From positions 3,552,001 through 3,616,000 of the forward strand of contig OZ251539.1 in the NCBI GenBank assembly GCA_965243135.1: a DNA stretch of 64,000 nucleotides. The letters are read 5' to 3'. The notes under the pieces are model-generated. The model was not told where the DNA came from. It made no database searches and was given only the letters and a program-made list of their open reading frames with translations. Positions 1 through 64,000 of this stretch are shown in pieces. The stretch's first letter is position 1. Every line of letters begins with the position of its first letter. The stretch comes from Alphaproteobacteria bacterium. Lineage in GTDB: Bacteria > Pseudomonadota > Alphaproteobacteria > MPNO01 > UBA830. A program made the translations under genes and the position numbers.

Positions 1-425
1 AGATCGGGCAGATCGACAATGCCTTTTTCGTTTTTCGGGCAAACGGCGATTACGGCCTTCAACGCCGGCCAGTCGTATAAACTCCGGAGGCGATACGTCC
101 GGGACCTGAGCTCGTCATTCGGCGCGTCCGTGGAATTACGACGCATAGCGTCCATCTGCTCCGAAGTGATGGCATCGGGCGGCACGCCCTCCGCGTCGCT
201 GTCGCCCAAAACGATCAACAAATCGCAAAATGCCGAAACCCACGTTTCGTCGTCGATGTCTCCTAGCGCCTGACGGACCCGGTTTCGCAGCGTCGCCTCC
301 GACGAATTCCCCTCCATACCCGCGAATTTGCAAACGAGCTCGGCCTGCTGATCCGTCGTTCGCATTCCCAAGCTTGCGGTCGCGCCGGATCCCCAAAAAA
401 TGACGGTTTTCCCCGCTTGATTCAT
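1..425 (-). CDS. 5' part of putative SIR2-like domain protein (runs off window edge)
   Basis: Not in ORF track. Manual translation from ATG 425 is open to base 1: MNQAGKTVIFWGSGATASLGMRTT...LYDWPALKAVIAVCPK. It has a beta-strand + GxGA(S/T) sirtuin-like N-terminal motif and an ATGA overlap with the stop of 422..877. Confidence 0.6.
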   Translation of the reverse strand, partial: MNQAGKTVIFWGSGATASLGMRTTDQQAELVCKFAGMEGNSSEATLRNRVRQALGDIDDETWVSAFCDLLIVLGDSDAEGVPPDAITSEQMDAMRRNSTDAPNDELRSRTYRLRSLYDWPALKAVIAVCPKNEKGIVDLPD

Positions 426-877
426 CCGACTGATTTAGAGGTTTTGGCTGGTACTTTGATGCCGACAAGCTCGATTTCTTTTATGTCTATATCGTCTCCA
501 TTTAGCTTTATTTTTGCCGTTAATTTTGTTGCATTGACGGCAGGTGCAGACAGACCTGATTTTAGGTCTGGGTTCTTTACTTGTAATTCAACATGATCCT
601 CATTCATTTTTAACAGTATGGAATGATAGAAATAACAATTTTCCGATTCATCGTTTCCATTGGCGTTTTTTCTGTCAGTCCGAAATTTGGCGTAATTTTT
701 GCAGCCAATTTTCACGATATGCTCTGCATCGGGCACGAAATATACTTTCACGTCCAGACCATAATTTGAAAATTCAGGACCAATTTTGTAACTAATTGTG
801 CCGTTAGACCTGAGTGTCTTTTTCTTGATGAATTCTAGGGATTGGTCTTCTTTTCCCGACCTGCCGTTGCTTGCCAT
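422..877 (-). CDS. hypothetical protein (~151 aa, AT-rich orphan)
   Basis: ORF 422..931. GGAGG RBS lies upstream of ATG 877 (MASNGRSG...). Translationally coupled to the downstream SIR2-like gene. Confidence 0.65.
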   Translation of the reverse strand: MASNGRSGKEDQSLEFIKKKTLRSNGTISYKIGPEFSNYGLDVKVYFVPDAEHIVKIGCKNYAKFRTDRKNANGNDESENCYFYHSILLKMNEDHVELQVKNPDLKSGLSAPAVNATKLTAKIKLNGDDIDIKEIELVGIKVPAKTSKSVG

Positions 878-1129
878 AATACATAACCTCCAAAACGTCG
901 TTGGATTGGCCGAATGCCGCTCAATAAGCACCGTTGCCGTTGCCTGTCAACCAAATAGCATCGTCTTGGTGCAAACGCGCCACCCAGTTGACAGGCTACA
1001 GGAAGGCCAGTCCCAATGTCTGAGCGAGGCGCCTCTCCCCGCTGACGCCTAACCGTGCCTCCCGGCGCCGTGCGCGTGCCGGCTTTTCGGGTTATGATCG
1101 TCCGGCAGCGTAGCGAAAGCCGTTCGACC

Positions 1130-2506
1130 ATGCGCTTCTTCAACACGCCGGCCCGAACCGGCCCGAATTGCACTATTGCATCCCGGCGCTGGAACGTCTG
1201 GATGTGGACGAGACGCTCCGGCTCGTTCGCGACGAGAAGTATTTCACGCTGCACGCCCCGAGGCAGACGGGCAAGACATCCGTTCTGCTCGCCCTGCAGG
1301 GTCTGCTGATCCGGCAGGGCTACCATTGCCTGTACGCCACCGTCGAGGAGGCGGGTAGCGGCCTCGAAGACGTGGAACGGACGGTGCGGACTGTGCTCGA
1401 CAATCTGGCTTACGAGGCGCAGGAGGCGCTCGACGATTCCTTTCTGACGGAAGTCTGGCCCACCATCCTTGCCGAATCCGGCCCCGACCTGGCTTTGGGA
1501 ATGGCGCTGCAGAGATGAGCGAAGGCATCGCCGAAGCCGCTGGTGCTGCTGATCGACGAGATCGACGCCTTGCAGGGCGGATCGCTGCTTTCCGTGCTCC
1601 GGCAGTTGCGCGCGGGTTACCGCAAGCGTCCGGGAGGCTTTCCGCAAAGCGTGGTGCTGTGCGGGATGCGGGACGTGCGCGACTACCTCATCGACTCGAC
1701 CGGCAGCCCCTTCAACATCGTCGCGAAGTCGCTGCGTCTGGGCGACTTCAGCCGGGAGGAGGCGCTGGCGCTGCTCGGCCAGCATACCGCCGAGACGGGG
1801 CAGGCGTTCACGGCGGGGGCGCAGGAGACGGTGTGGGAGCAGACCCTGGGCCAGCCGTGGCTGGTGAACGCGCTGGCGCAGGAAGCCTGCTTCGAGAGCG
1901 CGTCCGGGCGCGACCGCTCGCGCGCCGTGACGGGCGGCGACATCGCCGACGCACGGGAGCGGCTCATCCTGAGCCGGGTGACGCATCTGGACTATTTGGC
2001 GTACAGGCTCGGGGAGGACCGCGTGCGGCAGGTGATCGAGCCGCTGTTGAGCGGCGGCGACCGCCGCCGCGCCGCCAACCTCGACACCGAATACGTGCGG
2101 GATCTCGGCCTGATCGCGAAAGACGCGCCGCCGCGCATCGCCAACCCGATCTATGCGGAGGTGATCCTGCGCGAACTGACCTTCGAAGCCCAAGACGAGG
2201 AAGACTCGGCTTGATAGGTCGGCGCCGACAGCGGCGGGCGGGCGGGAGTTCGGGCTGTGCCGGGGGCGCGTCGACCTGCTGATCGTCTGGCCGAAGGGCG
2301 ACGGCGAGCAGAAGTTCGTGGTCGAGTGCAAGGTGCTGCGCGGGAGCCTGGAGACGACGGTCGCCGCGGGGCTGGAGCAGATCGCGGGTTACCGCTGCGC
2401 GGCTGAGACGGGCCGCCTTGTGCTCTTCAACCGCGACGAGAAGAAGCTCTGGAGCGAGAAGATCTTCCGTCGCTCGGAATCGAACGTCGAGATCTGGGGC
2501 ATGTAG
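1130..2506 (+). pseudogene. AAA ATPase with C-terminal PD-(D/E)XK-like domain ('MRFFNT' family), disrupted
   Basis: MRFFNT start, Walker A (HAPRQTGKTS), Walker B (LLIDEID), SPFNI, PWLVNAL, IANPIY, C-terminal VECK...VEIWGM. Split by frameshifts, an in-frame TGA at 1516 and a deletion near 2210. Confidence 0.85.
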
Positions 2507-2723
2507 TGGACGGCTTCCCCGCAGATCGCCAGAATTTACATGCGGCAATCGGCCGGGCAGCGGCTCTCGTCTACATGCCGCGGGAACCGGACACTGCCTT
2601 GGCAACTACCTTCGTGGACATGTCCGACCGGGCGCGAGAACTTAACCGGACAAGCGGACGAGGTCGCCGGAAACGAACGGGAAACCGCGTGGCCACAACG
2701 ACATCAAAGGGCATACTGCGCGC

Positions 2724-3455
2724 ATGATCGCGTTGTTCACCGATTTCGGCGCGGCGGGACCCTATGTCGGCCACATCAGAGCTGTCCTCCTCCGGGAAGC
2801 GCCTGAAGTGCCCGTGATCGACCTGCAGCACGATGCGCCGCCGTTCCAAGCGCAAGCGTCCGCCTACCTGCTTGCGGCGCTGACCGGCGCCTTTCCGGAC
2901 GACGCGGTTTTCCTCTGCGTCGTCGACCCGGGCGTCGGCGGCGACCGGGTGCCTGCGATAGTCGAAGCCGACGGACGCCGCTTCGTGGGCCCCGACAACG
3001 GGCTGTTCGAAATCGTCATGCGCCGCGCCTCGAGAGCGTCCTTCAGACGAATCGTCTGGCGGCCGGACAATCTGTCGGCGAGCTTTCACGGCCGCGACCT
3101 GTTCGCTCCGGCGGCCGCCCGTATTGCGCTCGGAAAAGAGGTGGAAACCGAGGAACGCCCCGTCGACGAGGCGCGCCGCCGACACTGGCCGGACGACCTG
3201 CAGGAAGTGATCTATCTCGATGTCTACGGCAACGCCATGACCGGCGTCCGCGCGAATCGGATTCCCTCGTCCGCCGTTATCGACGTCGCCGGCCGTGAAC
3301 TCGCGCGGGCGAGAACGTTTTCGGACCTGCCCGAGGGCGCGGCGTTCTGGTACGAGAATTCCTCCGGCCTCGTCGAGTTCGCCGTCAACCGCGGAAATGC
3401 CGCCGCGACCCTGGGCCTCCGGGTCGGCGCGACCTTCTCGATAAACGCGGCGTAG
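2724..3455 (+). CDS. SAM hydroxide adenosyltransferase / DUF62 (chlorinase-fluorinase family)
   Basis: TDFG, VVDPGVG, GPDNGL, SFHGRDLF, DVYGN, NSSGLVEFAVNRG motifs. Confidence 0.92.
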   Translation: MIALFTDFGAAGPYVGHIRAVLLREAPEVPVIDLQHDAPPFQAQASAYLLAALTGAFPDDAVFLCVVDPGVGGDRVPAIVEADGRRFVGPDNGLFEIVMRRASRASFRRIVWRPDNLSASFHGRDLFAPAAARIALGKEVETEERPVDEARRRHWPDDLQEVIYLDVYGNAMTGVRANRIPSSAVIDVAGRELARARTFSDLPEGAAFWYENSSGLVEFAVNRGNAAATLGLRVGATFSINAA

Positions 3456-3499
3456 AACGTGAAAATCCGCCGAAGGACGGCCTCTCCCCGGTCGCAGTC

Positions 3500-4255
3500 A
3501 TGGACCGCCTGATCGGCGACCCGGTCTTCGCCGCCGTCTCGGTCGGCGCCGTGCTCCTCGCCGGACTGTCGAAAGGCGGCTTCGGAGGCGGAATCGGTTT
3601 CGTCGGCGTACTGGCGCTCGCGCAGGTATCGTCGCCTGCCCAAGCGGTCGCCATAATGCTGCCCATCCTTTGCATCATGGACCTTATCGGCGTTCACGCC
3701 TATCGCAGGCATTGGGACGGACCGAGCCTGAAGGTGCTGGGAATCGGAAGCATGATCGGCATCGTCCTCGGCATGGTGGTCTTCCGATGGGTCGACGAGC
3801 AGTTCGTGCGGCTGATGGTCGGCGCGATCGCGGTCGCCTTCTTCGTCGATTTCTTCCGTTCCGGCGGCGAAAAAGCCGCCGCGCGCATCTTTCCGAAACC
3901 GATAGGCTACGGCCTCGGAGCCGTGGCGGGCTTCACCAGTTTCCTCATTCACGCCGGACTGCCGCCGGTCGCGATGTACCTGCTGCCGCAACGGCTGGAC
4001 AAGCGGGTGCACGTCGGCACGCTGGTCATCCTCTTCTTCGTCATCAACTACGCCAAGATCGTCCCCTACTGGTGGCTCGGCCTGCTCACGACGGACAATA
4101 TGGCGGCCTCGTTGATGCTGGCGCCGCTCGCTCCGGTGGGCATGCTGATCGGCATCAAGGTCAATCACATGATTTCGCAGAAATGGTTCACCCGCGCGAG
4201 CTACGTCATTCTGTTCGCGCTCGGTCTGCGGATGGTCTACGAGGGACTCGCGTAG
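3500..4255 (+). CDS. sulfite exporter TauE/SafE family membrane protein
   Basis: GLSKGGFGGG, HAGLPP, NYAKIVPY motifs; ~8 TM segments. Confidence 0.9.
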   Translation: MDRLIGDPVFAAVSVGAVLLAGLSKGGFGGGIGFVGVLALAQVSSPAQAVAIMLPILCIMDLIGVHAYRRHWDGPSLKVLGIGSMIGIVLGMVVFRWVDEQFVRLMVGAIAVAFFVDFFRSGGEKAAARIFPKPIGYGLGAVAGFTSFLIHAGLPPVAMYLLPQRLDKRVHVGTLVILFFVINYAKIVPYWWLGLLTTDNMAASLMLAPLAPVGMLIGIKVNHMISQKWFTRASYVILFALGLRMVYEGLA

Positions 4256-4266
4256 GCGCGACGCCG

Positions 4267-5085
4267 TCAGCCGCCGCGGCGGATCAGCAGCGCCTTGATT
4301 TCTTCCAGTTCGCGCCGGAGTTCCCGGTATTCGGCCGAACGCAGGCTGTGCTCCTCGTGAACCACGTCGCTGACTTCCTCGACCGCTTCCTTTTTCTCGT
4401 CCGCATGAATGGTCTGCATGGAGTCGATGATGATCGCGATGAAGAGGTTGAGAACGGTGAAACTGGAAAGCGTTATGAACGTGACGAAGACGGCCCAGGC
4501 CCAAGGATAAACCTCCATCACCGGGCGAACGATGCCCATCGACCAGCTTTCCAGCGTCATGATCTGGAACAGGCTGTACATGGAGTCGCCGACGGTTCCG
4601 AACCATGCGGGGAACTCGCTGGCGAACAGCTTGGTCGTGATCACGGAGAAGACGTAGAAGACGAGCAGCAAGAGGGCGCCGATGGAAACGACGCCGGGCA
4701 CGGCGTGTAGAAGCGCGCCGACCACGCGGCGCAGCCGGGGAACCGCCGAAACCAGACGAAGCACCCGCAGAACGCGCAGAGCGCGCAGCACCGAGAGTCC
4801 GCCGCTCGACGGAATCAGGGTGATCGCCACCACGAGGAAGTCGAAGACGCTCCATGGATCGCGGAAGAACCTCGGACCGTGCGCGAACAGCCGCAGGACG
4901 ATCTCCACGCAGAAGATCGCGATCACGGCCTGATCGAACATGACCAGTTCCGGTCCGATCAGGGCCATCGCAGTCTGCGAGGTCTCCAGACCGAGGGTTA
5001 CGGCGTTCACCGCGATCAGGGCCATGATGGCGGTTTGAAATCTGCGGTTTTCGACCAGCAGGCGAACGCGCCTCCTGATGCCCAT
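4267..5085 (-). CDS. bacterial voltage-gated sodium channel (BacNav/NaChBac family)
   Basis: S4 LRALRVLRVLRLVS, selectivity filter TLESWSM, S6 LNLFIAII, C-terminal coiled coil; start MGIRRR at 5085 with AGGGGAG RBS. Confidence 0.93.
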   Translation of the reverse strand: MGIRRRVRLLVENRRFQTAIMALIAVNAVTLGLETSQTAMALIGPELVMFDQAVIAIFCVEIVLRLFAHGPRFFRDPWSVFDFLVVAITLIPSSGGLSVLRALRVLRVLRLVSAVPRLRRVVGALLHAVPGVVSIGALLLLVFYVFSVITTKLFASEFPAWFGTVGDSMYSLFQIMTLESWSMGIVRPVMEVYPWAWAVFVTFITLSSFTVLNLFIAIIIDSMQTIHADEKKEAVEEVSDVVHEEHSLRSAEYRELRRELEEIKALLIRRGG

Positions 5086-5350
5086 TGTCGGCTCCCCTTG
5101 TTTGAAGCGGGTTTCTATCCAAGATCGCCGCCGATGGCCACACGAACAGGGCTGCGGAAAAGCCTCTTCGCGGCATCTTTCGCCCCGGCGACGCCGCGCA
5201 CGCCGCGGCGCCGGGCAAGCGAACGGCCGGGCGCGTCCGCTGCATTGCCGTACCCCAGGATGCGCAGCGGGCGGCGGCGCCCGCACGCCGATCCCAAACG
5301 GCGAGGCAACGACCGCCTTCGCGCGGCGGCTTCCGCGCCACGCGCCACGA

Positions 5351-6535
5351 TCAGAATTGCGCCGTGCCGGACGGCAAGCCGAGGGCGACGCGCCCGTACA
5401 GCGTGGAGCACATGTCGCGGTTCAAGCTGATGTGCTTCGACGCCGCGTGCAGGTCGCGCCAGTAGCGCTGAATCAGGCCGTCGCCGGAGAGCCCGGCGCC
5501 GCCGACGCTCTCGAACAGCAGATCGACCGCGCGCCGCGCGAGACCGACCGCAAAAGCGAGATCGCCCTTGTTGCGGGCGCGCTCTAATTCCGTCAGAGGC
5601 CGCCCCTCCGCCATCACCCGGAGGATGTCGCGGCAGTCGCGGCGCACCAGCAGTCTGGCGGCGTCCACCGTCGCCGCGGCTTCCGCGACGCGAGCCTGGA
5701 TGGTCGGAAATTCAGCCATTCCGACCGCGCGGCTCAGCGCCGCGCCGCGCGTCTTGCGCGTTCCGACTTCCTCAAGATAGGTCTCCAGCGCTCCCTGAGC
5801 CATTCCGATCGCCGGCGCGCAAAGACAGATCGTAATGGCGGCGAAGAAAGGCACCTTCCACAGATCGCCGCGGTTGACGGAAGCGCCCGGCGGTTCGCCC
5901 GACAGGGCGTCCTCGAGAGACAACATGCGGTGGGCCGGCACGAACGCGTCGTCGACCAGAACGTCGCTGCTGCCGGTGCCGACAAGGCCGATCACGTCCC
6001 AATTGTCTTCGACGGCGAAGTCGGCTTTCGGAACGAGAACGTAGCCCTGTCCGTCAGGTTCGGACCGTCCGTCCGCGGCCACGCGCACGCCGAGAATGAT
6101 CCACTCGGCGTTGAGGACCCCGGAACAGTAGAGCCACCTGCCGCTCAGCCGATAACCTCGGCCGGTCGCGACCGCGACGCCCGCGGGCGAATAGGACGAC
6201 GCCGAGATTGCCCCGGGATCGGCGCCCCATACGTCCTGTTGGGCGCGGTCGTCGAACATGCCGATCTGCCATTGATGCGCCGCCGCCGTCGAATAGACCC
6301 ATGCGGTCGAACCGCATCCGGCCCCGATCTCGGCGGCGCAGCGCACGAACGACCACAGGTCCAGTTCGAATCCGCCGTAACGAGCGGGTTGAAGAACCTT
6401 GTACAATTCGGCTTTTCGGAGATCGGCGACGCTTTCGTCGGGGACGCGGCGCGCGCGTTCGGTTTCGCGCTGGCGCGCCCGAAGCGCCGGTTTCAGGGCG
6501 GCGGCGCGGCCTACGAGTTCATTTGCGGAAGTCAT
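5351..6535 (-). CDS. flavin-dependent monooxygenase, acyl-CoA dehydrogenase family (HsaA/C2-like)
   Basis: LQPARYGG, GCGSTAW, LSGRWLYCSG, WDVIGLVGTGS, IQRYWRDLH. Confidence 0.88.
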   Translation of the reverse strand: MTSANELVGRAAALKPALRARQRETERARRVPDESVADLRKAELYKVLQPARYGGFELDLWSFVRCAAEIGAGCGSTAWVYSTAAAHQWQIGMFDDRAQQDVWGADPGAISASSYSPAGVAVATGRGYRLSGRWLYCSGVLNAEWIILGVRVAADGRSEPDGQGYVLVPKADFAVEDNWDVIGLVGTGSSDVLVDDAFVPAHRMLSLEDALSGEPPGASVNRGDLWKVPFFAAITICLCAPAIGMAQGALETYLEEVGTRKTRGAALSRAVGMAEFPTIQARVAEAAATVDAARLLVRRDCRDILRVMAEGRPLTELERARNKGDLAFAVGLARRAVDLLFESVGGAGLSGDGLIQRYWRDLHAASKHISLNRDMCSTLYGRVALGLPSGTAQF

Positions 6536-6584
6536 CTCCGTGGATACTGAAACAGCCGCTGCGCCCTGTCCAGAAGCCGACCGC

Positions 6585-7241
6585 CTATTCGAGGACGCGG
6601 TCCTCGCTCAGCTTCCCGGCGCGGGCGCGCTGAGCCGCATCGAGAACCGTCTCCAGCTGCGCGCGCGCGTCGGACGCGCCCTCGACGCCGCGGGATTCGG
6701 CCGCCCGGAACCAGGCCCATGCTTCGGCGAGATCCTTCTCCGCGCCTTCTCCGCGCGCGTAGAGCCACCCGAGGTTCAGTTGCGCCGGCCCGTATCCCCG
6801 GCGCGCCGCCTCGACGTACCAGCCGCCCGCTTCGGACCGCTCGTCTCCATTCCCGTTCTCCAGCATGTGCGCGAGATTGAACGCCGCCTCGACGATTCCC
6901 TGGCGCGCCGCGCGCCGGTACCAGATCAACGCGCCGTCTCTGTCGACGGCCGTTCCCGAGCCGAACTGAAAGGCTGTCCCCACCTTGTACTGCGCCTCCG
7001 GATGGCCCTGCCGGGCCGCCTGGAAAAACCATCGGAAGGCCTTTTCCGGATCCCGGTCCCGGGATCCCTCGCCTCGCTCGTAGAGAAGTCCGAGAAGGAA
7101 ACTCGCCGAGGGCGATCCCGATTCGGCTTCGCGCTCGTACCAGCGCATGGCTCCGCCGTAGGACTCGGCAGGCTGGGCGATCGCTTGCGCAGACGCGCAC
7201 GAAACGGCCACTGCAACCGCTAAAGCGTAGAATCGGAACAT
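6585..7241 (-). CDS. Sel1-like repeat secreted protein
   Basis: Signal peptide followed by repeated A..G...AQ(Y/F/L)NLG..Y..G.G units. Confidence 0.9.
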   Translation of the reverse strand: MFRFYALAVAVAVSCASAQAIAQPAESYGGAMRWYEREAESGSPSASFLLGLLYERGEGSRDRDPEKAFRWFFQAARQGHPEAQYKVGTAFQFGSGTAVDRDGALIWYRRAARQGIVEAAFNLAHMLENGNGDERSEAGGWYVEAARRGYGPAQLNLGWLYARGEGAEKDLAEAWAWFRAAESRGVEGASDARAQLETVLDAAQRARAGKLSEDRVLE

Positions 7242-7578
7242 GCGGGGTCAATTCTCGATACGGGAGGCAAGCTGGCGACGAACGGGGCTATCGTCCCGTC
7301 ACTATCACGAAACCGTCGTCCATCCAACCTCGCAGGAGCTTCATGCGGCAAGCGACGCGAAAGCGCCGGACGTCGGGCCGCCGCGGGAACGAAGCGGCGC
7401 TTTTCCGAAGCCGGAGGCCGAGTCGGCGCCGGAGGGCGAACCGGCCCGCGAGCGCCGCGCCGAATCGTCGCGGTCGCGTCGCCGAGAGCGGGCCGCCGGA
7501 CCGGGAAAAACCGTCGGTCCCGCGGAGCGCCGACGAAACCGTCCGAGGATTTTTCCGGCGGCCGGCCGCCGAGGCCGC

Positions 7579-8583
7579 TCATTCGGGACGGCGCCTGACG
7601 TCGACGACGATCCGGCCACGGACATCGCCGTCAAGAATGCGCCGCCCGAGCCCGATCACGTCCTCGAGGCCGACCACGCTCGTCAGTCCCGACAGGGATT
7701 CGGCCGGCAAGTCGCGCGCGAGCCGCCGCCACGCCGTCCGGCGGCGCTCGTAGGGGCACATCACGGAATCGATGCCCAAGAGTTTCACGCCGCGCAGCAG
7801 AAACGGGATCACGGTGGTTCGAAGTTCGCTGCCGCCGGCGAGTCCGCAGGACGCAACCGCTCCCTCGCGGGCGATCTGCGGCAGAATCGCCGCCAGCGTC
7901 GTTCCGCCCACCGCGTCGACGCAGCCGGCCCACCGTTCGGAAAGGAGGGGACGCGAGGGAGCCTCGGCCAGCTCGGCGCGGTCGACGACTCCGGCCGCGC
8001 CGAGGGATTTCAGGCCTTCGGCGAGTTCCATGCGTCCGGTCGACGCGGTCACGCGGTATCCCAACCTGGAGAGCAGGGCGACGGCGACGCCGCCGAGACC
8101 GCCGTTGGCGCCCGTCACCAGCACCTCGCCGCCGACGGGCGACAGGCCGGCCTCTTCCAGGGCCATGACGGCCAGCATGGCGGTGAAGCCGGCGGTGCCG
8201 ACGGCCATCGCCTGTTCGTTGGAGAGTTCGTCCGGACATTTCACGAGCCAGCCGGCTTCGACCCGCGCCCGTTCCGCGTAGCCGCCCCAACGGGATTCGC
8301 CGACGCGCCAGCCGGTCAGGATCACCCGGTCGCCTTTCCGGTAGCGTTCGGACGACGACCGCGCGACCGTGCCGGCGAAGTCGATTCCCGGGACGTGCGG
8401 GTAGTCGCGCACCAGTCGGCCCAGGCCGTTCAGGACGAGCCCGTCCTTGTAGTTGAGGGTCGAATGGCTGACGTCGACGGTGACGTCGCCGTCGGGAAGA
8501 TCCTCGTCGGCCACCGTCGAGACCGCGGCCGTCACCTTGCTTTCCGCCTCTTCAAGGACGACGGCGCGAAATCGATCGCTCAT
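7579..8583 (-). CDS. acuI: acryloyl-CoA reductase AcuI/YhdH (MDR family)
   Basis: STLNYKDGL, PGIDFAG, GTAGFTAML, VTGANGGLG, PFLLRGVKLLGIDSV. Confidence 0.88.
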   Translation of the reverse strand: MSDRFRAVVLEEAESKVTAAVSTVADEDLPDGDVTVDVSHSTLNYKDGLVLNGLGRLVRDYPHVPGIDFAGTVARSSSERYRKGDRVILTGWRVGESRWGGYAERARVEAGWLVKCPDELSNEQAMAVGTAGFTAMLAVMALEEAGLSPVGGEVLVTGANGGLGGVAVALLSRLGYRVTASTGRMELAEGLKSLGAAGVVDRAELAEAPSRPLLSERWAGCVDAVGGTTLAAILPQIAREGAVASCGLAGGSELRTTVIPFLLRGVKLLGIDSVMCPYERRRTAWRRLARDLPAESLSGLTSVVGLEDVIGLGRRILDGDVRGRIVVDVRRRPE

Positions 8584-9419
8584 CTGCCATTCCCCGCGAA
8601 ATCGCCGCTCCCGCTCTTCCGGTCACGCATGCAGGCTTCATATAGCGAAAGACCGGAGACGGCAAACCGCTTCGTCCAACCGGCGGATGGGCGAACGACC
8701 TACCGAACGAAACGATGCGTCGGCAAGCGGAACGCGGAATCGACGATTGCATCGGGTTTCGCCGATCGGAATGCAGCGCAGCGAATGGCGGGCTCGCCCG
8801 TACGCTACGCGCAAGGTCATTCGGCGACATTTGTCCCAAGAATCGAGGCCATGCTTTCGCAACCGCTTTCGCTTTATCGTCGCTGTGCGTTCGTGCCGCG
8901 AAGACGGTGCCGAGGTCAGCGGCAATTCGGCTTCTTCACCTTGACGAGCATGTTGGGCCCGAATCAGTGCTATGGCATTTCGATTGTAGTTGCGCATGCG
9001 ATCACGGATAATATTCTCATCCGGATCATGATCTCCGTCGGTCCATCTTCAAGACCGACTTGTCCAGACTTCGAAAACATTGGTTTCAGTAACGAGGTCG
9101 CCTGCCATATTGTCGACTTCACGCTCCGCAACGGGCCGGGAGCCGCCGAAAACGTCGGCTCCCTGAGATGGTATTCGTAACTTTAAGATTTTGCTTGGTT
9201 TTTCTCAAGATGTCGCGAATTCCGAGCGTATTACTTTTTGGAGAGGCACATGTTCCTGTCTCGCCTCGCCATCCTGCCCGAAAACGCGGTCGGCGCCGGC
9301 CTGAGACCGGCATTCGAAGGACTTCATCTGGCAAATTGAATTTACGCGATCTTCAGAGGTTTGAACTTCGTTCCGATCGCGCCGGACGCTGAGCTGTCGC
9401 CGAAAGCGCCAAGCCGTTC

Positions 9420-9700
9420 CCCACCGCGACCTCGCCGCCGGACGAATCTTTCGAACAACAGGTTCGTTTCACCCCCTCGCAGCACCGACGCGGACGCCCT
9501 GTCGCGTGCAGACCGCAAGACGCAAGTTTACATGGACCTTGCCACGGCTCGATGTCGGCTCCGGCGTTCCTGTCCGGCCCGGAGCGCAAACGGCACGGCT
9601 CGCCATGAAAAACGAACGGCCCGTTCGCCGGCAGCCTGCGGCGATATCGAAATGAACCGCAGACAGCCCGAAGCTAACTGCGCGGAACGGGCCGTCGGCG
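9420..9700 (-). pseudogene. possible ISL3-like transposase N-terminal remnant
   Basis: Degenerate 'VHFDIAAG...' followed by Cys-containing fragments; 9583-9645 has an inverted copy at 56362-56423. Confidence 0.3.
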
Positions 9701-9749
9701 TCCCGGATCGCAGCGGCTTGTGCCTTGCGCATCGGCGCTCAAGGAGAAA

Positions 9750-9899
9750 AGGAGGGTTTTTCTCGGCGGCGGGGGCGTTTGCTGCAGCACCTTGACTCAC
9801 CGGGCAGCACGTCCTGAAACGGCATTCGCGGCAGAGATTGCCGACCGACCGCGTTGCGCTTCGGAATTGACGCGTTGCGCTTCGGAATTGATAGGGGGG
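9750..9899 (+). mobile_element. IS30-family right-end remnant with tandem-duplicated IR
   Basis: CCTTGACTCACCGG...GATTGCCGACCG...GCGTTGCGCTTCGGAATTGATAGGGGG. The 21-bp unit is duplicated at 9850-9870/9871-9891. Homologous to the right end of the IS30 remnant at 55341-55436. Confidence 0.75.
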
Positions 9900-9929
9900 A
9901 TAATAAAAGCGACATCAATTACCGTGAAC

Positions 9930-10045
9930 GCTCATATGTAGGTTCAAACGACGGCACGATACGCCCACTTGGCGCGGGACTCAGTGAAGGCGTCCGCTGC
10001 CAAGATCGCCGATAGCATCGGTGCGGATATTCTGACCGGAAGGAT
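9930..10045 (+). pseudogene. tyrosine recombinase/integrase C-terminal remnant
   Basis: Translates HM*VQTTARYAHLARDSVKASAAKIADSIGADIL (catalytic Tyr box II). Confidence 0.75.
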
Positions 10046-10153
10046 GGGATCGGATGTGACTTGAGCCGCTATTGAGGAACGCGAAGGGTGCACCATCCCG
10101 TTTGTGCATCGTCACCGCTGTCGTTATCATAGCAAAGGTGCTATGAGGGAGCG

Positions 10154-10483
10154 GTGGTGGATTGGAGCGTCGGAACCCTGAACGCGACGGTGGACAGGGA
10201 GCTTGGAGCGCTGTCCGTCGACATGCGGGCGCGGTTTGCGAGAATCTGCCAATTGATTACTGCGGTCGGGTTGGAGCGCGTGGGGGCGCCTCACGTCAGG
10301 CACCTGACCGGACCACTTTGGGAAATGCGTATGAGCGGTCGGGACGGGATATCGCGGGCGCTCTACGTTACGGCCGGGGAGAGGCGGGTCGTGGTAGTGC
10401 GGGTGTTCCTCAAGAAGACCCCGAAGACACCCCGCCGGGAGATTGATTTGGCGCTGCGACGCGCCAAGGAGGTAACAGGATGA
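10154..10483 (+). CDS. type II TA toxin, RelE/ParE (Gp49/HigB-like)
   Basis: PHVRHLTGPLWEMR...RALYV...FLKKTPKTPRREI. Confidence 0.92.
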   Translation: MVDWSVGTLNATVDRELGALSVDMRARFARICQLITAVGLERVGAPHVRHLTGPLWEMRMSGRDGISRALYVTAGERRVVVVRVFLKKTPKTPRREIDLALRRAKEVTG

Positions 10484-10758
10484 GCAAAGTGACCGATCTA
10501 CATGAGGAATGGAGCCGTGATCCGGATTATCGTGAGGCTTATGACCGGCTTGGCCCGGAGTTCGAACTCTCTCGCTCTCTCATCGAGGCCCGCACACGCG
10601 CCAAGCTCACGCAAGCCGAGCTCGCGGAACGGATGAAGACGACGCAATCGGTCGTGGCCCGGCTTGAGAGCGGCCGCACCTATCCTTCGGCCAGAACCCT
10701 CGAAAAGATCGCGCGCGCCACCGGTACCCGTCTTCGGATCAGTTTCGATCCAGCATGA
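10480..10758 (+). CDS. XRE-family HTH antitoxin
   Basis: LTQAELAERMKTTQSVVARLESG; ATGA overlap with the toxin. Confidence 0.92.
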   Translation: MSKVTDLHEEWSRDPDYREAYDRLGPEFELSRSLIEARTRAKLTQAELAERMKTTQSVVARLESGRTYPSARTLEKIARATGTRLRISFDPA

Positions 10759-10840
10759 TGGCAGTCTCCGGGAACGGGTACCGACTCGTCGTTCGTTTCG
10801 GCTATGTGCGCCGGGTCTGGCTTATACCCTTCGTGGGTGC

Positions 10841-11014
10841 ATGAAGACGCAGACCTTTGATCTCGTACTGACACGCTATGTAATCGAACGGCTGCCGCCA
10901 CACGCTTATCGATTCGTTCTCAAGGGCACCATGCTGCTGATGGCTTGGTTCGACGGGCCGTTCCGTAGTTCGCGTGATCTTGATCTCTTGGGCCATGGCG
11001 ACCCGGCGCCTTGA
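10841..11014 (+). pseudogene. AbiEii/AbiGii nucleotidyltransferase toxin N-terminal fragment
   Basis: TRYVIERL...RFVLKGTMLL..W....RSSRDLDLLG motif, truncated at an IS30 end. Confidence 0.75.
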
Positions 11015-11083
11015 CTCACCGGCCGACTCCATCCCCATACTTTCCTCGCGACAGGGATTGCCGACCGCCGGTACTGCACTTCG
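11009..11083 (+). mobile_element. IS30-family right end, split by the IS1111 insertion (continues at 12357-12370)
   Basis: Joining the flanks gives ...GATTGCCGACCGCCGGTACTGCACTTCG|GAGTCGATAGGGGG, matching the other IS30 ends. Confidence 0.8.
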
Positions 11084-11098
11084 TGTATGGACGCCCCC

Positions 11099-11332
11099 GT
11101 TGATGCAAGCATTTTGGAAAGCTCGGTGCATGCGGTCAAGTACATTCGTGTGTCTGGATGCGACTTCAGTGGCCGCGGACGGCGATACGCGGACCGGGTC
11201 CAAGTGCGTGCTCGAAGCACACAAGAAGTGCAGCTGGTTTGCCCGCTCTATGACCATTTGCCCTTACTCTCCCTCCGTCCTTGCCCCCGACGTTATCCTA
11301 CAGCGCTAGCGCTGTCGGATCCCGGGAAACCC
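11099..11332 (-). ncRNA. candidate bridge/seek RNA of the IS1111-type element
   Basis: 3' non-coding region. The minus strand has CUGCACUUC (11233-11225), identical to target 11074-11082, next to hairpin UGUGUGCU-UCG-AGCACGCA. Confidence 0.6.
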
Positions 11333-12273
11333 TCAGTCGGCAGCCGGCGCGATTGCCGGCACCTGGTAGAACTCCTTCTTCGTCAGCAGCGCCCAAGCGG
11401 TACGCGCCATCTTGTTGGCCAGAGCCACCGCCACCAGCTTCGGAGGCTTGGTCGCAAGCATCTTGGCCAGCCACGAGCCCTTCGGAGCATCGCGTCGTTT
11501 CGCCAACCGAACGACCGACATTGCGCCGATGCTCTCCGGATGTCACGCTGACCCGTGGCCGAGCCTCACTTTGCCGCCCGTGCTGTCCTCTCTCGGCGTC
11601 AGACCCAGCCAAGCCGCGAAGTCGCGCCCCGACCGGAAGTTCTCCCGGCGCGAAGGCTGCCGAAGCGGTCAAGGGACCGACCCCGGGAATGCTCCGCTTC
11701 GAGTCCTCCTTCGCAAGCGCCGCGATCCTTTTGTCGATCTCGTCGATCTTCTTTTTCAGACTGCCGCTCCAACAGATCGGCTGCGGTGTACCAGGTCGGG
11801 CAGGCGATGCCAGCAACGCATCTTCGAGCTTCCTGACGTTGGCAGTGCCTTGGGGAACCACGAGACCGAACTCCGCAAGATGACCGCGAAGTGCGTTAAT
11901 CGTCTGGGTCCGCTGCCGCACGAACAGGCTGCGCGCATGCCACATCATTCCCTGCTGTTCCTCGGTCTTCACAGCGACGAATCGCATCGTCGGTGCGGCT
12001 TCGGCGATCGCCTCCGCCCGTGTCGTTCTTCTGACGCTTGACGAACGGCTTGACGGGTGGCAACAACCTGACCTCGCGGCCAAGCTTCTCCCGGCCCCAG
12101 TAGTGCGAACTGCCGCAAGCCTCCACGATGCACTTCGGCTGTCGCTTCAGGAAGTCCAGAACCTTCGGGCGGCCGAGGGTCCGGCGAAACGCAACGGATC
12201 CGTCCGTTCGAGCACCGTGAAGCGAGAAACTCCGCTTCGCCAAGTCGATGCCGATTATGCTAACCTGTTCCAT
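11333..12273 (-). pseudogene. IS110/IS1111 transposase (DEDD), frameshifted
   Basis: IIGIDLAK, VEACGSSHYWGR, KRQKND, RTQTINALRGHLAEFG, IPGVGPLTA, VALANKMARTAWA, spread over several frames. Confidence 0.92.
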
Positions 12274-12370
12274 GGATGTCCTCTCTCCATATGTTGTGGT
12301 TCGACAGCACTATGGCACAATGCGATGCCGCCGGGGAGGGGGCGTCCATCCCATCGGAGTCGATAGGGGG

Positions 12371-12540
12371 CACTTGGTACGAACGGAGGTGGGGCGAATT
12401 CTTATGCGTCCTCAAGACCGGAGCCCGGGGATCGCAACTTCGACGAGGTCGATGACCTCAAGCGTTGCCTCGCTTTCGACGCCATCACCGCATGGAGGGT
12501 CCTCGACCGCCTGGCGCGGGAAAAGCCCGGCACTCCCGGA
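12371..12540 (+). pseudogene. IS4 (Tn5-like) transposase fragment
   Basis: WYERRW...RVLKTG...DDLKRCLAFDAITAWRV (YREK region). Confidence 0.65.
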
Positions 12541-12706
12541 AAACGGGAAACTCTGGAACAGGTACGTCAAGTTGAAGCAATCATCTGTCGTGTATCGCGC
12601 CGCCAGAAATGCAGAGTTGAATGTGGGAGGATGACAGAAGGCGAATTGAGCCACGGACGAAGACGAAGGAAGGACCCTGCGCCGAGCAGGTGGAGTTCGT
12701 CAACCT

Positions 12707-13030
12707 TCAACCCGCACGCCACCGACGCTGGCCTGTGCGCCTCGCCTGCACGAGAATGCCAGTCATGCGGAGACGCCAATCGACCAGCTTCGTGCTGACG
12801 CCAAACACCCGGCTGATGGCTTCCGATGACGGCATGCGCCGATACACACTGAGCAATCCATCACGGGGCAGCAGGAGGGTACCAGCAAGCCAGTCAGCCT
12901 CATCTTCTTGTTCGGCATCATAGCGGTCTCTGAACAGGAACCCTTCCTCGGACACGCTGGCCGTCGCTGGACGGTGGTCCAGAAGGATGTGTGCGAGTTC
13001 GTGGGCCAAGCTACTGTGCTGCCGATTCTT
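12707..13030 (-). pseudogene. ImmA/IrrE metallo-endopeptidase C-terminal fragment
   Basis: LAHELAHILLDH (HExxH) and EQEDEADWLAGTLLLPR; N-terminus replaced by IS4 sequence. Confidence 0.8.
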
Positions 13031-13039
13031 GGCTGGGGG

Positions 13040-14728
13040 CTGTCGGGTTCGCGGCCTCGGCACGCCGCTGTCGCGACCGCCGGCTGGAACGACGACCGAC
13101 GGCGCACTTGCCTGCACCGGGTCTTGTGCCTGTCGCGCTTCCGCCCCGGCGTGCCGCACCTCGCATGTGTTGAGACGGGTGGCGGGCATGGCAGGGGACG
13201 ATTTCGGGGCGCGCTACGGCTACCGCCCTGCTGGAGACCTTTGATGGACAGCATACGGGAGCGAGTTTCCGGGCCGCGAACTGGCGATGGGTGGGGAAGA
13301 CCAGCGGTCGCGGTCGCTTGGGGGGCGCGGCGAAGACACCGAAAGCGGTGTACATGTACGGCGCGGGATGGCGGGAGCACCTGCGGGGGCCCGAACCGCA
13401 TTTTGCGCCGCTGGAGGCCGGGGCCGGCCTGGACCGGAAGAGCTGGGCGGAACAGGAGTTCGGCGGCGCGCCGCTGGGAGACGCACGCCTGAGCGCACGG
13501 CTGGTGACTTGCGCCCGGATCCAGGCGGACGCGCCGGCGTTCACGGGCGCCGCGAGGGGGGAAAGGCTTACTACCGTCTGCAAGCCGGACAACGAGGCGG
13601 TGGAGAACATCCTGCAACCGCACCGGCGCTGCAACGGATGCAGGGGGAGAAGACGGTGTTGTGCGTGCAGGACGGCAGCACGCTGAACTTCGCAAAGCGT
13701 GGCAATGGGTTGGGAATCAGGAACCAGACCGCCGCCGCTGCCCGAGGCCTGCACCTGCACGCCACGGTGAACACGGACGGGTTGCCGCTGGGGGTTCTGC
13801 GAGCCGCGTTCGACGCCCCGCAGCCGGGCGCGGAGAAGAACAAACCTCGCGAGGAGAAGAAGTCGTATCGCCGAGGGTCTTCGCGACAGCGCCGAGGCCG
13901 CCGCGGCTGGCGTGCAAGTGGTCGGCGTCCCGGGAGGCGCAGTTCGTCGACCTGTTCGTCGAGCGGCGCGAGCGGACGCCGGGAGTGGAACTCTTGGTGC
14001 GGGCGAAGACCAACCGCGTTCTCGAAGAGGACGACAAGCTGTTCGACAAGGTGCGGAAGAGCCCGGCGCAGAGCAAGATGACGATCAAGCGTCTGAGCGC
14101 ACGCGTCAAGGCCAGCAAGCAGGCCGCGAAGGCCACCTCACCGTCAGGCCACCGTCAAGCTGCGTTATCTCAAGGTGAAGTTGCCGGCGAAGGGCAAGGA
14201 TCCCGTGACGATCCTGCATGTCCGCGAGGAAAACCCGCCAACCGAAGCTGCCCGGCGGTTCCTGTTGACGACGCTGCCGGTCGAGGGTGCCGCAGACGCT
14301 GAGCGCCGTGGTACGGTTTGCGCTGGAGAATCGAAGATTATTTCCGCGTCTTGAAGTCCGGCTGCCGAGGAACTTGAGAACCAAACGGCCGAGCGACTGC
14401 AACGCGCCGCTGCCATGGTCATCGCCTGGCGCATCCATGGCCCGCCTCGGACGGGAACTGCCCGACCTGCCGCCCGAGCCTCTGTTCTCGGACGTCGAGC
14501 TCTGGGTACTGGCGCTGTTCGCCGCACCGCAAGGATGCGCCGAAAAGCCTCGCGGAAGCGGTTGCTTTGGTCGCAAACCTCGGCGGCTATTTCAAACGCA
14601 AGCGGGATCCGCCAGGCGCGGAAGTGATGTGGTACGGCTACGCCCAACTCGCCGCAATGGCTCTTTTTCGGGAACTTGAGGATGAATATCAATAATGTCC
14701 AAACGCCATTTATGGGGCACAGGCAGGC
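13040..14728 (+). mobile_element. IS4-family transposase with N-terminal DUF4338 (DruA-like) region, decayed
   Basis: RVLCLSRF, ARYGYRP, RAANW..VGKTSGRGR, WAEQEFGGAPLGDARLSARL, VQDGSTLNF, GLHLHAT, LGGY..RKRDPP; right end ATGGGGCACAGGCAG. Confidence 0.85.
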
Positions 14729-14950
14729 CTAGCCAACGGCGACCTCGATGCGGGTCACATAGACTTCGCTACGCAGGCGCCTATCGACTTCCTCTGCCGG
14801 AGCGGTCTCGAAGAACAGAGTCAATGCCTCCTCAAGGTTGACGCGAGCTTCGGCTACGGTGCTTCCTTGGCTGGCGACGTCGACCTCCGGGCATAGGGCA
14901 ACATAACCGTCTCCTTCGCGTTCCACAATCGCCGTCAACTGTCTGTTCAT
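14729..14950 (-). CDS. hicB: HicB-family antitoxin (orphan; hicA removed by IS4)
   Basis: TAIVEREGDGYVALCPEVDVASQGSTVAEARVNLEEA; AAGGAAGGAGG RBS. Confidence 0.9.
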   Translation of the reverse strand: MNRQLTAIVEREGDGYVALCPEVDVASQGSTVAEARVNLEEALTLFFETAPAEEVDRRLRSEVYVTRIEVAVG

Positions 14951-15097
14951 GCCGTACCTCCTTCCTTAAAGACGACTCATTCACCATCCGTTCATAGTGG
15001 CCGCAGTCGCTGTCCAGATCAAGAACTTTTCTTTAGCAGTGAATTAAGGGAATCGAACATTTTCTGGAAACGACAAAGCGTATCTTCGCATATCTCC

Positions 15098-15865
15098 AGT
15101 TCCTGCGCCGTTTTGCTTGACGGGGTTTCGCTTCGCCCGGACGGAGACGAAGAAGCGTGCTGGCGCGAGGCGTCCTGCGGGACGGTCAGTTTCCAGGACG
15201 CGGAGGGCAATCGCTTGAAAACGCTCAGTTTCGGAGCCGGAGGCCGGCAAGGCGACGCTGAAGGCGCAACTCGCCGAAGAGGTCGCCCACCAAGGTACGG
15301 CCCGACCTGAAGGTGGTCGCCGTTGCCGACGCCGCGCCCGACAACTGGACGTTTCTCGACGAGCTACGGCCCGACGAGCGGGCGGTCGATTTTTGCGTGC
15401 GAACATCTCAACGAGGTCTCCGACCGTCGCAAGCAACTGGTACGAAAAGTACCGTGCCGTCCTGCGCGACGACGCCGACAGCGTCGACAAGGTTATCCGG
15501 GCGATCTCCGCGACAAGGCGACGACGGAAACGGCGCTCAAGGTTCTCGGGCGCGAGCTTTTCCGCAAGCACAGGCACCGCATGCGCTACGCGAGCCTCAA
15601 GGCCGACGGTTACGCGGTCGGGCGTCGTGGAGGCCGCCAACAAGGTGCTGGTCAACCAGCGCATGAAGCGGGCGCGCTGGAGCGTCGAAGGCGGTCAGAA
15701 CGTCCTCACCCTCAGAGCGTTGGTCGGGTCGCTTCGAGTCGGCGTGGCGGGCAATGATCGGGGCTGCGAACGACAATCAGGCGCTGAACGCTATCGCGGC
15801 CTGACGGCGGAAATCCCGATTCCGTAAATAAAAACAAGGAGTTTGGCAAAAATAGATCTGCACCC
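15098..15865 (+). mobile_element. ISKra4-family transposase remnant, copy 1 (3' part)
   Basis: WREASCGTVSF, VADAAPDNW, SGVVEAANK; right end ...AAATAGATCTGCACCC. Confidence 0.75.
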
Positions 15866-17195
15866 TTCGGGGAATTCGCGGCCTTCCTCAAGGCGGGGTC
15901 CGAGGGGGAGGGTCCCGAGGCGTTCGCCGATTTCGAGCTTGGGTTAGGTAAGCAGGTCGCTGCGCTGTGCCGGACGGTGATTTGCAAATACATCGAGGAC
16001 CGGGACGAGAGGGGAGGCCCGATTCACAAGGACGACAAAGTCTTCTATCGGGCTGCGCGGACGCAGAAGACCGTCCACACGCTGTTCGGTCCGGTCCGGT
16101 ATTTCCGGACGCGATATCGCTCGGAAGATGGGTCGTTCTCGCCGGTCGACAACGACCTGGGCCTGCGGCTATCTCACGAACCCGGCCGCTTATCGCGCTC
16201 TTCTGCTCCTGGACCACTGCACGCCGCAGGAAACGGCCAAACTCTTCGAGGAGTTGGGGGGCATGAACCCGTCGTCGAGCCACGCGTCTGTTGGAGACGA
16301 CGGGCAGTCTCTGGAAGGAAAAGGGGCGGGAAGCCATGGAAAGCATCCGCGAGGCGGAAACGGTGCCGGAGGAGGCGGTTTCCTGCGCCGTTTCGCTTGA
16401 TGGTGTGATGGTTTCGCTTCGCCCGGACGGGGACGAAGAAGCGTGCTGGCGCGAGGCGTCCTGCGGAACGGTCAGTTTCCAGGACGCGGAAGGCAATCGC
16501 TTGAAAACGCTCAGTTTTGGGCGAATGCCGGAGGCCGGCAAGGCGACGCTGAAGGCGCAACTCGCCGAAGAGGTCGCCCACATCCGTAAGGTGCGGCCCG
16601 ACCTGAAGGTGGTCGCCGTTGCCGACGCCGCGCCCGACAACTGGACGTTTCTCGACGAGCTCCAGCCCGACGAGCGGGCGGTCGATTTTTTCCATGCGTG
16701 CGAACATCTCAACGAAGTCTCCGACCATGCGGTCGCAAGCAGCTGGTACGAAAAGTACCGCGCCGTCCTGCGCGACGACGCCGACGGCGTCGACAAGGTC
16801 GGCGATCCGCTATCTCCGCGACAAGGCGACGACGGAAACGGCGATCAAGGTTCTCGGGCGCGAGCTCAGGTTTTTCCGCAAGCACAGGCGCCGCATGCGC
16901 TACGCGAGCCTCAGGGCCGGCGGCTACGCAATTGGGTCGGGCGTCGTGGAAGCCGCCAACAAGGTGCTGGTCAACCAGCGCATGAAGCGGGCCGGCATGC
17001 GCTGGAGCATCGAAGGCGGTCAGAACGTCCTCACCCTCAGAGCGCTGATAAGGTCGGGTCGCTTCGAGTCGGCGTGGCGGGCGATGACTGGGGCTGCGAA
17101 CGACAATCAGGCGTTGCACGTCATCGCGGCCTGACGGCGGAAATCCCGATTCCGTAAATAAAAACAAAGAGTTTGGCAAAAATAGATCTGCACCC
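15866..17195 (+). mobile_element. ISKra4-family transposase remnant, copy 2 (near full, frameshifted)
   Basis: TLFGPVRYFR, VSLDGVMV, DFFHACEHL, IGSGVVEAANK..V.QRMKRAGMRW; same right end. Confidence 0.8.
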
Positions 17196-17345
17196 CCTCA
17201 GAGCGTTGGTCGGGTCGCTTCGAGTCGGCATGGCGGACAATGACTGGGGCTGCGAACGACAATCAGGCGTTCAACGTCGCCTGACGGCGAAAATCCCGAT
17301 TCCGTAAATAAAAACAAGGAGTTTGGCAAAAATAGAGCTGCACCC
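17196..17345 (+). repeat. third copy of the ISKra4 3' end
   Basis: Near-identical to 15711-15865 and 17036-17195. Confidence 0.85.
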
Positions 17346-17499
17346 TTTCGGCTCGCCCCTTCGAGGTCAGAAACGAAACGGCCAAGGGCAGGACACGCCG
17401 CAGGGAGCAGAGGAGCGGGGTCGCCGCGCCCGCCCGGGACGGGGCGATTTCCGTCCGTCTGCAGAGGCCGCATCCGGCGGGATTCCCCGATGCAGGCCG

Positions 17500-17874
17500 T
17501 TACCAATCCAGATGTTTCGCGAGCTTTTCGACATCGGCTACGCGTCTGAGTTTGACATGGTATTCCATCCCTTGGTTGGGCGTTCCATTGAAGTCATTTC
17601 CGAAATCTCTGGTCAGATTCGCTCCGAGTTTCTTTCGGTCGATCCGGGTCAAAGCGTATTTCCGAAAATAGAACGTCAGCGAACTCCGGTTGACGATAAA
17701 GGCGTAAGGCATATTCCTGTCATCATCGTAAAAGTTGCACGATCTTTTGTTACTGGGGTTCCCACCCCATCGGCATTCGCATTTCAGTTTTGAGTTATCC
17801 ACGAGTTCCAGCAGGCGATGATACGCCTTCCGGGTTTCCGGTGCCTTGATATGGTCAGCGAACTGCGAACGCAT
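17500..17874 (-). CDS. hypothetical protein (124 aa)
   Basis: Intact ORF with AGGAGG RBS; lower GC. Confidence 0.6.
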   Translation of the reverse strand: MRSQFADHIKAPETRKAYHRLLELVDNSKLKCECRWGGNPSNKRSCNFYDDDRNMPYAFIVNRSSLTFYFRKYALTRIDRKKLGANLTRDFGNDFNGTPNQGMEYHVKLRRVADVEKLAKHLDW

Positions 17875-18084
17875 GTCTTTCCTCCTGAGTGAAGTTCATT
17901 CCGGCACCCGGTGCCATGGCGTGCTGCGGCGGACGCCCGATGTTGCGGCAGCATCGGTGCTGCCTCGCGCAGGATCCCTCTGCCGGACCGAGGTTCATTG
18001 TAAAATCTGATTTGCAGACATGCGAGCATTTTCGTCTCCGCGCCGCCGATTTCTCGCCGCATTCCTCGGGGCAGGCTCTTCCGG

Positions 18085-18370
18085 TCAGTTATGGAGGGGA
18101 AGCCGATCAGGTGCCAGGCGATGACCATGGCGACAGCGCAGCGCTCGGCCGTTCGGTTCTCAAGTTCCTTGCAGCTGGATTTCAGGATCCAATCCTGGCT
18201 GCTCCCAGCGCAGATCTTACCGTGTCAGAACGCGTTCGACATCGTCGGCGCTCGGCAGCGTCGTCAGCAGGAACCAACCGTTCGGGCACCTGGCGGGGGA
18301 GCATTCTCGCGGACGACCATCGTCTCGACGGGTTCTTTGCTCTTCGCCGGCAACTCGACCGGACAAACCT
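18085..18370 (-). pseudogene. IS4 transposase fragment (paralogue of 14170-14430)
   Basis: Inverted similarity, e.g. LKSSCK..ELENRTAER..AVAMVIAW. Confidence 0.7.
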
Positions 18371-18465
18371 TGATGCTCCATTCGCCATCTTTACGCACGA
18401 GAACAAACAGCAGGATACCCACCCTTTTCAGGCTGAAACATAAATCGGTTGCAGGTCTAACCCGT

Positions 18466-19302
18466 TCAATCTCGACGCTTCACGCTATGGATAGAAGATA
18501 GCGTTTCCACATTTTGTAATTTTTTTCGCTTCTTAAGAAAATGACTTTCATGCGATATTGCATGACGACACCAGTGAGAGTAAGAGACAGCTACCGCCGC
18601 CATGAACCCGTAACTTCCTTCCCTCCAGAAACCACGCACAACGTATCTGATGAAAAAATATACCGGCAGTCCGAAATATACTTTTAGTGCGGACGGCAAG
18701 AAGCGCCGAGATTTCAAAAAAGGAGATTTCTGGATATTCGCCTTGGCCATCTTCAGCGCCAACTGCCCCATGCCACTGAAGGAGTAGTGAAGCAACGCTC
18801 CTTGCAAGCGACCAACCGTTAGATCGTCAGGAATCCTAAACTGATCCCAAACGCCATGGGCCGGTGCACGAATTTTACGTTTATCGTAGAGCTTTGCGCG
18901 ACGAACGACCGGGCACTTCGTCCACACATGACCGCCGGGATCTACGGTAATCAGGGGGATTTCGTAGATGTCCGAATCGGGACCGTCATAGTCTCCAGAG
19001 AAAAGAGCGCGAATTTCTTGAGCGAGATCGTCGGTAACAACTTCGTCTGCATCTATATCCAAAACCCAATTGTGACAACATGCCTCTTCGCCAACTCGCT
19101 TTTGGTGACCGTTTCCTAACCACGTTTGCTTGATCACGCGCGCTCCCTCTGCAGTAGCCAAATGCACTGTCGAATCGGTAGAACCAGAATCAACGACAAC
19201 GACTTCATCTGAAACTTGTTTCGCCGCACGAACTGTTTCTGCAATATTTTGTTCTTCGTTTAGGGTACGAATATAACATGAAATTTTCGTTGTATTATTC
19301 AT
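18466..19302 (-). CDS. glycosyltransferase family 2 (WaaE/KdtX-like, LPS core)
   Basis: ISCYIRTLNEE, VVVDSGSTD, WLGNGHQK, WVLDIDADE, LLHYS. Confidence 0.9.
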   Translation of the reverse strand: MNNTTKISCYIRTLNEEQNIAETVRAAKQVSDEVVVVDSGSTDSTVHLATAEGARVIKQTWLGNGHQKRVGEEACCHNWVLDIDADEVVTDDLAQEIRALFSGDYDGPDSDIYEIPLITVDPGGHVWTKCPVVRRAKLYDKRKIRAPAHGVWDQFRIPDDLTVGRLQGALLHYSFSGMGQLALKMAKANIQKSPFLKSRRFLPSALKVYFGLPVYFFIRYVVRGFWREGSYGFMAAVAVSYSHWCRHAISHESHFLKKRKKLQNVETLSSIHSVKRRD

Positions 19303-19534
19303 CGGAATGTTGGATGGTGGCGGTGCCATTGCTGGGTCTCCCGAAAACAGGTTCGCTATTATTCCACGGCGTTATACGCCTTCGGCATGTCGGTCGGCCC
19401 GAAACAACGCCCGGAGAGCGAACCGGGCTTCTCTGTCCGAACGAAAGCCAGCTTCAGCGAACGGAATCGCCACAGGCTCCGCCTCCGACAAGTAAACATG
19501 CGCAAAGCCGAACATACTCGAGCAAGAAATATGT

Positions 19535-20431
19535 CTACGGCATGTCAGCAAGCGTTTTTCCCCAACGCCTGTGGAACCACAACCACTGTTCAGGACGAGC
19601 ACGCACCCACTCCTCAATGCGTTCATTCACCCAACCCATTGTCGCTCGAATATCGGCGATGCGATCACCCGTATCGACAGGTCGACGCGGCGCTTCGACA
19701 ACAACTCTAAAGTTTGCCGGTCCCGTGCGCTCGGTCCGTACCGGCACCAACAACGCACCATAACGAAGTGCGAGGCTGGCTGGCGCGGACGGAGTCATCG
19801 CCTCCAACCCCATAAACGGCACTGCCACACCGTTGTTCATTCGCACGTCCGCCAACATGAGGATATTCCCGCCCGATTTCAAGATTTCAGTGAGCCTGCG
19901 TGCGCCGGGACGCCCCTTGATTACCATCTCGACATTGCTTCGCGATTGCAATCGCCGCAACGCCGTATCCATCAACGGGTTATTGAATATGCGGTTGACC
20001 ACAACGAGCTCCACGCCATGTCTGTGCGCAGCCCACGGTATTGTTTCCCAGTTACCCATGTGGGCGGAAAACAATATCCCGGGCGCGTCCCGTAGCTTAT
20101 CGAAGTGTTCGCCGCCAACAACCTCGACCCTGTGCCTCTGTTCGGATCTGATCCTGTCGAGATGAAGGTAGTCATTCCCGACCCGGGCAAAGGATTCCCA
20201 AACACTGCGAAGAATTTTTTCCCTCTCGGCTTCCGGCAGATCCGGCCATACGAGCCCAAGGTTGCTACGAACGCGCCTGCTGAGGCCCAAGTACGGCCCA
20301 ATCATTCGAGCCAGCGCTGCAAGAGCACTCGAAGATATATCGACCGGCAACAAGCCAAACGGAACAACGCATAGACGGGCGAGGCCGTATTCAAGCACAT
20401 GCAGAAGCGTCGGACGTGATGATTTACGCAT
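19535..20431 (-). CDS. lpxL: lipid A lauroyl/Kdo2-lipid IVA acyltransferase (LpxL/HtrB family)
   Basis: SAHMGNWE, LADVR, VPFMG, PEQWLWFHRRW. Confidence 0.9.
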   Translation of the reverse strand: MRKSSRPTLLHVLEYGLARLCVVPFGLLPVDISSSALAALARMIGPYLGLSRRVRSNLGLVWPDLPEAEREKILRSVWESFARVGNDYLHLDRIRSEQRHRVEVVGGEHFDKLRDAPGILFSAHMGNWETIPWAAHRHGVELVVVNRIFNNPLMDTALRRLQSRSNVEMVIKGRPGARRLTEILKSGGNILMLADVRMNNGVAVPFMGLEAMTPSAPASLALRYGALLVPVRTERTGPANFRVVVEAPRRPVDTGDRIADIRATMGWVNERIEEWVRARPEQWLWFHRRWGKTLADMP

Positions 20432-20544
20432 AGATCTCCAAGCCGATCCAGTGATTCAAGAGTTTGCAGCAGACGTCCGAGTAGAGTATGTCGAGAACTA
20501 TAATCCACGCCCCTTCAAGTTGTTGTGCAACTAACCCCGGGCAG

Positions 20545-20763
20545 TAGGCTACAAGAAACCGTTCCGCGAATCGAGGATTTTTTCGCGGCGACGCTCGCTG
20601 TTCGAGAGTTCGGGCGTGTGACGCTGAGGGCCGCCCCATCTGTCTTCACGCCGCAACCCCCGAACGCAGAACGGTTATGTCGGCGCATGATAGCGGCGCG
20701 AGGCCGGGAGAACCATATCTAAAGTTACATGCTACGGGATGAGCAGGCGCCGGTCGGGAGAGT
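20545..20763. repeat. dispersed ~200-bp repeat, inverted copy at ~52238-52415
   Basis: GAAACCGTTCCGCGAATCGA(G/A)GATTTTTTCGCGGCG... and AGTTACATGCTACGGG shared. Confidence 0.8.
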
Positions 20764-20764
20764 C

Positions 20765-20830
20765 AGAAGGGATGGATGCCCCTCCCCAGCGGCATCGCGC
20801 TGCGCCATAGTGCCGTCAGACCACAACACC
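20765..20830 (+). mobile_element. IS1111-type left-end remnant
   Basis: GGGATGGATGCCCCTCCCCAGCGGCATCGC...GCCATAGTG...ACCACAAC, homologous to the reverse complement of 12293-12356. Confidence 0.7.
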
Positions 20831-20913
20831 ACCGGAAGGTAAGCGTTCGCTACCCGGGGGACGAAAAAAATTTGTCCCGGGGACTGGAAACGATTCGGTG
20901 ATCCCTGCGCCTT

Positions 20914-22605
20914 CATGGAGTTGGCGACACCAGATTTAGCTTCGAAGCGACCGACCGACAGTGGGCCTTGCTGCTGGCACTGACCCTCCGGCAGCGCGAC
21001 GAGGCGATTCGGCAGCGCGACGAGGCGTGCCAGGAAGCGGAAGCGTCGCGCTGGAAGGAGGTAAGCGCTCGTCAGCAGGCGACGTTCTGGAAAACGCAGC
21101 ACCGCCGGGCGCGGGGCCGAGGCGGCGCGCAACGAGCTGAAACGCCTGAAGTCTGCCTCTTCGGCGAACGGGCTTAAGCGGGAAGCGGGCCGCCTTCGGC
21201 ACGAGCTTGCGAAGACGAAGAGGCGACTCGACGAGACCGAACGCGAGAACGCCCGCCTGAAAGCGCGCAACCGCAAGCTTGACAAGTTCGGTCGCAAGAG
21301 CGACCGCGCCCGCCGCTCGCGGAAGGGCGGCACGGAACGAGAGGCCCGGCGGCGTCGGGGACGACAGCCCGGGTCGCTGTCGCATGGACGCACGCCGCGC
21401 TTGCCGGTGGAGGTGGAGATCATTGGACCTGGGGAATGCCGCTGCCCGAACTGCGGCAAGCCCTACGCGAGAAACGGAGAAAAGGTCACCGAGTTCGTCG
21501 AAGTCGAGGTTCGCGCCTACAAGCGGCGTTGTCGCCGGCCCCGGTACCGTTCGACATGCTCGTGCGCACCGAAGCAGGAGGTGATCGCTCCGCCGGTGCC
21601 GCGGCTGTTCGCGAACACGCCGTACGGCCTGAGCGTCTGGAACTGGTTTCTGACCGAGACCTACGCCCTTCACCGTCCGTTGCGGTCGTTGCCGCGACAG
21701 TTGTCGATGTTCGACTTCGAAGTCTCGCCGGGTACGCTGGGGGGCAGCGTCAAGCGCTTCGTGCCCTTGTTCGCGCGCCGATGCGATTATCGAACGTCAG
21801 GCAACGGCTAGCCCACGGCGACGAGACGAGCTGGAGGGTTCACATCCGCGGCGAGGAAGGCGAAAATCCCCGTAGTCTGGGTTTGCCAGACTGCCGTGAG
21901 GATGGCCCTTCCCGCAGCGCAGCGGCGGCGCAGAAGTTGTTCGGAGGCCTCGGCGTCGACGAGCCTGTATACCGCGACCGGTACTCCGCTTACAAGAAAC
22001 TGGCGAAGGATTTGCCGGACCAGTTCGTGCTCGTTTACTGCTGGGGTGCGCCGCGACTTCATGGACGCGGTCGCCCCAGCATGAAGTCTTTCGGCGATGA
22101 GTGGGTAGTCAAGGTCTGTATGGTTGGAATGCCGAGCGGTCGCGGCACTGGATCTCCGGGGCGAGCGAACAAACCGCTGCTTTCGACGAGGCGCAACGGG
22201 AGCTTGAGAGCAGCACATTCTTCGACGATGTGCGGCGGCAACTCCACGACCTGCGATGCGCCGCAGCGCAAGCCGTTGCAGTCCTTGCTGCGTCAAGGCT
22301 TGAATATCTTCGTCGACAGCCGTGCCGATGGACAACAGCCGAGCGCACCCTGCGCGGCCCCGCGGTCGGACGTAAACTGTCGTTCGGCTCGTTCAGCGAG
22401 GCGGGAGCGCAACTGGCCGGGCTGCTCTTCTCCATGTACGCTTGAACTGGCTGGCTTCTCGCCGCGCCACTGGCTCCGCGATTATCTGCAAACCTGCGCC
22501 GAGCGTGGCGGACGAGCGCCCGAAGAGGCGCATGCCTGGCTTCCTTGGGGCGCCGACCCGGAGCGCGTCCGCACCTGGCGTGTCGCGGCTCCGCAGGGGC
22601 CATGA
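20914..22605 (+). pseudogene. tnpC: IS66 transposase TnpC, multiply frameshifted
   Basis: Coiled coil, CPNCGK zinc finger, HGDETSW, DRYSAY, AERTLRGPAVGRKLSFGS, WLPW. Confidence 0.88.
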
Positions 22606-23371
22606 GTTCTGCGGGCGGGCCGAGGACGAACTCGACCTGATTCGCGACCGCGCAACGGAACCCGCCTCTCAAACGCACGCCCCTGTCGCGCGTGCGAACG
22701 CCTCGCCTGGCGCAAGCCCAACGGCGGCTTGAAAGACATGAGCGCCCGCGTCGCCCTGCTGGAACGCGACGGCCTCTGCCGCCGTCGCAGGTCCGCCCGC
22801 GTTCGCCGCTCCGCCGTCTCCCGAAACCGAACCGCCCCCGTTCCCAACTCCCGAACGTCAGGTCCGTCCGCTGCGCACCCGTCCGCAACGCCAACGAGGG
22901 TCGGCTCTGGAACGCCTTGATCGACCGCTACCTCGGCTTTACGCCCATGCCCGGTGCGCAGCACTTCGTCCGCTCCGCAGAGGGCGAACCACTGGCCGTG
23001 CTCGGCTTCGGCGCCGCCGCGTGGAAGACCGCACCGCGGGACAAGTTCATCGGTTGGGAGCGCCGCCAGCGCACCTTTCGTCGTCAACAACGCAAGATTA
23101 CTGCCCTGGGTCAGAATCAAACATCTTGCATCCCCTCGCACAGGTCGAGAGGCGTTTGCTCGACGACTGGGACCGTCGCTACGCGTTGCGTCCCGCACTG
23201 CTTGAGAGCTTCTGCGAAAACCCCCGATTCGCGGGCACTTGCTACCGTGCAGCCAACTGGGTCCGGGTCGGCAAAACGCAGGGCCGCGGCAAGCTCGACA
23301 TGAAAAACGAATATGCGCTGCCGGTCAAGGATGCTGAAGCCCCTGCGGCGGGGCTGGAAGAAGATCCTTAA
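22602..23371 (+). pseudogene. DUF4338 (DruA-like) protein, frameshifted
   Basis: LKDMSARVAL, FGAAAWKTAPRDKFIGW, VVNNARL, RFAGTCYRAANW..VGKTQGRGKLD. Confidence 0.85.
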
Positions 23372-23434
23372 TCGCAGACCATCACCCGGGTAGCGAACGC
23401 TTACACCGGAAGAGCCGCGTGCGCTGTTCGTAAC

Positions 23435-23532
23435 GTCTTGAAATGCGGACAGCTTTCCGGGGTGCGGAATTTTTTTACCCCGATTCGGGTACGGAAAACT
23501 GCGAATTCTCCGCGCCGGGACTGCGATTTTCG
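23435..23532. repeat. dispersed ~90-bp repeat, inverted copy at 43040-43125
   Basis: GTCTTGAAAT(G/A)CGGACAGCTTT...GGTACGGAAAACTGCGAATTCTCC(G/A)CGCCGGGA shared. Confidence 0.8.
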
Positions 23533-23730
23533 CAGATTCCACCCCACGGCCGGGTGCCGCCCCTGGCCGCCTGCGTTCAGGCCACGGCCCGGCTTCCACC
23601 GGGTTTGCGGCGCGGCAACCGGATACTCGCCTTTTGTTCTGTGGACTGAGCGCCCGCGAGGCCCTTGCGGGCCGCCGGCGGGCGGGCGGAGCGGCTCGCG
23701 GGGTGCCGACCGGGCGGCAGGCCGACAAAA

Positions 23731-23787
23731 ATGGCACAGCGCAAACGGCTCCGGAAGGAGCGTCCATGCTTCGGAGCTGATAGGGGG
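23731..23787. mobile_element. junction of a diverged IS1111 left end and the IS30 IR half-site
   Basis: ATGGCACAGCGC...GGAGCGTCCAT-GCTTCG-GAGCTGATAGGGGG parallels 12312-12370. Confidence 0.65.
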
Positions 23788-23849
23788 TTGTATGGTGTAG
23801 CGCAACAAGATACAATTCTTGGCTTCTATTGTTCTCGAAGGACTGTCCC

Positions 23850-26800
23850 ATGCTGCTACAATCAGAGATTCCCTCGCATCCTGGTATCTTTCTCAGGAAA
23901 CATGTGATTCCCTCGGGCATGTCGGTGACAGATGCCGCGAAGAGGCTGGAGGTGGGTCGCCCGGCCCTTTCGAACCTGCTGAACGGCAAATCGTCGCTGT
24001 CTCCCAGGATGGCTACCCGGCTGGAAAAAGCGTTTGGGGCCAATAGCCGGAAACTGCTCGATCTGCAGGCGGCGTTCGACCGCCACAGTTGGCGGAAGGA
24101 CGAGACTGCTGTCGCTGCGTATGTCCCGCCTTTCCTGACCATCACAGCCCGGCAAATCCACGGGTGGGCGGACAGCAATATCGAAGCCCGCCGCCTGTTG
24201 CCGGTGCTGTTGCGCAAGCTGATCCATTCGACCGTGCACGACCTTCACCATGTTGACTTTCCCGGGTACGACAACGCAGAGCGCAGGGGGTGGGACGGTC
24301 TGGTCGAGGCTGGCGCAGCGACGTCTTGGGTTCCCGAAGGCAAGTCCGGCTGGGAATTCAGCGCCAACAAGGATCCGCGCAGAAAGGCTGAGAGAGACTA
24401 CGAGGCCCGAGTCCGCTCCATTCCCCCGGCCGAAAGGATGGATTGCACCTTTGTCTTCGTTACGCTGCAGAACTGGCCCGGCAAGACCAATTGGATCAAG
24501 AACAAACGGTCGGCAGATCATTGGAAGGACGTAAGGGCGCTCGACGCAAGTGATTTGGAGCAGTGGCTGGAACAGTCCATTCCCGCCCGTATGTGGCTCG
24601 CCGAGCAATTTGGCGAGCCGGGCACCGGTTTCGAGACGCTCGATAGATGTTGGCGGCGTTGGGCGGAAGCGAGCAACCCGGCATTGACGCCTGCGATATT
24701 CGGCCCCTCGCTCACCGCCTACCGAAACACCTTCAATGAATGGCTCGGGAAACCGAGCGAACGTACATTCACGGTCGCCGCAGATTCCAAGGACGAGGCG
24801 CTAGCGTTCCTCTCATGTCTGTTTCAGGAAGACGACATCGCTGGGCGACGGCAGGATCTTGCAGCGGTGTTCGACTCGGTAGAGACGTTGCGGAAGTTGG
24901 CGATGTCGAATGCGCCGTTCCTCCCGGTCGTCCACACCGATGCGGTCGAACGCGAACTAGCCTCCATCTATCGTGCACGGCATTGCATCGTTGTCCGCCC
25001 CCGTAATGCCGTCGATTCGAAACCCGATATCGCTGTCGGCCCTCTTGACCACGATGCGTTCAAGAAAGCGCTTACCAGTATGGGCCTTGACTCCGACGAG
25101 GCGGACCGGCTGACGAGAGAGTCGGGGCGTTCGCCGACAATCCTGCGACGGCGGCTTTCCAAGATCGACGCCATCAGAAGGCCAGCATGGTCCGAGGATG
25201 CGGACATCGCGAGAGGGTTGATCCCGATGGCTCTGGTCGGAGCGTGGTGCGAGAGCGCGAACGCTGACCAAGAGATTCTGTCCATCTGGAGAGACGGAGG
25301 CTATGAGCAAATAGAAGAAAACATCACGCATTTGCTGCGCCTCGACGATAGCCCTGTCTGGTCGGTCGGGCAGTATCGCGGTATCGCCTCGAAGATCGAC
25401 GCCTTGTTCGCTATCCGCGGGTACGTGACTAAAAAAAACCTCGACGATTTCTTCTGTATCGCCGAGTATGTTCTGTCCGAAACCGACCCAGCGCTTGAGC
25501 TACCGGAAAGCGAGAGATGGGCCGCTGGACTTCACGGCAAGGTGCGCAACCATTCTACGGCGTTGCGCAACGGCATTTGCGAAACCCTCGTTCTACTCTC
25601 CGTCCACGGTAAAAATTTATTTCAGGATAGGCTCAGTATAGACGCCGAGGCGCATGTTGCGGCGCTGATCCACAAGCTACTTACACCATTAACTCTCGAC
25701 ACTTTGCTCTCGCACAGCAAGGAGCTTCCTTACTATGCGGAAGCCGCGCCGGAGCAATTCCTGAACCTGGTCGAGATGGATCTTCAACAACCCGCTCCGG
25801 TTGTGCACGGTTTGTTGAAGCCCGCCGACAGCGGCCCATTCGCTGGCGGATGTCCGAGAACCGGGCTTCTGTGGGCCTTGGAATGCCTTGCTTGGAAACA
25901 CCTTTGGCGTGTGAGCGTGATACTCGCACGGCTGTCGAAAACTGCAATCCATGACAATTGGATCAACAAGCCGATCACCAGTCTTCAGGCGATCTATCGT
26001 TTCTGGCGGCCGCAAACAGCCGCTTCACTCGATGATCGGAATCAGGCATTGGAAACGCTGACGAAGCGGTTTCCTGAAATCGGCTGGGATGTCTGCATCA
26101 CACAGCTGAACACCGGTCCGCAAGTGGCATTGCCTTTTCAGCGGCCGCGCTGGCGTGGCGATGCTTTGGGTGCCGGTCATATGCCTCTGCCGCAAGAAAT
26201 CCGCGACTTCATGCAAAAGACGCTCAATCTCGTGCTCGCGTGGCCAGAGCATGATTGGAAGACACTCGGCGACCTCGTCGAACGGGTCGAGGAAATGCCT
26301 TGCATGGCTCAAAACAAGGTTTGGAGCTTGATCAGTGGATGGGCGGAGTTGGAAACCGACGACCGGGCTAAGGCCAAGCTTCGGAACCGGATTCGCCGGT
26401 TCGCGTTGACGCGCTACGGACAGAGAAACCTGAATAACGAAATCAAAAATCGAGCGCGCTTGACATATGCAAAGCTAGAGCCGAGCGATCTCGTCATTCG
26501 ACATTCTTGGCTCTTCGCTAATCATCGGGTCAATTTTTATGACGACGAGGACGAAGATATTGATTACGATGAACACGCAGAGAAAATTCGGCAGCTCCGC
26601 GTCTCGGCGATCAATGAGATATGGATGGAGCGCGCATTCGAAGGTGTTACAACACTCCTATCCGATAATTGTGCGGCTAGCGTAGTAGGAAAGTCCTTGG
26701 CGTCGACCCTTGTGAACACGAGGGCGCGTGTCGATTTTCTGCGGCAATGTATCTCTGCCGCCACCATCATCGAGAAGCAGCTGGATGACTGTGTTCGGGA

Positions 26801-27908
26801 TTTCCTATTATCCATCGGCGACGAAGAGTGTGAAGCGGTGCTCTTGGCTGCTATCGAAGAAGCGGGTACCGAGGGAACCGTACGGTTGTTGCGATGCGCA
26901 CCCTTCGCACAGCGCACATGGCTTCTTCTTGATCGATACGGAGAGCACATACGCGCTCGATATTGGCGGGAAGTCACCCCAAGATGGAACTGTCACGGCA
27001 ACGCAGAACTGTGCGAGCTCGTCGACCGCTTGCTTGAAGCGAAACGTCCCCGCGCCGCTTTCAATACGGTATACTTGGACTGGTCACGGATAGAAACATC
27101 GCGGTTGAAACGTCTCCTTTTCGACGTTGGCACCGTCTATTCCGAGCCTAATGATCGTTATGTGCTTGAACCTTACCAGATTTCGGAAGCGTTAAGCGCG
27201 CTTGACGGTCGTCCCGGAGTGACACCGGATGAAATGGTGCAACTCGAATTTATGTTTATCGAGGCTCTCCGTTGGAGCAAGCACCGCATCCCGAATCTTG
27301 AGCGCCATATCGCCGAATCACCTCTTTTTTTCGTTCAGGTGTTGGCTCTCATGACCAAACGGGACGATGACGGAGAAGATCCGCCCGAATGGCGGACCTG
27401 GGATCCGGAACGTGGCACGGCGCGGACCTCCCCCTACAGTCTTCTAGATCGAATTAACCATCTCCCGGGAACATCAGGAGATGGAAAGATTGACATCCAA
27501 ACATTGGCTGATTGGGTAACGGAGGCGCGGCGACTTTGCGCTGACCACGGCCGCGCCAAGATCGGTGATCATTACATCGGTCAGCTTCTTTCTAGAGCTT
27601 CCGCCGAGGAGGACGGCTCTTGGCCATGCCTGCCGGTTTGTGAGGCGATGGAAAGGAATGCCTCTTCCGCGATGGGCCAAGGTTTTAGAACTGGTGTCAT
27701 GAATGCACGCGGCGTAACCATGCGAGAGCTAGGAGAGGGAGGCGCAAAGGAACGCGAACTCGCTGAGAAGTATCGGGACTGGGCAAGTCGACGCGCTATC
27801 GATTGTCCCTACATAAGCAACATTCTCGAAGGAATCGCGGCCTTTTACGACTGGAACGCGAAGCGAGAGGATGACGAGGCGAAAATCGAAGAGCGGTTGG
27901 GGTATTGA
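23850..27908 (+). CDS. HigA-like HTH fused to a large putative defence protein (restriction-endonuclease-like N-terminal region, helical C-terminus), 1352 aa
   Basis: N-terminal HPG.FL....MSVTDAAKRLEVGRPALSNLLNG...SPRMA.RLEKAFG, then GWDG...GWEFSANK (PD-(D/E)xK-like); intact long ORF. Confidence 0.8.
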   Translation: MLLQSEIPSHPGIFLRKHVIPSGMSVTDAAKRLEVGRPALSNLLNGKSSLSPRMATRLEKAFGANSRKLLDLQAAFDRHSWRKDETAVAAYVPPFLTITARQIHGWADSNIEARRLLPVLLRKLIHSTVHDLHHVDFPGYDNAERRGWDGLVEAGAATSWVPEGKSGWEFSANKDPRRKAERDYEARVRSIPPAERMDCTFVFVTLQNWPGKTNWIKNKRSADHWKDVRALDASDLEQWLEQSIPARMWLAEQFGEPGTGFETLDRCWRRWAEASNPALTPAIFGPSLTAYRNTFNEWLGKPSERTFTVAADSKDEALAFLSCLFQEDDIAGRRQDLAAVFDSVETLRKLAMSNAPFLPVVHTDAVERELASIYRARHCIVVRPRNAVDSKPDIAVGPLDHDAFKKALTSMGLDSDEADRLTRESGRSPTILRRRLSKIDAIRRPAWSEDADIARGLIPMALVGAWCESANADQEILSIWRDGGYEQIEENITHLLRLDDSPVWSVGQYRGIASKIDALFAIRGYVTKKNLDDFFCIAEYVLSETDPALELPESERWAAGLHGKVRNHSTALRNGICETLVLLSVHGKNLFQDRLSIDAEAHVAALIHKLLTPLTLDTLLSHSKELPYYAEAAPEQFLNLVEMDLQQPAPVVHGLLKPADSGPFAGGCPRTGLLWALECLAWKHLWRVSVILARLSKTAIHDNWINKPITSLQAIYRFWRPQTAASLDDRNQALETLTKRFPEIGWDVCITQLNTGPQVALPFQRPRWRGDALGAGHMPLPQEIRDFMQKTLNLVLAWPEHDWKTLGDLVERVEEMPCMAQNKVWSLISGWAELETDDRAKAKLRNRIRRFALTRYGQRNLNNEIKNRARLTYAKLEPSDLVIRHSWLFANHRVNFYDDEDEDIDYDEHAEKIRQLRVSAINEIWMERAFEGVTTLLSDNCAASVVGKSLASTLVNTRARVDFLRQCISAATIIEKQLDDCVRDFLLSIGDEECEAVLLAAIEEAGTEGTVRLLRCAPFAQRTWLLLDRYGEHIRARYWREVTPRWNCHGNAELCELVDRLLEAKRPRAAFNTVYLDWSRIETSRLKRLLFDVGTVYSEPNDRYVLEPYQISEALSALDGRPGVTPDEMVQLEFMFIEALRWSKHRIPNLERHIAESPLFFVQVLALMTKRDDDGEDPPEWRTWDPERGTARTSPYSLLDRINHLPGTSGDGKIDIQTLADWVTEARRLCADHGRAKIGDHYIGQLLSRASAEEDGSWPCLPVCEAMERNASSAMGQGFRTGVMNARGVTMRELGEGGAKERELAEKYRDWASRRAIDCPYISNILEGIAAFYDWNAKREDDEAKIEERLGY

Positions 27909-28020
27909 TCCCAGCGGTCGTCCCGCACGGCCGCTGGTACCTCAGCAAGTAGGATGCCGGCGCTATTGACAGCGCCTAGAGCGGGCGGGAATCGCCGACG
28001 GCCCGGACGAAGTAGCGCTA

Positions 28021-29193
28021 GTGTCCTGATTCCGAAGTTCATATATTTTTGACTTGGTTTTGGGCAGTTTCCAGCGTTCGCAGGCAAAACCGCTGAATCG
28101 AGGCCAGAATTTCGTCCGCCGATTTGGTCCAGCGGAACGGTTTCGGATCGTCGTTGACGGTGTCGATATAGGCGTGGATGGCCTGCTCGAGGTCGGCGGT
28201 CGACCGGTGTACGCCCCGCCTCAGTTGCTTTTCCGTCAACAGGCCGAAGAAGCGTTCGACCTGGTTGATCCACGAAGCGGATGTCGGGGTGAAGTGGACA
28301 TGCCAACGCGGGCGCTTGGCGAACCAGTTGCGGATGGCATCCGTCTTGTGGGTCGCGTAGTTGTCCATGTGGATGTCGAGGTCGGGCGGCACGTTGTCTT
28401 CTATGTAGTTGAGGAACTTGCGGAATTCTTCGCTGCGATGGCGGCGGAAGCACTTGCCGATCACCTTGCCGGTGGCGACATCCAAGGCGGCGAACAGAGA
28501 GGTCGTGCCGTTGCGCTTGTAGTCGTGGGTCCGCCGTTCCGCTTGCCCGGGCCGCATCGGCAACAGCGGTTGCGTGCGGTCGAGGGCTTGCACCTGGCTT
28601 TTCTCGTCGACGCTCAACACCAGCGCCCGCTCCGGCGGGTCGAGATACAAGCCCACGATGTCCCGCACCTTCTCGACGAACAGCGGGTCCTTCGACAGCT
28701 TGAAGGTCTCGCCGCGATGGGGTTTCAGGCAGAAGGCACGCCAGATGCGATGGATGGTCGAGGGGGCGTAGCCCACCGCCCCGGACATGGAGCGCAGGCT
28801 CCAGTGGGTGGCGCCCGGCGGCGTTTCCTCCAGTGTCCGGCGAACCACATCGGCGATGTCGTCGTCGCCGATGCGGCGCGGCGCGCCAGGGCGCGGCTCG
28901 TCGTAGAGGCCGTCGAGGCGACGCTCCGCGAAACGGCGCCGCCACTTGCCCACCGTTGCCTGGGTCATCTTCAGTTTGGCCGCGATCTCCTTGTTGGCCA
29001 ACCCTTCCGCCGCCGCAAGCACGATGCGGGCGCGCCGCGCCAGCGCCTGCGCAGTCCTGTGGCTCCGCCCGAGGCTTTCAAGCTCCTTGCGTTCCTCGTC
29101 CGTCAACTCGACTTTCACTGCTCTGTTCGCCATCATGCGGTCTCCTAGGCTGAGGTCGCAACTATTATTGCACGAATTTCTCGATCAGGACAC
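28021..29193 (-). mobile_element. IS630-family element
   Basis: IRs GTGTCCTGAT / ATCAGGACAC; TA duplication (28019-20, 29194-95) in a palindromic cgcTAgcg site. Confidence 0.93.
28039..29133 (-). CDS. IS630 transposase
   Basis: [46 protein letters not shown]. Confidence 0.95.
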
Positions 29194-29446
29194 TAGCGAG
29201 CGGCGAACTCATGCAAGAAGCGGCCCTCGTCCGCGTTCCGGCTCCACGGGTTGAGCGTTGGCAGGCCGTTCGGGAGCCGAGGGCCCCTGTCGCAGGAACG
29301 GACACGGGCAGGTGGGGGAGCGTGTCGTGGCGGTGGCCAGGCCCTTGTTGAAAGAACCTATCGGGTCGGATATAATCAGAAGCTCTCTCGTCGAGACAGA
29401 ATGTTCTTCGGCGGAACAGAATTAGGAAAACCTTGGAGAATGAGAA

Positions 29447-29782
29447 ATGCCCAAAATGATCCCTTGGGATAGCCCAAAGCGTAACCACGGTGCGGCAACA
29501 TCGGATTTCGCGAAGATCGCTGCCGACGTACAGTCGCGTGGTCTGCCAAAACCAGTAAGTAGCGGTAACTTCCAGATCACGATCCGGAATCCTTCCAAAT
29601 CAAGTGACCCGCGCACGGTGTACCTCGGAAAGCGCAGAAGGGAACGGGATCACCAACCCGGCAAGCCTTGGTACATCGAGTGGGAAACGTCAGGACCTGC
29701 TCCGAGAGATGAGCGCATGAAAAAATACTGTTTTGCCAATCCGCGCGAAGTGATCAAGTGGCTCCAAACTTTCGGCTTCTGA
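29447..29782 (+). CDS. hypothetical protein (111 aa), duplicated as a pseudogene at 55471
   Basis: Intact ORF with GGAG RBS; decayed paralogue in the window. Confidence 0.65.
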   Translation: MPKMIPWDSPKRNHGAATSDFAKIAADVQSRGLPKPVSSGNFQITIRNPSKSSDPRTVYLGKRRRERDHQPGKPWYIEWETSGPAPRDERMKKYCFANPREVIKWLQTFGF

Positions 29783-29882
29783 TCGTTCGTTCCGATCGCC
29801 GATGACGCTCCCTGCTGTTTCTTTCCGCAAATCACGCCCGATACTTTAATTCAGAGAAAATTGACTGTGAATTTGGTCCGCT

Positions 29883-30710
29883 ATGGCAATAAATACTCCA
29901 ATATATGTAATCAACCTTGATCAAGATACGGATCGATTAGCGTCGATAACGGAACGTCTGAATCATCTAAAGCTCCCTTTTAAGCGTTTTTCCGCCTACC
30001 GAGGGAAAAATATACCAGATCACCTAAAATCAGAATTTTTTCTTGATCGGTCTTGTTCCCTTCAAGATGGCGAAGTTGGCTGCTATGCGAGTCATCTTGA
30101 TTGTATGAAGCGTTTCATTGATACTGGTCTCCCATCAGCGATAATATTGGAAGACGATGTGGATTTTCATCCGGATTTTTCTCGGCTGATTTCGGAATTT
30201 TGCAAGCTGCCTCCTGATCTGGACATTCTTCGCCTGAGCAGCGTACCCAAGTATTCTTATGTACCTGTCGGCACTATAGAACCCTGTTTCGAATTGGTCA
30301 AATACTCAAAAATTCCCCATAGCACAGGCGGTTACTATATTACGCATTGTGGCGCGCAAAAATTTGTTCGATTTCAAAAACCGAGAACTAACCCGCTAGA
30401 TATCGATATGCGACATGCATGGACTCGTAACCTGATCACTTACGGAATCAGCCCACAAGTGGTTTCGCACGTAACCGGATTCTCATCGTCTATTGAAAAA
30501 GTGAATTCTAAATTAGATCCTAAAAAGCGACGCAGATCGGTTTTTTCCTTTTCAGAATCATTTACCAAACGAATTTGTTTCAATATTCGTTTTTTGTCAT
30601 TCCGTTTTTGGTTTTTTTGTCTCTTGAGGAATTTCTATATCCAAATTTATCGTCGTTTAAGAAAAAATGTTCCTAACTCAATCAAGCGGATTAAACCAGA
30701 TATTCACTAG
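29883..30710 (+). CDS. glycosyltransferase family 25 (LPS/LOS)
   Basis: YVINLD..DR, GEVGCYASH, ILEDD, TGGYYIT, PLD. Confidence 0.92.
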   Translation: MAINTPIYVINLDQDTDRLASITERLNHLKLPFKRFSAYRGKNIPDHLKSEFFLDRSCSLQDGEVGCYASHLDCMKRFIDTGLPSAIILEDDVDFHPDFSRLISEFCKLPPDLDILRLSSVPKYSYVPVGTIEPCFELVKYSKIPHSTGGYYITHCGAQKFVRFQKPRTNPLDIDMRHAWTRNLITYGISPQVVSHVTGFSSSIEKVNSKLDPKKRRRSVFSFSESFTKRICFNIRFLSFRFWFFCLLRNFYIQIYRRLRKNVPNSIKRIKPDIH

Positions 30711-30722
30711 GAATGGAGATGG

Positions 30723-31577
30723 ATGATGACAACGACGCACAGTAGCTGGATCGCGCTATCTGATCGTGGAGTTGTTGCATTGACTGGCGAAGAGGTTCGC
30801 CCGTTCTTGCAGGCATTGATTACCAATGACGTTAACAGGGTAAGTTCTTCTCGATCAATTTACAGTGCGCTATTAACTCCTCAGGGGAAGCTGCTTTACG
30901 ATTTCTTTGTTGTCGAGAATGATGACACCTTGCTTCTCGACTGTGCCTTCGATCTTCTGGTTGGTCTAATTCGACATCTTGGTTTATATAAACTTCGAGC
31001 GGATGTGAAGATCGAGGACCGTAGCAACGACTGGTTAGTACTCGCATCGCTGCACAATTCGGATGACGCAAAAAATATTGAGTTGCCGTCGGAAGGAATT
31101 GCGTTCGTCGATTCTCGATGTTCGAAAATGGGATACCGAGCGCTCGTCCCCGCCAAATCTTCGGAGGTCAAGCTTGGAAAATTCGATGTGGAAAAGACGG
31201 ATCATGATGTTTACGAAACGATGCGCATATCTTTAGGAATTCCCGATTGTGAAAATGACCATGTTTCGGGAAAATTTTTTGCTTTGGAATGTTCTCTCGA
31301 TGACTTGGACGGTATTTCCTTCGAGAAAGGCTGTTTTATCGGCCAAGAAGTCACCACCCGCATGAAACACCGTAATTTAGTAAGAAAAAAACTCTTGCCG
31401 ATTTCCTTTGACGGTCCTTCGTTACCCCCCGGAACCATTATCACAAACGGAAACGTCAAAGTGGGAGAAATATGTTCTTCTGTCAACGGCAACGCGATTG
31501 CAATGCTCAAACTCGATCACGCCAAGTCAGAAAGGCTAATGGCTGGCAACCTTTCGGTCCATGTAAAAGAACTCTAA
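30723..31577 (+). CDS. ygfZ: folate-binding Fe-S maturation protein YgfZ/CAF17
   Basis: FLQALITND, LLTPQGK, KGCFIGQEVTTRM. Confidence 0.93.
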   Translation: MMTTTHSSWIALSDRGVVALTGEEVRPFLQALITNDVNRVSSSRSIYSALLTPQGKLLYDFFVVENDDTLLLDCAFDLLVGLIRHLGLYKLRADVKIEDRSNDWLVLASLHNSDDAKNIELPSEGIAFVDSRCSKMGYRALVPAKSSEVKLGKFDVEKTDHDVYETMRISLGIPDCENDHVSGKFFALECSLDDLDGISFEKGCFIGQEVTTRMKHRNLVRKKLLPISFDGPSLPPGTIITNGNVKVGEICSSVNGNAIAMLKLDHAKSERLMAGNLSVHVKEL

Positions 31578-31609
31578 TCGATTCAAAATAGGCGTTTTGG
31601 CAAAAGCGC

Positions 31610-34240
31610 CTATGCTTCCGCCTTCAATGCCGCTTGCGCGGCGGCGAGACGGGCGATCGGCACTCGGTACGGCGAACAGGAAACGTAGTCCAAACCGACC
31701 TCGGCGCAAAAGCGAATCGACGCGGGATCGCCGCCGTGCTCGCCGCAGATGCCGAGCTTGAGGCCGGGCCGCGCCGCGCGGCCCCGCTCGACCCCGATTC
31801 GCACGAGCTCGCCCACTCCGTCCGCATCGAGCGTCGCGAACGGGTCGGCCTCCAGAAGCCCGCGCCGGGCGTAATCCTTCAGAAGCCCCGCCGTGTCGTC
31901 CCGCGAAAGGCCGAACGTCGTCTGCGTGAGGTCGTTCGTGCCGAAGGAGAAAAACTCCGCGCCCGCGGCGATCTCCCCCGCCCGCAACGCCGCGCGCGGC
32001 AACTCGATCATCGTCCCCACCAGATAGGGAACCTCGACGCCCCGCTCGCGGCATGCCTCCGCCGCGACGGCGTCGATCCGCTCCCGCAACAGGTCGAACT
32101 CCCGCCGGTCCGAAACCAGCGGAACCATGATCTCCGGCGCGACCGGCGTCTCCGGCAAGACCTCCGCCGCCGCCTCGAAGATCGCCCGGACCTGCATCTC
32201 CGTGATCTCCGGATAGGAGATCCCCAGGCGGCAGCCGCGAAGCCCGAGCATGGGATTGACCTCGGCGAGATCGTCGGCGCGCCGGCGCAGCGCCTCGATC
32301 TCGATGCCGGCGGCCTCGGCGACCTCGCGCATCTCCTCGTCCGTGCGCGGCAGGAACTCGTGAAGCGGCGGGTCGAGCAGGCGAATCGTCACCGGCCGCC
32401 CTTCCATGATGCGGAACAGCTCCGCGAAATCCCGCCGCTGCATCGGCAGCAGCTTCCCGAGCGCCGCACGCCGCCCGTCCCCGTCGGCGGCGAGAATCAT
32501 CTCCCTGACCGCCACGAGGCCCTCGGCGTCGAAGAACATGTGCTCGGTGCGGCACAACCCGATGCCCTCCGCGCCGAACCCGACTGCCGTCCGCGCGTCT
32601 TCCGGAGTCTCCGCGTTGGCGCGGACGCCCAGACGCCGGATCTCGTCGGCCCATCCCATGACCGTCGCGAAATCCCCCGACAGCTCCGGCTGCAGCGTCG
32701 GCGCCTCTCCGATCATCACCTCGCCCGACGCTCCGTCGATGGTGATCTTTTCGCCGGCGAAAACGCTGTGCCCGTGCGCGGCGAGGCTTCGCGCCTGGTA
32801 ATCGATCCGGAGGTCTCCCGCGCCGACCACGCAGGGACGCCCCATGCCGCGGGCGACGACCGCGGCATGGCTGGTCATCCCGCCGCGGCTGGTGAGAATG
32901 CCTTGGGCCGCGTGCATGCCGTGTATGTCGTCCGGGCTGGTCTCGATCCGCACCAGGATGACCTTCTCGCCGTTCGCCGCGGCCGCTTCGGCCTCCCCGG
33001 CGGTGAACGCCGCCCTGCCGGACGCGGCGCCGGGCGACGCCGGCAGACCGCGGACCAGAACGCGGCGTTCCGCGTCCGGATCCAGAACCGGATGCAGAAG
33101 CTGGTCCAGGGACTCGGGCTCGAGACGCGACACCGCCTCGGCCTTCGAAACCAGACCCTCGGCCGCCATGTCGCAGGCGATCTTCAGCGCGGCCCGCGCC
33201 GTCCGCTTGCCCGAACGGGTCTGCAGCATCCACAGCCTGCCGCGCTGCACCGTGAATTCGATGTCCTGCATGTCCCGAAAATGCCGCTCCAGGCTGTCCC
33301 TGGCGGCGCGCAGCCGCTCGAACGCCTCCGGCATGACCTCTTCCAGCGAAGGCCCTTCGCCGCCCGCCGCGAGGGGCAGCGGCGTGCGGATTCCGGCGAC
33401 GACGTCCTCTCCCTGGGCGTTGAGCAGATACTCGCCGTAGAAGACGTTCTCGCCGGTGGAGGGATCGCGGGTGAACGCGACCCCCGTCGCGCAATCGTCG
33501 CCCATGTTTCCGAACGCCATCGCCTGCACGGTCACCGCCGTGCCCGGGCTGTCCGGGATTCCGTGCAGCGCGCGGTAGGTCTCGGCGCGCTCGTTGCGCC
33601 AGCTCCCGAATACGGCGTCGATGGCGCCCCAGAGCTGGTCGCGGGGATTCTGGGGAAAGGCCTGCCCGGTTTCCGCTTCGATCAGTTCCTTGAACCCCTC
33701 CGCGAGCTCCCTCCAGTCTTCTGCGCCGAGGTCGGAATCGTGCGCGGCGTCCGCCTTCCGGGCGTCGATCATCTCCTCGAAACGGCCGTGATCGACCCCG
33801 AGGACGACGCTGCCGTACATCTGAACGAAACGCCGGTAGCTGTCCCACGCGAAGCGCGAATCCCCGCTCTTCGCGGCCAACCCCGGAACCGTCTCGTCGT
33901 TCAGCCCCAGGTTCAGCACCGTGTCGAGCATGCCCGGCATCGATACCGGCGCGCCCGAACGGACCGAAACCAGAAGCGGGTCGTCCGCGGCGCCGAACGC
34001 GGCGCCCGTCGCCCGCTCGACGTGCGCGAGCGCCTCGTCGACCTGTCCGGCGAGATCGTCCGGATACCCTCCGCGGTTCCAGGCGGCGCAGACCTCGGTC
34101 GTGATCGTGAATCCGGGCGGCACCGGGAGGCCGAGCGACGACATCTCGGCGAGATTGGCGCCCTTGCCGCCGAGCAAGTCCTCCATCCCCGCCCGGCCCT
34201 CGGCGTTCCCGTCGCCGAACAGATAGACCCGCTTCGTCAT
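31610..34240 (-). CDS. ppdK: pyruvate, phosphate dikinase
   Basis: LLGGKGANLAEM, VSVRSGA, GGMTSHAAVVARG, CRTEHMF, FSFGTNDLTQ, GICGEHGG; start MTKRVY at 34240. Confidence 0.98.
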   Translation of the reverse strand: MTKRVYLFGDGNAEGRAGMEDLLGGKGANLAEMSSLGLPVPPGFTITTEVCAAWNRGGYPDDLAGQVDEALAHVERATGAAFGAADDPLLVSVRSGAPVSMPGMLDTVLNLGLNDETVPGLAAKSGDSRFAWDSYRRFVQMYGSVVLGVDHGRFEEMIDARKADAAHDSDLGAEDWRELAEGFKELIEAETGQAFPQNPRDQLWGAIDAVFGSWRNERAETYRALHGIPDSPGTAVTVQAMAFGNMGDDCATGVAFTRDPSTGENVFYGEYLLNAQGEDVVAGIRTPLPLAAGGEGPSLEEVMPEAFERLRAARDSLERHFRDMQDIEFTVQRGRLWMLQTRSGKRTARAALKIACDMAAEGLVSKAEAVSRLEPESLDQLLHPVLDPDAERRVLVRGLPASPGAASGRAAFTAGEAEAAAANGEKVILVRIETSPDDIHGMHAAQGILTSRGGMTSHAAVVARGMGRPCVVGAGDLRIDYQARSLAAHGHSVFAGEKITIDGASGEVMIGEAPTLQPELSGDFATVMGWADEIRRLGVRANAETPEDARTAVGFGAEGIGLCRTEHMFFDAEGLVAVREMILAADGDGRRAALGKLLPMQRRDFAELFRIMEGRPVTIRLLDPPLHEFLPRTDEEMREVAEAAGIEIEALRRRADDLAEVNPMLGLRGCRLGISYPEITEMQVRAIFEAAAEVLPETPVAPEIMVPLVSDRREFDLLRERIDAVAAEACRERGVEVPYLVGTMIELPRAALRAGEIAAGAEFFSFGTNDLTQTTFGLSRDDTAGLLKDYARRGLLEADPFATLDADGVGELVRIGVERGRAARPGLKLGICGEHGGDPASIRFCAEVGLDYVSCSPYRVPIARLAAAQAALKAEA

Positions 34241-36312
34241 GACCCCTCGATCAGCGAGAAGTCGGCGATCCCGCCGAGCGTGGAACGGAACCTCGAAAGC
34301 AGGCGAAGGCGGTTGGCGCGAACGTCCGCGTCCTCCGCATTGACCGTCACGCGATCGAAGAACCGGTCGACGGGACCGCGAAGCGCGGCCATCGACTTCA
34401 TCGCCTCGACGTAGTTCTCCTCCGCGATCGCCGACTTCGCGGACGCGGAAGCGCCGTCGAGCGCGGCTTCGAGAAAACGCTCCTCCTCGAGCGACAGGCG
34501 GTCCCGATCGATGTCGCCGTGGTAAGAGGCGCCGTCCTTCTTCTCTTCCATCGTCACGATGCTGTTCGCCCTCCGGTACGCCGAGAGAAGGTCGCCGCCC
34601 TCGTCGGTGTCGAGGAAACCGGACAGCGCGTGAACGCGCGAAAGCAGGCGGACGAGATCGTCCTCCCCGTCCAGCGCGGCGGCGATGTGGTCGTGGCGAA
34701 CCCCCTGGTCCCTCAGGTGAACCTTCAGCCTGTCGGCGAAGAATTCCCGAAGCTCCGTCTGCGCGCTCCGGCTGTCGTCCCGCCCCCCGGAGATCGATTC
34801 GGGATAGCCGTCCAGCGCCGTTTGGAACGCCTCCTGCAGCGGCACGCGCAACCCGTTCTCCAGTATCAGGCGGATGACGCCGAGCGCGGCGCGGCGCAAC
34901 GCATAGGGATCGCGGGAACCGGTCGGCGTCTCGCCGATCGCGAAGAACCCCGCCAGCGTGTCGAGCTTGTCCGCGAGAGCCACGGCCGCCGAAACCGGCG
35001 CGTCCGGACAATTGTCCGACGGTCCGGCGGGAGAGTAATGATCGGCGATCGCGAGGGCGACGGCCGCGTTCTCCCCGTGAGCGAGCGCGTACTGCCGTCC
35101 CATCGCGCCCTGCAGTTCGGGAAACTCGCCGACCATTTCGGTGACGAGGTCCGCCTTGGCGAGCCGGCCCGCCCGCATGGCTTCGTCCGGTTTGCAGCCG
35201 GGCACGAAAGAGGCGAGCGCGCCCGACAGGGCCGACAGGCGCTCCGCTTTCTGCGCCATCGAACCGAGCTTCGCGTGAAACGCGCTGTCGGCGAGGCGGT
35301 CGAGGCGGCTCTCCAGCGGCGCCTTGCGGTCCTGGTCCCAGAAGAACGCGGCGTCGGAGAGCCGGGCCCGCAGCACGCGCTCGTTGCCGGCGACGATCGC
35401 CGCGCCGCCGTCCGAGGCTTCGGTATTGGCGATGACCACGAAACGCGGCGCCAGAGAGCCGCCCGGCTTCGACAGCGAGAAGTATTTCTGATGCGCGCGC
35501 ATCGACGTGACCAGCACCTCTTCCGGCAGCTTCATGAACGCGGAGTCGAACTTCCCGCACAGGGCGACGGGCCATTCGACGAGTCCCGCCACCTCTTCGA
35601 GAAGGCCGGGATCCTCGCGCAGGACGAGCCCCTCGGCCTTCGCCGCCTCGGCCGCCTTCCGGGAAATGATCGCCTTCCGCTCCTCCCGGTCGAGAACGAC
35701 GAAAGCCTCGCGAAGCTTCCTCTCGTAATCGGCGAAGCCGGATACCCTGAAGGGATCCGGCGCGAGAAACCGGTGTCCCCGCGTCTCGTTCCCGGCCGGC
35801 GCGCCGAGGTCGGCAAGGCGTATCCCTTCGCCGCCGAACGCGCACAACGCGCTTTCCAGCGGCCGCACCCACCGCATGTCGCCCGATCCCCAACGCATGG
35901 ATTTGGGCCACGCTATTTTCCGGATCGCGCCGGGCAGCAGTTCCGGCAGCACGGATGCCGTGTCTCGGCCTTCCGTCTCGACGACGGCGAACAGAAACCG
36001 GCCCTTTGCGGTCTCGCGCTCCTCGCATTGTTCCCGCGTCGCGCCCGCGGACCGAAGAAACCCGGCGACAGCCTTTTCCGGCGCGTCGACGCGGGGGCCG
36101 CGGCGCTCCTCCCGCAGGTCCGGTTGCCGCTCGGGAACGTCTTCGACCGCCAGCGCCAGCCGCCGGGGCGTGACGCATGCGCGCGCCGCGCCGTGCTCCA
36201 GTCCGGCCTCGCGCAATGCGGCCGTGACCGCTCGCTTCAGCTCTTCGGCCGCGCGCGCCTGCATGCGCGCCGGGATTTCTTCCGAAAGAAGCTCGACCAG
36301 GAGTTCCGGCAT
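34237..36312 (-). CDS. glyS: glycine--tRNA ligase beta subunit
   Basis: ELLSEEIPARMQ, WPKSMRW, EFPELQG, TGSRDPYALRR. Confidence 0.98.
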   Translation of the reverse strand: MPELLVELLSEEIPARMQARAAEELKRAVTAALREAGLEHGAARACVTPRRLALAVEDVPERQPDLREERRGPRVDAPEKAVAGFLRSAGATREQCEERETAKGRFLFAVVETEGRDTASVLPELLPGAIRKIAWPKSMRWGSGDMRWVRPLESALCAFGGEGIRLADLGAPAGNETRGHRFLAPDPFRVSGFADYERKLREAFVVLDREERKAIISRKAAEAAKAEGLVLREDPGLLEEVAGLVEWPVALCGKFDSAFMKLPEEVLVTSMRAHQKYFSLSKPGGSLAPRFVVIANTEASDGGAAIVAGNERVLRARLSDAAFFWDQDRKAPLESRLDRLADSAFHAKLGSMAQKAERLSALSGALASFVPGCKPDEAMRAGRLAKADLVTEMVGEFPELQGAMGRQYALAHGENAAVALAIADHYSPAGPSDNCPDAPVSAAVALADKLDTLAGFFAIGETPTGSRDPYALRRAALGVIRLILENGLRVPLQEAFQTALDGYPESISGGRDDSRSAQTELREFFADRLKVHLRDQGVRHDHIAAALDGEDDLVRLLSRVHALSGFLDTDEGGDLLSAYRRANSIVTMEEKKDGASYHGDIDRDRLSLEEERFLEAALDGASASAKSAIAEENYVEAMKSMAALRGPVDRFFDRVTVNAEDADVRANRLRLLSRFRSTLGGIADFSLIEGS

Positions 36313-36314
36313 TT

Positions 36315-37178
36315 CTAGGCCCCGCTAGCCAGCCAGGTCTCGCAGCAACCCTTGGCGAGGGCGCGCACCCGGCCGATATAGGACGCGCGTTCGGTCACGC
36401 TGATGGCGTTGCGGGCGTCGAGCAGGTTGAAGACGTGGCTCGCCTTGATGCACTGGTCGTAGGCCGGCAACGCCAGCTTTCTCTTCAGAAGCCTTCCGCA
36501 TTCCTTTTCGGCGAAGGAGAATTGCCGAAGCAGCGTCTCGACGTCCGCGATCTCGAAATTGTACTCCGAATGCTCCTTCTCGGCGCGTAGGAAGACGTCG
36601 CCATAGGTGACTCCCGCTCCGTTGAAGTCGAGGTCGTAGACGTTCTCGACGCCCTGGACGTACATCGCCAACCGCTCGAGACCGTAGGTCAACTCCACCG
36701 GCACCGGGTCGCACTCGATGCCGCCCACCTGCTGAAAATACGTGAACTGCGTGACCTCCATCCCGTCGCACCACACTTCCCACCCCAGGCCCGTCGCGCC
36801 GAGCGTCGGGCTTTCCCAATCGTCCTCGACGAATCGGATGTCGTGCCGGTCGGGATCGATTCCGAGCATGCGGAGGCTGCGGAGATAGAGCTCCTGGCTG
36901 TCCGCCGGCGACGGCTTGAGAATGACCTGATACTGGTAATAGTGCTGCAGGCGGTTCGGGTTGTCGCCGTAACGGCCGTCGGCCGGGCGCCGCGAGGGCT
37001 GCACGTAGGCGGCCCTCCAGCTGTCGGGGCCGAGCGCCCGCAACGTCGTGGCCGGATGGAAGGTGCCGGCGCCCATCTCGATGTCGTAGGGCTGGAGAAT
37101 CACGCAGCCCTGCGCCGCCCAGTAAGCGTGCAGCTTCAGGATCAGCGCCTGAAACGAGATGTCCTGCCCGTCCGTCAT
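36315..37178 (-). CDS. glyQ: glycine--tRNA ligase alpha subunit
   Basis: [34 protein letters not shown]. Confidence 0.98.
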
Positions 37179-37237
37179 GTTGCAGCGCACAATACGACAG
37201 GGACCCCGGAAGGGTCAATGCGGCGGAAAACGCCGCG

Positions 37238-37450
37238 TCAGCCGGAATAGGGGCATCCGTCCCGGCCGCAGTCGTCCTGCTCCGCCGGAACGTAGGCGTC
37301 GCAGACCGAACAGGGGCGCATGTCCTTGATTCCGTCGCGCCGCCGGCGGCCGGCCTCCACCTGGCGCGCCTTGTTGCGGCGGGTGATCGCCGCGAAGCCG
37401 TACCAGACTCCGATCACGATCAGGGCGAGGACGAGCCATTTCAGAATCAT
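37238..37450 (-). CDS. small membrane-anchored protein with CxxC motif
   Basis: N-terminal TM; DMRPCSVCDAYV...CGRDGCP; within the operon. Confidence 0.75.
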   Translation of the reverse strand: MILKWLVLALIVIGVWYGFAAITRRNKARQVEAGRRRRDGIKDMRPCSVCDAYVPAEQDDCGRDGCPYSG

Positions 37451-37460
37451 CTTCCGGTCC

Positions 37461-38309
37461 TCACGGTCGAAATCGCTGCCGCAGAGCCCATTCGTCCAGC
37501 GCCGCGACGAATTCGCCGGGATCGAAGGCCACGCCCCTGCGGAAGCGCGTCACAAAGCTCTGCCTGACGGCGAACCGCCGGAATCTGACCTTTTCGCCGA
37601 ACCGCCGGCGCATTTCCGACCGCAGTTCGCCGAGGCCGTCGATCAGGCCGAGTTCGGCCGCCCTCCTGCCGGTCCAGACGTCGGCCGTCAGAAGCGTCTC
37701 GTCGTCGACGAGCAGCCTGTCGCCCCGCCGTTCCCGGACATGCAGGCGGAAGTTCTCGAGGATTTCCGCATGAAGCTCCCCGAGACGCTCGACGTCCGCC
37801 TCCTTCTCGTCGCGGAACGGGTCGAGCATGCTCTTTCGTTCGCCGGTAACGTGAACCCGCCTCTCGACGCCGATCCGTTCGAGCAGGTTCGCGAATCCGA
37901 AACCGGCGAATATCACGCCGACGGAGCCGACGATCGAACTGGCGTCGGCGAAAATCTCCTCGCCGGCGCAAGCGATCCAGTATCCTCCCGAAACCGCGAG
38001 ATCCTCGCAGAACGCGACGACGGGAACTTCCTTTTCCTCGGCCAGGTCGCGAATGCGCCGGGCGATCAGGGCGCTTTGAACCGGAGATCCTCCGGGCGAG
38101 TTCACGACGACCGCGGCGGCCTTGAGATTCTTCGTCTCGAACAGCTTCCTGATCGGGGCCTCGTAAGCGGCGAGGGTGAGACCGGAGCGTCCGGGCCGAC
38201 CTCCCCCGATGACTCCCTCGAGCCGCAATACGCCGACGACCGGATGCGGACTCCGCCACGGCCCTTTCAGCAGGCTCGCGGCCCGCTTGCCCAAATCCTC
38301 CAGGTTCAT
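37461..38309 (-). CDS. S49 family serine peptidase (SppA-like)
   Basis: VNSPGGSPVQS, EDLAVSGGYWIA, SIVGSVGV. Confidence 0.93.
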   Translation of the reverse strand: MNLEDLGKRAASLLKGPWRSPHPVVGVLRLEGVIGGGRPGRSGLTLAAYEAPIRKLFETKNLKAAAVVVNSPGGSPVQSALIARRIRDLAEEKEVPVVAFCEDLAVSGGYWIACAGEEIFADASSIVGSVGVIFAGFGFANLLERIGVERRVHVTGERKSMLDPFRDEKEADVERLGELHAEILENFRLHVRERRGDRLLVDDETLLTADVWTGRRAAELGLIDGLGELRSEMRRRFGEKVRFRRFAVRQSFVTRFRRGVAFDPGEFVAALDEWALRQRFRP

Positions 38310-38316
38310 GCCGGAT

Positions 38317-39090
38317 TTATATCACGCCGCCGGGCGGAATGCAGGCGACGGCGAGAGCGCCGCCGCGAAGAACCGCGTCCGCTTCGGGCGTGAAGCCCCC
38401 GTCGTCTTCGTGAACGATCATCCCCGCCGCCACGACCGTCGGGGCGCGGCTTCCCTTGCGGGCGCGCACCACGACTCGTTTGGCGGCGCGCCCGCGTTTG
38501 GGCCAAAGAGGAAAGACGACGATGCCGCCCGCCCTCCGGCAAAGCAGGTGCAGAATCTCGTCCAGCCGGTCGGCGCGGTGAAGAAGCGTCAATGTCCCGC
38601 CGGGCTTCGCCATCCGCAGCATGAAGTCGATCCATTCCCCGAGGCCGAGGTTTCCTTCCACATGCGAGAAAGCCTTCGCGCCGTCGGGCGGAGGATCGCT
38701 GCGCGCGGCGTCGAGATGAGGGGGATTCGCCATCACGTGGTCGAAGCCGCCGGGGGCGACCCGCGGCGGCGGCCGACCCAGATCGCCGACCATCACGTCG
38801 ACCTGCGCCGCCAAACCGTTCAGCCGCGCATTGTCGTTGGCCAGCCTCGCCAGCGCGGGCTGCAATTCGATTCCCGCGACGCGGCAGCCCGGCACGCGCC
38901 GGGCGAGGCAGATGGCGGCGGTTCCGTGACCCGCCCCCGCCTCGAAAACCCATTGGTCAGGACGGGCGTCGACTGCCGCGGCGAGCATCACCGGGTCGAC
39001 GGCGGCGCGATACCCGGATGCCGGTTGACGCAGCCGGACGCTTCCGCCGAGGAACAGATCCTCCGTGCAGGCTGGGAGCGCGTCAGGCAA
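38317..39090 (-). CDS. tRNA1(Val) A37 N6-methyltransferase-like SAM methyltransferase
   Basis: GYRAAVDPVMLAA, EAGAGHG, MANPP. Confidence 0.88.
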   Translation of the reverse strand: MPDALPACTEDLFLGGSVRLRQPASGYRAAVDPVMLAAAVDARPDQWVFEAGAGHGTAAICLARRVPGCRVAGIELQPALARLANDNARLNGLAAQVDVMVGDLGRPPPRVAPGGFDHVMANPPHLDAARSDPPPDGAKAFSHVEGNLGLGEWIDFMLRMAKPGGTLTLLHRADRLDEILHLLCRRAGGIVVFPLWPKRGRAAKRVVVRARKGSRAPTVVAAGMIVHEDDGGFTPEADAVLRGGALAVACIPPGGVI

Positions 39091-39289
39091 TCCCCGCCTC
39101 CTCCATCAGGGCCGCCGCGCGCTTGTGGTCCTCGTCCGCGACCATCAGGCGCCGGGGAATGGCGCCGGCGCTGCCCTCGAGCACGCTCATGTGTCCGTCG
39201 AGGACGAAAGTCTCGATTCGCTCGGCTCTGAGCAGCGCCTCGGTCCAGGACAAAAGCACCGCGTCGTTCGTTCTCAACAATTCCCTCAC
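39083..39289 (-). CDS. DUF2007 domain protein
   Basis: ELLRTNDAV...D.HMSVLEGSAGAIPRRLMV. Confidence 0.88.
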   Translation of the reverse strand: MRELLRTNDAVLLSWTEALLRAERIETFVLDGHMSVLEGSAGAIPRRLMVADEDHKRAAALMEEAGIA

Positions 39290-39361
39290 GGCACCTTGAC
39301 CGGAAAATTCCCGCCCTTATGTTGTGCTTCCCTGCGGCGATCGTCAAGGATCGGGGAATAC

Positions 39362-40372
39362 GTGAACGCTGTCATCGAGCTGGAGCCGATCCGCCAACCC
39401 TCCCTGGACGCGCTGACGGAACTGACCGCGGACGACATCCGGCGCGTCAACCAGACCATCCTCCACCGCATGGAAAGCCCGGTGATCCTGATTCCCCAGG
39501 TCGCGGGCCACCTCATCGCGGCCGGCGGCAAGCGGCTGCGCCCGATGCTGACGCTCGCCGGCGCCCGGCTGTGCGGCTACGAAGGAGACGGGCACATCGC
39601 TCTGGCGGCCTGCGTGGAATTCATCCATACGGCGACCCTGTTGCACGACGACGTCGTCGACGAGAGCCATCTTCGCCGCGGATCGGCCACGGCCAATTCC
39701 GTCTGGGACAACAAATCGAGCGTTCTCGTCGGGGATTTCCTGTTCAGCCGCGCCTTCGAACTGATGGTCGAAGACGGCAATCTCGACGTATTGGGAATCC
39801 TGTCGCGAGCCTGCTCCGTGATGGCCGAAGGCGAGGTGCTCCAGCTGGCCACGGCGAACGATACCGAGACCTCGGAGACGGATTACCTGCAGGTCATCGA
39901 GTCGAAGACCGCCAGACTGTTTTCCGCCGCGGCGGAAGTCGGCGCGGTCGCAGCCGGGCGCCACGGGGAAGAACGGCGGTCGCTCGCGGAATTCGGGCGC
40001 AATCTCGGGATGGCGTTCCAGCTCGTCGACGACGTGCTCGACTACTCGGCGCGGCAGACGACGCTCGGCAAGTCGGTCGGGGACGATTTCCGGGAAGGCA
40101 AGATCACGTTGCCGATCGTCCTGGCCTTCCGGGACGGCGACGACGAGGAAAAGGCGTTCTGGCGCCGCACTCTGGAGGATCTCGAGCAGAAGAAGGGGGA
40201 TTTCCGGCGCGCGGTCGCCATGCTGGAGCGTGCGGGCGCGCTCGCGGCGACCGTCGCGCGCGCGCGAGACTACGCCGCGAAAGCGCGCGCGGCCCTCGAC
40301 GTGTTCCCTGATGGAGAGATTCGAGCGGCGCTGACCGAAGCGGTGGCGTTCGCGGTCGACCGGTCCTATTGA
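39362..40372 (+). CDS. ispB: octaprenyl/decaprenyl diphosphate synthase
   Basis: GGKRLRP, LLHDDVVDES, FQLVDDVLDY, GKSVGDDFREGK; GTG start 39362. Confidence 0.95.
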   Translation: MNAVIELEPIRQPSLDALTELTADDIRRVNQTILHRMESPVILIPQVAGHLIAAGGKRLRPMLTLAGARLCGYEGDGHIALAACVEFIHTATLLHDDVVDESHLRRGSATANSVWDNKSSVLVGDFLFSRAFELMVEDGNLDVLGILSRACSVMAEGEVLQLATANDTETSETDYLQVIESKTARLFSAAAEVGAVAAGRHGEERRSLAEFGRNLGMAFQLVDDVLDYSARQTTLGKSVGDDFREGKITLPIVLAFRDGDDEEKAFWRRTLEDLEQKKGDFRRAVAMLERAGALAATVARARDYAAKARAALDVFPDGEIRAALTEAVAFAVDRSY

Positions 40373-40851
40373 ACCCTACCCGGCCAGCCTCCGTTCCGGG
40401 CCTTTAGGCAGGCGGCGGTTCCCGGAAGCCGGCGTCGTCGACATGCAGCCGCAAAGCGGGCCATGGCGCGCCGAAGGCGAACGTCCCGCCGGCGCGGCGA
40501 TTCGCCGACACGCACCAATACAGCCTTCGCGGCAGAGATTGCCGGCTGCCTGCGCTTCGGCAGGATTTCCCAAAAAAATAGACCGCCGCCCCGCAACGGA
40601 ACGCCTGCTCGAAGAAAGGGGATTCTCGGAAGTGGAGTCGAAATCCGGGGAGGGCATAGCCGCAGCATCTGATTACAAAGGGTCGGAAAATATACAACAC
40701 GTTCGCGCCCTGTCTCCAAACCGAAAAATGGCGGATTTCTTTGTTCAGCGGCGCCAAACGTGGTACAGTGGCGCGTGTTTTGGGGGAACCAGGGTGTCCC
40801 ATGCAGCCATCGAACACTATGTCGCAACGTACGTCGAGAAAGTAGCGAGCC

Positions 40852-41061
40852 GTGAATAATCGCAAAGACGCTCTTGAAAATTCCGGAGGCGTTGCCATAC
40901 GATCGCCCGGCAACAACAAGGATGAAGCACCTGCCTCTACCCATGATTTGGATTGGAGCGCACGAATCGCACGCGCGAAAGAAGCCAGAATAGAAGGAAA
41001 AAAGGCGCGCGAAGGCAAACCTCTAACTTTCCGCATGACACGTAAATTGACAATCAAATGA
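40852..41061 (+). CDS. hypothetical protein (69 aa)
   Basis: ORF with ATGA overlap to the downstream protease pseudogene. Confidence 0.45.
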   Translation: MNNRKDALENSGGVAIRSPGNNKDEAPASTHDLDWSARIARAKEARIEGKKAREGKPLTFRMTRKLTIK

Positions 41062-41897
41062 CCTAGGACAATAAAGTTACTTCGTCCAATCGAAGCCCGT
41101 TATACGAAGCTCTAAATGCATCGCGTTATGATCGTCAAGATATCATTCGAAGCTATCAGAACGACTATTCTTGCCGTTTAATTACGATGATCGACGTGAT
41201 TTTCCCTGATAGCGTCACACTGCTCGAAGAAACTTTGCATAACGCCGATCCTTCACAGGATCTCCATATTATGCTGTCGACTCCGGGCGGAGACAGAGAA
41301 ACGGCGATCCGGCTTATCCAGCAAGTGCAGTCACGTTGCAAAAAGCTTACGGTTATCGTACCCGACCAAGCCAAGAGCGCCGGGACCCTTTTCGCACTTG
41401 GTGCACATCACATGGGGCCGACAAGCGATCTTGGTCCGGTCGACCCGCAATTCCAGCTTGCTGATGGCTCGTTAGCTGCGGGAAGAGCGATAATCGCCGC
41501 CGTCGAAGATGCCGAACGACGAATTCAGGCCAACCCTTAAACCTATACTCTTCATGCCTCGCTTTTGGCCGACATCTCGGCGCTTATGGTGCAGCAAGCG
41601 AGAGACGCACTCACTCGAGCTTCCGATCAACTGAAAGAAGCCTTGGCATGCGTCCCGGAACGCACGGAGGACGATGTCGACAACCTTGCAGAACAGCTAC
41701 ATAGGCATTTAATAGACGATACCCCCAGTCACGCCGCTACAATTCCAGCCGCCCAAGCGGCCAAATTCGGGTTGCCCGTCAAACAGCTAAATTCCAACGA
41801 CCCTCAATGGAAAACAATTTGGCGTTTATGGACAAAATACAAGGCATTGGGCGAAAACCGGATATATGAAGGCGAAATAGCATCAGTCGTCATTTAA
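41058..41897 (+). pseudogene. SDH/ClpP-like serine protease, two premature stops
   Basis: STPGGD, VIVPDQAKSAGTL.ALGA, SDLGPVDPQ, SHAATI. In-frame TAG at 41064 and TAA at 41538; all segments are in one frame. Confidence 0.85.
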
Positions 41898-42440
41898 CTT
41901 AATGCCGCCTCGGAAGTCCTCGCGAATCGTTGTTTCTGGTATCAAGCGCATCGGATTACCGGCATCTCTTCAGGCCGTCGGCATCCTCGCGACTCGCTTT
42001 TCATGGCGGAACAGGCCGTTCGCGCTCCGGGCAGGGTGCCGGAGCCGGAATCAAGCGACGGAGATGCGAACGTCTGGATCTGTGCGCTCCAAGCCTCCGC
42101 GAGCGTTGCGAAGCAGTGAAGCCAACTCCAGACCTCCTGACATGGTGCCCAGAGCTTGAGGATTATACTTAGTTTTTTCTCAATGCGCCGTAAATTGGAA
42201 TTTACTATCCTTGGGTGCCTCGTCCGAACGACGGATGCCCTCGCCCACCGATTCCAGTCCGTGTCCCGGGCGCGTAATGCGCCGCGTAAACTCTGTGCAA
42301 CGACCACTCTCGAATGATGATAAACGCCATCGCAGCTTGACAATGGAAATTTTGCTTTTGAAAATAAATCCAGAGTTTGGCAATATGGGACCAACACATT
42401 ATGGAATGCGCCAACACCGGATACTCGGAGGAGCCGTAAG

Positions 42441-42870
42441 GTGAACTCACGCGGTATGACGGAAATCAGCTTCCGGCGTCCCGACCAAGCTAACCTTCGC
42501 CGCACGTTCAGCGCCGCGTATTACGCCGTATTTCATTGCCTGGCAGGCACCGCCGCGAACCTGCTCGTCGGCAGGAGCCGCAGCTATGCCTGGCGCCGGC
42601 GCGCCCTCGAACACGGAAAAGCGAAAAACGCCTGCGGACGCGAGAAAGCTATTGAGCGGTTCCAACCGGGGATCCAGTGCTTCGCCGAAACGTTCGTCAT
42701 CTTGCAGGACGCACGGCGCGGACTACGCACTTGAAGGGCGCTACTACAAACCGGACGTACTGACGGACATCGACCAAGCCGAAAACGCCATTGTTCAGTT
42801 CGAGCGGACCGACCTCCCAAATCGACGCGATTTCGCCGCCCATGTGCTGTTCAGGGTGCGACCGTCATAG
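42441..42870 (+). pseudogene. HEPN-like domain protein, frameshifted
   Basis: ANLRR..SAAYYAVFHCLA...FVILQDAR..ADY. Confidence 0.7.
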
Positions 42871-42911
42871 GAGCTCTCGGCGTTTTCTATTCGGAAGAAG
42901 GAAAGTTGGAC

Positions 42912-43040
42912 ATGAACAAGGAGAACATCCGCGAGATTGCCGAGGCAGCATTCAAGGCGCGCTTCGGCGACGTCAAGGTCGTCAGGATCAACGTAAAGCC
43001 CCGCTTCGACAACGACCCCGTGGTGGACGTGAACATCATC
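42912..43040 (+). pseudogene. probable partner (antitoxin-like) gene, truncated by a repeat
   Basis: MNKENIREIAEAAFKARFGDVKVVRINV...VDVNII, cut at the 43040 repeat. Confidence 0.45.
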
Positions 43041-43161
43041 GAAAATCCCGGCGTGGAGAATTCGCAGTTTTCCGTACCTGAGGAAAGAAATTTCGCGCCC
43101 CCGAAAGCTGTCCGTATTTCAAGACATCAGGAAAACCGCAAGAGTCCCTGCAAGGTTTTCG

Positions 43162-43210
43162 GAAGACTTTCCACCGCTCGGAACCGAACGTCGAGATCCG
43201 AGGCATGTAG
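43162..43210 (+). repeat. 49-bp copy of the 3' end of the AAA ATPase gene (2458-2506)
   Basis: GAAGACTTTCCACCGCTCGGAACCGAACGTCGAGATCCGAGGCATGTAG vs GAAGATCTTCCGTCGCTCGGAATCGAACGTCGAGATCTGGGGCATGTAG. Confidence 0.8.
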
Positions 43211-43465
43211 CCGGAGGCGGCGGACAGCGAGGAGTCGCCATCAACAGTCAGGACGGTTTCCGGCAGAGGAAGCCAGACAGGATGCCTCGGCGAAAACGCC
43301 GCCGGCCGTCGGGCAGACCTGAACGATGGCTCGCCCTGTCGGGCGCTCGTCGACCAACAGCCGCGACTGCGTTAACCGCCCTGACCTCGGCTCAGCCTCG
43401 GAAAACGAAATTTGCCCGGACCCGAGTGAGCCATGCCGGAAGCCGCTTGCGCCTCTGAGACCGGA

Positions 43466-43807
43466 TCAGGAGCGCTTGTCATTATCGCAGGCATCGGGCA
43501 GCCGGGACTTCAACTTTTCCGCCAGACTGCGCGCACGTTCGGCAATCTCCGGCGGCACTCTCTTCGAGGCGCTTATGGCGATCAAGGCCTGCTCAGCCCG
43601 ACCAACCCTGATGACGCCCGTCGCGAATGCTGTGCGCAACTTGCACGTGGTGTATTTTGGCTCCCTCCATCTCAACTCTTCGGCCACTTCGTCGCGGGAC
43701 AAGGACAAATTGGCGAACAGATCGAAATGCGTCACGAAGCACGCCTTGCCAATCGATCTCAAATCGCTTTCCAGCTTATCGCCGGTCATTGAAGAATTCT
43801 TCGCCAT
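43466..43807 (-). CDS. hypothetical protein (~113 aa)
   Basis: Protein-like C-terminal part of ORF 43466..44194 (LRSIGKACFVTHF...). Confidence 0.5.
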   Translation of the reverse strand: MAKNSSMTGDKLESDLRSIGKACFVTHFDLFANLSLSRDEVAEELRWREPKYTTCKLRTAFATGVIRVGRAEQALIAISASKRVPPEIAERARSLAEKLKSRLPDACDNDKRS

Positions 43808-44005
43808 TTCGTTTCTCCATTTGACGGGGTGCATGCCAGACGGAAGAAAAATAAAGTCCGCTTGGCGAAGTTCAAGGGATGGATACCCCAAGACGATCCC
43901 GCGCGAATTTTGCGTTGCATTCCCGGAGTTCTTCACTGGTTTCCTCCAGATTTCGCGAACCGATCCGGTTACTCCCGGGCCATGGCTTCGAGCGAGACTT
44001 GGGAC

Positions 44006-44140
44006 ATGGAGGATTTTTCGGCGGCGAAAGTCCGCCTCGCTCGACCGGACGAGCGGGACGCTCTCGTTCGACGAAACCGTTACCTGGAGTTCAGGTGTTT
44101 CGCCGCTTGCGACACATGTCGTCATGTGCGCCGTCCGCTG
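44006..44140 (+). pseudogene. DUF4338-like N-terminal fragment
   Basis: KVRLARPDER-DALVRRNRYLEFRCFA resembles the 'VR.V...E...WD.L...HHYLGF' start of DUF4338. Confidence 0.45.
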
Positions 44141-44194
44141 GACCCTCCAGAAGTAGGCCCGCACGCACCGGAAGGATTTCCAGCACCGGACCAA

Positions 44195-44467
44195 CTACAG
44201 GTACTTGATGGCACCGACAATGAAACCTGTCACGACAATCGTCGTCATCCTGGTTTCGAGGCGAGCGACCTCGGCTTTCCTTGGCGAGGGCGTCGACCTT
44301 GCCGTTGAGGCTCGCGAATCCGGTGTTGACCTCGTTGTCGACGCGCAAGATGTCGCCTTTGGTGGCGGTGCCTTCCATCACCGCATGGCGTTCGTTTCCG
44401 TCTGCTTCGGGTCGGCGACCTCCGGGTCGCGCATTGCGTTGAGCTTGTCGAACGTGCTTGCAACCAT
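44195..44467 (-). pseudogene. DUF1640/CCDC90-like coiled-coil membrane protein, frameshifted
   Basis: MVASTFDKL...ATKGDI...coiled coil...TM (IVVTGFIVGAIKYL*); AGGAGG RBS. Confidence 0.6.
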
Positions 44468-44689
44468 GGTCGCCTCCTGCTTTGCGAGCGGAGCAGGGCA
44501 GGATTGTCGCGGAGCGACAGGTACGCTCGCCCCGTGCTCTTCCCCGCCGCCCGTCCGCCGTCACGGAAACCGCCGACTGCCTGTCGCGTTGAGAAACGCA
44601 GCGGCCTGCAAGCGCTCTTCGGCATGCGACACACATCCCGACTGCCCCAGGCCCAACCGCCACAACGAAACGGTCTCCAGTCAATTCGA

Positions 44690-45210
44690 AATGCCCCCCT
44701 ATCAACTCCCGGGGCACTGGCCAAATCCTCCGGAAGGCGGAGGAATTTCGCTTGGCGATGGAGAGCGCGTTCGGCGAAGCGGCAAGGAGCATTCCGTCGG
44801 GCGATGGCCTTGGTCCCGAAGAAACGTACGGACAGCGAGGCGGCGCATTTGCGCCGGGCGCTGGAGACGGCCGCGAGCGTCGGAGAGAAGCCCCGTGGCC
44901 GCAGGTTGGCCGGGACACGTTCGGGCGGAGCAGCGAGCGCCAACCCCCGGTGCCGGACGGCCCGCCGCGACGGGGCGGCACCGGGGTACGCCGGCCGAAC
45001 GCCACGCCACACCCTGACTTGCCTGTTGTCGAGGAGGGTCAGCCCCAGATCCCTGCGTATCTCAAAGCTGCGGCAAACCATGGGCCTCGAACGGAGGGAA
45101 AGAGACGAATCTCGTCGAGGCACAGGTTCGCGCCTATGTTCGGAGAGCGGAAACGGTTGCGTCCAGCCTGTGATTGCCGGCCGGGAAAGGAAGTCGACTG
45201 CCTGGCGGGC
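44690..45210 (+). pseudogene. IS66 tnpC N-terminal fragment
   Basis: Similar to 48230-48550 (FGRSSER, HPDLPVVEE, RLRPACDC). Confidence 0.65.
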
Positions 45211-45491
45211 GCCGCCGCTATCCTGCTCGTCGGCAGGAGCCGCGAAATAGGCAATAGCGCGCCACCGGGCATGACCTGCGTCCCGAGGAAATCAAGACTG
45301 TTTCGCCGAAGGTCGGAGCGATACCCGATTCTCCGCAACAGGCTATTCACCTCGTAATGCGACCGAGCGGAACTGTCCTTGCACAAGCCTCACGAAATGC
45401 ACAGAATGGACCCTAAGGCCGCCTATTATGTACTCTAATGCCATTTCGTGGTATAGTTTGCCGTCAATGTCGCTTAATGGAGAGAAATCGT

Positions 45492-46862
45492 ATGCTGTTG
45501 CAGATCGGTGCCGCCAACCATCGCTCTATCCGCGATTACCAAGAACTGCTTCTGAGCACGTCCAAGCGTATCAAGGACGAAAGGCTGACCACTCCCGTAC
45601 CGACGCTGAACGAGACAGTGGTGCCCGTCGCCGCCATCTACGGTTCTAATGCGGCGGGAAAATCCAATCTCATCGACGCCATCGACGACATGCGCGATGC
45701 GATTGTTGGGTCTCACGCCTCCCTGGGGCCATCAGACCGCATCCCGCGACAGCCGTTTTTGCTCGACGATTCGAGCGAGACGGCTCCAACGCTGTTCGAA
45801 TGCAGCTTCACCTTGCCTGATCAACTGGTGGACGAACGGAAGCCGGATGAAAGCGTGTACGAATACGGCTTCGAGTTCACCAATACGGAGTTTTGCAAGG
45901 AGTGGCTCCGCCGGACAGTACGCAAGGAAAGACAGAGTACCCGGACGCTGTTCGAGCGGGAAACACGGAATGATCAGGTTCATGTCCATTTTGGAACTGA
46001 ATTGCGGGGTGAAAATAGGACGATCGCCAACGTCACCCGCCGGAACAGCCTCTTCCTTTCGGCCGCGGCACAAAATAACCATCCTCAGCTCACTCGCCTG
46101 TATAAGTATTTTGAGGAAAATTGGGAAATCATTCTGGAGATAGACGCCGCCGATCCTTTCATCGCAGATTATCTTTCCGACTATAATCATATGAATCAGC
46201 TTGTTGAATTAATCAATCAATCTGACCTCGGAATAAAGAATGTCAAGATAGAAAGCGAAAAAATCAAGGATGAAAATTTGGAGTTCTATCGTGATCTAAC
46301 AGAGACAATTTCGAGACATTATCAACGTATTGGAAAATCTCTACCAACCGAATCTTTGCTCCAAAAGATGCGTGATAGCAAAAAAATGAAATTCATCCAC
46401 GCAGCGACTGAAGGCTCAGTTCGCGATTTTGACTACAGTTTGGAGAGTAAGGGAACCCGAACATTGATTTCACTCCTCATTCCGGCTCTAGAAGCACTGT
46501 CGGATGGATCTCTTTTCGTGATCGACGAGTTGGACACTAGCTTGCACCCGGATTTGACCCGGGCTTTCGTATCACTCTTCAGCAAGAGAGAGTCCAACCC
46601 GAATGGCGCGCAACTCATTTTTTCAACCCACGACGTGGCCCTTCTTGGAACCGAGTTGATTAGGCAGGACGAAATCTGGATAACCGACAAAGATCATGAA
46701 GGCGCGTCTACGTTTACCCCGCTGACGGATTTCAAGCTGCGCTCACGGGTAGATTTCGAGAAAGCGTACAGAAACGGGCGTTTCGGAGGAGTGCCTTCTA
46801 CCAATGAATTCCTTTCCTTCGCGGATCAAACGGCGCGACGTACCGAGCGCAATACATCATGA
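45492..46862 (+). CDS. RloA/AbiLi-like AAA_21 ATPase
   Basis: IYGSNAAGKSN, ESKGT, FVIDELDTSLHP, QLIFSTHD, YRNGRFGGVP. Confidence 0.9.
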   Translation: MLLQIGAANHRSIRDYQELLLSTSKRIKDERLTTPVPTLNETVVPVAAIYGSNAAGKSNLIDAIDDMRDAIVGSHASLGPSDRIPRQPFLLDDSSETAPTLFECSFTLPDQLVDERKPDESVYEYGFEFTNTEFCKEWLRRTVRKERQSTRTLFERETRNDQVHVHFGTELRGENRTIANVTRRNSLFLSAAAQNNHPQLTRLYKYFEENWEIILEIDAADPFIADYLSDYNHMNQLVELINQSDLGIKNVKIESEKIKDENLEFYRDLTETISRHYQRIGKSLPTESLLQKMRDSKKMKFIHAATEGSVRDFDYSLESKGTRTLISLLIPALEALSDGSLFVIDELDTSLHPDLTRAFVSLFSKRESNPNGAQLIFSTHDVALLGTELIRQDEIWITDKDHEGASTFTPLTDFKLRSRVDFEKAYRNGRFGGVPSTNEFLSFADQTARRTERNTS

Positions 46863-47470
46863 GCCGTCTAAGGCGTCGATACGCCACTCGCACTCCGGTC
46901 GCGCGTATCGTAGTTGTAACCGAAGGAATTTCCACCGAGCCCGGGTACCTCAAAGCATTCTACAGAATTTACGGAAATCGTTCTTCCGCAAAGATAGTAC
47001 CAATTGGCGTAGCAGGCGATCCGCTGTCAGTCGTGAAACGTGCAATCAAAGAAACAACAAAAGTTCGGCACGACCATCTTGGCATGCGGGATTCTGTTTG
47101 GGCTATGTTCGATCAAGACGACCATCCTCATTTTGAAGAAGCGAAAAAGGTGGCGTTGAAATATAAAATTCAGTTCGTCGTCTCGAACCCTTGTTTCGAG
47201 CTTTGGGGTATACTTCATTATCGTTATCATGATGCTCCGGATGACTGCGATAAATGTCAGAGAATTCTGGAGGGGATATGTCAATCTTATGATCGGAGCA
47301 GAGGAAAACTGTTTGCTGACGAGCAGGCGATCAGAGATGGATATTTTAAGGCCGTTAAAAGAGCCAAGAAATTGCTCGGGCGTCGAATTATGCAAAGATG
47401 TCCTGGAGGGAATCCTTCCACGACCATACATGAGTTAACGGAGCATATACGACTCTTCCCGGAAAATTAA
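46859..47470 (+). CDS. rloB: RloB-family protein (AbiLii-like, TOPRIM-like)
   Basis: VVTEG..TEPGY, VWAMFDQD, VSNPCFELW..LH, NPSTTIHEL; ATGA overlap. Confidence 0.9.
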   Translation: MSRLRRRYATRTPVARIVVVTEGISTEPGYLKAFYRIYGNRSSAKIVPIGVAGDPLSVVKRAIKETTKVRHDHLGMRDSVWAMFDQDDHPHFEEAKKVALKYKIQFVVSNPCFELWGILHYRYHDAPDDCDKCQRILEGICQSYDRSRGKLFADEQAIRDGYFKAVKRAKKLLGRRIMQRCPGGNPSTTIHELTEHIRLFPEN

Positions 47471-47881
47471 ACCGCTGATTTGAGTTTGTAGAACAACACG
47501 CCGAGTGCGGTCTCTAAGCAGCCACGTTGAAATGTTGCAAAGAAGTCAGGTAAAGTAGATAATGTCCGGGCAATCGTCCCGTGTCCACACGCCACTACGA
47601 CTCGACCGAACATTGCCGACATGGACGGTCGCGACATGGCACGCCGTAAGCGCGGACGATAGCGCGTAAGCGTTCGCTCGTCAAGTGACGGTTTTTTTGA
47701 GGAGCCGGCTTCGGTTCCGGGTTCGGCCTGACTTCCTTGACCGGGTACGGCGGCGTCGCGCCACGTCTGACAGGTAGCCCGGCAACAGGTTGTGGCGCAG
47801 CGTCTCGCGGGCGGAGCGGCCTGTCCAGCCGGGCAAAATTTTTAGCTGGAAACCGGATTTTAGTTCTTGTATACGAACACC

Positions 47882-49628
47882 ATGGTGTTCGAATCTGCAG
47901 GCGCACTTCTCGGAACCGAGCTGTCGGGCGACGGCCAGACTCCACTTGCGTCGTTGCTCCGGGAGAACGTGGCCCTCCTTCGGGAGAACGCGGCCCTCCT
48001 CCGGGAGATTGCAGGGCGCGACCGGGAGAACGCGGCCCTCCTCCGGCAGATTGGAGAGCGCGACCGGGAGAACGCGGCCCTCCTCCGGCAGATTGGAGAG
48101 CGCGACCGGGAGAACGCGGCCCTCCTCCGGGAGAACGCGGTTCTCGCCCGGGAGATTGGAGAGCGCGACCGGGCGCTGACCAAGGGAACGTCGCTGGCGA
48201 GGCCGGAAGCTGCGGAGAGCGGCGTAGAGAACGTGAAAGCCCGCAACCGCAGGCTCGCCCGGGATCTGTACGGGCGCAGCAGCGAGCGGCCGCCTGTGGC
48301 CTCCGGCGGATGCCGGGGGCGCCGTTCGGGAACGCCGTCGCACGGCCGCACGCCGTTTCCGGACCTGCCCGTCCGCGAGGAGGATTCGGTCCCGGACGAT
48401 CGCAAGTGCAATGACTGCGGCAAGGCCTGGGTCTCGAACGGCTACAACGAGACGTACGTCCTCGAGTACAGGATCGTCCCCTATGTTCGGCATGTTCGGC
48501 GACATCGGCTGCGCCCGGCCTGCGCCTGCGGGCAGGAAAAGGAGGTCGTTGGTCCGGCCCCGGAGCGGGTGTTTCCGAATACCCGATACGGAGTGTCCGT
48601 CTGGGCGTTCGTTCTGGCGGAGAGGTTCGGGCAGCACCGTCCGCTGCGTTCGATCTGCCGTGCGTTGCGCCAGCACGGGCTTCCGGTCGCGCCCGGCACG
48701 CTGGCGGATGCGCAGCGACGCCTGCTGCCGCTGTTCGAGCGGCTCGACGAAGAGATCTCCCGGCATCTGTGGGAAGCTCCGGTCGTCAACGGCGACGAAA
48801 CGGGGTGGCGAATACGGGAGTTGGGCGAGAAAGACGGTGGCAGCGCCCGCGCCTGGGTGTGGATCGCCCGGTCCCACGACGCGACGCGCACCGTCACCGT
48901 CGCGCAGCGCGGAAGCCGCCCGCGAACTGTTCGGAGGCCTCGGCTCGCCCGAGCAAGCGGCTTACCTGGTCTGCGACCGTTACTCCGCTTACCGGAAACT
49001 GGCACGCGCCATGGACGGCGACATCGTTCTTTCATATTGCTGGGTCCATGCCAGGCGAGACTTCGTCAACCTCGAGACCGGCTACCCGAACCTCGCGCCG
49101 TTCGCCCGGAAGTGGGTCGGCCACATCGCGAAACTGTACAGGTTCAACTCCGAGCGTCTGGCGGACCCGAACGACGCGACCGCCCAACGGCGGCTTGCAA
49201 GGTTCGTCAAAGCGTTCTTTGCGGCAGCGAAAAAGGCGCGGGACGCGCTCCCGGAGAGCGCGGCGCAACGCGGCCCTCTGGACTCCCTGATGCGCCACCG
49301 CGACGGTCTGACCGTGTTCGTGGACAACGCGTCCGTTCCCATGGACAACAACGCCGCCGAGCGCGGCCTGCGCGGCATTGCGGTCGGCCGCAAGCTCTCG
49401 TTCGGGTCGCACAGCGTGGACGGAGCGCGGCTGGCCGGCATGCTTTATTCCATCTTCGGCACGCTCGAGATGAACGGCGTCTCGCCTTACCCTTGGCTGT
49501 CCGCCTACCTCGCCGCCTGCGCCCGGCACGGCGGTCCGCCGCCGGAAGGCCCGGCCGCCTGGCTGCCGTGGGGCGCCGACGGAGAGCGCCTCCGTTCCTG
49601 GAGGACCGCTCTCCCCCAGGGACCGTGA
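47882..49628 (+). pseudogene. tnpC: IS66 transposase TnpC with one frameshift near 48900
   Basis: CNDCGK, NGDETGW, CDRYSAY, CWVHARR, DNNAAERGLR, WLPW across two frames. Confidence 0.9.
47957..48173 (+). repeat. 21/42-bp tandem repeats encoding heptads (RENAALL / RQIGERD)
   Basis: CGCGACCGGGAGAACGCGGCCCTCCTCCGGCAGATTGGAGAG repeated. Confidence 0.92.
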
Positions 49629-50497
49629 ACGTCAGCCCCCGCCGCTACTGCGGGCGCGACTTCTCCGAGGACGAGCTTGGCACGATCCGCGCCTTGATCG
49701 AAAGGGGCGGCCTCACCCGCCGAGCGCTGTCGCAGGAGGTCTGCCGGCTTCTCGACTGGCGCAAGCCCAACGGCGGCCTCAAGGACATGAGCGCGCGCGT
49801 CGCCATGCTGCGCATGCATCGCGACGGCCTGATCGTCCTGCCGCCGCCAAGGCAAACGCCGTCCGTCCGCCGTCCGCCCGTGCCCGGCCCCGCAACCGAC
49901 CAGCCTCCGGTCCCGACTCCCGAACGTCTCGCCGACGTCCAACCCGTCGTTGTCGATCCCTGCCGGAACGCGAGCGAAGGCCGCCTCTGGAACGAGTTCG
50001 TCGCTCGCTATCATTACCTCGGCCACTCGACGCTGCCCGGCGCGCAGATGCGCTACTTCGTCCGGACCGCCGACGGCGAAGCCCTCGCCGTCCTCGGCTT
50101 CGGTGCCGCAGCCTGGAAGATCGCGCCGCGGGACAAGTGCGTGGGATGGGATCCCGAGACCCGCCGCCGCAATCTGCCGCTGGTGGTCAACAACGCCAGA
50201 TTCCTGATCTTGCCATGGGTCCGGATCAGGAACCTCGCGTCCCATGTCCTCACCCTGGTCGAACGGCGGCTGCCCGACGACTGGGAGCACCGCTACGCAT
50301 TGCGTCCGGTCCTGCTCGAAACCTTCTGCGAAACGCCGCGATTCGCAGGAACCTGCTACCGGGCGGCCAACTGGATCAAGGTCGGCGCAACCCAAGGCCG
50401 CGGCAAGCTCGACATCCGGCGCGAACGCGCTCTCCCGGTCAAGGATATCTGGCTGAAGCCCCTGCGGCGGGACTGGAAGCGAATCCTCAAAAAATAG
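49625..50497 (+). CDS. DUF4338 (Druantia DruA-like) protein, intact
   Basis: GTGA overlap with tnpC; RYCGR, LSQEVCRLLDW, YHYLGH, FGAAAWKIAPRD, NNARFLILPW, ETF, GTCYRAANW, GRGKLD. Confidence 0.9.
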   Translation: MNVSPRRYCGRDFSEDELGTIRALIERGGLTRRALSQEVCRLLDWRKPNGGLKDMSARVAMLRMHRDGLIVLPPPRQTPSVRRPPVPGPATDQPPVPTPERLADVQPVVVDPCRNASEGRLWNEFVARYHYLGHSTLPGAQMRYFVRTADGEALAVLGFGAAAWKIAPRDKCVGWDPETRRRNLPLVVNNARFLILPWVRIRNLASHVLTLVERRLPDDWEHRYALRPVLLETFCETPRFAGTCYRAANWIKVGATQGRGKLDIRRERALPVKDIWLKPLRRDWKRILKK

Positions 50498-50581
50498 ACC
50501 GTCACTCCACGACCGAACGCTTACGATAGCGCTTCGTCGACGCCTCAAGCGGACATCCCGAAACTCGCCGAAGCTTTACCG

Positions 50582-51745
50582 TTATTGCGTTTCGGACAAG
50601 CGCCGACTCGGTACGGTCTTCTTGGGATCAACGAACGGTATTGCGGCGGTTCGGCCTTTAACTCGGCCGGAGGCCGTGCCGATTTCCAACGCATTGCCGG
50701 GGGCCGCCAGCTCGATCGGAACCCAGACGTAGCCGATGTTCTTTTCCAGGCGCGGCGACCAGACGATCGAAGTGACCTTCCCGACCTCTTCGCCGTCGCG
50801 ATACGCAGGGGCGGCGGCCGGCGCCTCCCCGACCTGAGCATCGTTTTCGAGTTCGATACCGACAAGTTTGCGGCTCACTCCCTCAGCCTTGATGCGCATC
50901 AGCGCTTCCTTGCCGATATAGTCCGCGTTCTGCTCCTCTACGAGACGCTCAAGCCCCGCGATCTCGTACGGATTGTTTTCGATATCGAAGTCGGCGCCGT
51001 AACGGAATATCCCGGCCTCGATACGGCGGATCTGCGAGGGAGCTATCGGCCGGATGCGGTAGGGTTCGCCCGCTTCCATGATCCGGTTCCACAATTCATC
51101 GCCCCGGCTGGCGTCGCGAAGATAGATCTCGTATCCCAATTCGGCGCTCCAGCCGGTCCGGCTGATGACGACCGGAATGCCGTCGAGGTCCGTCTCCATG
51201 ATCCAGTAGTAACGAATGCCGAGGACCGCATCGCCGAATAGCTGCGACATCACCTCTTTCGATTTCGGCCCCTGCACTTGAACCGGATAGACTTCCGGTT
51301 CGCGAACCTTGACGTTCAGCCCGCAGCCCACCGCATAGCCGCGTGCCCACAGCCCGGCATCGGAATCGGAAAGCGCGAGCCACCACTGGTTTTCGCCAAG
51401 ACGCAGAAGGACCGGCTCGTTGACGATGCCGCCGTCCTCGGCGGTGATCAGCACGTACTTTCCCTGACCGATCGCGCATTTGGTCAGATCGCGAGGCGTC
51501 AACCTGTTGGTGAACTCCGACGCGTCCGGTCCCGTGATCTCGACGATTCGCTCGACGCTAACGTCCCACAGCGTCACGTCGTTGGTCAGACTGCGGTATT
51601 CCTCGACCGGATCGTCGTAGTAGTCGGGAATGTACATGTGGTTGTAGATCCCCCAGGCTCTGCAGCCGGCGCGGCGCGTGGCCTCGAAGAAAGGGGATTT
51701 TCGATAGCGGGGGCGGAAGTAGAATTCGGCCTTCGTCTCGCTCAT
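50582..51745 (-). CDS. GcvT-family aminomethyltransferase, DmdA-like
   Basis: RKSPFF..T......YNHMYIP, LWDVSVER.VEITGPDA, SRTGWSAELGYEI, RRIEAGI. Confidence 0.85.
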   Translation of the reverse strand: MSETKAEFYFRPRYRKSPFFEATRRAGCRAWGIYNHMYIPDYYDDPVEEYRSLTNDVTLWDVSVERIVEITGPDASEFTNRLTPRDLTKCAIGQGKYVLITAEDGGIVNEPVLLRLGENQWWLALSDSDAGLWARGYAVGCGLNVKVREPEVYPVQVQGPKSKEVMSQLFGDAVLGIRYYWIMETDLDGIPVVISRTGWSAELGYEIYLRDASRGDELWNRIMEAGEPYRIRPIAPSQIRRIEAGIFRYGADFDIENNPYEIAGLERLVEEQNADYIGKEALMRIKAEGVSRKLVGIELENDAQVGEAPAAAPAYRDGEEVGKVTSIVWSPRLEKNIGYVWVPIELAAPGNALEIGTASGRVKGRTAAIPFVDPKKTVPSRRLSETQ

Positions 51746-52001
51746 TGTCAGACGCTCCCATTCGCTGTGAACGCGCCACCAAAACGAATTACGCCGCCGG
51801 GAAGTGGGACGGCCGCCAACGCGAGTCTATCGGAGCGGCTTAAAAAATTTATGCGTGATGTCGATTCCTGTGGATAACGCTGGCGAGGGCCATGCCGTCC
51901 CGGAGAGCGGGTGGAGGCCGCCTTCAGGGACAGCTGTTGCGAACGTACCTTATCGCGGAGCTATGGAAGGCGGGTTAGTCCTGCCTGCGCTTCCTGGACC
52001 C

Positions 52002-52050
52002 GTAAGCGTTCGCTACCTTGGGGACGAAAAAATTTCGTCTGGGGACTGGG
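52002..52050 (+). repeat. solo IS66 left end
   Basis: GTAAGCGTTCGCTACCTTGGGGACGAAAAAATTT...GGGGACTGG, similar to 20839-20887. Confidence 0.75.
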
Positions 52051-52469
52051 CATGCGGTCCTGCTTGAGCTCTTTTGCGAAAGCCCCTTCACGGGTGCGCG
52101 CTGCCGCCCACCCGTCACCAGAACCAGCTTCATGCCCTCGACCGTGCCACCTGCGTCCAGAACGTCGTGCACCGGGGCGCAGCGGCGTTTGACATCCGCC
52201 GTGCCTTAGCGGCTACATATGGCGAGAGGCGTACCAAACTCTCATGATTGGAGCCTGTTCACCCCGTAGCATGTAACTTCGGGTATCGCTGTTCGGGCGT
52301 CGCGGCGTGAAGACAGGACGACACGGGGCAGCCCTCAGCGTCACGCTCCCGAACTCTCGAACGGCGAGCGCCGCCGCGAAAAAATCTTCGATTCGCGGAA
52401 CGGTTTCGTGCAGCCAGCGGCTCGGGATTAGTTCCACAACAAGGAGGCAGGAGCGGTCGAGGGTCTGGA

Positions 52470-52665
52470 TTTGGCACCATGCATCGCTTGGTCACGATGC
52501 TGGATGAGGAGCATCCACCGACATCGAGCTGCAGGTTCCGAGCACCCGATGCCTGGCCTCGGAAAGCTACGCTCGGTGCATCCCAGAAAGGAGATCAGCC
52601 GTATGACCGACTTCGCGTTGGGGCAATCCACCCGCAAGGTTGGCGAGATCTTGTTGGCCTGCCGC
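52470..52665 (+). pseudogene. IS256-family transposase fragment
   Basis: DIELQVP.TR...SYAR...FALGQSTRKVGEILL. Confidence 0.55.
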
Positions 52666-52671
52666 CTTCGC

Positions 52672-52758
52672 ACCTTGACTCACCGGCCAACCCGTCCTGA
52701 TATTGCCCCCGTGATGGAGATTGCCGACCGCCCGCACCGCGCGTCAAAGTTGATAGGG
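52672..52758 (+). mobile_element. IS30-family right-end remnant
   Basis: CCTTGACTCACCGG...GATTGCCGACCG...GCGTCAAAGTTGATAGGG. Confidence 0.7.
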
Positions 52759-52911
52759 ATTGGAAAATTGACGGACAAAAAATACCGAGTGATACGTCAA
52801 TTTATAAAACTTCTTGGAAAAGATTCAGATTTTGAGAAATCGATTTCTTGTTCTACCGATATTTCAGCAAGAGTAAGGAAGCAATTCAAGATGATCGACG
52901 AACTGATATAA
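52759..52911 (+). pseudogene. C-terminal remnant of a DUF262-like protein (Menshen NsnA-like)
   Basis: FIKLLGKDSDFEKSISCST....RVRKQFKMIDELI*, directly upstream of the DUF3696 ATPase. Confidence 0.55.
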
Positions 52912-52922
52912 GGTTGCCTGTG

Positions 52923-54023
52923 ATGCTTCAGAAAATTGGGATGAAAAACTTCAAGTGCTTCGAAGTCCAGGATCTGTCTTGTGCACCTCTAACCGTCCTA
53001 TGTGGCTTGAACGGTACGGGAAAAAGCAGTGTTATTCAGGCGCTCCTTGTGTTGCGCCAGTCAGCTGTTTCCAATGGTCTCAGCAAAGGACATTTAACTC
53101 TCGAAGGGGATTTAATCAATATCGGTACCGGACGCGATGTCCTGTTCGAAGAGGCAAAATCGGATATCATTGGATTCGAACTATGTGATTCAAATATTCA
53201 AGAGACTTGCATGTTACATTTTTCCTACTCTAGAAATTTTGATCGGCTGAGCAGAATTGATCACGAACCTGCGATGGAATGGATGAAAATTCCGCCTATG
53301 GGCGGCAATCTTGCGTATGTCAGCGCGGAACGTATTGGTCCATACAAGACGTACATCCAACCCGAAATTCGTATCAGCAAGCTCGGAATTGACGACCATT
53401 ACACTATCGATCATCTTCGCGACCGGCAAGATCAGGTTTTTCATTCAGGCGATTCACGCAACGCTGGCCTGCCGCACTTGAGGCTGTCCGATGTAATGGA
53501 CTACTGGCTACAGGAGGTCGCGCCTAGCGCGCATCTTGCACTTGAAACATCTCCCGATTCAGACGCGATCATTGCCGGTTTTTCATTTGATCTCCCAAGC
53601 GACGTGAAAACCAGACGGTATCGGACCACTAACTTCGGCTTCGGCCTATCCTACGTGCTTCCGGTTTTAGATGCGTTGTTGTCGCCCGCCGGTACGTTGT
53701 GTTTGATCGAAAATCCGGAGGCCCATCTTCATCCCAGAGGACAAACCAGATTAGCCGAACTGGCCGTTCGTGCATCCCGAGCAGGCGTACAGGTCATCGT
53801 CGAAACTCACAGCGACTATTTCGTGGACGGCATCCGCATCGCCGTCCGAAACGGCTTGATTCCGCCCGATACTACCGCATTTCATTATTTCGAACGCAAC
53901 GCTGGAAAGATTGTTGTTTCTTCACCGCAGCTGGATACGGACGGCCGTTTGTCTTCGCATCCGACGGGCTTTTTGGATCAACACGAGGAGAATATGGCCA
54001 AGCTTATTGCGCCGATATCTTGA
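52923..54023 (+). CDS. AAA ATPase with DUF3696 (Menshen NsnB-like)
   Basis: NFKCF, GLNGTGKSS, YVSAERIGP, NFGFGLSYVLP, IENPEAHLHPRGQ, VETHSD, GRLS..P.GFLDQ. Confidence 0.85.
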   Translation: MLQKIGMKNFKCFEVQDLSCAPLTVLCGLNGTGKSSVIQALLVLRQSAVSNGLSKGHLTLEGDLINIGTGRDVLFEEAKSDIIGFELCDSNIQETCMLHFSYSRNFDRLSRIDHEPAMEWMKIPPMGGNLAYVSAERIGPYKTYIQPEIRISKLGIDDHYTIDHLRDRQDQVFHSGDSRNAGLPHLRLSDVMDYWLQEVAPSAHLALETSPDSDAIIAGFSFDLPSDVKTRRYRTTNFGFGLSYVLPVLDALLSPAGTLCLIENPEAHLHPRGQTRLAELAVRASRAGVQVIVETHSDYFVDGIRIAVRNGLIPPDTTAFHYFERNAGKIVVSSPQLDTDGRLSSHPTGFLDQHEENMAKLIAPIS

Positions 54024-54025
54024 CA

Positions 54026-54308
54026 TGAGAGGACTAAATCTCGATCATCCTAGTGTCTATGAGACCGAATCCAATAATCCTGAAATTCTCGATTCGTTCT
54101 AGAACGTTATGAGAGGCATAACCTCTATCATAGATTATGGAATCGTAGAAAAATATCTGCGGGCGAAAACAGGTCTAACTTTCCTTGATACTTACGGACG
54201 AACGCGTCATGATCTGGCTCTCGAACCTCAACGAGGTGGTTACTGGAACGAATCCAGTTCTCGTTGGATTGACACCCAAAATTCCGCTGTCGAACGAATT
54301 AAGAGACA
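54026..54308 (+). pseudogene. third gene of the Menshen-like locus, decayed and cut by IS30
   Basis: ATG 2 nt after the ATPase stop; premature TAG at 54100; ends at the IS30 left IR. Confidence 0.4.
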
Positions 54309-55436
54309 CCGCTTCAAGTTTGAAGTGCAACATGCGTGATGGCCGACCGACCGTTTGCAGCAAGATGTTGCGGAGAGGTCAGGCGATGCGGATAGTAAGT
54401 CCAAAACGGAGATTGGACCAACAGCTATCATCGCCTGACCCGCAACGAACGTTGGCAGATGATTAAGGAAAGCGGCGAGGCCGCGAACTGATCCGCAACG
54501 CAAGCCAGCGCGACCAGGCCGGCCGGGCGCCACAGCGCGGCTTCGGCGCAGCCTCGGAACCCCGGAGCGTTGGGGGAAGTCGACGAGAGGCTGGCTCCGC
54601 GGTGGAGTCCGGACTCGGGATCCCGTGTGCACGGACATGATAATCGATGGAAACATTTGGAGAACCCGATCGAAATACGATAGGGTCCTGCCAGCGGCCA
54701 CGAGTTCACTGGTTGCCTTCAGGGCCAAACCATGGTGCTGCGGGACCATGCTGAAAAAACAGTATTCCCGGCCCGATCACCCTCAGGCGTGAGAGGAAAC
54801 GGAAACGCCCTCCTTCCAGGCGTGGCATCCTCGATTATTTTGCACCTGAAACTGCCGATTATCGTGACTGCTCACAGGTCGAGCGGTCGGCCACGAGTGG
54901 CAAGCGCGTGTGGAACGGGCTGGCGGAACACTGCGTCTGCGGCGGTGCGGCAAGAAGCGGAACTCGCGCGCCAAAGGGCAGGCGGGCCGCGGCCGGGTGG
55001 ACATACGCCCGAAGATCGTCGAGGAGAAGTCGCGGGTCGGGGACTGGAGGGGGACACGGGTTCGCGCCACCGGGGTGCCGTACCGTCGCTGGTGGACCGC
55101 CCTTCCATGTTCACGTTTCTGGCCCTGCTCGGCGGCAGGACGGCCAAGGAAGCGGGCCACGCATGTGTCCCGTACAAGGGGTTCGTGCGCACGACTACAA
55201 CGGCAAGGAGTTTGCAGCCCACAGGGCGGTTGCCAAGGCTCTGGAAGCGTTGTTCTTCTTCGCGCAGCCGCGCGGGAGCGCGGCCTGAACGAGCACGGGC
55301 TGGTCCGCCAGCACAAGGCGACCGACTTTCGCACCCCTCCGCCTTGACATCTTGACTTACGCCGGCCCGGCCCGATAATGCCCTCACGAGAGGGATTGTC
55401 GACCGTCGGCGTCGCGCTTCGGAGTTGATAGGCGGC
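54309..55436 (+). mobile_element. IS30-family element, decayed
   Basis: Left IR CCGCTTCAAGTTTGAAGTGCAAC, right IR GTCGCGCTTCGGAGTTGATAGGCGG; fragments SYHRLTRNERWQ, RVGDWEGDT, D.GKEFA.H, GLNEH-GLVRQ..KATDF. Confidence 0.85.
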
Positions 55437-55458
55437 GGCGATACCGATCTGGAACGCT

Positions 55459-56162
55459 TTGGAGAGAGAAATGGGAAAAATTGTCCCTTGGGACAGCCCA
55501 AGGCGTAACCACGGTGCGGCAACATCGGATTTCGCGAAGATCGCCGCCGACGTGCAGTCGCGTGGTCTGCCCAAACCAGGGAGTAGCGGCAACTTCCAGA
55601 TCACGATCCGGAATCCTTCCTAATCAAGTCGCCCGTGCACGGTGTACCTCGGAAAGCGCAGAAGGGAACGGGATCACCAACCCGGCGAACCTTGGTACAT
55701 CGAGTGGGAAACGCCGGGATCTCTTCCAAGAGCTCAGCGCATGAGAAAATATTGTTTTGCCAATCCGATCGATGTGATCAAGTGGCTCCGAACTTCCAAC
55801 TTCTGATTGTCATTCCGATTGCCGATGACGCTCCCTGCTGTTTCTTTCCGCAAATCACGTCCGATGCTTTATTGAGAGAAAATTGACCGTGAATTTGGTC
55901 CGTTATGGCAATGAATACTCCAATATATGTAATCAACCTTGATACGGATGGCGTCGATAACGAAACGTCTAAATCATCTAAAACTCCTTTTTAAGCGTTT
56001 TCCGCCTACCGAGGGAAAAATATACCAGACCGTCCACAATCGGACTTTCCCAATCGGCCTTGTTCCCTTCAGGATGGAGAAGTCGGCTGCTATGCGAGTT
56101 ATCTTGATTGATTGAAGCGTTTCATTGATACCGGACCGCCCAGAGATAATACTGGAAGTCGA
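55459..56162 (+). pseudogene. decayed duplicate of 29432-30157 (111-aa gene + 5' part of GT25)
   Basis: Colinear high identity, with stops and small deletions (TAA at 55621). Confidence 0.92.
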
Positions 56163-56672
56163 AATACATCGGACCGCATCTACCCCCTCCGATCATGTGC
56201 CGACAATCGCTAGTCCGTCATGTTCTACGCTCGTGGTTTGCGGCAGCTTTGTTTCGGTCCCGCTACGCGGGCTTGACTTGGATTGTGGTTCATGTGGCTG
56301 TATTCTGCCGTGAATGACGAATGGTTCTAGAACCACGTCATTCAGGATCTGCAATGCCTGCATCGCTCGGGCTGCCGGCGAACGAACCGTTCGTTTTTCA
56401 TGGCGGGGCATGCCGTTCGCGCTTCGGGCTGTATAGGGTCGCCGAAAGCGAACTCAAGCCGTAGCGAGGTCAACGCGCTTCTCGCGGTTTGTGCTCGACA
56501 GAGATGTCAGCGGGCGCTGCGATAGCCAACCTGCTCCCGCTGTCTCGTCCAGCGGGCGGCGGAGTATGGTTTGGTAGCCATGGCGGCGGCTCAGTGTCCG
56601 GCACGATGAAGTTCTCGGCAAATTCCGGCTCCGTTTCGGAGCGTCTATGACATGCGGGCGACAGCCCGCCGA

Positions 56673-59078
56673 TCACGATCTCAGCCGCAGATTCTTGGGA
56701 TCGTAAAGCGCCTCGCCGAGCACCTTCGCTGCGCGCCGATCGCCAAGTATCGTCACTTCGAGTTCGGTGCCCGGCTCCGCGAAACCCGGTTCGACGTATG
56801 CGAAGGCGATGCTCCGGCGCACGGCATGGCCGTAGGCGCCGCTCGTGGTGAGGCCGACGACGCGGCCGCCGGCGTACACCGGTTCGTTGCCGTGAGCGTC
56901 CGCGTCCGCGGCGTCGACGGCAAGGTAAGCCAGACGGGTATCGCCCCCGTTGCGGGCGCGCTCGGCGAACGCCTCCTTGCCGATGAACGGGCTTGCCGGA
57001 TCGACGAACCGCTCCAGCCCGCTCTCGACCGGCGTGATCTCGGTCGTGAGCTCCAGCCCCCATTCCTTGTACGCCTTCTCCATCCGAAGCGAATTGACGG
57101 CGTACAACCCGAAATCCCGAACGTCGTACGCGGCTCCGGCCTCCATCACCGCATCGTAGAGCTCCGGCATGCGGGCCGCCGGATGATGAAGTTCCCAGCC
57201 GAGCTCGCCCACGTAGGAAACCCTCAGCGCCCGCGTCGGAATCCCGGCGACTTCGATCTCTCGCGCAGACAGCCAGGGGAACGCTTCGTTTCCGAGGTCC
57301 GCGCCGGTCAGGCTGGCCAACAGTTCCCGGGACCGCGGACCGGCCACCGCGAGGACGCAGTAATCGTCGGTCACGTCGTCGATCGCCGCGTCCTCGCCAG
57401 CGCGGCGGTGAAGCGCCAGCCAGTCGCGGTCGTGGAGACGCGCCGCGGAAGCCGATAGCAGATAGAACCGGTCCCCGCCGAGCCGCGTGATCGTGAACTC
57501 GCTTTCGATGCCGCCGAGTTCGGTGAGCGCATGGGCGAGAACGATGCGGCCGTCGCGCGGCGGCCGGTTGGCGACGACCCGGTCGAGAAAGGCGGCCGCA
57601 TCGCGCCCCGAGACCTCGAACTTCGCGAAGCTGGACAGATCGAGCGCGCCTGCGCGCTCGCGCACCGCTCTGCATTCCTCCGCCACCGGTTCGAACCAGT
57701 TCATGCGGCGAAAGCCGTAGCGCTCCCCGGCGCCTTCCTTGTCGAACCACTTCGCCCGTTCCCAGCCGAAGGTCTCGGCGAACGCGGCGCCCCGCGCCGC
57801 CAGCCTGTCGTGGATCGGCGCGGTCCTGACCGGACGCCCGGCTTCCCGGTGCTCGCCCGGATAATGCACCTGATACATCTGGTGGTACTCGTCGATCGCC
57901 TTCGCCACGCCGTAATCGCCGACCGCCCAGTCGCCGAAACGCCTGGCCTCCATTTCGCGCACGTTGATCTCGGTCTGGCCGTGAACCATCCACTGAGCCA
58001 GATACTTCCCGGCGCCGGGGCCCTGCGTGATCCCGATGCCGGCGCCGCAGCACATCCAGAAGTTCGGCAAGGCCGGACCGATGAGAAACCCGCTGTCGGG
58101 CGTATGGGTGATCGGTCCGCTGACGACCCGGCGGATGCCGGCGTTCGCGAACGCGGGGATCCGTTCGGCCGCGAGCTCGAGCCACGGAAATAGCCGGTCG
58201 ATGTCGGGCGGCAGCAGTTCGGTGTCGAACGACCAGTCTATCCCGTCGAGCGCCCACGCCTGCGCGCCCTCCGTCTCGTAGGGACCGACGATCAGGCCGT
58301 CCTGCTCCTGGCGATAGTAGCAGGAAGCGCGAGGATCCCGGACGACCGGCGGCTCCCGTTCGAGAGCCGCCACGGAGTCGAGGTTTTCCGTGACCAGATA
58401 CTGATGGACCATGTTCACGATCGGCACCTTGAGGCCGACCATCGCGCCGATCCGGGGCGCGAACCCTCCGGCGGCGTTGACCACGTGCTCGGCGGCAATG
58501 GTTCCGTGCTCGGTCGCGACGTCCCATGTCCCGTCGGAACGCCGGCCGATGTCGAGGACCCGGTTGCGGAGATGGATCTCCGCTCCGCCCGCGCGGGCGC
58601 CCGCGGCCATCGCCATCGTGCTGCTGGCGGGATCGGTGTGGCCGTCGCCCGGAGTGTAGGCGCCCAGCAGCACGCCCTCCGTATCGAGCAGAGGGTGCAG
58701 TTCGGCGATCTCGGCGGGGCCGACGAGGTGGCACTCCGCTCCGACGCAGCGCAGAACGCCCTGAACGTAGCGAAACCAGTCGGCCTCGTCCTGGTTGGTC
58801 GCGAGCCGGATCGAGCCGCATCCGTGCCAGCCGGTCGCCTGACCGGTCTCCTCCTCCAGCCTCTTATAGAGCTGGGAGGCGTAATGGTGGACCTTGGCCA
58901 TGTTGAGGCTGCCGATGAAATGCGGCGTCAGTCCGGCGGCGTGCCAGGTGGACCCCGAGGTGAGTTCGCCCTTTTCCACCAGGACGAGGTCCGACCACCC
59001 CTCCCTGGCCAGATGATAAAGGGCGGAGACTCCCATGACGCCGCCGCCGATGACGACGACGCGCGCATGCGACTTCAT
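56673..59078 (-). CDS. dimethylglycine/sarcosine dehydrogenase-like FAD oxidoreductase (DAO + GcvT)
   Basis: VVIGGGVMG, ELTSGSTWHAAG, HQYLVT, SYVGELGWELH, SLRMEKAY. Confidence 0.93.
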   Translation of the reverse strand: MKSHARVVVIGGGVMGVSALYHLAREGWSDLVLVEKGELTSGSTWHAAGLTPHFIGSLNMAKVHHYASQLYKRLEEETGQATGWHGCGSIRLATNQDEADWFRYVQGVLRCVGAECHLVGPAEIAELHPLLDTEGVLLGAYTPGDGHTDPASSTMAMAAGARAGGAEIHLRNRVLDIGRRSDGTWDVATEHGTIAAEHVVNAAGGFAPRIGAMVGLKVPIVNMVHQYLVTENLDSVAALEREPPVVRDPRASCYYRQEQDGLIVGPYETEGAQAWALDGIDWSFDTELLPPDIDRLFPWLELAAERIPAFANAGIRRVVSGPITHTPDSGFLIGPALPNFWMCCGAGIGITQGPGAGKYLAQWMVHGQTEINVREMEARRFGDWAVGDYGVAKAIDEYHQMYQVHYPGEHREAGRPVRTAPIHDRLAARGAAFAETFGWERAKWFDKEGAGERYGFRRMNWFEPVAEECRAVRERAGALDLSSFAKFEVSGRDAAAFLDRVVANRPPRDGRIVLAHALTELGGIESEFTITRLGGDRFYLLSASAARLHDRDWLALHRRAGEDAAIDDVTDDYCVLAVAGPRSRELLASLTGADLGNEAFPWLSAREIEVAGIPTRALRVSYVGELGWELHHPAARMPELYDAVMEAGAAYDVRDFGLYAVNSLRMEKAYKEWGLELTTEITPVESGLERFVDPASPFIGKEAFAERARNGGDTRLAYLAVDAADADAHGNEPVYAGGRVVGLTTSGAYGHAVRRSIAFAYVEPGFAEPGTELEVTILGDRRAAKVLGEALYDPKNLRLRS

Positions 59079-59154
59079 CGACGGAGCCCCTGCGCTTGGC
59101 GCCGTTCTTCGGCGCCTTCGGGAGTCATTTCGCCGGCCCCTCCGTTCCCGCGCC

Positions 59155-60246
59155 TCAGAAACTGACCTTGCTGTAGATGTGCTTCTCCAGCGCGGCGGCG
59201 TATGCCCCCTCGTCGGCCCCGACCTTGTCGACGATGCCTTCCCACTTCCTGAGCATCGCGAGGTGTCGCTCGATCAGCCGCTCGGGATCCTTTACGCCGC
59301 GTTTTCGCATGTCCGCCGCAACGGCGTCCTTCTCGGAATCGCGGTACTTCCGCAACGCGTCGACAATGTCCGTTCCGGGCTTGCGAAACCGAATGCCCTC
59401 GTTCTTCAACGTCGCGGTGATCTCCGCGCCGCGCGTCTGGTAGGCATTGGTGTAGCGCGCCGACCATACGGGCAGCATTTTCTTGAGCTCGGCCTTCTGC
59501 GCCGCGTTCATCTTCGCCAGCGAATCGCGGTTGACCACGAACCATCCGAGTCCGTGGAAAACCCCAAGGTCGTGGTCCATGACCGTCTTGGCGATGTCTT
59601 TCAACCTGAGCGTCGTCATCCAGTCGATCGGACCGAAGGTGCAGTCGATCTGTCCCTTTTGCATCGCCTGGTTGATCGCGGGCGGGTTCATGTTGACGCC
59701 GATGCCGCCCAGCGCGGCGATCATCCGGGTCGCCATGCCGCCGGTCACCCGCGACCGGCGGCCCTTGAGGTCGGCCAGGCTCTCGATCGGCTTCCGGCAG
59801 ATGAGCTTCCACGGAGTCGCTCCGAAACCGGCCAGCCAGACCGCGTTGTAGCGCGCGAGATCGGCGCGGCATTCGGGGCAATCGAGAAGGATGGTCTCGT
59901 CCGTCGCGGCCTGAGCCGAACGCCCGTCCCGGGCGAACGGCAGCAGATCGGGCAGCATCGCGAGATGAGGTATCTCGCTCGCATTGATCGAGGGCACGAT
60001 GAAGCCTGCATCGACCACGCCGTCGCGGATTCCGCCGAGCGTCGCCCGCGCCCCGAGAAGCTGCCCGCCGGAATACACCTTCATCTTGACGGCGCCCGCC
60101 GTGCGTTTCTCCAGATCCTGCGCGAACTTGGGAAGAATCTGCCCTTCCATCGATTTCGGCGGCATCCAGTTGTTGTATTTGAAGTCGACGGCCAGCGCCG
60201 GAACGGCGGCCCACGACAAGAGAGCAAGCAGCAGCAGTCGTTTCAT
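59155..60246 (-). CDS. dctP: TRAP transporter substrate-binding protein
   Basis: Signal peptide; GGQLLGAR..L.GIRDGVVD; DLKGRRSR. Confidence 0.9.
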   Translation of the reverse strand: MKRLLLLALLSWAAVPALAVDFKYNNWMPPKSMEGQILPKFAQDLEKRTAGAVKMKVYSGGQLLGARATLGGIRDGVVDAGFIVPSINASEIPHLAMLPDLLPFARDGRSAQAATDETILLDCPECRADLARYNAVWLAGFGATPWKLICRKPIESLADLKGRRSRVTGGMATRMIAALGGIGVNMNPPAINQAMQKGQIDCTFGPIDWMTTLRLKDIAKTVMDHDLGVFHGLGWFVVNRDSLAKMNAAQKAELKKMLPVWSARYTNAYQTRGAEITATLKNEGIRFRKPGTDIVDALRKYRDSEKDAVAADMRKRGVKDPERLIERHLAMLRKWEGIVDKVGADEGAYAAALEKHIYSKVSF

Positions 60247-60277
60247 GTCCGGTTTCCTCCCTCGGTACGCCCCTATC

Positions 60278-61585
60278 CTATGGCATAAGACTGGGCAGAT
60301 ACAGCGAAATGCCGGGAAAGGCGATCAACGCCGCGACGATCGCGGCCTCGCACCCGAGAAACCAGAGCACCCCCCTGAATATCGTCTCCAGCGGCACCTC
60401 GTCGCCCACGATCGTCTTGACGGCATAGACGTTGAGTCCGACCGGCGGCGTCATCAGGCCTATCTCGACGTACTTGACGATCAGTATTCCGATCCATACC
60501 GGGTGCAGCGCGAGCGCGTCGAACAGCGGCAACATGATCGGGAGCGTGAGCAGCATCAGGCCGATCGGATCCAGAAACATGCCGAGGACGAGATAGATCA
60601 GCGAGGCGCCGACGACCAGCAGAATCGGATCGACCGCCCAATCGCCCATCAAGCCGGCCAGGTACCCCGGCATTCCGCTCAGCGCCATGAACCGCGTCAG
60701 CAGAATCGCGCCGACGGCGACGAAGAAGATCGTGGCCGTGCTTTCGATCGCCTCGAGCACGCTCCGGCGCAGGACGCGCCAAGACATGCGGCCCTGCAGC
60801 GAAGCGACGACGAAAGCCAGAAAGGCGCCGAACGCGCCCGCTTCGGTTGGCGAAACCACGCCGCCATAAATCCCGCCGATGACCGCGACGACCAGCACGG
60901 GAAGCGGCCATATGGTGCCCAGCACCGCAAGCTTTTCGCGCATGTCCGCCCGTTCGCCAGTGCGCGGCGCAAGGCGCGGCGCAAGGCGGCAGCGCCCAAC
61001 GATCATGACCGCGTAGACTCCGGCGGTGAGCAGCCCCGGCAAAATGCCAGCAATGAAGAGCTGCGCGACGGATTGCTCGGAGAAGACCGCGTAGAGGATC
61101 ATCAGCACGCTCGGCGGGATCATCGAGCCGAGATTGCCGGCCGACGCCACGACGCCCGTCGCAAGGCCTTTGTCGTAGCCGTAGCGCAGCATCTCGGGAA
61201 TCGCGATCCTGCCCATCGCCACCGTAGTCGCCAGACTCGAGCCGGAGGCGGCGGCGAAGCCGGCGCAGGCGAAATTGCTGGCGACCGCGAGTCCGCCGGG
61301 AAGAAAGCCGAGCCACAACCGCGCCGCGCGATAGAGCGTGGCCGTCATGCCGGAATGGTGGGCGATGGTCCCCATCAGAAGGAACATCGGAATCGCCGAC
61401 AGTTCCCACCGCGCCGAAAATTCGAACGGCAGCACGCCCAGCAAGCCGAACGCGGGCCCGGTTCCGAGGAATCCGATCAAGCCCGCGAGGGCGACGAGCC
61501 CGAGCGCCAACCCCACCGGAACGCGAAAGGCGATCAGAACCAGGATCGCCGCGACGCCGGCGAAGCCGGCCGCTACGTCGGACAC
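60278..61585 (-). CDS. dctM: TRAP transporter large permease
   Basis: AIPMFLLMG, SGSSLAT, GSMIPPS, PTEAG, TPPVGLN. Confidence 0.95.
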   Translation of the reverse strand: MSDVAAGFAGVAAILVLIAFRVPVGLALGLVALAGLIGFLGTGPAFGLLGVLPFEFSARWELSAIPMFLLMGTIAHHSGMTATLYRAARLWLGFLPGGLAVASNFACAGFAAASGSSLATTVAMGRIAIPEMLRYGYDKGLATGVVASAGNLGSMIPPSVLMILYAVFSEQSVAQLFIAGILPGLLTAGVYAVMIVGRCRLAPRLAPRTGERADMREKLAVLGTIWPLPVLVVAVIGGIYGGVVSPTEAGAFGAFLAFVVASLQGRMSWRVLRRSVLEAIESTATIFFVAVGAILLTRFMALSGMPGYLAGLMGDWAVDPILLVVGASLIYLVLGMFLDPIGLMLLTLPIMLPLFDALALHPVWIGILIVKYVEIGLMTPPVGLNVYAVKTIVGDEVPLETIFRGVLWFLGCEAAIVAALIAFPGISLYLPSLMP

Positions 61586-61587
61586 GT

Positions 61588-62085
61588 TCAGCGTCGGCCG
61601 GCGGCGGGGAACGCCAAACGAACCGCCTGCAGGAACGCATAGCAGCCCATTGCCCCGACGCCGACGGGAACGAACCAACGGGCAGGAAAGATGTACACGA
61701 AGTAGCCTGACGTCTGGACCGATTCCACGATGTCCAGGCTTCTCAGCGCGTCGATGGAGGAACGCCAGACCAGCAAACCGGCGAAACCGGCCATCGCAAG
61801 ATAAGTCAGCGCGCCGGTTATCCGGAGCGTCGCCGGAGACAAGAAGCGAACGAGCAGTTCCGCCGCTATATGCCCGTCGGCGCGCTGCACATGGGCGAGC
61901 GGAAAGAAGATCAGTCCGACCATGTAGTAGTGCGCGACGATCTCCAACGTTCCCGCGACCGGAAAATTGAACAGGAACTTGGCGATTACGTCGACGACCA
62001 CGTGCAAAGCCATCAACACGCCGACGACGATGCCGAGGTCGACCAGGCGATCCGCTACGGCATCGAGCGCCCGCTGGAGGGTCAT
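61588..62085 (-). CDS. dctQ: TRAP transporter small permease
   Basis: 4 TM; GTLEIV..YYMV, GHIAAEL. Confidence 0.9.
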   Translation of the reverse strand: MTLQRALDAVADRLVDLGIVVGVLMALHVVVDVIAKFLFNFPVAGTLEIVAHYYMVGLIFFPLAHVQRADGHIAAELLVRFLSPATLRITGALTYLAMAGFAGLLVWRSSIDALRSLDIVESVQTSGYFVYIFPARWFVPVGVGAMGCYAFLQAVRLAFPAAGRR

Positions 62086-62362
62086 CGAGATCTCCCGGAT
62101 CATGCCGGACGCGGCGCGTCTACCGCATGCGGAATTCAATACGAAAAACCGACGGGACGCCAGCCGAATCCGCGGCGCCGGTTTCACGAGCGAAACCGGC
62201 GCCGCGCGTCGTCCTGCGCAATGACGCTTGCCGGACATCCCAGCCGCCGGACTCGCAGTGCGGCGGCGCAAGCTCCAGAGCCGCCTACCCAACCCCGCCC
62301 GGCGCATGTCGTTCCCTGGCGACCCCGGCATCGCCGGGCGCCGCCGGAACGCCCGGCGACCG

Positions 62363-63742
62363 TCAGAGGGCCGGGCGCGCGGAGAACCCGACGATTTGCT
62401 CGACCCTTTCCGCGACAGCGAGCAATTTCCCGTCCGAACCCGCCGGACCGTCGAGTTCCATGCCCACGGGCAACCCGCCCGGCGTCAGGCCGACGGGAAG
62501 GCTGACGCCGGGAATTCCCGCATTGCTGCCGGGATCGGTGTTGCGGATGTACGTTTCGAAAGTCGGCGCCCGCCTCCCGTTGAGTTCGACCGTCTCGTCG
62601 TCGCCGATCGGCCGCGCCGATATCGGAGACGTGGGGAAAATCATGGCGTCGACCTCCTCGAAGCAACCGTGGTAGGCCATCTGCAGCCTCGGCCGCGCGA
62701 CGTTGAGGGCGTGCAAGTACGCCTCTTCGGGAACACCGCCCTTGCCGATCTGCGCTCCGAAAATCGCCTTGACGTCCGCGCTGCCGATGCCGTTCAGCAC
62801 GTCCCGCATCGACAGCCCGATGCCGCTCTCGGCGAAATAACGCGGCAGGTCGCGCGCGAACTCGAACAGCGCGACTGGAAAGCCCACCTCGGCGTTGAGG
62901 TCCGCGAGGGCGGGCACGCGAAGCTCCACGAGCCGAATTCCGGAGTTCGCGAGCAGGTCCAGCACCCGCTCCGCTTCATCCGACACCGCAGGCTCCAGAT
63001 CGCCGTAGAATTGCTCTCTGGGGACGCCGAGACTGATCCGCCGGGGCGCCCGTCGGTCACGCGCCCTGCCCGCCATCGCCGAGTCCAGCAGGCGGACATC
63101 GGCGACGCTGCGCGCCATCGGGCCGGCGGTATCCCGCGTATGCGAAATTGGAACGATTCCGGCGCCCGAATAGCGGCCGACCGTAGGTCGGAACCCGACG
63201 ATGCCGCAGAGGGCCGCCGGCAGGCGAACGGAGGCGCCGGTGTCCGTCCCGATTCCGCCGGGCATCATGCGCGCGGCCACGGCGACCGCCACCCCGCCGC
63301 TCGAACCCCCGGGGATCATCGATGGATCGTAAGGATTGCGCGCCGCGCCGGTCACGGCGTTGTTGTTCGTAACTCCGAACGCGAGTTCGTGCATGTTGCC
63401 CTTGCCGCCGAGCAGCGCGCCGGCATTGAACAACGCCGCAGCGACGGGCGCGTTTCCGGACGCGACGAAATTCTTCAGCGCGCCGGTCGCGGCGCCGGTC
63501 GGAAGCGCCGCCGTATTGATGTTGTCCTTGAAAACCAGGGGGATCCCTCCGAGCGGCAGCCCGGCGTCCGCTTCTTCGGCCGCCTCCATCAGGGCGTCCC
63601 AGTCGCAGGAAACCAAGGCGTTGAGCCCAACCTGCGCATCGCATCGTTCGATCAGCGCTTCCGCATATTCGCGGGCGGAAACCTTGTCGCCTCTCAGCGC
63701 CGCCAACGCTTCCAGGATGGTCAGTTCGGTCAGGTCCGGCAT
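62363..63742 (-). CDS. amidase-signature family hydrolase (IaaH/mandelamide hydrolase-like)
   Basis: KDNI, GKGNMHELAFG, PGGSSGG, GTDTGASVRLPA. Confidence 0.92.
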   Translation of the reverse strand: MPDLTELTILEALAALRGDKVSAREYAEALIERCDAQVGLNALVSCDWDALMEAAEEADAGLPLGGIPLVFKDNINTAALPTGAATGALKNFVASGNAPVAAALFNAGALLGGKGNMHELAFGVTNNNAVTGAARNPYDPSMIPGGSSGGVAVAVAARMMPGGIGTDTGASVRLPAALCGIVGFRPTVGRYSGAGIVPISHTRDTAGPMARSVADVRLLDSAMAGRARDRRAPRRISLGVPREQFYGDLEPAVSDEAERVLDLLANSGIRLVELRVPALADLNAEVGFPVALFEFARDLPRYFAESGIGLSMRDVLNGIGSADVKAIFGAQIGKGGVPEEAYLHALNVARPRLQMAYHGCFEEVDAMIFPTSPISARPIGDDETVELNGRRAPTFETYIRNTDPGSNAGIPGVSLPVGLTPGGLPVGMELDGPAGSDGKLLAVAERVEQIVGFSARPAL

Positions 63743-64000
63743 CCGCTTCTCCCGCCATTTTTCGGTCATCATGGCCGTTCGGCTCGAACGTCGTCAATCC
63801 GAATCCCGCGAATCGCCGTTCTCGCCGCGTCGCCGGGATCTCGCCATCGCTCCGCCAACGCGGCTGCGGGCCCGCTCGTGGGCGGCCCGAAGGCGCGGGA
63901 TCCGGAGTTCGCTGCAGATCCGGCTTCCCCTCGACTTCGGGTCGCCGTCCGGAAAAACATTGCGAAGCCGAGCTCTCGCGCGCGGAGCGGCCGCGCGCCA

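Follow-up and report, generated by a model that had tools for sequence, protein, structure and literature searches.

IS4321 and IS5075 reportedly target the 38-bp terminal inverted repeats (IRs) of Tn21-family transposons, a finding said to go back to Partridge and Hall in 2003. The IS1111 family is defined by subterminal repeats of 11-13 bp, by unequal terminal extensions (left 7 bp, right 3 bp) and by a long downstream non-coding region (PMC11187229). The parts of that paper used here mention an IS4321 target logo and place the complement of the target top strand 5′ in the seekRNA (PMC11187229). As natural targets of the family, the literature consulted here names REP elements, attC sites, Tn21-family IRs and short linear sites. 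The bridge-RNA model, in the portion of its description used here, has separate target and donor loops (PMC11208160).

Here we describe a locus in a 64,000-nucleotide stretch of an alphaproteobacterial genome (assembly GCA_965243135.1, contig OZ251539.1; hereafter the window), in which positions 11084-12356 form a discrete, defective insert of 1273 bp on the minus strand that belongs to the IS1111 group of the IS110 family. We put the probability at roughly 0.85 that this insert is a dead copy of an IS1111-group lineage that targeted a single bond of an IS30-family terminal IR, in one orientation and under the direction of an RNA. Its terminal repeats, ATGGACGCCCCC (11087-11098) and GGGGGCGTCCAT (12338-12349), are subterminal, complementary at 12/12 positions, and separated from the ends by 3 bp (TGT) on one side and 7 bp (CCCATCG) on the other. 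On the element's own (minus) strand, the left end opens with the 7-bp extension CGATGGG (12350-12356) and continues into the left subterminal repeat (12338-12349, reading ATGGACGCCCCC in this sense), whereas the right end (11084-11098) consists of the right repeat followed by the extension ACA (11084-11086). The first two bases of the left extension are the CG core, which recurs where the right flank begins and is therefore common to both junctions, and target duplication is absent. The non-coding DNA flanking the transposase gene measures 83 bp upstream and 249 bp downstream. Since the repeat length, the 7/3-bp extensions and the long downstream region all agree with the definition given in the consulted part of PMC11187229, the element is assigned to IS1111; the initial annotation had called it IS1111-type, with 12-bp subterminal IRs at 3 and 7 bp, a shared CG and no duplication, and each of these points is confirmed in the sequence. 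A search of the element against Rfam matched no family (four hits, all with E > 8).

The element's DEDD transposase gene is a pseudogene (11333-12273, minus strand), disrupted by at least two frameshifts, by several small deletions and by a stop codon in frame at about 11543-11545. Its open reading frame begins at 12273 with MEQVSIIGIDLAK and runs on in two further frames to about 11333. The three pieces, in three frames, match the NCBIfam model NF033542 (E = 4.6e-12, 1.6e-16 and 3.6e-17), each under the 140-bit cut-off, and share 52%, 48% and 59% identity with an intact IS110-family transposase encoded on a plasmid (amino acids 1-95, 94-233 and 236-340, respectively). It was NCBIfam and tblastn that revealed this homology; Pfam searches of the isolated window pieces gave no transposase hit, and PF01548 and PF02371 are both present in the transposase of the intact plasmid relative. 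The decayed transposase proposed at the outset is thus real, with its matches in three frames, its stop and its deletions. Decay also extends to the whole lineage in the source genome (G000; 6.1 Mb, one contig): every copy is defective, and the best IS110-family match in a genome-wide NF033542 search scores 64.1 bits against a cut-off of 140, so that none reaches it.

The DNA on the two sides of the insert belongs together. Deleting 11084-12356 joins ...GGTACTGCACTTCG, which ends at 11083, to GAGTCGATAGGGGG (12357-12370) and restores an IS30 right IR at CTTCG|GAG, just as the initial annotation had stated. On the IS30 strand the bond used for insertion is ...TGCACTTCG|GAGTTGATAG; in the orientation of the element it reads ...TATCAACTC|CG AAGTGCA... 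with CG as the core, or equivalently ...TATCAACTC|CGAAGTGCAA, and the two halves of the IR site are GAAGTGCA on the right and ATCAACTC on the left. The insert thus lies 14 bp inward from the tip of the right IR, whose outer 14 bp, GAGTCGATAGGGGG (12357-12370, plus strand), are cut off from the remainder. The inner part (10993-11083, plus strand, ending ...GGTACTGCACTTCG) is a solo IS30 right-end unit that aligns by blastn with positions 1367-1450 of a 1463-bp intact IS30 copy at 81.5% identity. The interrupted unit is therefore not a complete IS30 copy and comprises only 91 + 14 bp of a right end; its upstream neighbours are a Gp49/HTH_3 gene pair and DNA unrelated to IS30. Chance does not explain the flanking motif: the window holds five matches to GCGCTTCGGARTTGATAGG with up to three mismatches where 0.07 are expected, and three matches to TTGACTCACCGG against an expectation of 0.29.

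The host of this IR is identified by a single copy elsewhere in the genome. Only one IS30-type transposase exceeds the NF033563 cut-off (277.6 bits versus 80; G000:C1:329839-330687, an open frame of 377 aa), and it lies in the sole IS30 copy with an intact transposase, G000:C1:329613-331075, which is bounded by CCCCTTCAAGTGTGAAGTGCAATA on the left and TATTGCACTTCGGAGTTGATAGCGG on the right, the right end being uninterrupted. Its left and right IRs have GAAGTGCAATA in common (11/11) together with outer matches, as is seen when the left end, (G)CCCCTTCAAGT.TGAAGYGCAA, is aligned with the right end in reverse complement, (G)CCCCTATCAACTCCGAAGYGCAA. Across the genome, homology to flanking DNA breaks off at the IR tips of 20 left and 75 right ends, and for this reason the tips are taken as the true termini. 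Both marks of the IS30 family, an IS30-type DDE transposase and bounding terminal IRs of some 20-30 bp, are thus found, and the target is an IS30 IR as originally claimed.

About 75 right-end units occur in the genome, which bears out the earlier description of the site as multicopy. Most are solo and span from 80 to ~300 bp with variable inner break points; they were considered as MITEs, and this was rejected since the 5′ break points vary over that whole range, so they are read as truncated IS30 remnants. Right ends (75) outnumber left ends (20). Besides the interrupted unit, the window holds three further IS30 sequences on the plus strand: an uninterrupted solo right-end unit of the TGCGCTTC variant at 9787-9899, which carries a 21-bp tandem duplication (9850-9870 and 9871-9891); a diverged, uninterrupted solo right-end unit at 52658-52759; and a decayed IS30-family copy with both ends at 54312-55434 (left IR from ~54312, right IR to ~55434). 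Two right ends in the window had been cited in the initial annotation as intact, but neither belongs to an intact copy: the unit at ~9787-9899 is solo and the end at ~55409 closes the decayed copy 54312-55434.

How often the lineage chose this site can be judged from its other copies. A blastn search of the insert against the genome (14 hits) combined with motif scans resolved nine loci. Eight of them have the element at the homologous IR position; bond and orientation do not vary among these eight, and the right end is toward the IS30 interior. The single target, single orientation and absence of duplication that mark IS1111 elements hold for these eight loci; at the ninth, c4, no relation of the flanks to an IS30 IR was found. 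Tabulating the flanks of the element ends across the genome had been named beforehand as the test of the proposal, and halves of the IR at eight of nine loci, c4 excepted, are the outcome. Both junctions survive at three loci, which are the full-length copies (1273 bp in the window, 1176 bp in c2 and 1109 bp in c3), and one junction survives at five: the right-end junction alone in c5 and l1, and the left-end junction alone in r1, r2 and the diverged c6. One of the five, l1, is an insertion into a left IR; its left flank (TTCAAGT.) and its core (TG) are different, and its right flank, AAGTGCAAC, is identical. The left IR at l1 has kept 177 bp of adjoining IS30 body, which corresponds to positions 11-227 of the intact copy.

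One may argue that there was only one ancestral insertion, and that a block made of an IS30 end and its insert was then copied by duplication or by IS30-mediated movement, with no choice of target. Such a history would fit the age of the copies, which are all old and 79-90% identical to the window copy, and it would fit the fact that the four occupied right-end units all belong to the TGCACTTC subfamily. However, a copied block does not account for flanking IS30 parts that vary in length and in internal indels and are embedded in unrelated DNA, nor for the left-IR insertion, in which both the left flank and the core differ, nor for a diverged sister lineage (c6) at the same bond, nor for a segment of the element complementary to the site. 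We therefore regard a single copied insertion as highly improbable, and repeated targeting of the IR bond as the reading to follow.

The occupied sites also hint at which IRs were accepted. A recognisable site is present in 50 of the 75 right-end units and missing from the other 25. Among the 50, four of 12 TGCACTTC units are occupied and none of the 38 units of other variants (22 of them TGCGCTTC units), which gives a Fisher p of ~0.002 by hand arithmetic, a value that overstates independence because the units are related. This contrast suggests that insertions are confined to the IR variant matching the guide described below, and it is a contrast of related units in which the TGCACTTC subfamily is the younger and the events are non-independent.

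What the insertions mean for the IS30 host is a separate matter. It is plausible that they immobilise the host IS30. Alternatively, what counts biologically as the target is the solo right-end unit of ~100 bp, an abundant and harmless landing pad, and the element is not an anti-IS30 device. The genome has ~75 right-end units against one intact IS30 transposase, and each of the four right-end sites that carry an insert is a solo IS30 end, 80-139 bp long and without a transposase. On the other hand, l1 lies in a left IR that still carries its 177 bp of IS30 body, the body of the solo units may have gone after insertion, and the bond used by the insert exists on the intact IS30 copy as well. On balance we hold the landing-pad account to be somewhat more probable than its negation. 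Since the occupied right-end sites are solo ends, the IR is better supported as an abundant, harmless landing site in many copies than as a means of immobilising IS30.

The lineage is rare beyond the source genome. Any match at all was obtained in seven of 41 related genomes (the source genome counted), and the remnants outside it, in G001, G029 and G036, are short and have other flanks; no intact copy and no identical junction was found in the 41 genomes. A pattern scan of genome contigs returned four stretches, one of them real (the G029 equivalent) and three due to chance, and two metagenome junction patterns returned zero and three stretches, all chance AT-rich matches. Thus, across the 41 genomes and the contig and metagenome pattern scans, the same element-target pair was found only in the source genome. 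A distant blastn search against plasmids gave 443 records at 60-90% identity, mostly from Alphaproteobacteria. Fourteen plasmid loci were fetched; ends were found automatically in 11 and were not obtained for L030, L031 and L035, and removal of L027, a false detection, left ten relatives with defined ends.

These ten relatives have the architecture of the window element. An annotated IS110 family transposase gene is present in seven of them. All ten have a left end in which NG-ATGGG is followed by the repeat, as in the window, and a right end in which the repeat is followed by ACA, except L028, which has ACG and a right flank that looks disturbed. Their dinucleotide core is TG, AG or CG and recurs at the opening of the right flank in eight of ten (L028 and L032 being the exceptions). 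None of the ten has IS30-IR flanks. One example is WP_043753531 from Methylobacterium nodulans plasmid pMNOD01 (locus L026), which resembles the window element in its ends, in a two-loop fold of the non-coding region and in amino-acid sequence (48-59% identity).

Alignment and consensus folding with the ten relatives mark the downstream non-coding region (11084-11332, minus strand) as a candidate seek/bridge RNA gene. The consensus fold of the window and its relatives contains two internal-loop modules with 29 pairs, of which eight show compensatory changes, and a conserved hairpin lies in the first internal loop (11206-11222, minus strand). On the 5′ strand of this first loop is a candidate right-target guide of 9 nt, CUGCACUUC (11225-11233, minus strand), which complements the TGCACTTC part of the IR and is the exact complement of GAAGTGCAG, the IR segment adjoining the cut. 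The arrangement recurs in the family: the 5′ strand of the first loop is the reverse complement of the element's own right flank over at least 7 nt in seven of 12 elements (9 nt in the window), while off-diagonal cells of the guide-by-flank comparison reach 7 nt in 4/130 cases and 8 nt in 0/130. The 3′ strand of the first loop repeats the left flank plus core in six of 12 elements, a noisier signal, given that 8/130 off-diagonal cells also reach at least 7 nt.

The second module appears to be concerned with the donor. It contains a GAYACA motif, and the dinucleotide that follows the motif equals the core in all 11 elements that bear it (c2 lacks the motif and stands outside this count); the same dinucleotide equals the core at both junctions in nine of the 11. 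In the window the candidate donor guide is GACACA+CG+AAT (11144-11154, minus strand), which reads in the direction of the element's right end and core, and its segment ACACA-CG-A matches the element's own right end and core. This pattern of guides agrees with what the consulted parts of the seekRNA and bridge-RNA papers describe (PMC11187229, PMC11208160). Two further candidates were discarded. A sense-strand match to the target, CUGAAGU, in the hairpin of the second module is at chance level, with one of 12 elements reaching 7 nt, and ATCAAC beside the right repeat, tried as a left-target guide, is probably a chance match, since the equivalent segment of the relatives ignores their left flanks.

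The left half of the guide is different in the lineage of this genome. The match of the left guide to its own target is just 4 and 3 nt in the genome's copies, and the left-target guide of the relatives is absent there: a gap of seven alignment columns lies exactly at its position and is common to all five copies in the genome that keep the region. It could accordingly be argued that the transposase protein or the DNA structure picked the site and that the complementarity of the non-coding region is coincidental, given that this lineage has just one of the two target guides that would be expected. Nevertheless, the 9-nt match falls at the position in the loop that corresponds to the one where six other members match their own, different right flanks, the core covaries with the donor motif in 11/11 elements, and dependence on a seekRNA has been shown experimentally for other IS1111 members, as given in the consulted part of PMC11187229. 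These points make recognition by protein or structure very unlikely, and we infer from homology and complementarity that the 249-bp downstream region probably guided targeting by RNA. Of the RNA-guided targeting proposed initially, the 9-nt right guide complementary to the IR thus stands, the left-target guide is missing, and guidance itself remains at the strength of that inferred reading.

Because the left-target guide is missing and l1 inserted in a left IR, a half-site mode was also considered, in which the lineage spread after losing its left guide and found its site by the right half (core plus AAGTGCA) alone. We view this as tentative and rather doubtful. If true, the right half being common to both IRs, a single guide can hit both ends of IS30, and the lineage would represent a naturally occurring half-guide IS1111 element that specialised on the IR of another IS. 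An element that functioned with its left guide missing would be informative on the amount of complementarity that these recombinases require in nature.

A sequence of events can be proposed from these features. The circular form would abut the right and left ends over the CG core, as described for IS1111/IS110 elements. Read from the sequence only, this would-be junction places TTGCAT 17 bp before the hexamer CA|CGAT, and the relatives have TTGCAA or TTGCGC before CA|AGAT or CA|TGAT at the same junction; it may thus form a promoter of the type reported for the family. Transcription would then yield the transposase mRNA and the downstream RNA. The donor module of this RNA would hold the joined ends, and its first loop would pair with GAAGTGCAG of the IS30 IR, CUGCACUUC pairing with the IR top strand immediately to the right of the cut. 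Strand exchange at the 2-nt CG core would insert the element, in keeping with the observed absence of a duplication. The IS30 IR is observed to be split 14 bp from its tip, and that end should be disabled.

The locus has several implications. With it, an IS30-family terminal IR joins the natural targets named for IS1111-type RNA-guided elements. It also preserves, as a fossil record, the parasitism of one mobile element on another's ends, with an occupied subset that matches the guide, and it comes with a family-wide table of guide/target and guide/core covariation for the alphaproteobacterial relatives. For annotation, it accounts for a split IS30 end and a frameshifted transposase. A literature search found no IS30-family IR target, and the supplementary logos of PMC11187229, which cover more than 300 IS, may include one.

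Compared with known systems, the lineage combines familiar features with a different target. Its alphaproteobacterial plasmid relatives differ from it in that each has another target and the left-target guide is present. The IS110-group bridge-RNA elements such as IS621 share with it the DEDD recombinase, the 2-nt core and the separate target and donor loops (PMC11208160, as far as the consulted portion goes). Their RNA lies upstream of the gene and their subterminal repeats are only 2-3 bp. ISEc11, ISKpn4, ISPst6 and ISPa11, for which a seekRNA has been demonstrated, are closer: like the window element they have the downstream region, the 7/3-bp extensions and, toward the 5′ side of the RNA, a segment that complements the top strand of the target (PMC11187229, consulted in part). 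Their targets are a short linear site, attC sites or REP elements. The second ("bottom strand") target match of seekRNA elements is not above chance in the window element. The nearest parallel in behaviour is IS4321/IS5075, which are likewise IS1111-type elements with subterminal IRs and reportedly insert into the terminal IR of a different transposable element, always at one point and facing one way. They differ in that their host is a Tn3-family transposon rather than an IS30-family IS and that the target sequence is unrelated, and every copy of the lineage described here is dead. Within the limits of our literature search, the lineage described here thus behaves as IS4321/IS5075 do on a new host element, with an IS30-family IR as the target of an IS1111 element.

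The IS30-family element is represented across the source genome by about 75 right-end units and about 20 left ends, and just one copy, at G000:C1:329613-331075, carries an intact transposase. Solo right ends, of which those at window positions 9787-9899 and 52658-52759 are examples, are in strong excess, and their inner break points vary. At one locus (G000:C1:1279500-1290500) a unit of about 2.2-2.3 kb occurs five times in tandem, and every one of these units is preceded by an IS30-right-end-like unit that points toward the gene; both of the ORFs scanned there have a product that is about 543 aa long and contains AAA-ATPase_like and PDDEXK_9 domains. At another (G000:C1:21000-28000), IS30-left-end-like units occur three times at intervals of about 2.25 kb, and a Pfam search with the long ORFs adjoining them returned no match. 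Within the window, immediately upstream of the solo right end that is split by the IS1111-type element, overlapping Gp49-like (HigB-type) and HTH_3 genes occupy positions 10154-10758, and they likely constitute a toxin-antitoxin pair.

In the solo right end at window positions 9787-9899, a 21-bp stretch of the inverted repeat is duplicated in tandem (9850-9870, then 9871-9891). The bond used by the IS1111-type element at other loci falls within this duplication, which may be a footprint.

The source genome also holds other remnants of this type. A diverged IS110/IS1111-type fragment (L041, G000:C1:2870340-2870620), which was missed by tblastn with the plasmid transposase as query, lies against the IS30 inverted-repeat tip GAGTTGATAGGGG, the same tip as that abutting the window element; its N-terminus begins MEDISMVGLDLGKR and its left end reads CGGTAGGATGGACCCC... 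This fragment is a second lineage at the bond used by the lineage of the window element. In addition, a frameshifted IS110-family pseudogene lies on the minus strand at G000:C1:331916-332941, beyond the intact IS30 copy and about 850 bp from its right end, and because blastn found no match between it and the window element, it is assigned to a different lineage.

In a second genome of the same genus (G001), two right-end remnants of a related element were found on contig C137 (L004 and L013). Their flanks are identical to each other and are not IS30 sequence (...GATCTGTCCG|TCTATGGACGCC), and this common flank therefore shows that another site was targeted repeatedly by a sister lineage.

Follow-up and report, generated by a model that had tools for sequence, protein, structure and literature searches.

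A probable relic seekRNA (bridge RNA) gene in a degraded IS1111-group element inserted in an IS30-family inverted repeat

The segment 11084-11332 (minus strand) of the window, i.e., the whole 64-kb stretch of DNA analysed here, is in all likelihood the fossil of a seekRNA (bridge RNA) gene of an insertion sequence of the IS1111 group, whose ancestor was aimed at the inverted repeat of an IS30-family element. The initial annotation had proposed that the region is the guide RNA of the element. This proposal holds as to what the gene is homologous to, which segments are the first guide and the donor guide, and what the target is. With regard to a working state it does not, because structural parts of the RNA have been lost and the transposase is broken in all copies in the genome. 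The lost bottom-strand guide and helix strands, together with the frameshifted transposase, indicate a relic rather than a working guide, and, judging from its sequence, the region is very probably not a working guide RNA now.

The element and its boundaries

The main parts of the element are the following.

11084-12356, minus strand: IS1111-type element, 1273 bp, one copy of the core CG (12355-12356) counted
11082-11083: second copy of the core CG, assigned to the target and not to the element
12338-12349, minus strand: left sub-terminal inverted repeat ATGGACGCCCCC; outside it lies the 7-nt extension CGATGGG (12350-12356)
11087-11098, minus strand: right sub-terminal inverted repeat GGGGGCGTCCAT; outside it lies the 3-nt extension ACA (11084-11086)
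11333-12273, minus strand: transposase pseudogene of the DEDD (IS110-IS1111) type, readable in three frames only

The boundaries were drawn from uninterrupted copies of the target in the genome and from a contig that contains an empty site. In this contig, which comes from a 2022 metagenome (run X6), position 11080 is joined to 12354, with 1273 bases skipped and three letters that fit either side, and only one difference from the window flanks is found in 178 positions. The contig therefore confirms the boundaries of the element, and shows that an empty allele of the same locus exists. The core dinucleotide CG is present at both junctions of the element.

Several features place the element in the IS1111 group. 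The members of this family are described, in the available part of PMC11187229, as having 7-bp left and 3-bp right extensions outside sub-terminal repeats of about 11-13 bp. The sub-terminal repeats of the present element are perfect over 12 nt, and their extensions are 7 nt on the left and 3 nt on the right. The insertion took place without target duplication, as seen from the empty-site contig and from the cognate copies, all of which lie at CACTTCG|GAGTTGA of IS30-type ends. The pseudogene is assigned to the DEDD transposases with a PF02371 domain through its three-frame alignment to the intact transposase of a relative (G047; 340 aa, carrying PF01548 and PF02371). In tblastn (E 2.7e-80), residues 1-91, 94-233, and 236-337 of that protein are matched with 70%, 53%, and 56% identity, respectively. 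A Pfam search with the three pieces of the window's transposase alone gave no match at E ≤ 0.01. Four other copies (78-90% identity), more damaged, and a number of end fragments are present in the 6.1-Mb genome, and the five copies are 78-92% identical. No intact transposase of the element family was found in any copy in this genome by tblastn with the G047 protein.

Downstream of the transposase gene lies a long non-coding region, 11084-11332, of 249 nt, compared with 267-272 nt in the five intact relatives measured. The initial annotation had recognized this region but had taken it to be 11099-11332, so that the terminal 15 nt were left out. It had also pointed out that joining of the ends would create TTGCAT (11103-11108, minus strand), 17 nt, and CACGAT, and this arrangement of the sequence was confirmed. 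TTGCAT is kept in most of the relatives, and the combination TTGCAT-17 nt-CACGAT is predicted to be a circle-junction promoter. Among the sequencing runs on record, none catalogued as RNA was found to contain this DNA.

Homology of the non-coding region

When 61 related genomes were searched at the DNA level, nine of them, one being that of the window (G000), proved to contain the non-coding region. A protein-based scan of a species collection gave 80 loci with transposases 62-100% identical to that of G047, mainly from Alphaproteobacteria, Longimicrobiales, Vicinamibacterales, and Binatia metagenome-assembled genomes. Among the relatives, intact elements measure 1352-1435 bp, a few of them more; that of G047 has 1374 bp and occurs there in at least 12 copies. 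Both ends of the element were located by pattern in 67 of the 80 loci, and 34 distinct non-coding regions contained both sequence anchors. After omission of near-duplicates (L040, L045, L050, L056, and L088), 29 of these were aligned.

The covariance model of the family (R1) finds the window's region at 11140-11252 with 42.9 bits (E 1.4e-8), which is the sole match in the window below E 0.01. The four other copies in the genome score 42.7, 37.3, 35.2, and 11.7 bits. At least 79.9 bits are reached in 76 relatives, and two relatives outside the training set, L003 and L002, score 131.6 and 126.7 bits, respectively. The non-coding region is homologous to that of 76 of the 80 related elements; the other four (L044, L047, L096, and L101), which are cut or truncated elements, gave no match to the model. 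A search of positions 9000-14000 against Rfam 15 gave no match at E ≤ 1.

Guide slots in the relatives

Three slots in the non-coding region of the relatives vary with the DNA that flanks or ends each element. The guide for the top strand of the target lies directly 3' of the conserved AAAACCAG, and 10-12 nt of it are complementary to the core and the right flank. The guide for the bottom strand of the target starts after a hairpin and the dinucleotide GC, copies the left flank over 5 nt, and goes on with the core (CG or TG) and an A. The donor guide follows the GGCC stem, and is the same as the last 5 nt of the right end, the core, and A. Position, length, and register of the slots are fixed in all the relatives, and of the two target guides one is complementary and the other identical to the target, with an overlap at the core. 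Top- and bottom-strand matches within one loop, the top-strand match being 5', are thus found in the relatives; the window does not have both.

The bottom-strand slot agrees with the left flank and core exactly (7/7) in 20 of the 29 relatives, with one mismatch in two, and with two to four mismatches in the other seven. The donor guide is exact in 26 of the 29, compared with a mean of 3.7 and a maximum of 12 in permutations, and the donor slot occurs in 13 distinct combinations of end and guide, 11 of which are exact. The donor segment thus tracks the element's own ends, and it still does so at 7/8 positions in the window. A further 27 elements lay outside the training alignment, although several have sister copies within it. 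In 24 of these 27 no more than one mismatch is found in the bottom-strand slot, and the donor slot is exact in 24; in three (L051, L053, and L064) the left junction has TG, yet the guides and the right junction have CG.

Covariation between guide and insertion flank in homologues, which the initial annotation had named as the check to be made, was assessed with one element for each target class (22 classes), using the summed longest match and 20000 permutations of guides against targets. The results are as follows.

Top-strand guide: observed 135; permuted 79.8 ± 4.9, maximum 109; 0/20000 permutations reach the observed value
Bottom-strand guide: observed 138; permuted 83.5 ± 5.1, maximum 113; 0/20000 permutations reach the observed value

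The mean longest match to the element's own target, as against those of other elements, is 6.4 vs 3.5 for the top-strand guide and 6.5 vs 3.6 for the bottom-strand guide. The covariation is therefore present for either guide.

Several of the relatives are aimed at the RNA genes or the ends of sister elements. Furthermore, two relatives have their terminal DNA, 142 bp in L002 and 131 bp in L082, repeated in tandem, and these arrays begin at DNA that encodes or resembles the bottom-strand guide and so constitutes a half target.

Structure of the RNA in the family

RNAalifold, applied to the 29-row alignment, gave 35 pairs in seven helices. A 9-bp closing helix is formed by GAUGUGGGC with GCUUGCAUC, the 3' strand of which overlaps the -35 box TTGCAT. 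Stem P1 (GGAUCGGG with CCCGAUCC), plus a CC/GG pair, encloses loop 1, which contains a small hairpin. Loop 2 contains a GGCC/GGCC stem and a GCGGC/GCCGC hairpin.

Among the alignment cells concerned, 97.9% are paired, and compensatory change is seen in 15 pairs vs 5.8 in shuffles (0/500), a comparison that must be read with the caveat that related sequences can exceed shuffles. Compensatory change affects four of the nine pairs of the closing helix (helix 2), and helices 3 and 4 are 97.8% and 100% paired, respectively, with 6 compensatory pairs. When the partners were moved by 1-3 columns, pairing fell to 27-44%. This control and the number of pair types argue for a real structure. Folding of single sequences was no better than that of shuffles (z = -1.26 for the window and -0.53 for the relative L039), and the structure was therefore taken from the alignment. 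The relatives, then, have a structure supported by covariation, while the window, with stems missing, reaches the 42.9 bits given above vs at least 79.9 in the 76 relatives.

The RNA gene of the window

Aligned to the family by the covariance model, which was also used for the placement of gaps in the donor loop (the MAFFT placement there was wrong and was discarded), the probable relic gene is made up of the following parts, all on the minus strand.

11140-11252: core of the relic seekRNA/bridge RNA gene, with the target- and donor-binding loops (R1 match)
11225-11233: top-strand target guide CUGCACUUC, directly after the conserved AAACCAG (11234-11240), in a slot homologous to the guides of the relatives
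11205-11223: loop-1 hairpin between the target guides, homologous to helix 5 of the family (compensatory change in two of four pairs)
11204-11205: expected place of the bottom-strand target guide; seven model positions are missing
11191-11203: UUGGACCCGGUCC, 3' strand of P1 and the CC/GG pairs (the second guide arm of the initial annotation), conserved across the 22 target classes
11160-11176: donor-loop hairpin GCGGC-CACUGAA-GUCGC, helix 7 of the family
11146-11153: donor guide ACACACGA, in the same sense as right end, core, and A; 7/8 vs ATACACGA
11102-11110: 3' strand of the closing helix, GCUUGCAUC, overlapping the -35 TTGCAT (11103-11108); its 5' partner is deleted

The top-strand guide CUGCACUUC is complementary to GAAGTGCAG of the right flank over nine contiguous matches, and its tenth base is U where G would pair with the C of the core. 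The ninth match is made with the C at 11074, which is peculiar to the locus in the window, other ends having T. The identity on which the initial annotation had been founded is correct, in that CTGCACTTC occurs exactly twice in the window, at 11074-11082 on the plus strand and at 11225-11233 on the minus strand. By itself, such a match is only weakly beyond chance, as 0.35 copies are expected in the shuffled window and two or more were found in 4 of 100 shuffles, and the weight of the argument must therefore come from the relatives. It is by positional homology with relatives, whose slots covary with their flanks, that the 9-mer is recognized as a target guide of the top-strand slot.

The hairpin described after the guide, UGUGUGCU-UCG-AGCACGCA, has eight pairs, one of them U-G, and is part of the minimum-energy fold. 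The resemblance of TCGTGTGT (11146-11153) to the circle junction was likewise found at 7/8 positions, the minus-strand ACACACGA being compared with ATACA-CG-A. For the second target-guide arm, UUGGACCCG, the match had been called imperfect, and it is; a role as guide is not supported. This segment is the 3' strand of a stem and is conserved whatever the target of the relative, and hence is not a guide.

The initial annotation would have given up the guide if the 9-mer had fallen in a base-paired stem. In the minimum-energy fold of the window, seven of the nine guide bases do pair with the downstream GAAGU-GC. The fold lacks significance, however, and the family does not conserve this pairing; in the family structure the slot is an internal loop.

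Besides the bottom-strand guide, the window has lost the whole 5' side of the closing helix and the greater part of that of P1. A gap of six positions takes in the 5' GGCC and one of seven takes in the 3' GGCC, and the other donor segment is partly lost. The same losses in the non-coding region are common to all five copies in the genome.

The IS30-family target and the choice of sites

The target is interrupted by the element, and its two parts are on the plus strand.

10998-11083, plus strand: left part of the target, belonging to a dispersed repeat of about 105 bp that is the right-end module of an IS30-family element, solo in this place; the inverted repeat starts near 11065
12357-12370, plus strand: right part of the target, the final 14 bp of the IS30-family right inverted repeat, GAGTCGATAGGGGG

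Uninterrupted copies of the target end in GCACTTCG before, and begin with GAGTTGATAGCGGG after, the insertion point, TTGCACTTCG preceding it in the longer form. The insertion point is thus 14 bp from the tip of the right inverted repeat. At least 25 copies of the right-end module are present in the genome. The sole full IS30-type transposase gene of the genome (G000 329839-330687; NF033563, 277.6 bits) is followed by exactly the same module, and its 372-aa open reading frame is flanked by a 19-nt inverted repeat, 84% complementary (TCAAGTGTGAAGTGCAATA and TATTGCACTTCGGAGTTGA). The module after an intact transposase and the bracketing repeats show that the target is an IS30-family right inverted repeat, present in the window as a solo end, and the identification made in the initial annotation is therefore upheld. 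No IS30 transposase adjoins the copy in the window, upstream of which are found a Gp49/HigB-like gene, an HTH gene, and an AbiEii fragment. In one locus (L023) a right-end fragment of the IS1111 element abuts a sequence that resembles the IS30 left repeat.

The target was also considered as a small-RNA gene or REP element, on account of a TTGACT-N18-CATACT motif; this reading was dropped, the module being the right end of an IS30-family element. An Rfam search with six uninterrupted IS30-end repeats gave no match at E ≤ 1.

Of 45 uninterrupted IS30-type right ends in the genome, 26 read GCGCTTC, 11 read GCACTTC, and 8 have other sequences. The ends near 9875 and 55412 of the window both have GCGCTTC, in agreement with the earlier statement that the other right ends there differ from GCACTTC. 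GCACTTC, the variant matched by the window's guide, is found in 5/5 occupied ends (window, L010, L014, L021, and the L023 fragment) vs 11/45 free ends (Fisher p = 0.002), a count that leaves out copy D (L018), whose right flank is unrelated and is not matched by its guide CCGCGCUUC.

Proposed mechanism and alternative explanations

By analogy with the published systems, the RNA of the ancestor would have been transcribed from the region that follows the transposase gene, the circle-joined ends most likely supplying the promoter, and would have folded into a long closing helix holding two internal loops. The 5' guide of loop 1 would be complementary to the top strand of the right flank and core, and the 3' guide, which comes after the small hairpin, would be identical to the last 5 nt of the left flank and the core. 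In loop 2, the 3' guide would represent the right end of the element, the core, and the first base of the left end, and a conserved 5' segment, CUCCAU, may pair with the left end. Bound to the DEDD recombinase, the RNA would keep target and circle junction together, and the CG core would be the place of strand exchange. It was probably the ancestor, or else a helper whose guides were the same, that aimed the element at the IS30-family repeat CACTTCG|GAGTTGA. The copy in the window retains the top-strand guide (9/10) and the donor guide (7/8), and each loss of an RNA part in it corresponds to one deletion of about 5-7 nt.

A different view is that the reduced RNA still works, as a minimized seekRNA with the top-strand guide and one donor guide, in a half-match recombination for which the transposase is provided in trans. 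This appears improbable. It would account for the five copies that share the deletions of the non-coding region and yet occupy different IS30-end sites, but the genome contains no intact transposase of the element family that might serve them. The presence of the guide-matching GCACTTC in 5/5 occupied sites, and the fit of the window's guide to the locus-specific C at 11074, would be expected if the RNA were active; an intact ancestor or a helper with the same guides explains the site preference equally well. Similarly, the empty allele of the locus in another metagenome may represent the ancestral state. Recognition of a half site is reported to be enough for some IS621 reactions (10.64898/2026.08.31.748434). 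In the RNA of the window, two helices supported by covariation have each lost a strand, the GGCC stem has gone, and the R1 score is one third of those of the relatives.

Two other explanations do without a guide. If the 9-nt identity were fortuitous, the region could consist only of DNA acting in cis, such as binding sites of the transposase and half of a promoter, and not be an RNA gene. A -35 box and a sub-terminal repeat do lie in the right end, Rfam gives no match, and two or more copies of the 9-mer are produced in 4/100 shuffles. But the 9-mer occupies the exact slot that, over 22 independent target classes, changes with the flank, the end of the element is reproduced in the donor slot of 26/29 relatives, and the compensatory changes in the helices, which are far above those of shuffles and slid registers, are not expected from DNA-binding sites. 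The explanation is accordingly regarded as very improbable. It is extremely improbable that the matches arose by capture of target DNA into the element, e.g., by aberrant recombination, with no selected guide involved. Aberrant recombination within the non-coding regions of relatives does occur, as in the tandem arrays of L002 and L082 that start at guide-coding DNA; capture, however, would not be expected to give slots of fixed position, length, and register in all relatives, nor one complementary and one identical guide overlapping at the core, as in the published seekRNA layout, and the slots of relatives match their own insertion sites better than those of others in the 22-class permutations. 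The relic of a guide-RNA gene therefore remains the preferred reading.

Shared deletions and the deletion spectrum of the genome

Since the copies in the genome share deletions and have a broken transposase, either they moved in trans after the damage or identical deletions have arisen more than once. At several transposase sites the copies that carry a deletion do not, judged by eye, form a tree-like pattern, which is compatible with both possibilities. A spread of the family after the losses would argue for mobilization in trans or for a working reduced RNA.

Most differences between the copies of the element are deletions of 5-7 nt with AT at their start or end, and what the non-coding region has lost fits this pattern. 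Deletions in repeats across the genome are nearly all of 5 or 6 nt. When the genome was compared with itself, indels of 5 and 6 nt were the most frequent, with 2444 and 2542 events, respectively, vs 1178 at 4 nt and 186 at 7 nt. AT can be placed at one end of 745 of the 1558 distinct 5-6-nt events, vs about 6% for random 5-6-mers, and 813 of the 1558 have no microhomology. The five largest other repeat families contain 4, 1, 1, 38, 45, 3, and 1 minority-gap (derived) deletions of 1, 2, 3, 5, 6, 7, and 9 nt, respectively, and 50 of the 83 derived 5-6-nt deletions in these families can be placed against AT. In ten repeat families, 133 of 162 such events are deletion-like and 17 are insertion-like. 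Variants of the element with 5-6 nt left out are likewise present in contigs of four runs from three studies, and the pattern is therefore not an artefact of one assembly. A search of the literature for such a spectrum gave nothing relevant among titles and abstracts, which is not proof that it is unpublished.

It may be speculated, with little confidence, that both the guide-RNA gene and the transposase have not decayed at random but have been trimmed by a genome-wide process that removes 5 or 6 nt, often starting at AT, from repeated DNA. If so, one such deletion would account for each of the four losses, i.e., the bottom-strand guide, a strand of the closing helix, a strand of P1, and the donor segment. 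The process could then be a means, not so far described, by which insertion sequences are silenced, or the deletions could be the mark of an enzyme that cuts with a stagger of 5-6 nt.

Comparison with known systems

The guides of bridge RNAs are known as LTG, RTG, LDG, and RDG, to which 'handshake' guides are added. In the present clade, the bottom-strand target guide is always followed by A, which is the first base of the element's left end and not the next base of the target; this A may resemble a handshake position.

The IS621 bridge RNA of the IS110 group, as described in the available part of Durrant et al. 2024 (PMC11208160), likewise has separate internal loops for target and donor; both of them read the two strands around a shared core dinucleotide and covary with the DNA. 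The same part of that paper predicts bridge RNAs in the right end of 93% of IS1111 elements. IS621 itself, unlike this clade, carries the RNA in its left end, and the order of the guides is the opposite.

Partridge and Hall are said to have reported in 2003 that IS4321 and IS5075, which belong to the IS1111 family, insert at a fixed position inside the 38-bp terminal repeat of Tn21-family transposons. As with these two elements, the present insertion lies within the terminal repeat of another transposon, of the IS30 family here and of the Tn21 family there. With regard to IS1111-family elements aimed at IS30 repeats, titles and abstracts gave nothing relevant, which is not proof that none has been published; the supplementary tables of PMC11208160 and PMC11187229 (predictions for ISfinder entries and target logos) were outside the search and may list close relatives.

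The closest likeness is to the seekRNAs of ISEc11, ISKpn4, ISPa11, and ISPst6, as far as the available part of Siddiquee et al. 2024 (PMC11187229) describes them. In IS1111-family seekRNAs the top-strand match comes first in the 5' to 3' direction, and its target sequence overlaps that of the bottom-strand match, as is the case at the insertion point in the relatives studied here. As in those elements, the RNA is encoded downstream of the transposase gene, the sub-terminal repeats have 7-nt and 3-nt extensions, the target is not duplicated, a circle-junction promoter is predicted, and the relatives are redirected by changes in the guide slots. The present elements differ in belonging to another clade, the target in the window is an IS30-family inverted repeat, and the RNA is a predicted one. 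Furthermore, the copy in the window lacks the bottom-strand guide and several stems, and its transposase is broken. By description only, a likeness may also be seen to ISPpu9 with Ssr9, which the available part of PMC12288879 presents as an IS110-family element in a dispersed repeat with a small-RNA gene downstream of the transposase; there, solo copies of the RNA gene occur elsewhere, and the target, unlike that in the window, is a REP sequence.

Implications

Guide RNAs in the right end of IS1111 elements are already known and the copy in the window is dead, and therefore the finding itself changes little. The clade to which it belongs, however, constitutes a natural series of reprogrammed elements, with its 22 target classes and 13 end/guide combinations (11 exact). 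From the series the register can be fixed for all three guide slots that can be read, as well as for the 9-bp closing helix with its overlap of the -35 box, and it could help in choosing compact IS1111-type recombinases for engineering. The IS30-family inverted repeat as target provides a further case of IS1111 elements inside the ends of other mobile elements. The pattern in which the RNA gene has been destroyed, moreover, points to an unusual deletion spectrum in this genome.

Polymorphism of the insertion and its surroundings

The window locus also exists without the element. In a 468-nt contig from run X6, a coded 2022 metagenome, the flanks are joined directly (junction 11080/12354), with a single difference from the window among 178 aligned flanking positions. 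Therefore, despite the broken state of the copy, the insertion is polymorphic between close populations.

The following genes lie upstream of the IS30-type end in the window:

10154-10483, Gp49/HigB-like gene (PF05973, E 1.1e-21)
10480-10758, HTH_3 gene (E 5.1e-14), overlapping the Gp49/HigB-like gene
10664-11014, short AbiEii-like fragment (E 1.2e-5), after the HTH_3 gene

The Gp49/HigB-like and HTH_3 genes (10154-10758) are likely to constitute a toxin-antitoxin pair. The AbiEii-like fragment stops at the start of the IS30-type end. Uninterrupted right ends of this type number 45 in the genome (G000), examples in the window being those at ~9787-9898 and ~55412, and most of these right ends occur as ~105-bp solo modules carrying a promoter-like motif, TTGACT-N18-CATACT. 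With profile NF033563, just two IS30-type transposase genes are detected in G000, one of them intact and the other broken.

One of the further damaged copies of the element in the same genome is the following:

G000 2955339-2956329, copy D (L018)

Its guide, CCGCGCUUC, would fit the commoner GCGCTTC variant of the IS30-type ends, although its flank is unrelated and its left end is absent.

Deletions in repeated DNA

Across the whole of G000, deletions in repeated DNA are nearly all 5 or 6 nt long. In the five largest other repeat families, 38 derived deletions of 5 nt and 45 of 6 nt were counted, with every other length together contributing 10, and an AT can be placed at one end of 50 of the 83 derived 5-6-nt deletions. 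Microhomology is scarce at the 5-6-nt deletions in the repeats of this genome, and variants carrying such deletions are present in contigs from four runs belonging to three studies. The element itself (window 11084-12356) provides an example in the window, as seen by comparison with copies L010, L014, L018, and L021.

Insertion into sister elements, tandem arrays, and guide register in relatives

Several related elements, as judged by their guides and flanks, are inserted within sister elements (L041, L063/L086, L067/L068, L094, and L066), and the covariance model of the family RNA finds a second copy of the RNA gene adjoining them. The insertion points are as follows:

L041, the 5' part of the RNA gene of another element
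L063 and L086, the right sub-terminal repeat of another element
L067, L068, and L094, the donor-guide region of another element

Two other loci contain tandem arrays of element ends:

L002 1075-1733 (genome G045), four units of the element's last 142 bp
L082 2275-2996, six units of the element's last 131 bp

At the array junctions the right end is fused to a stretch from within the element, either coding for the bottom-strand guide or similar to it, and this stretch amounts to half a target. Such junctions suggest self-insertion or half-site recombination.

The two junctions of the same element can differ in core: L051, L053, and L064 have TG at the left junction, and CG at the right junction and in both guides. 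In all 29 relatives (29/29), the core in the bottom-strand guide slot is followed by A. This A corresponds to the base with which the element's left end begins rather than to the next base of the target, and on that account it would pair with the recombinant left junction, possibly serving as a 'handshake' position.
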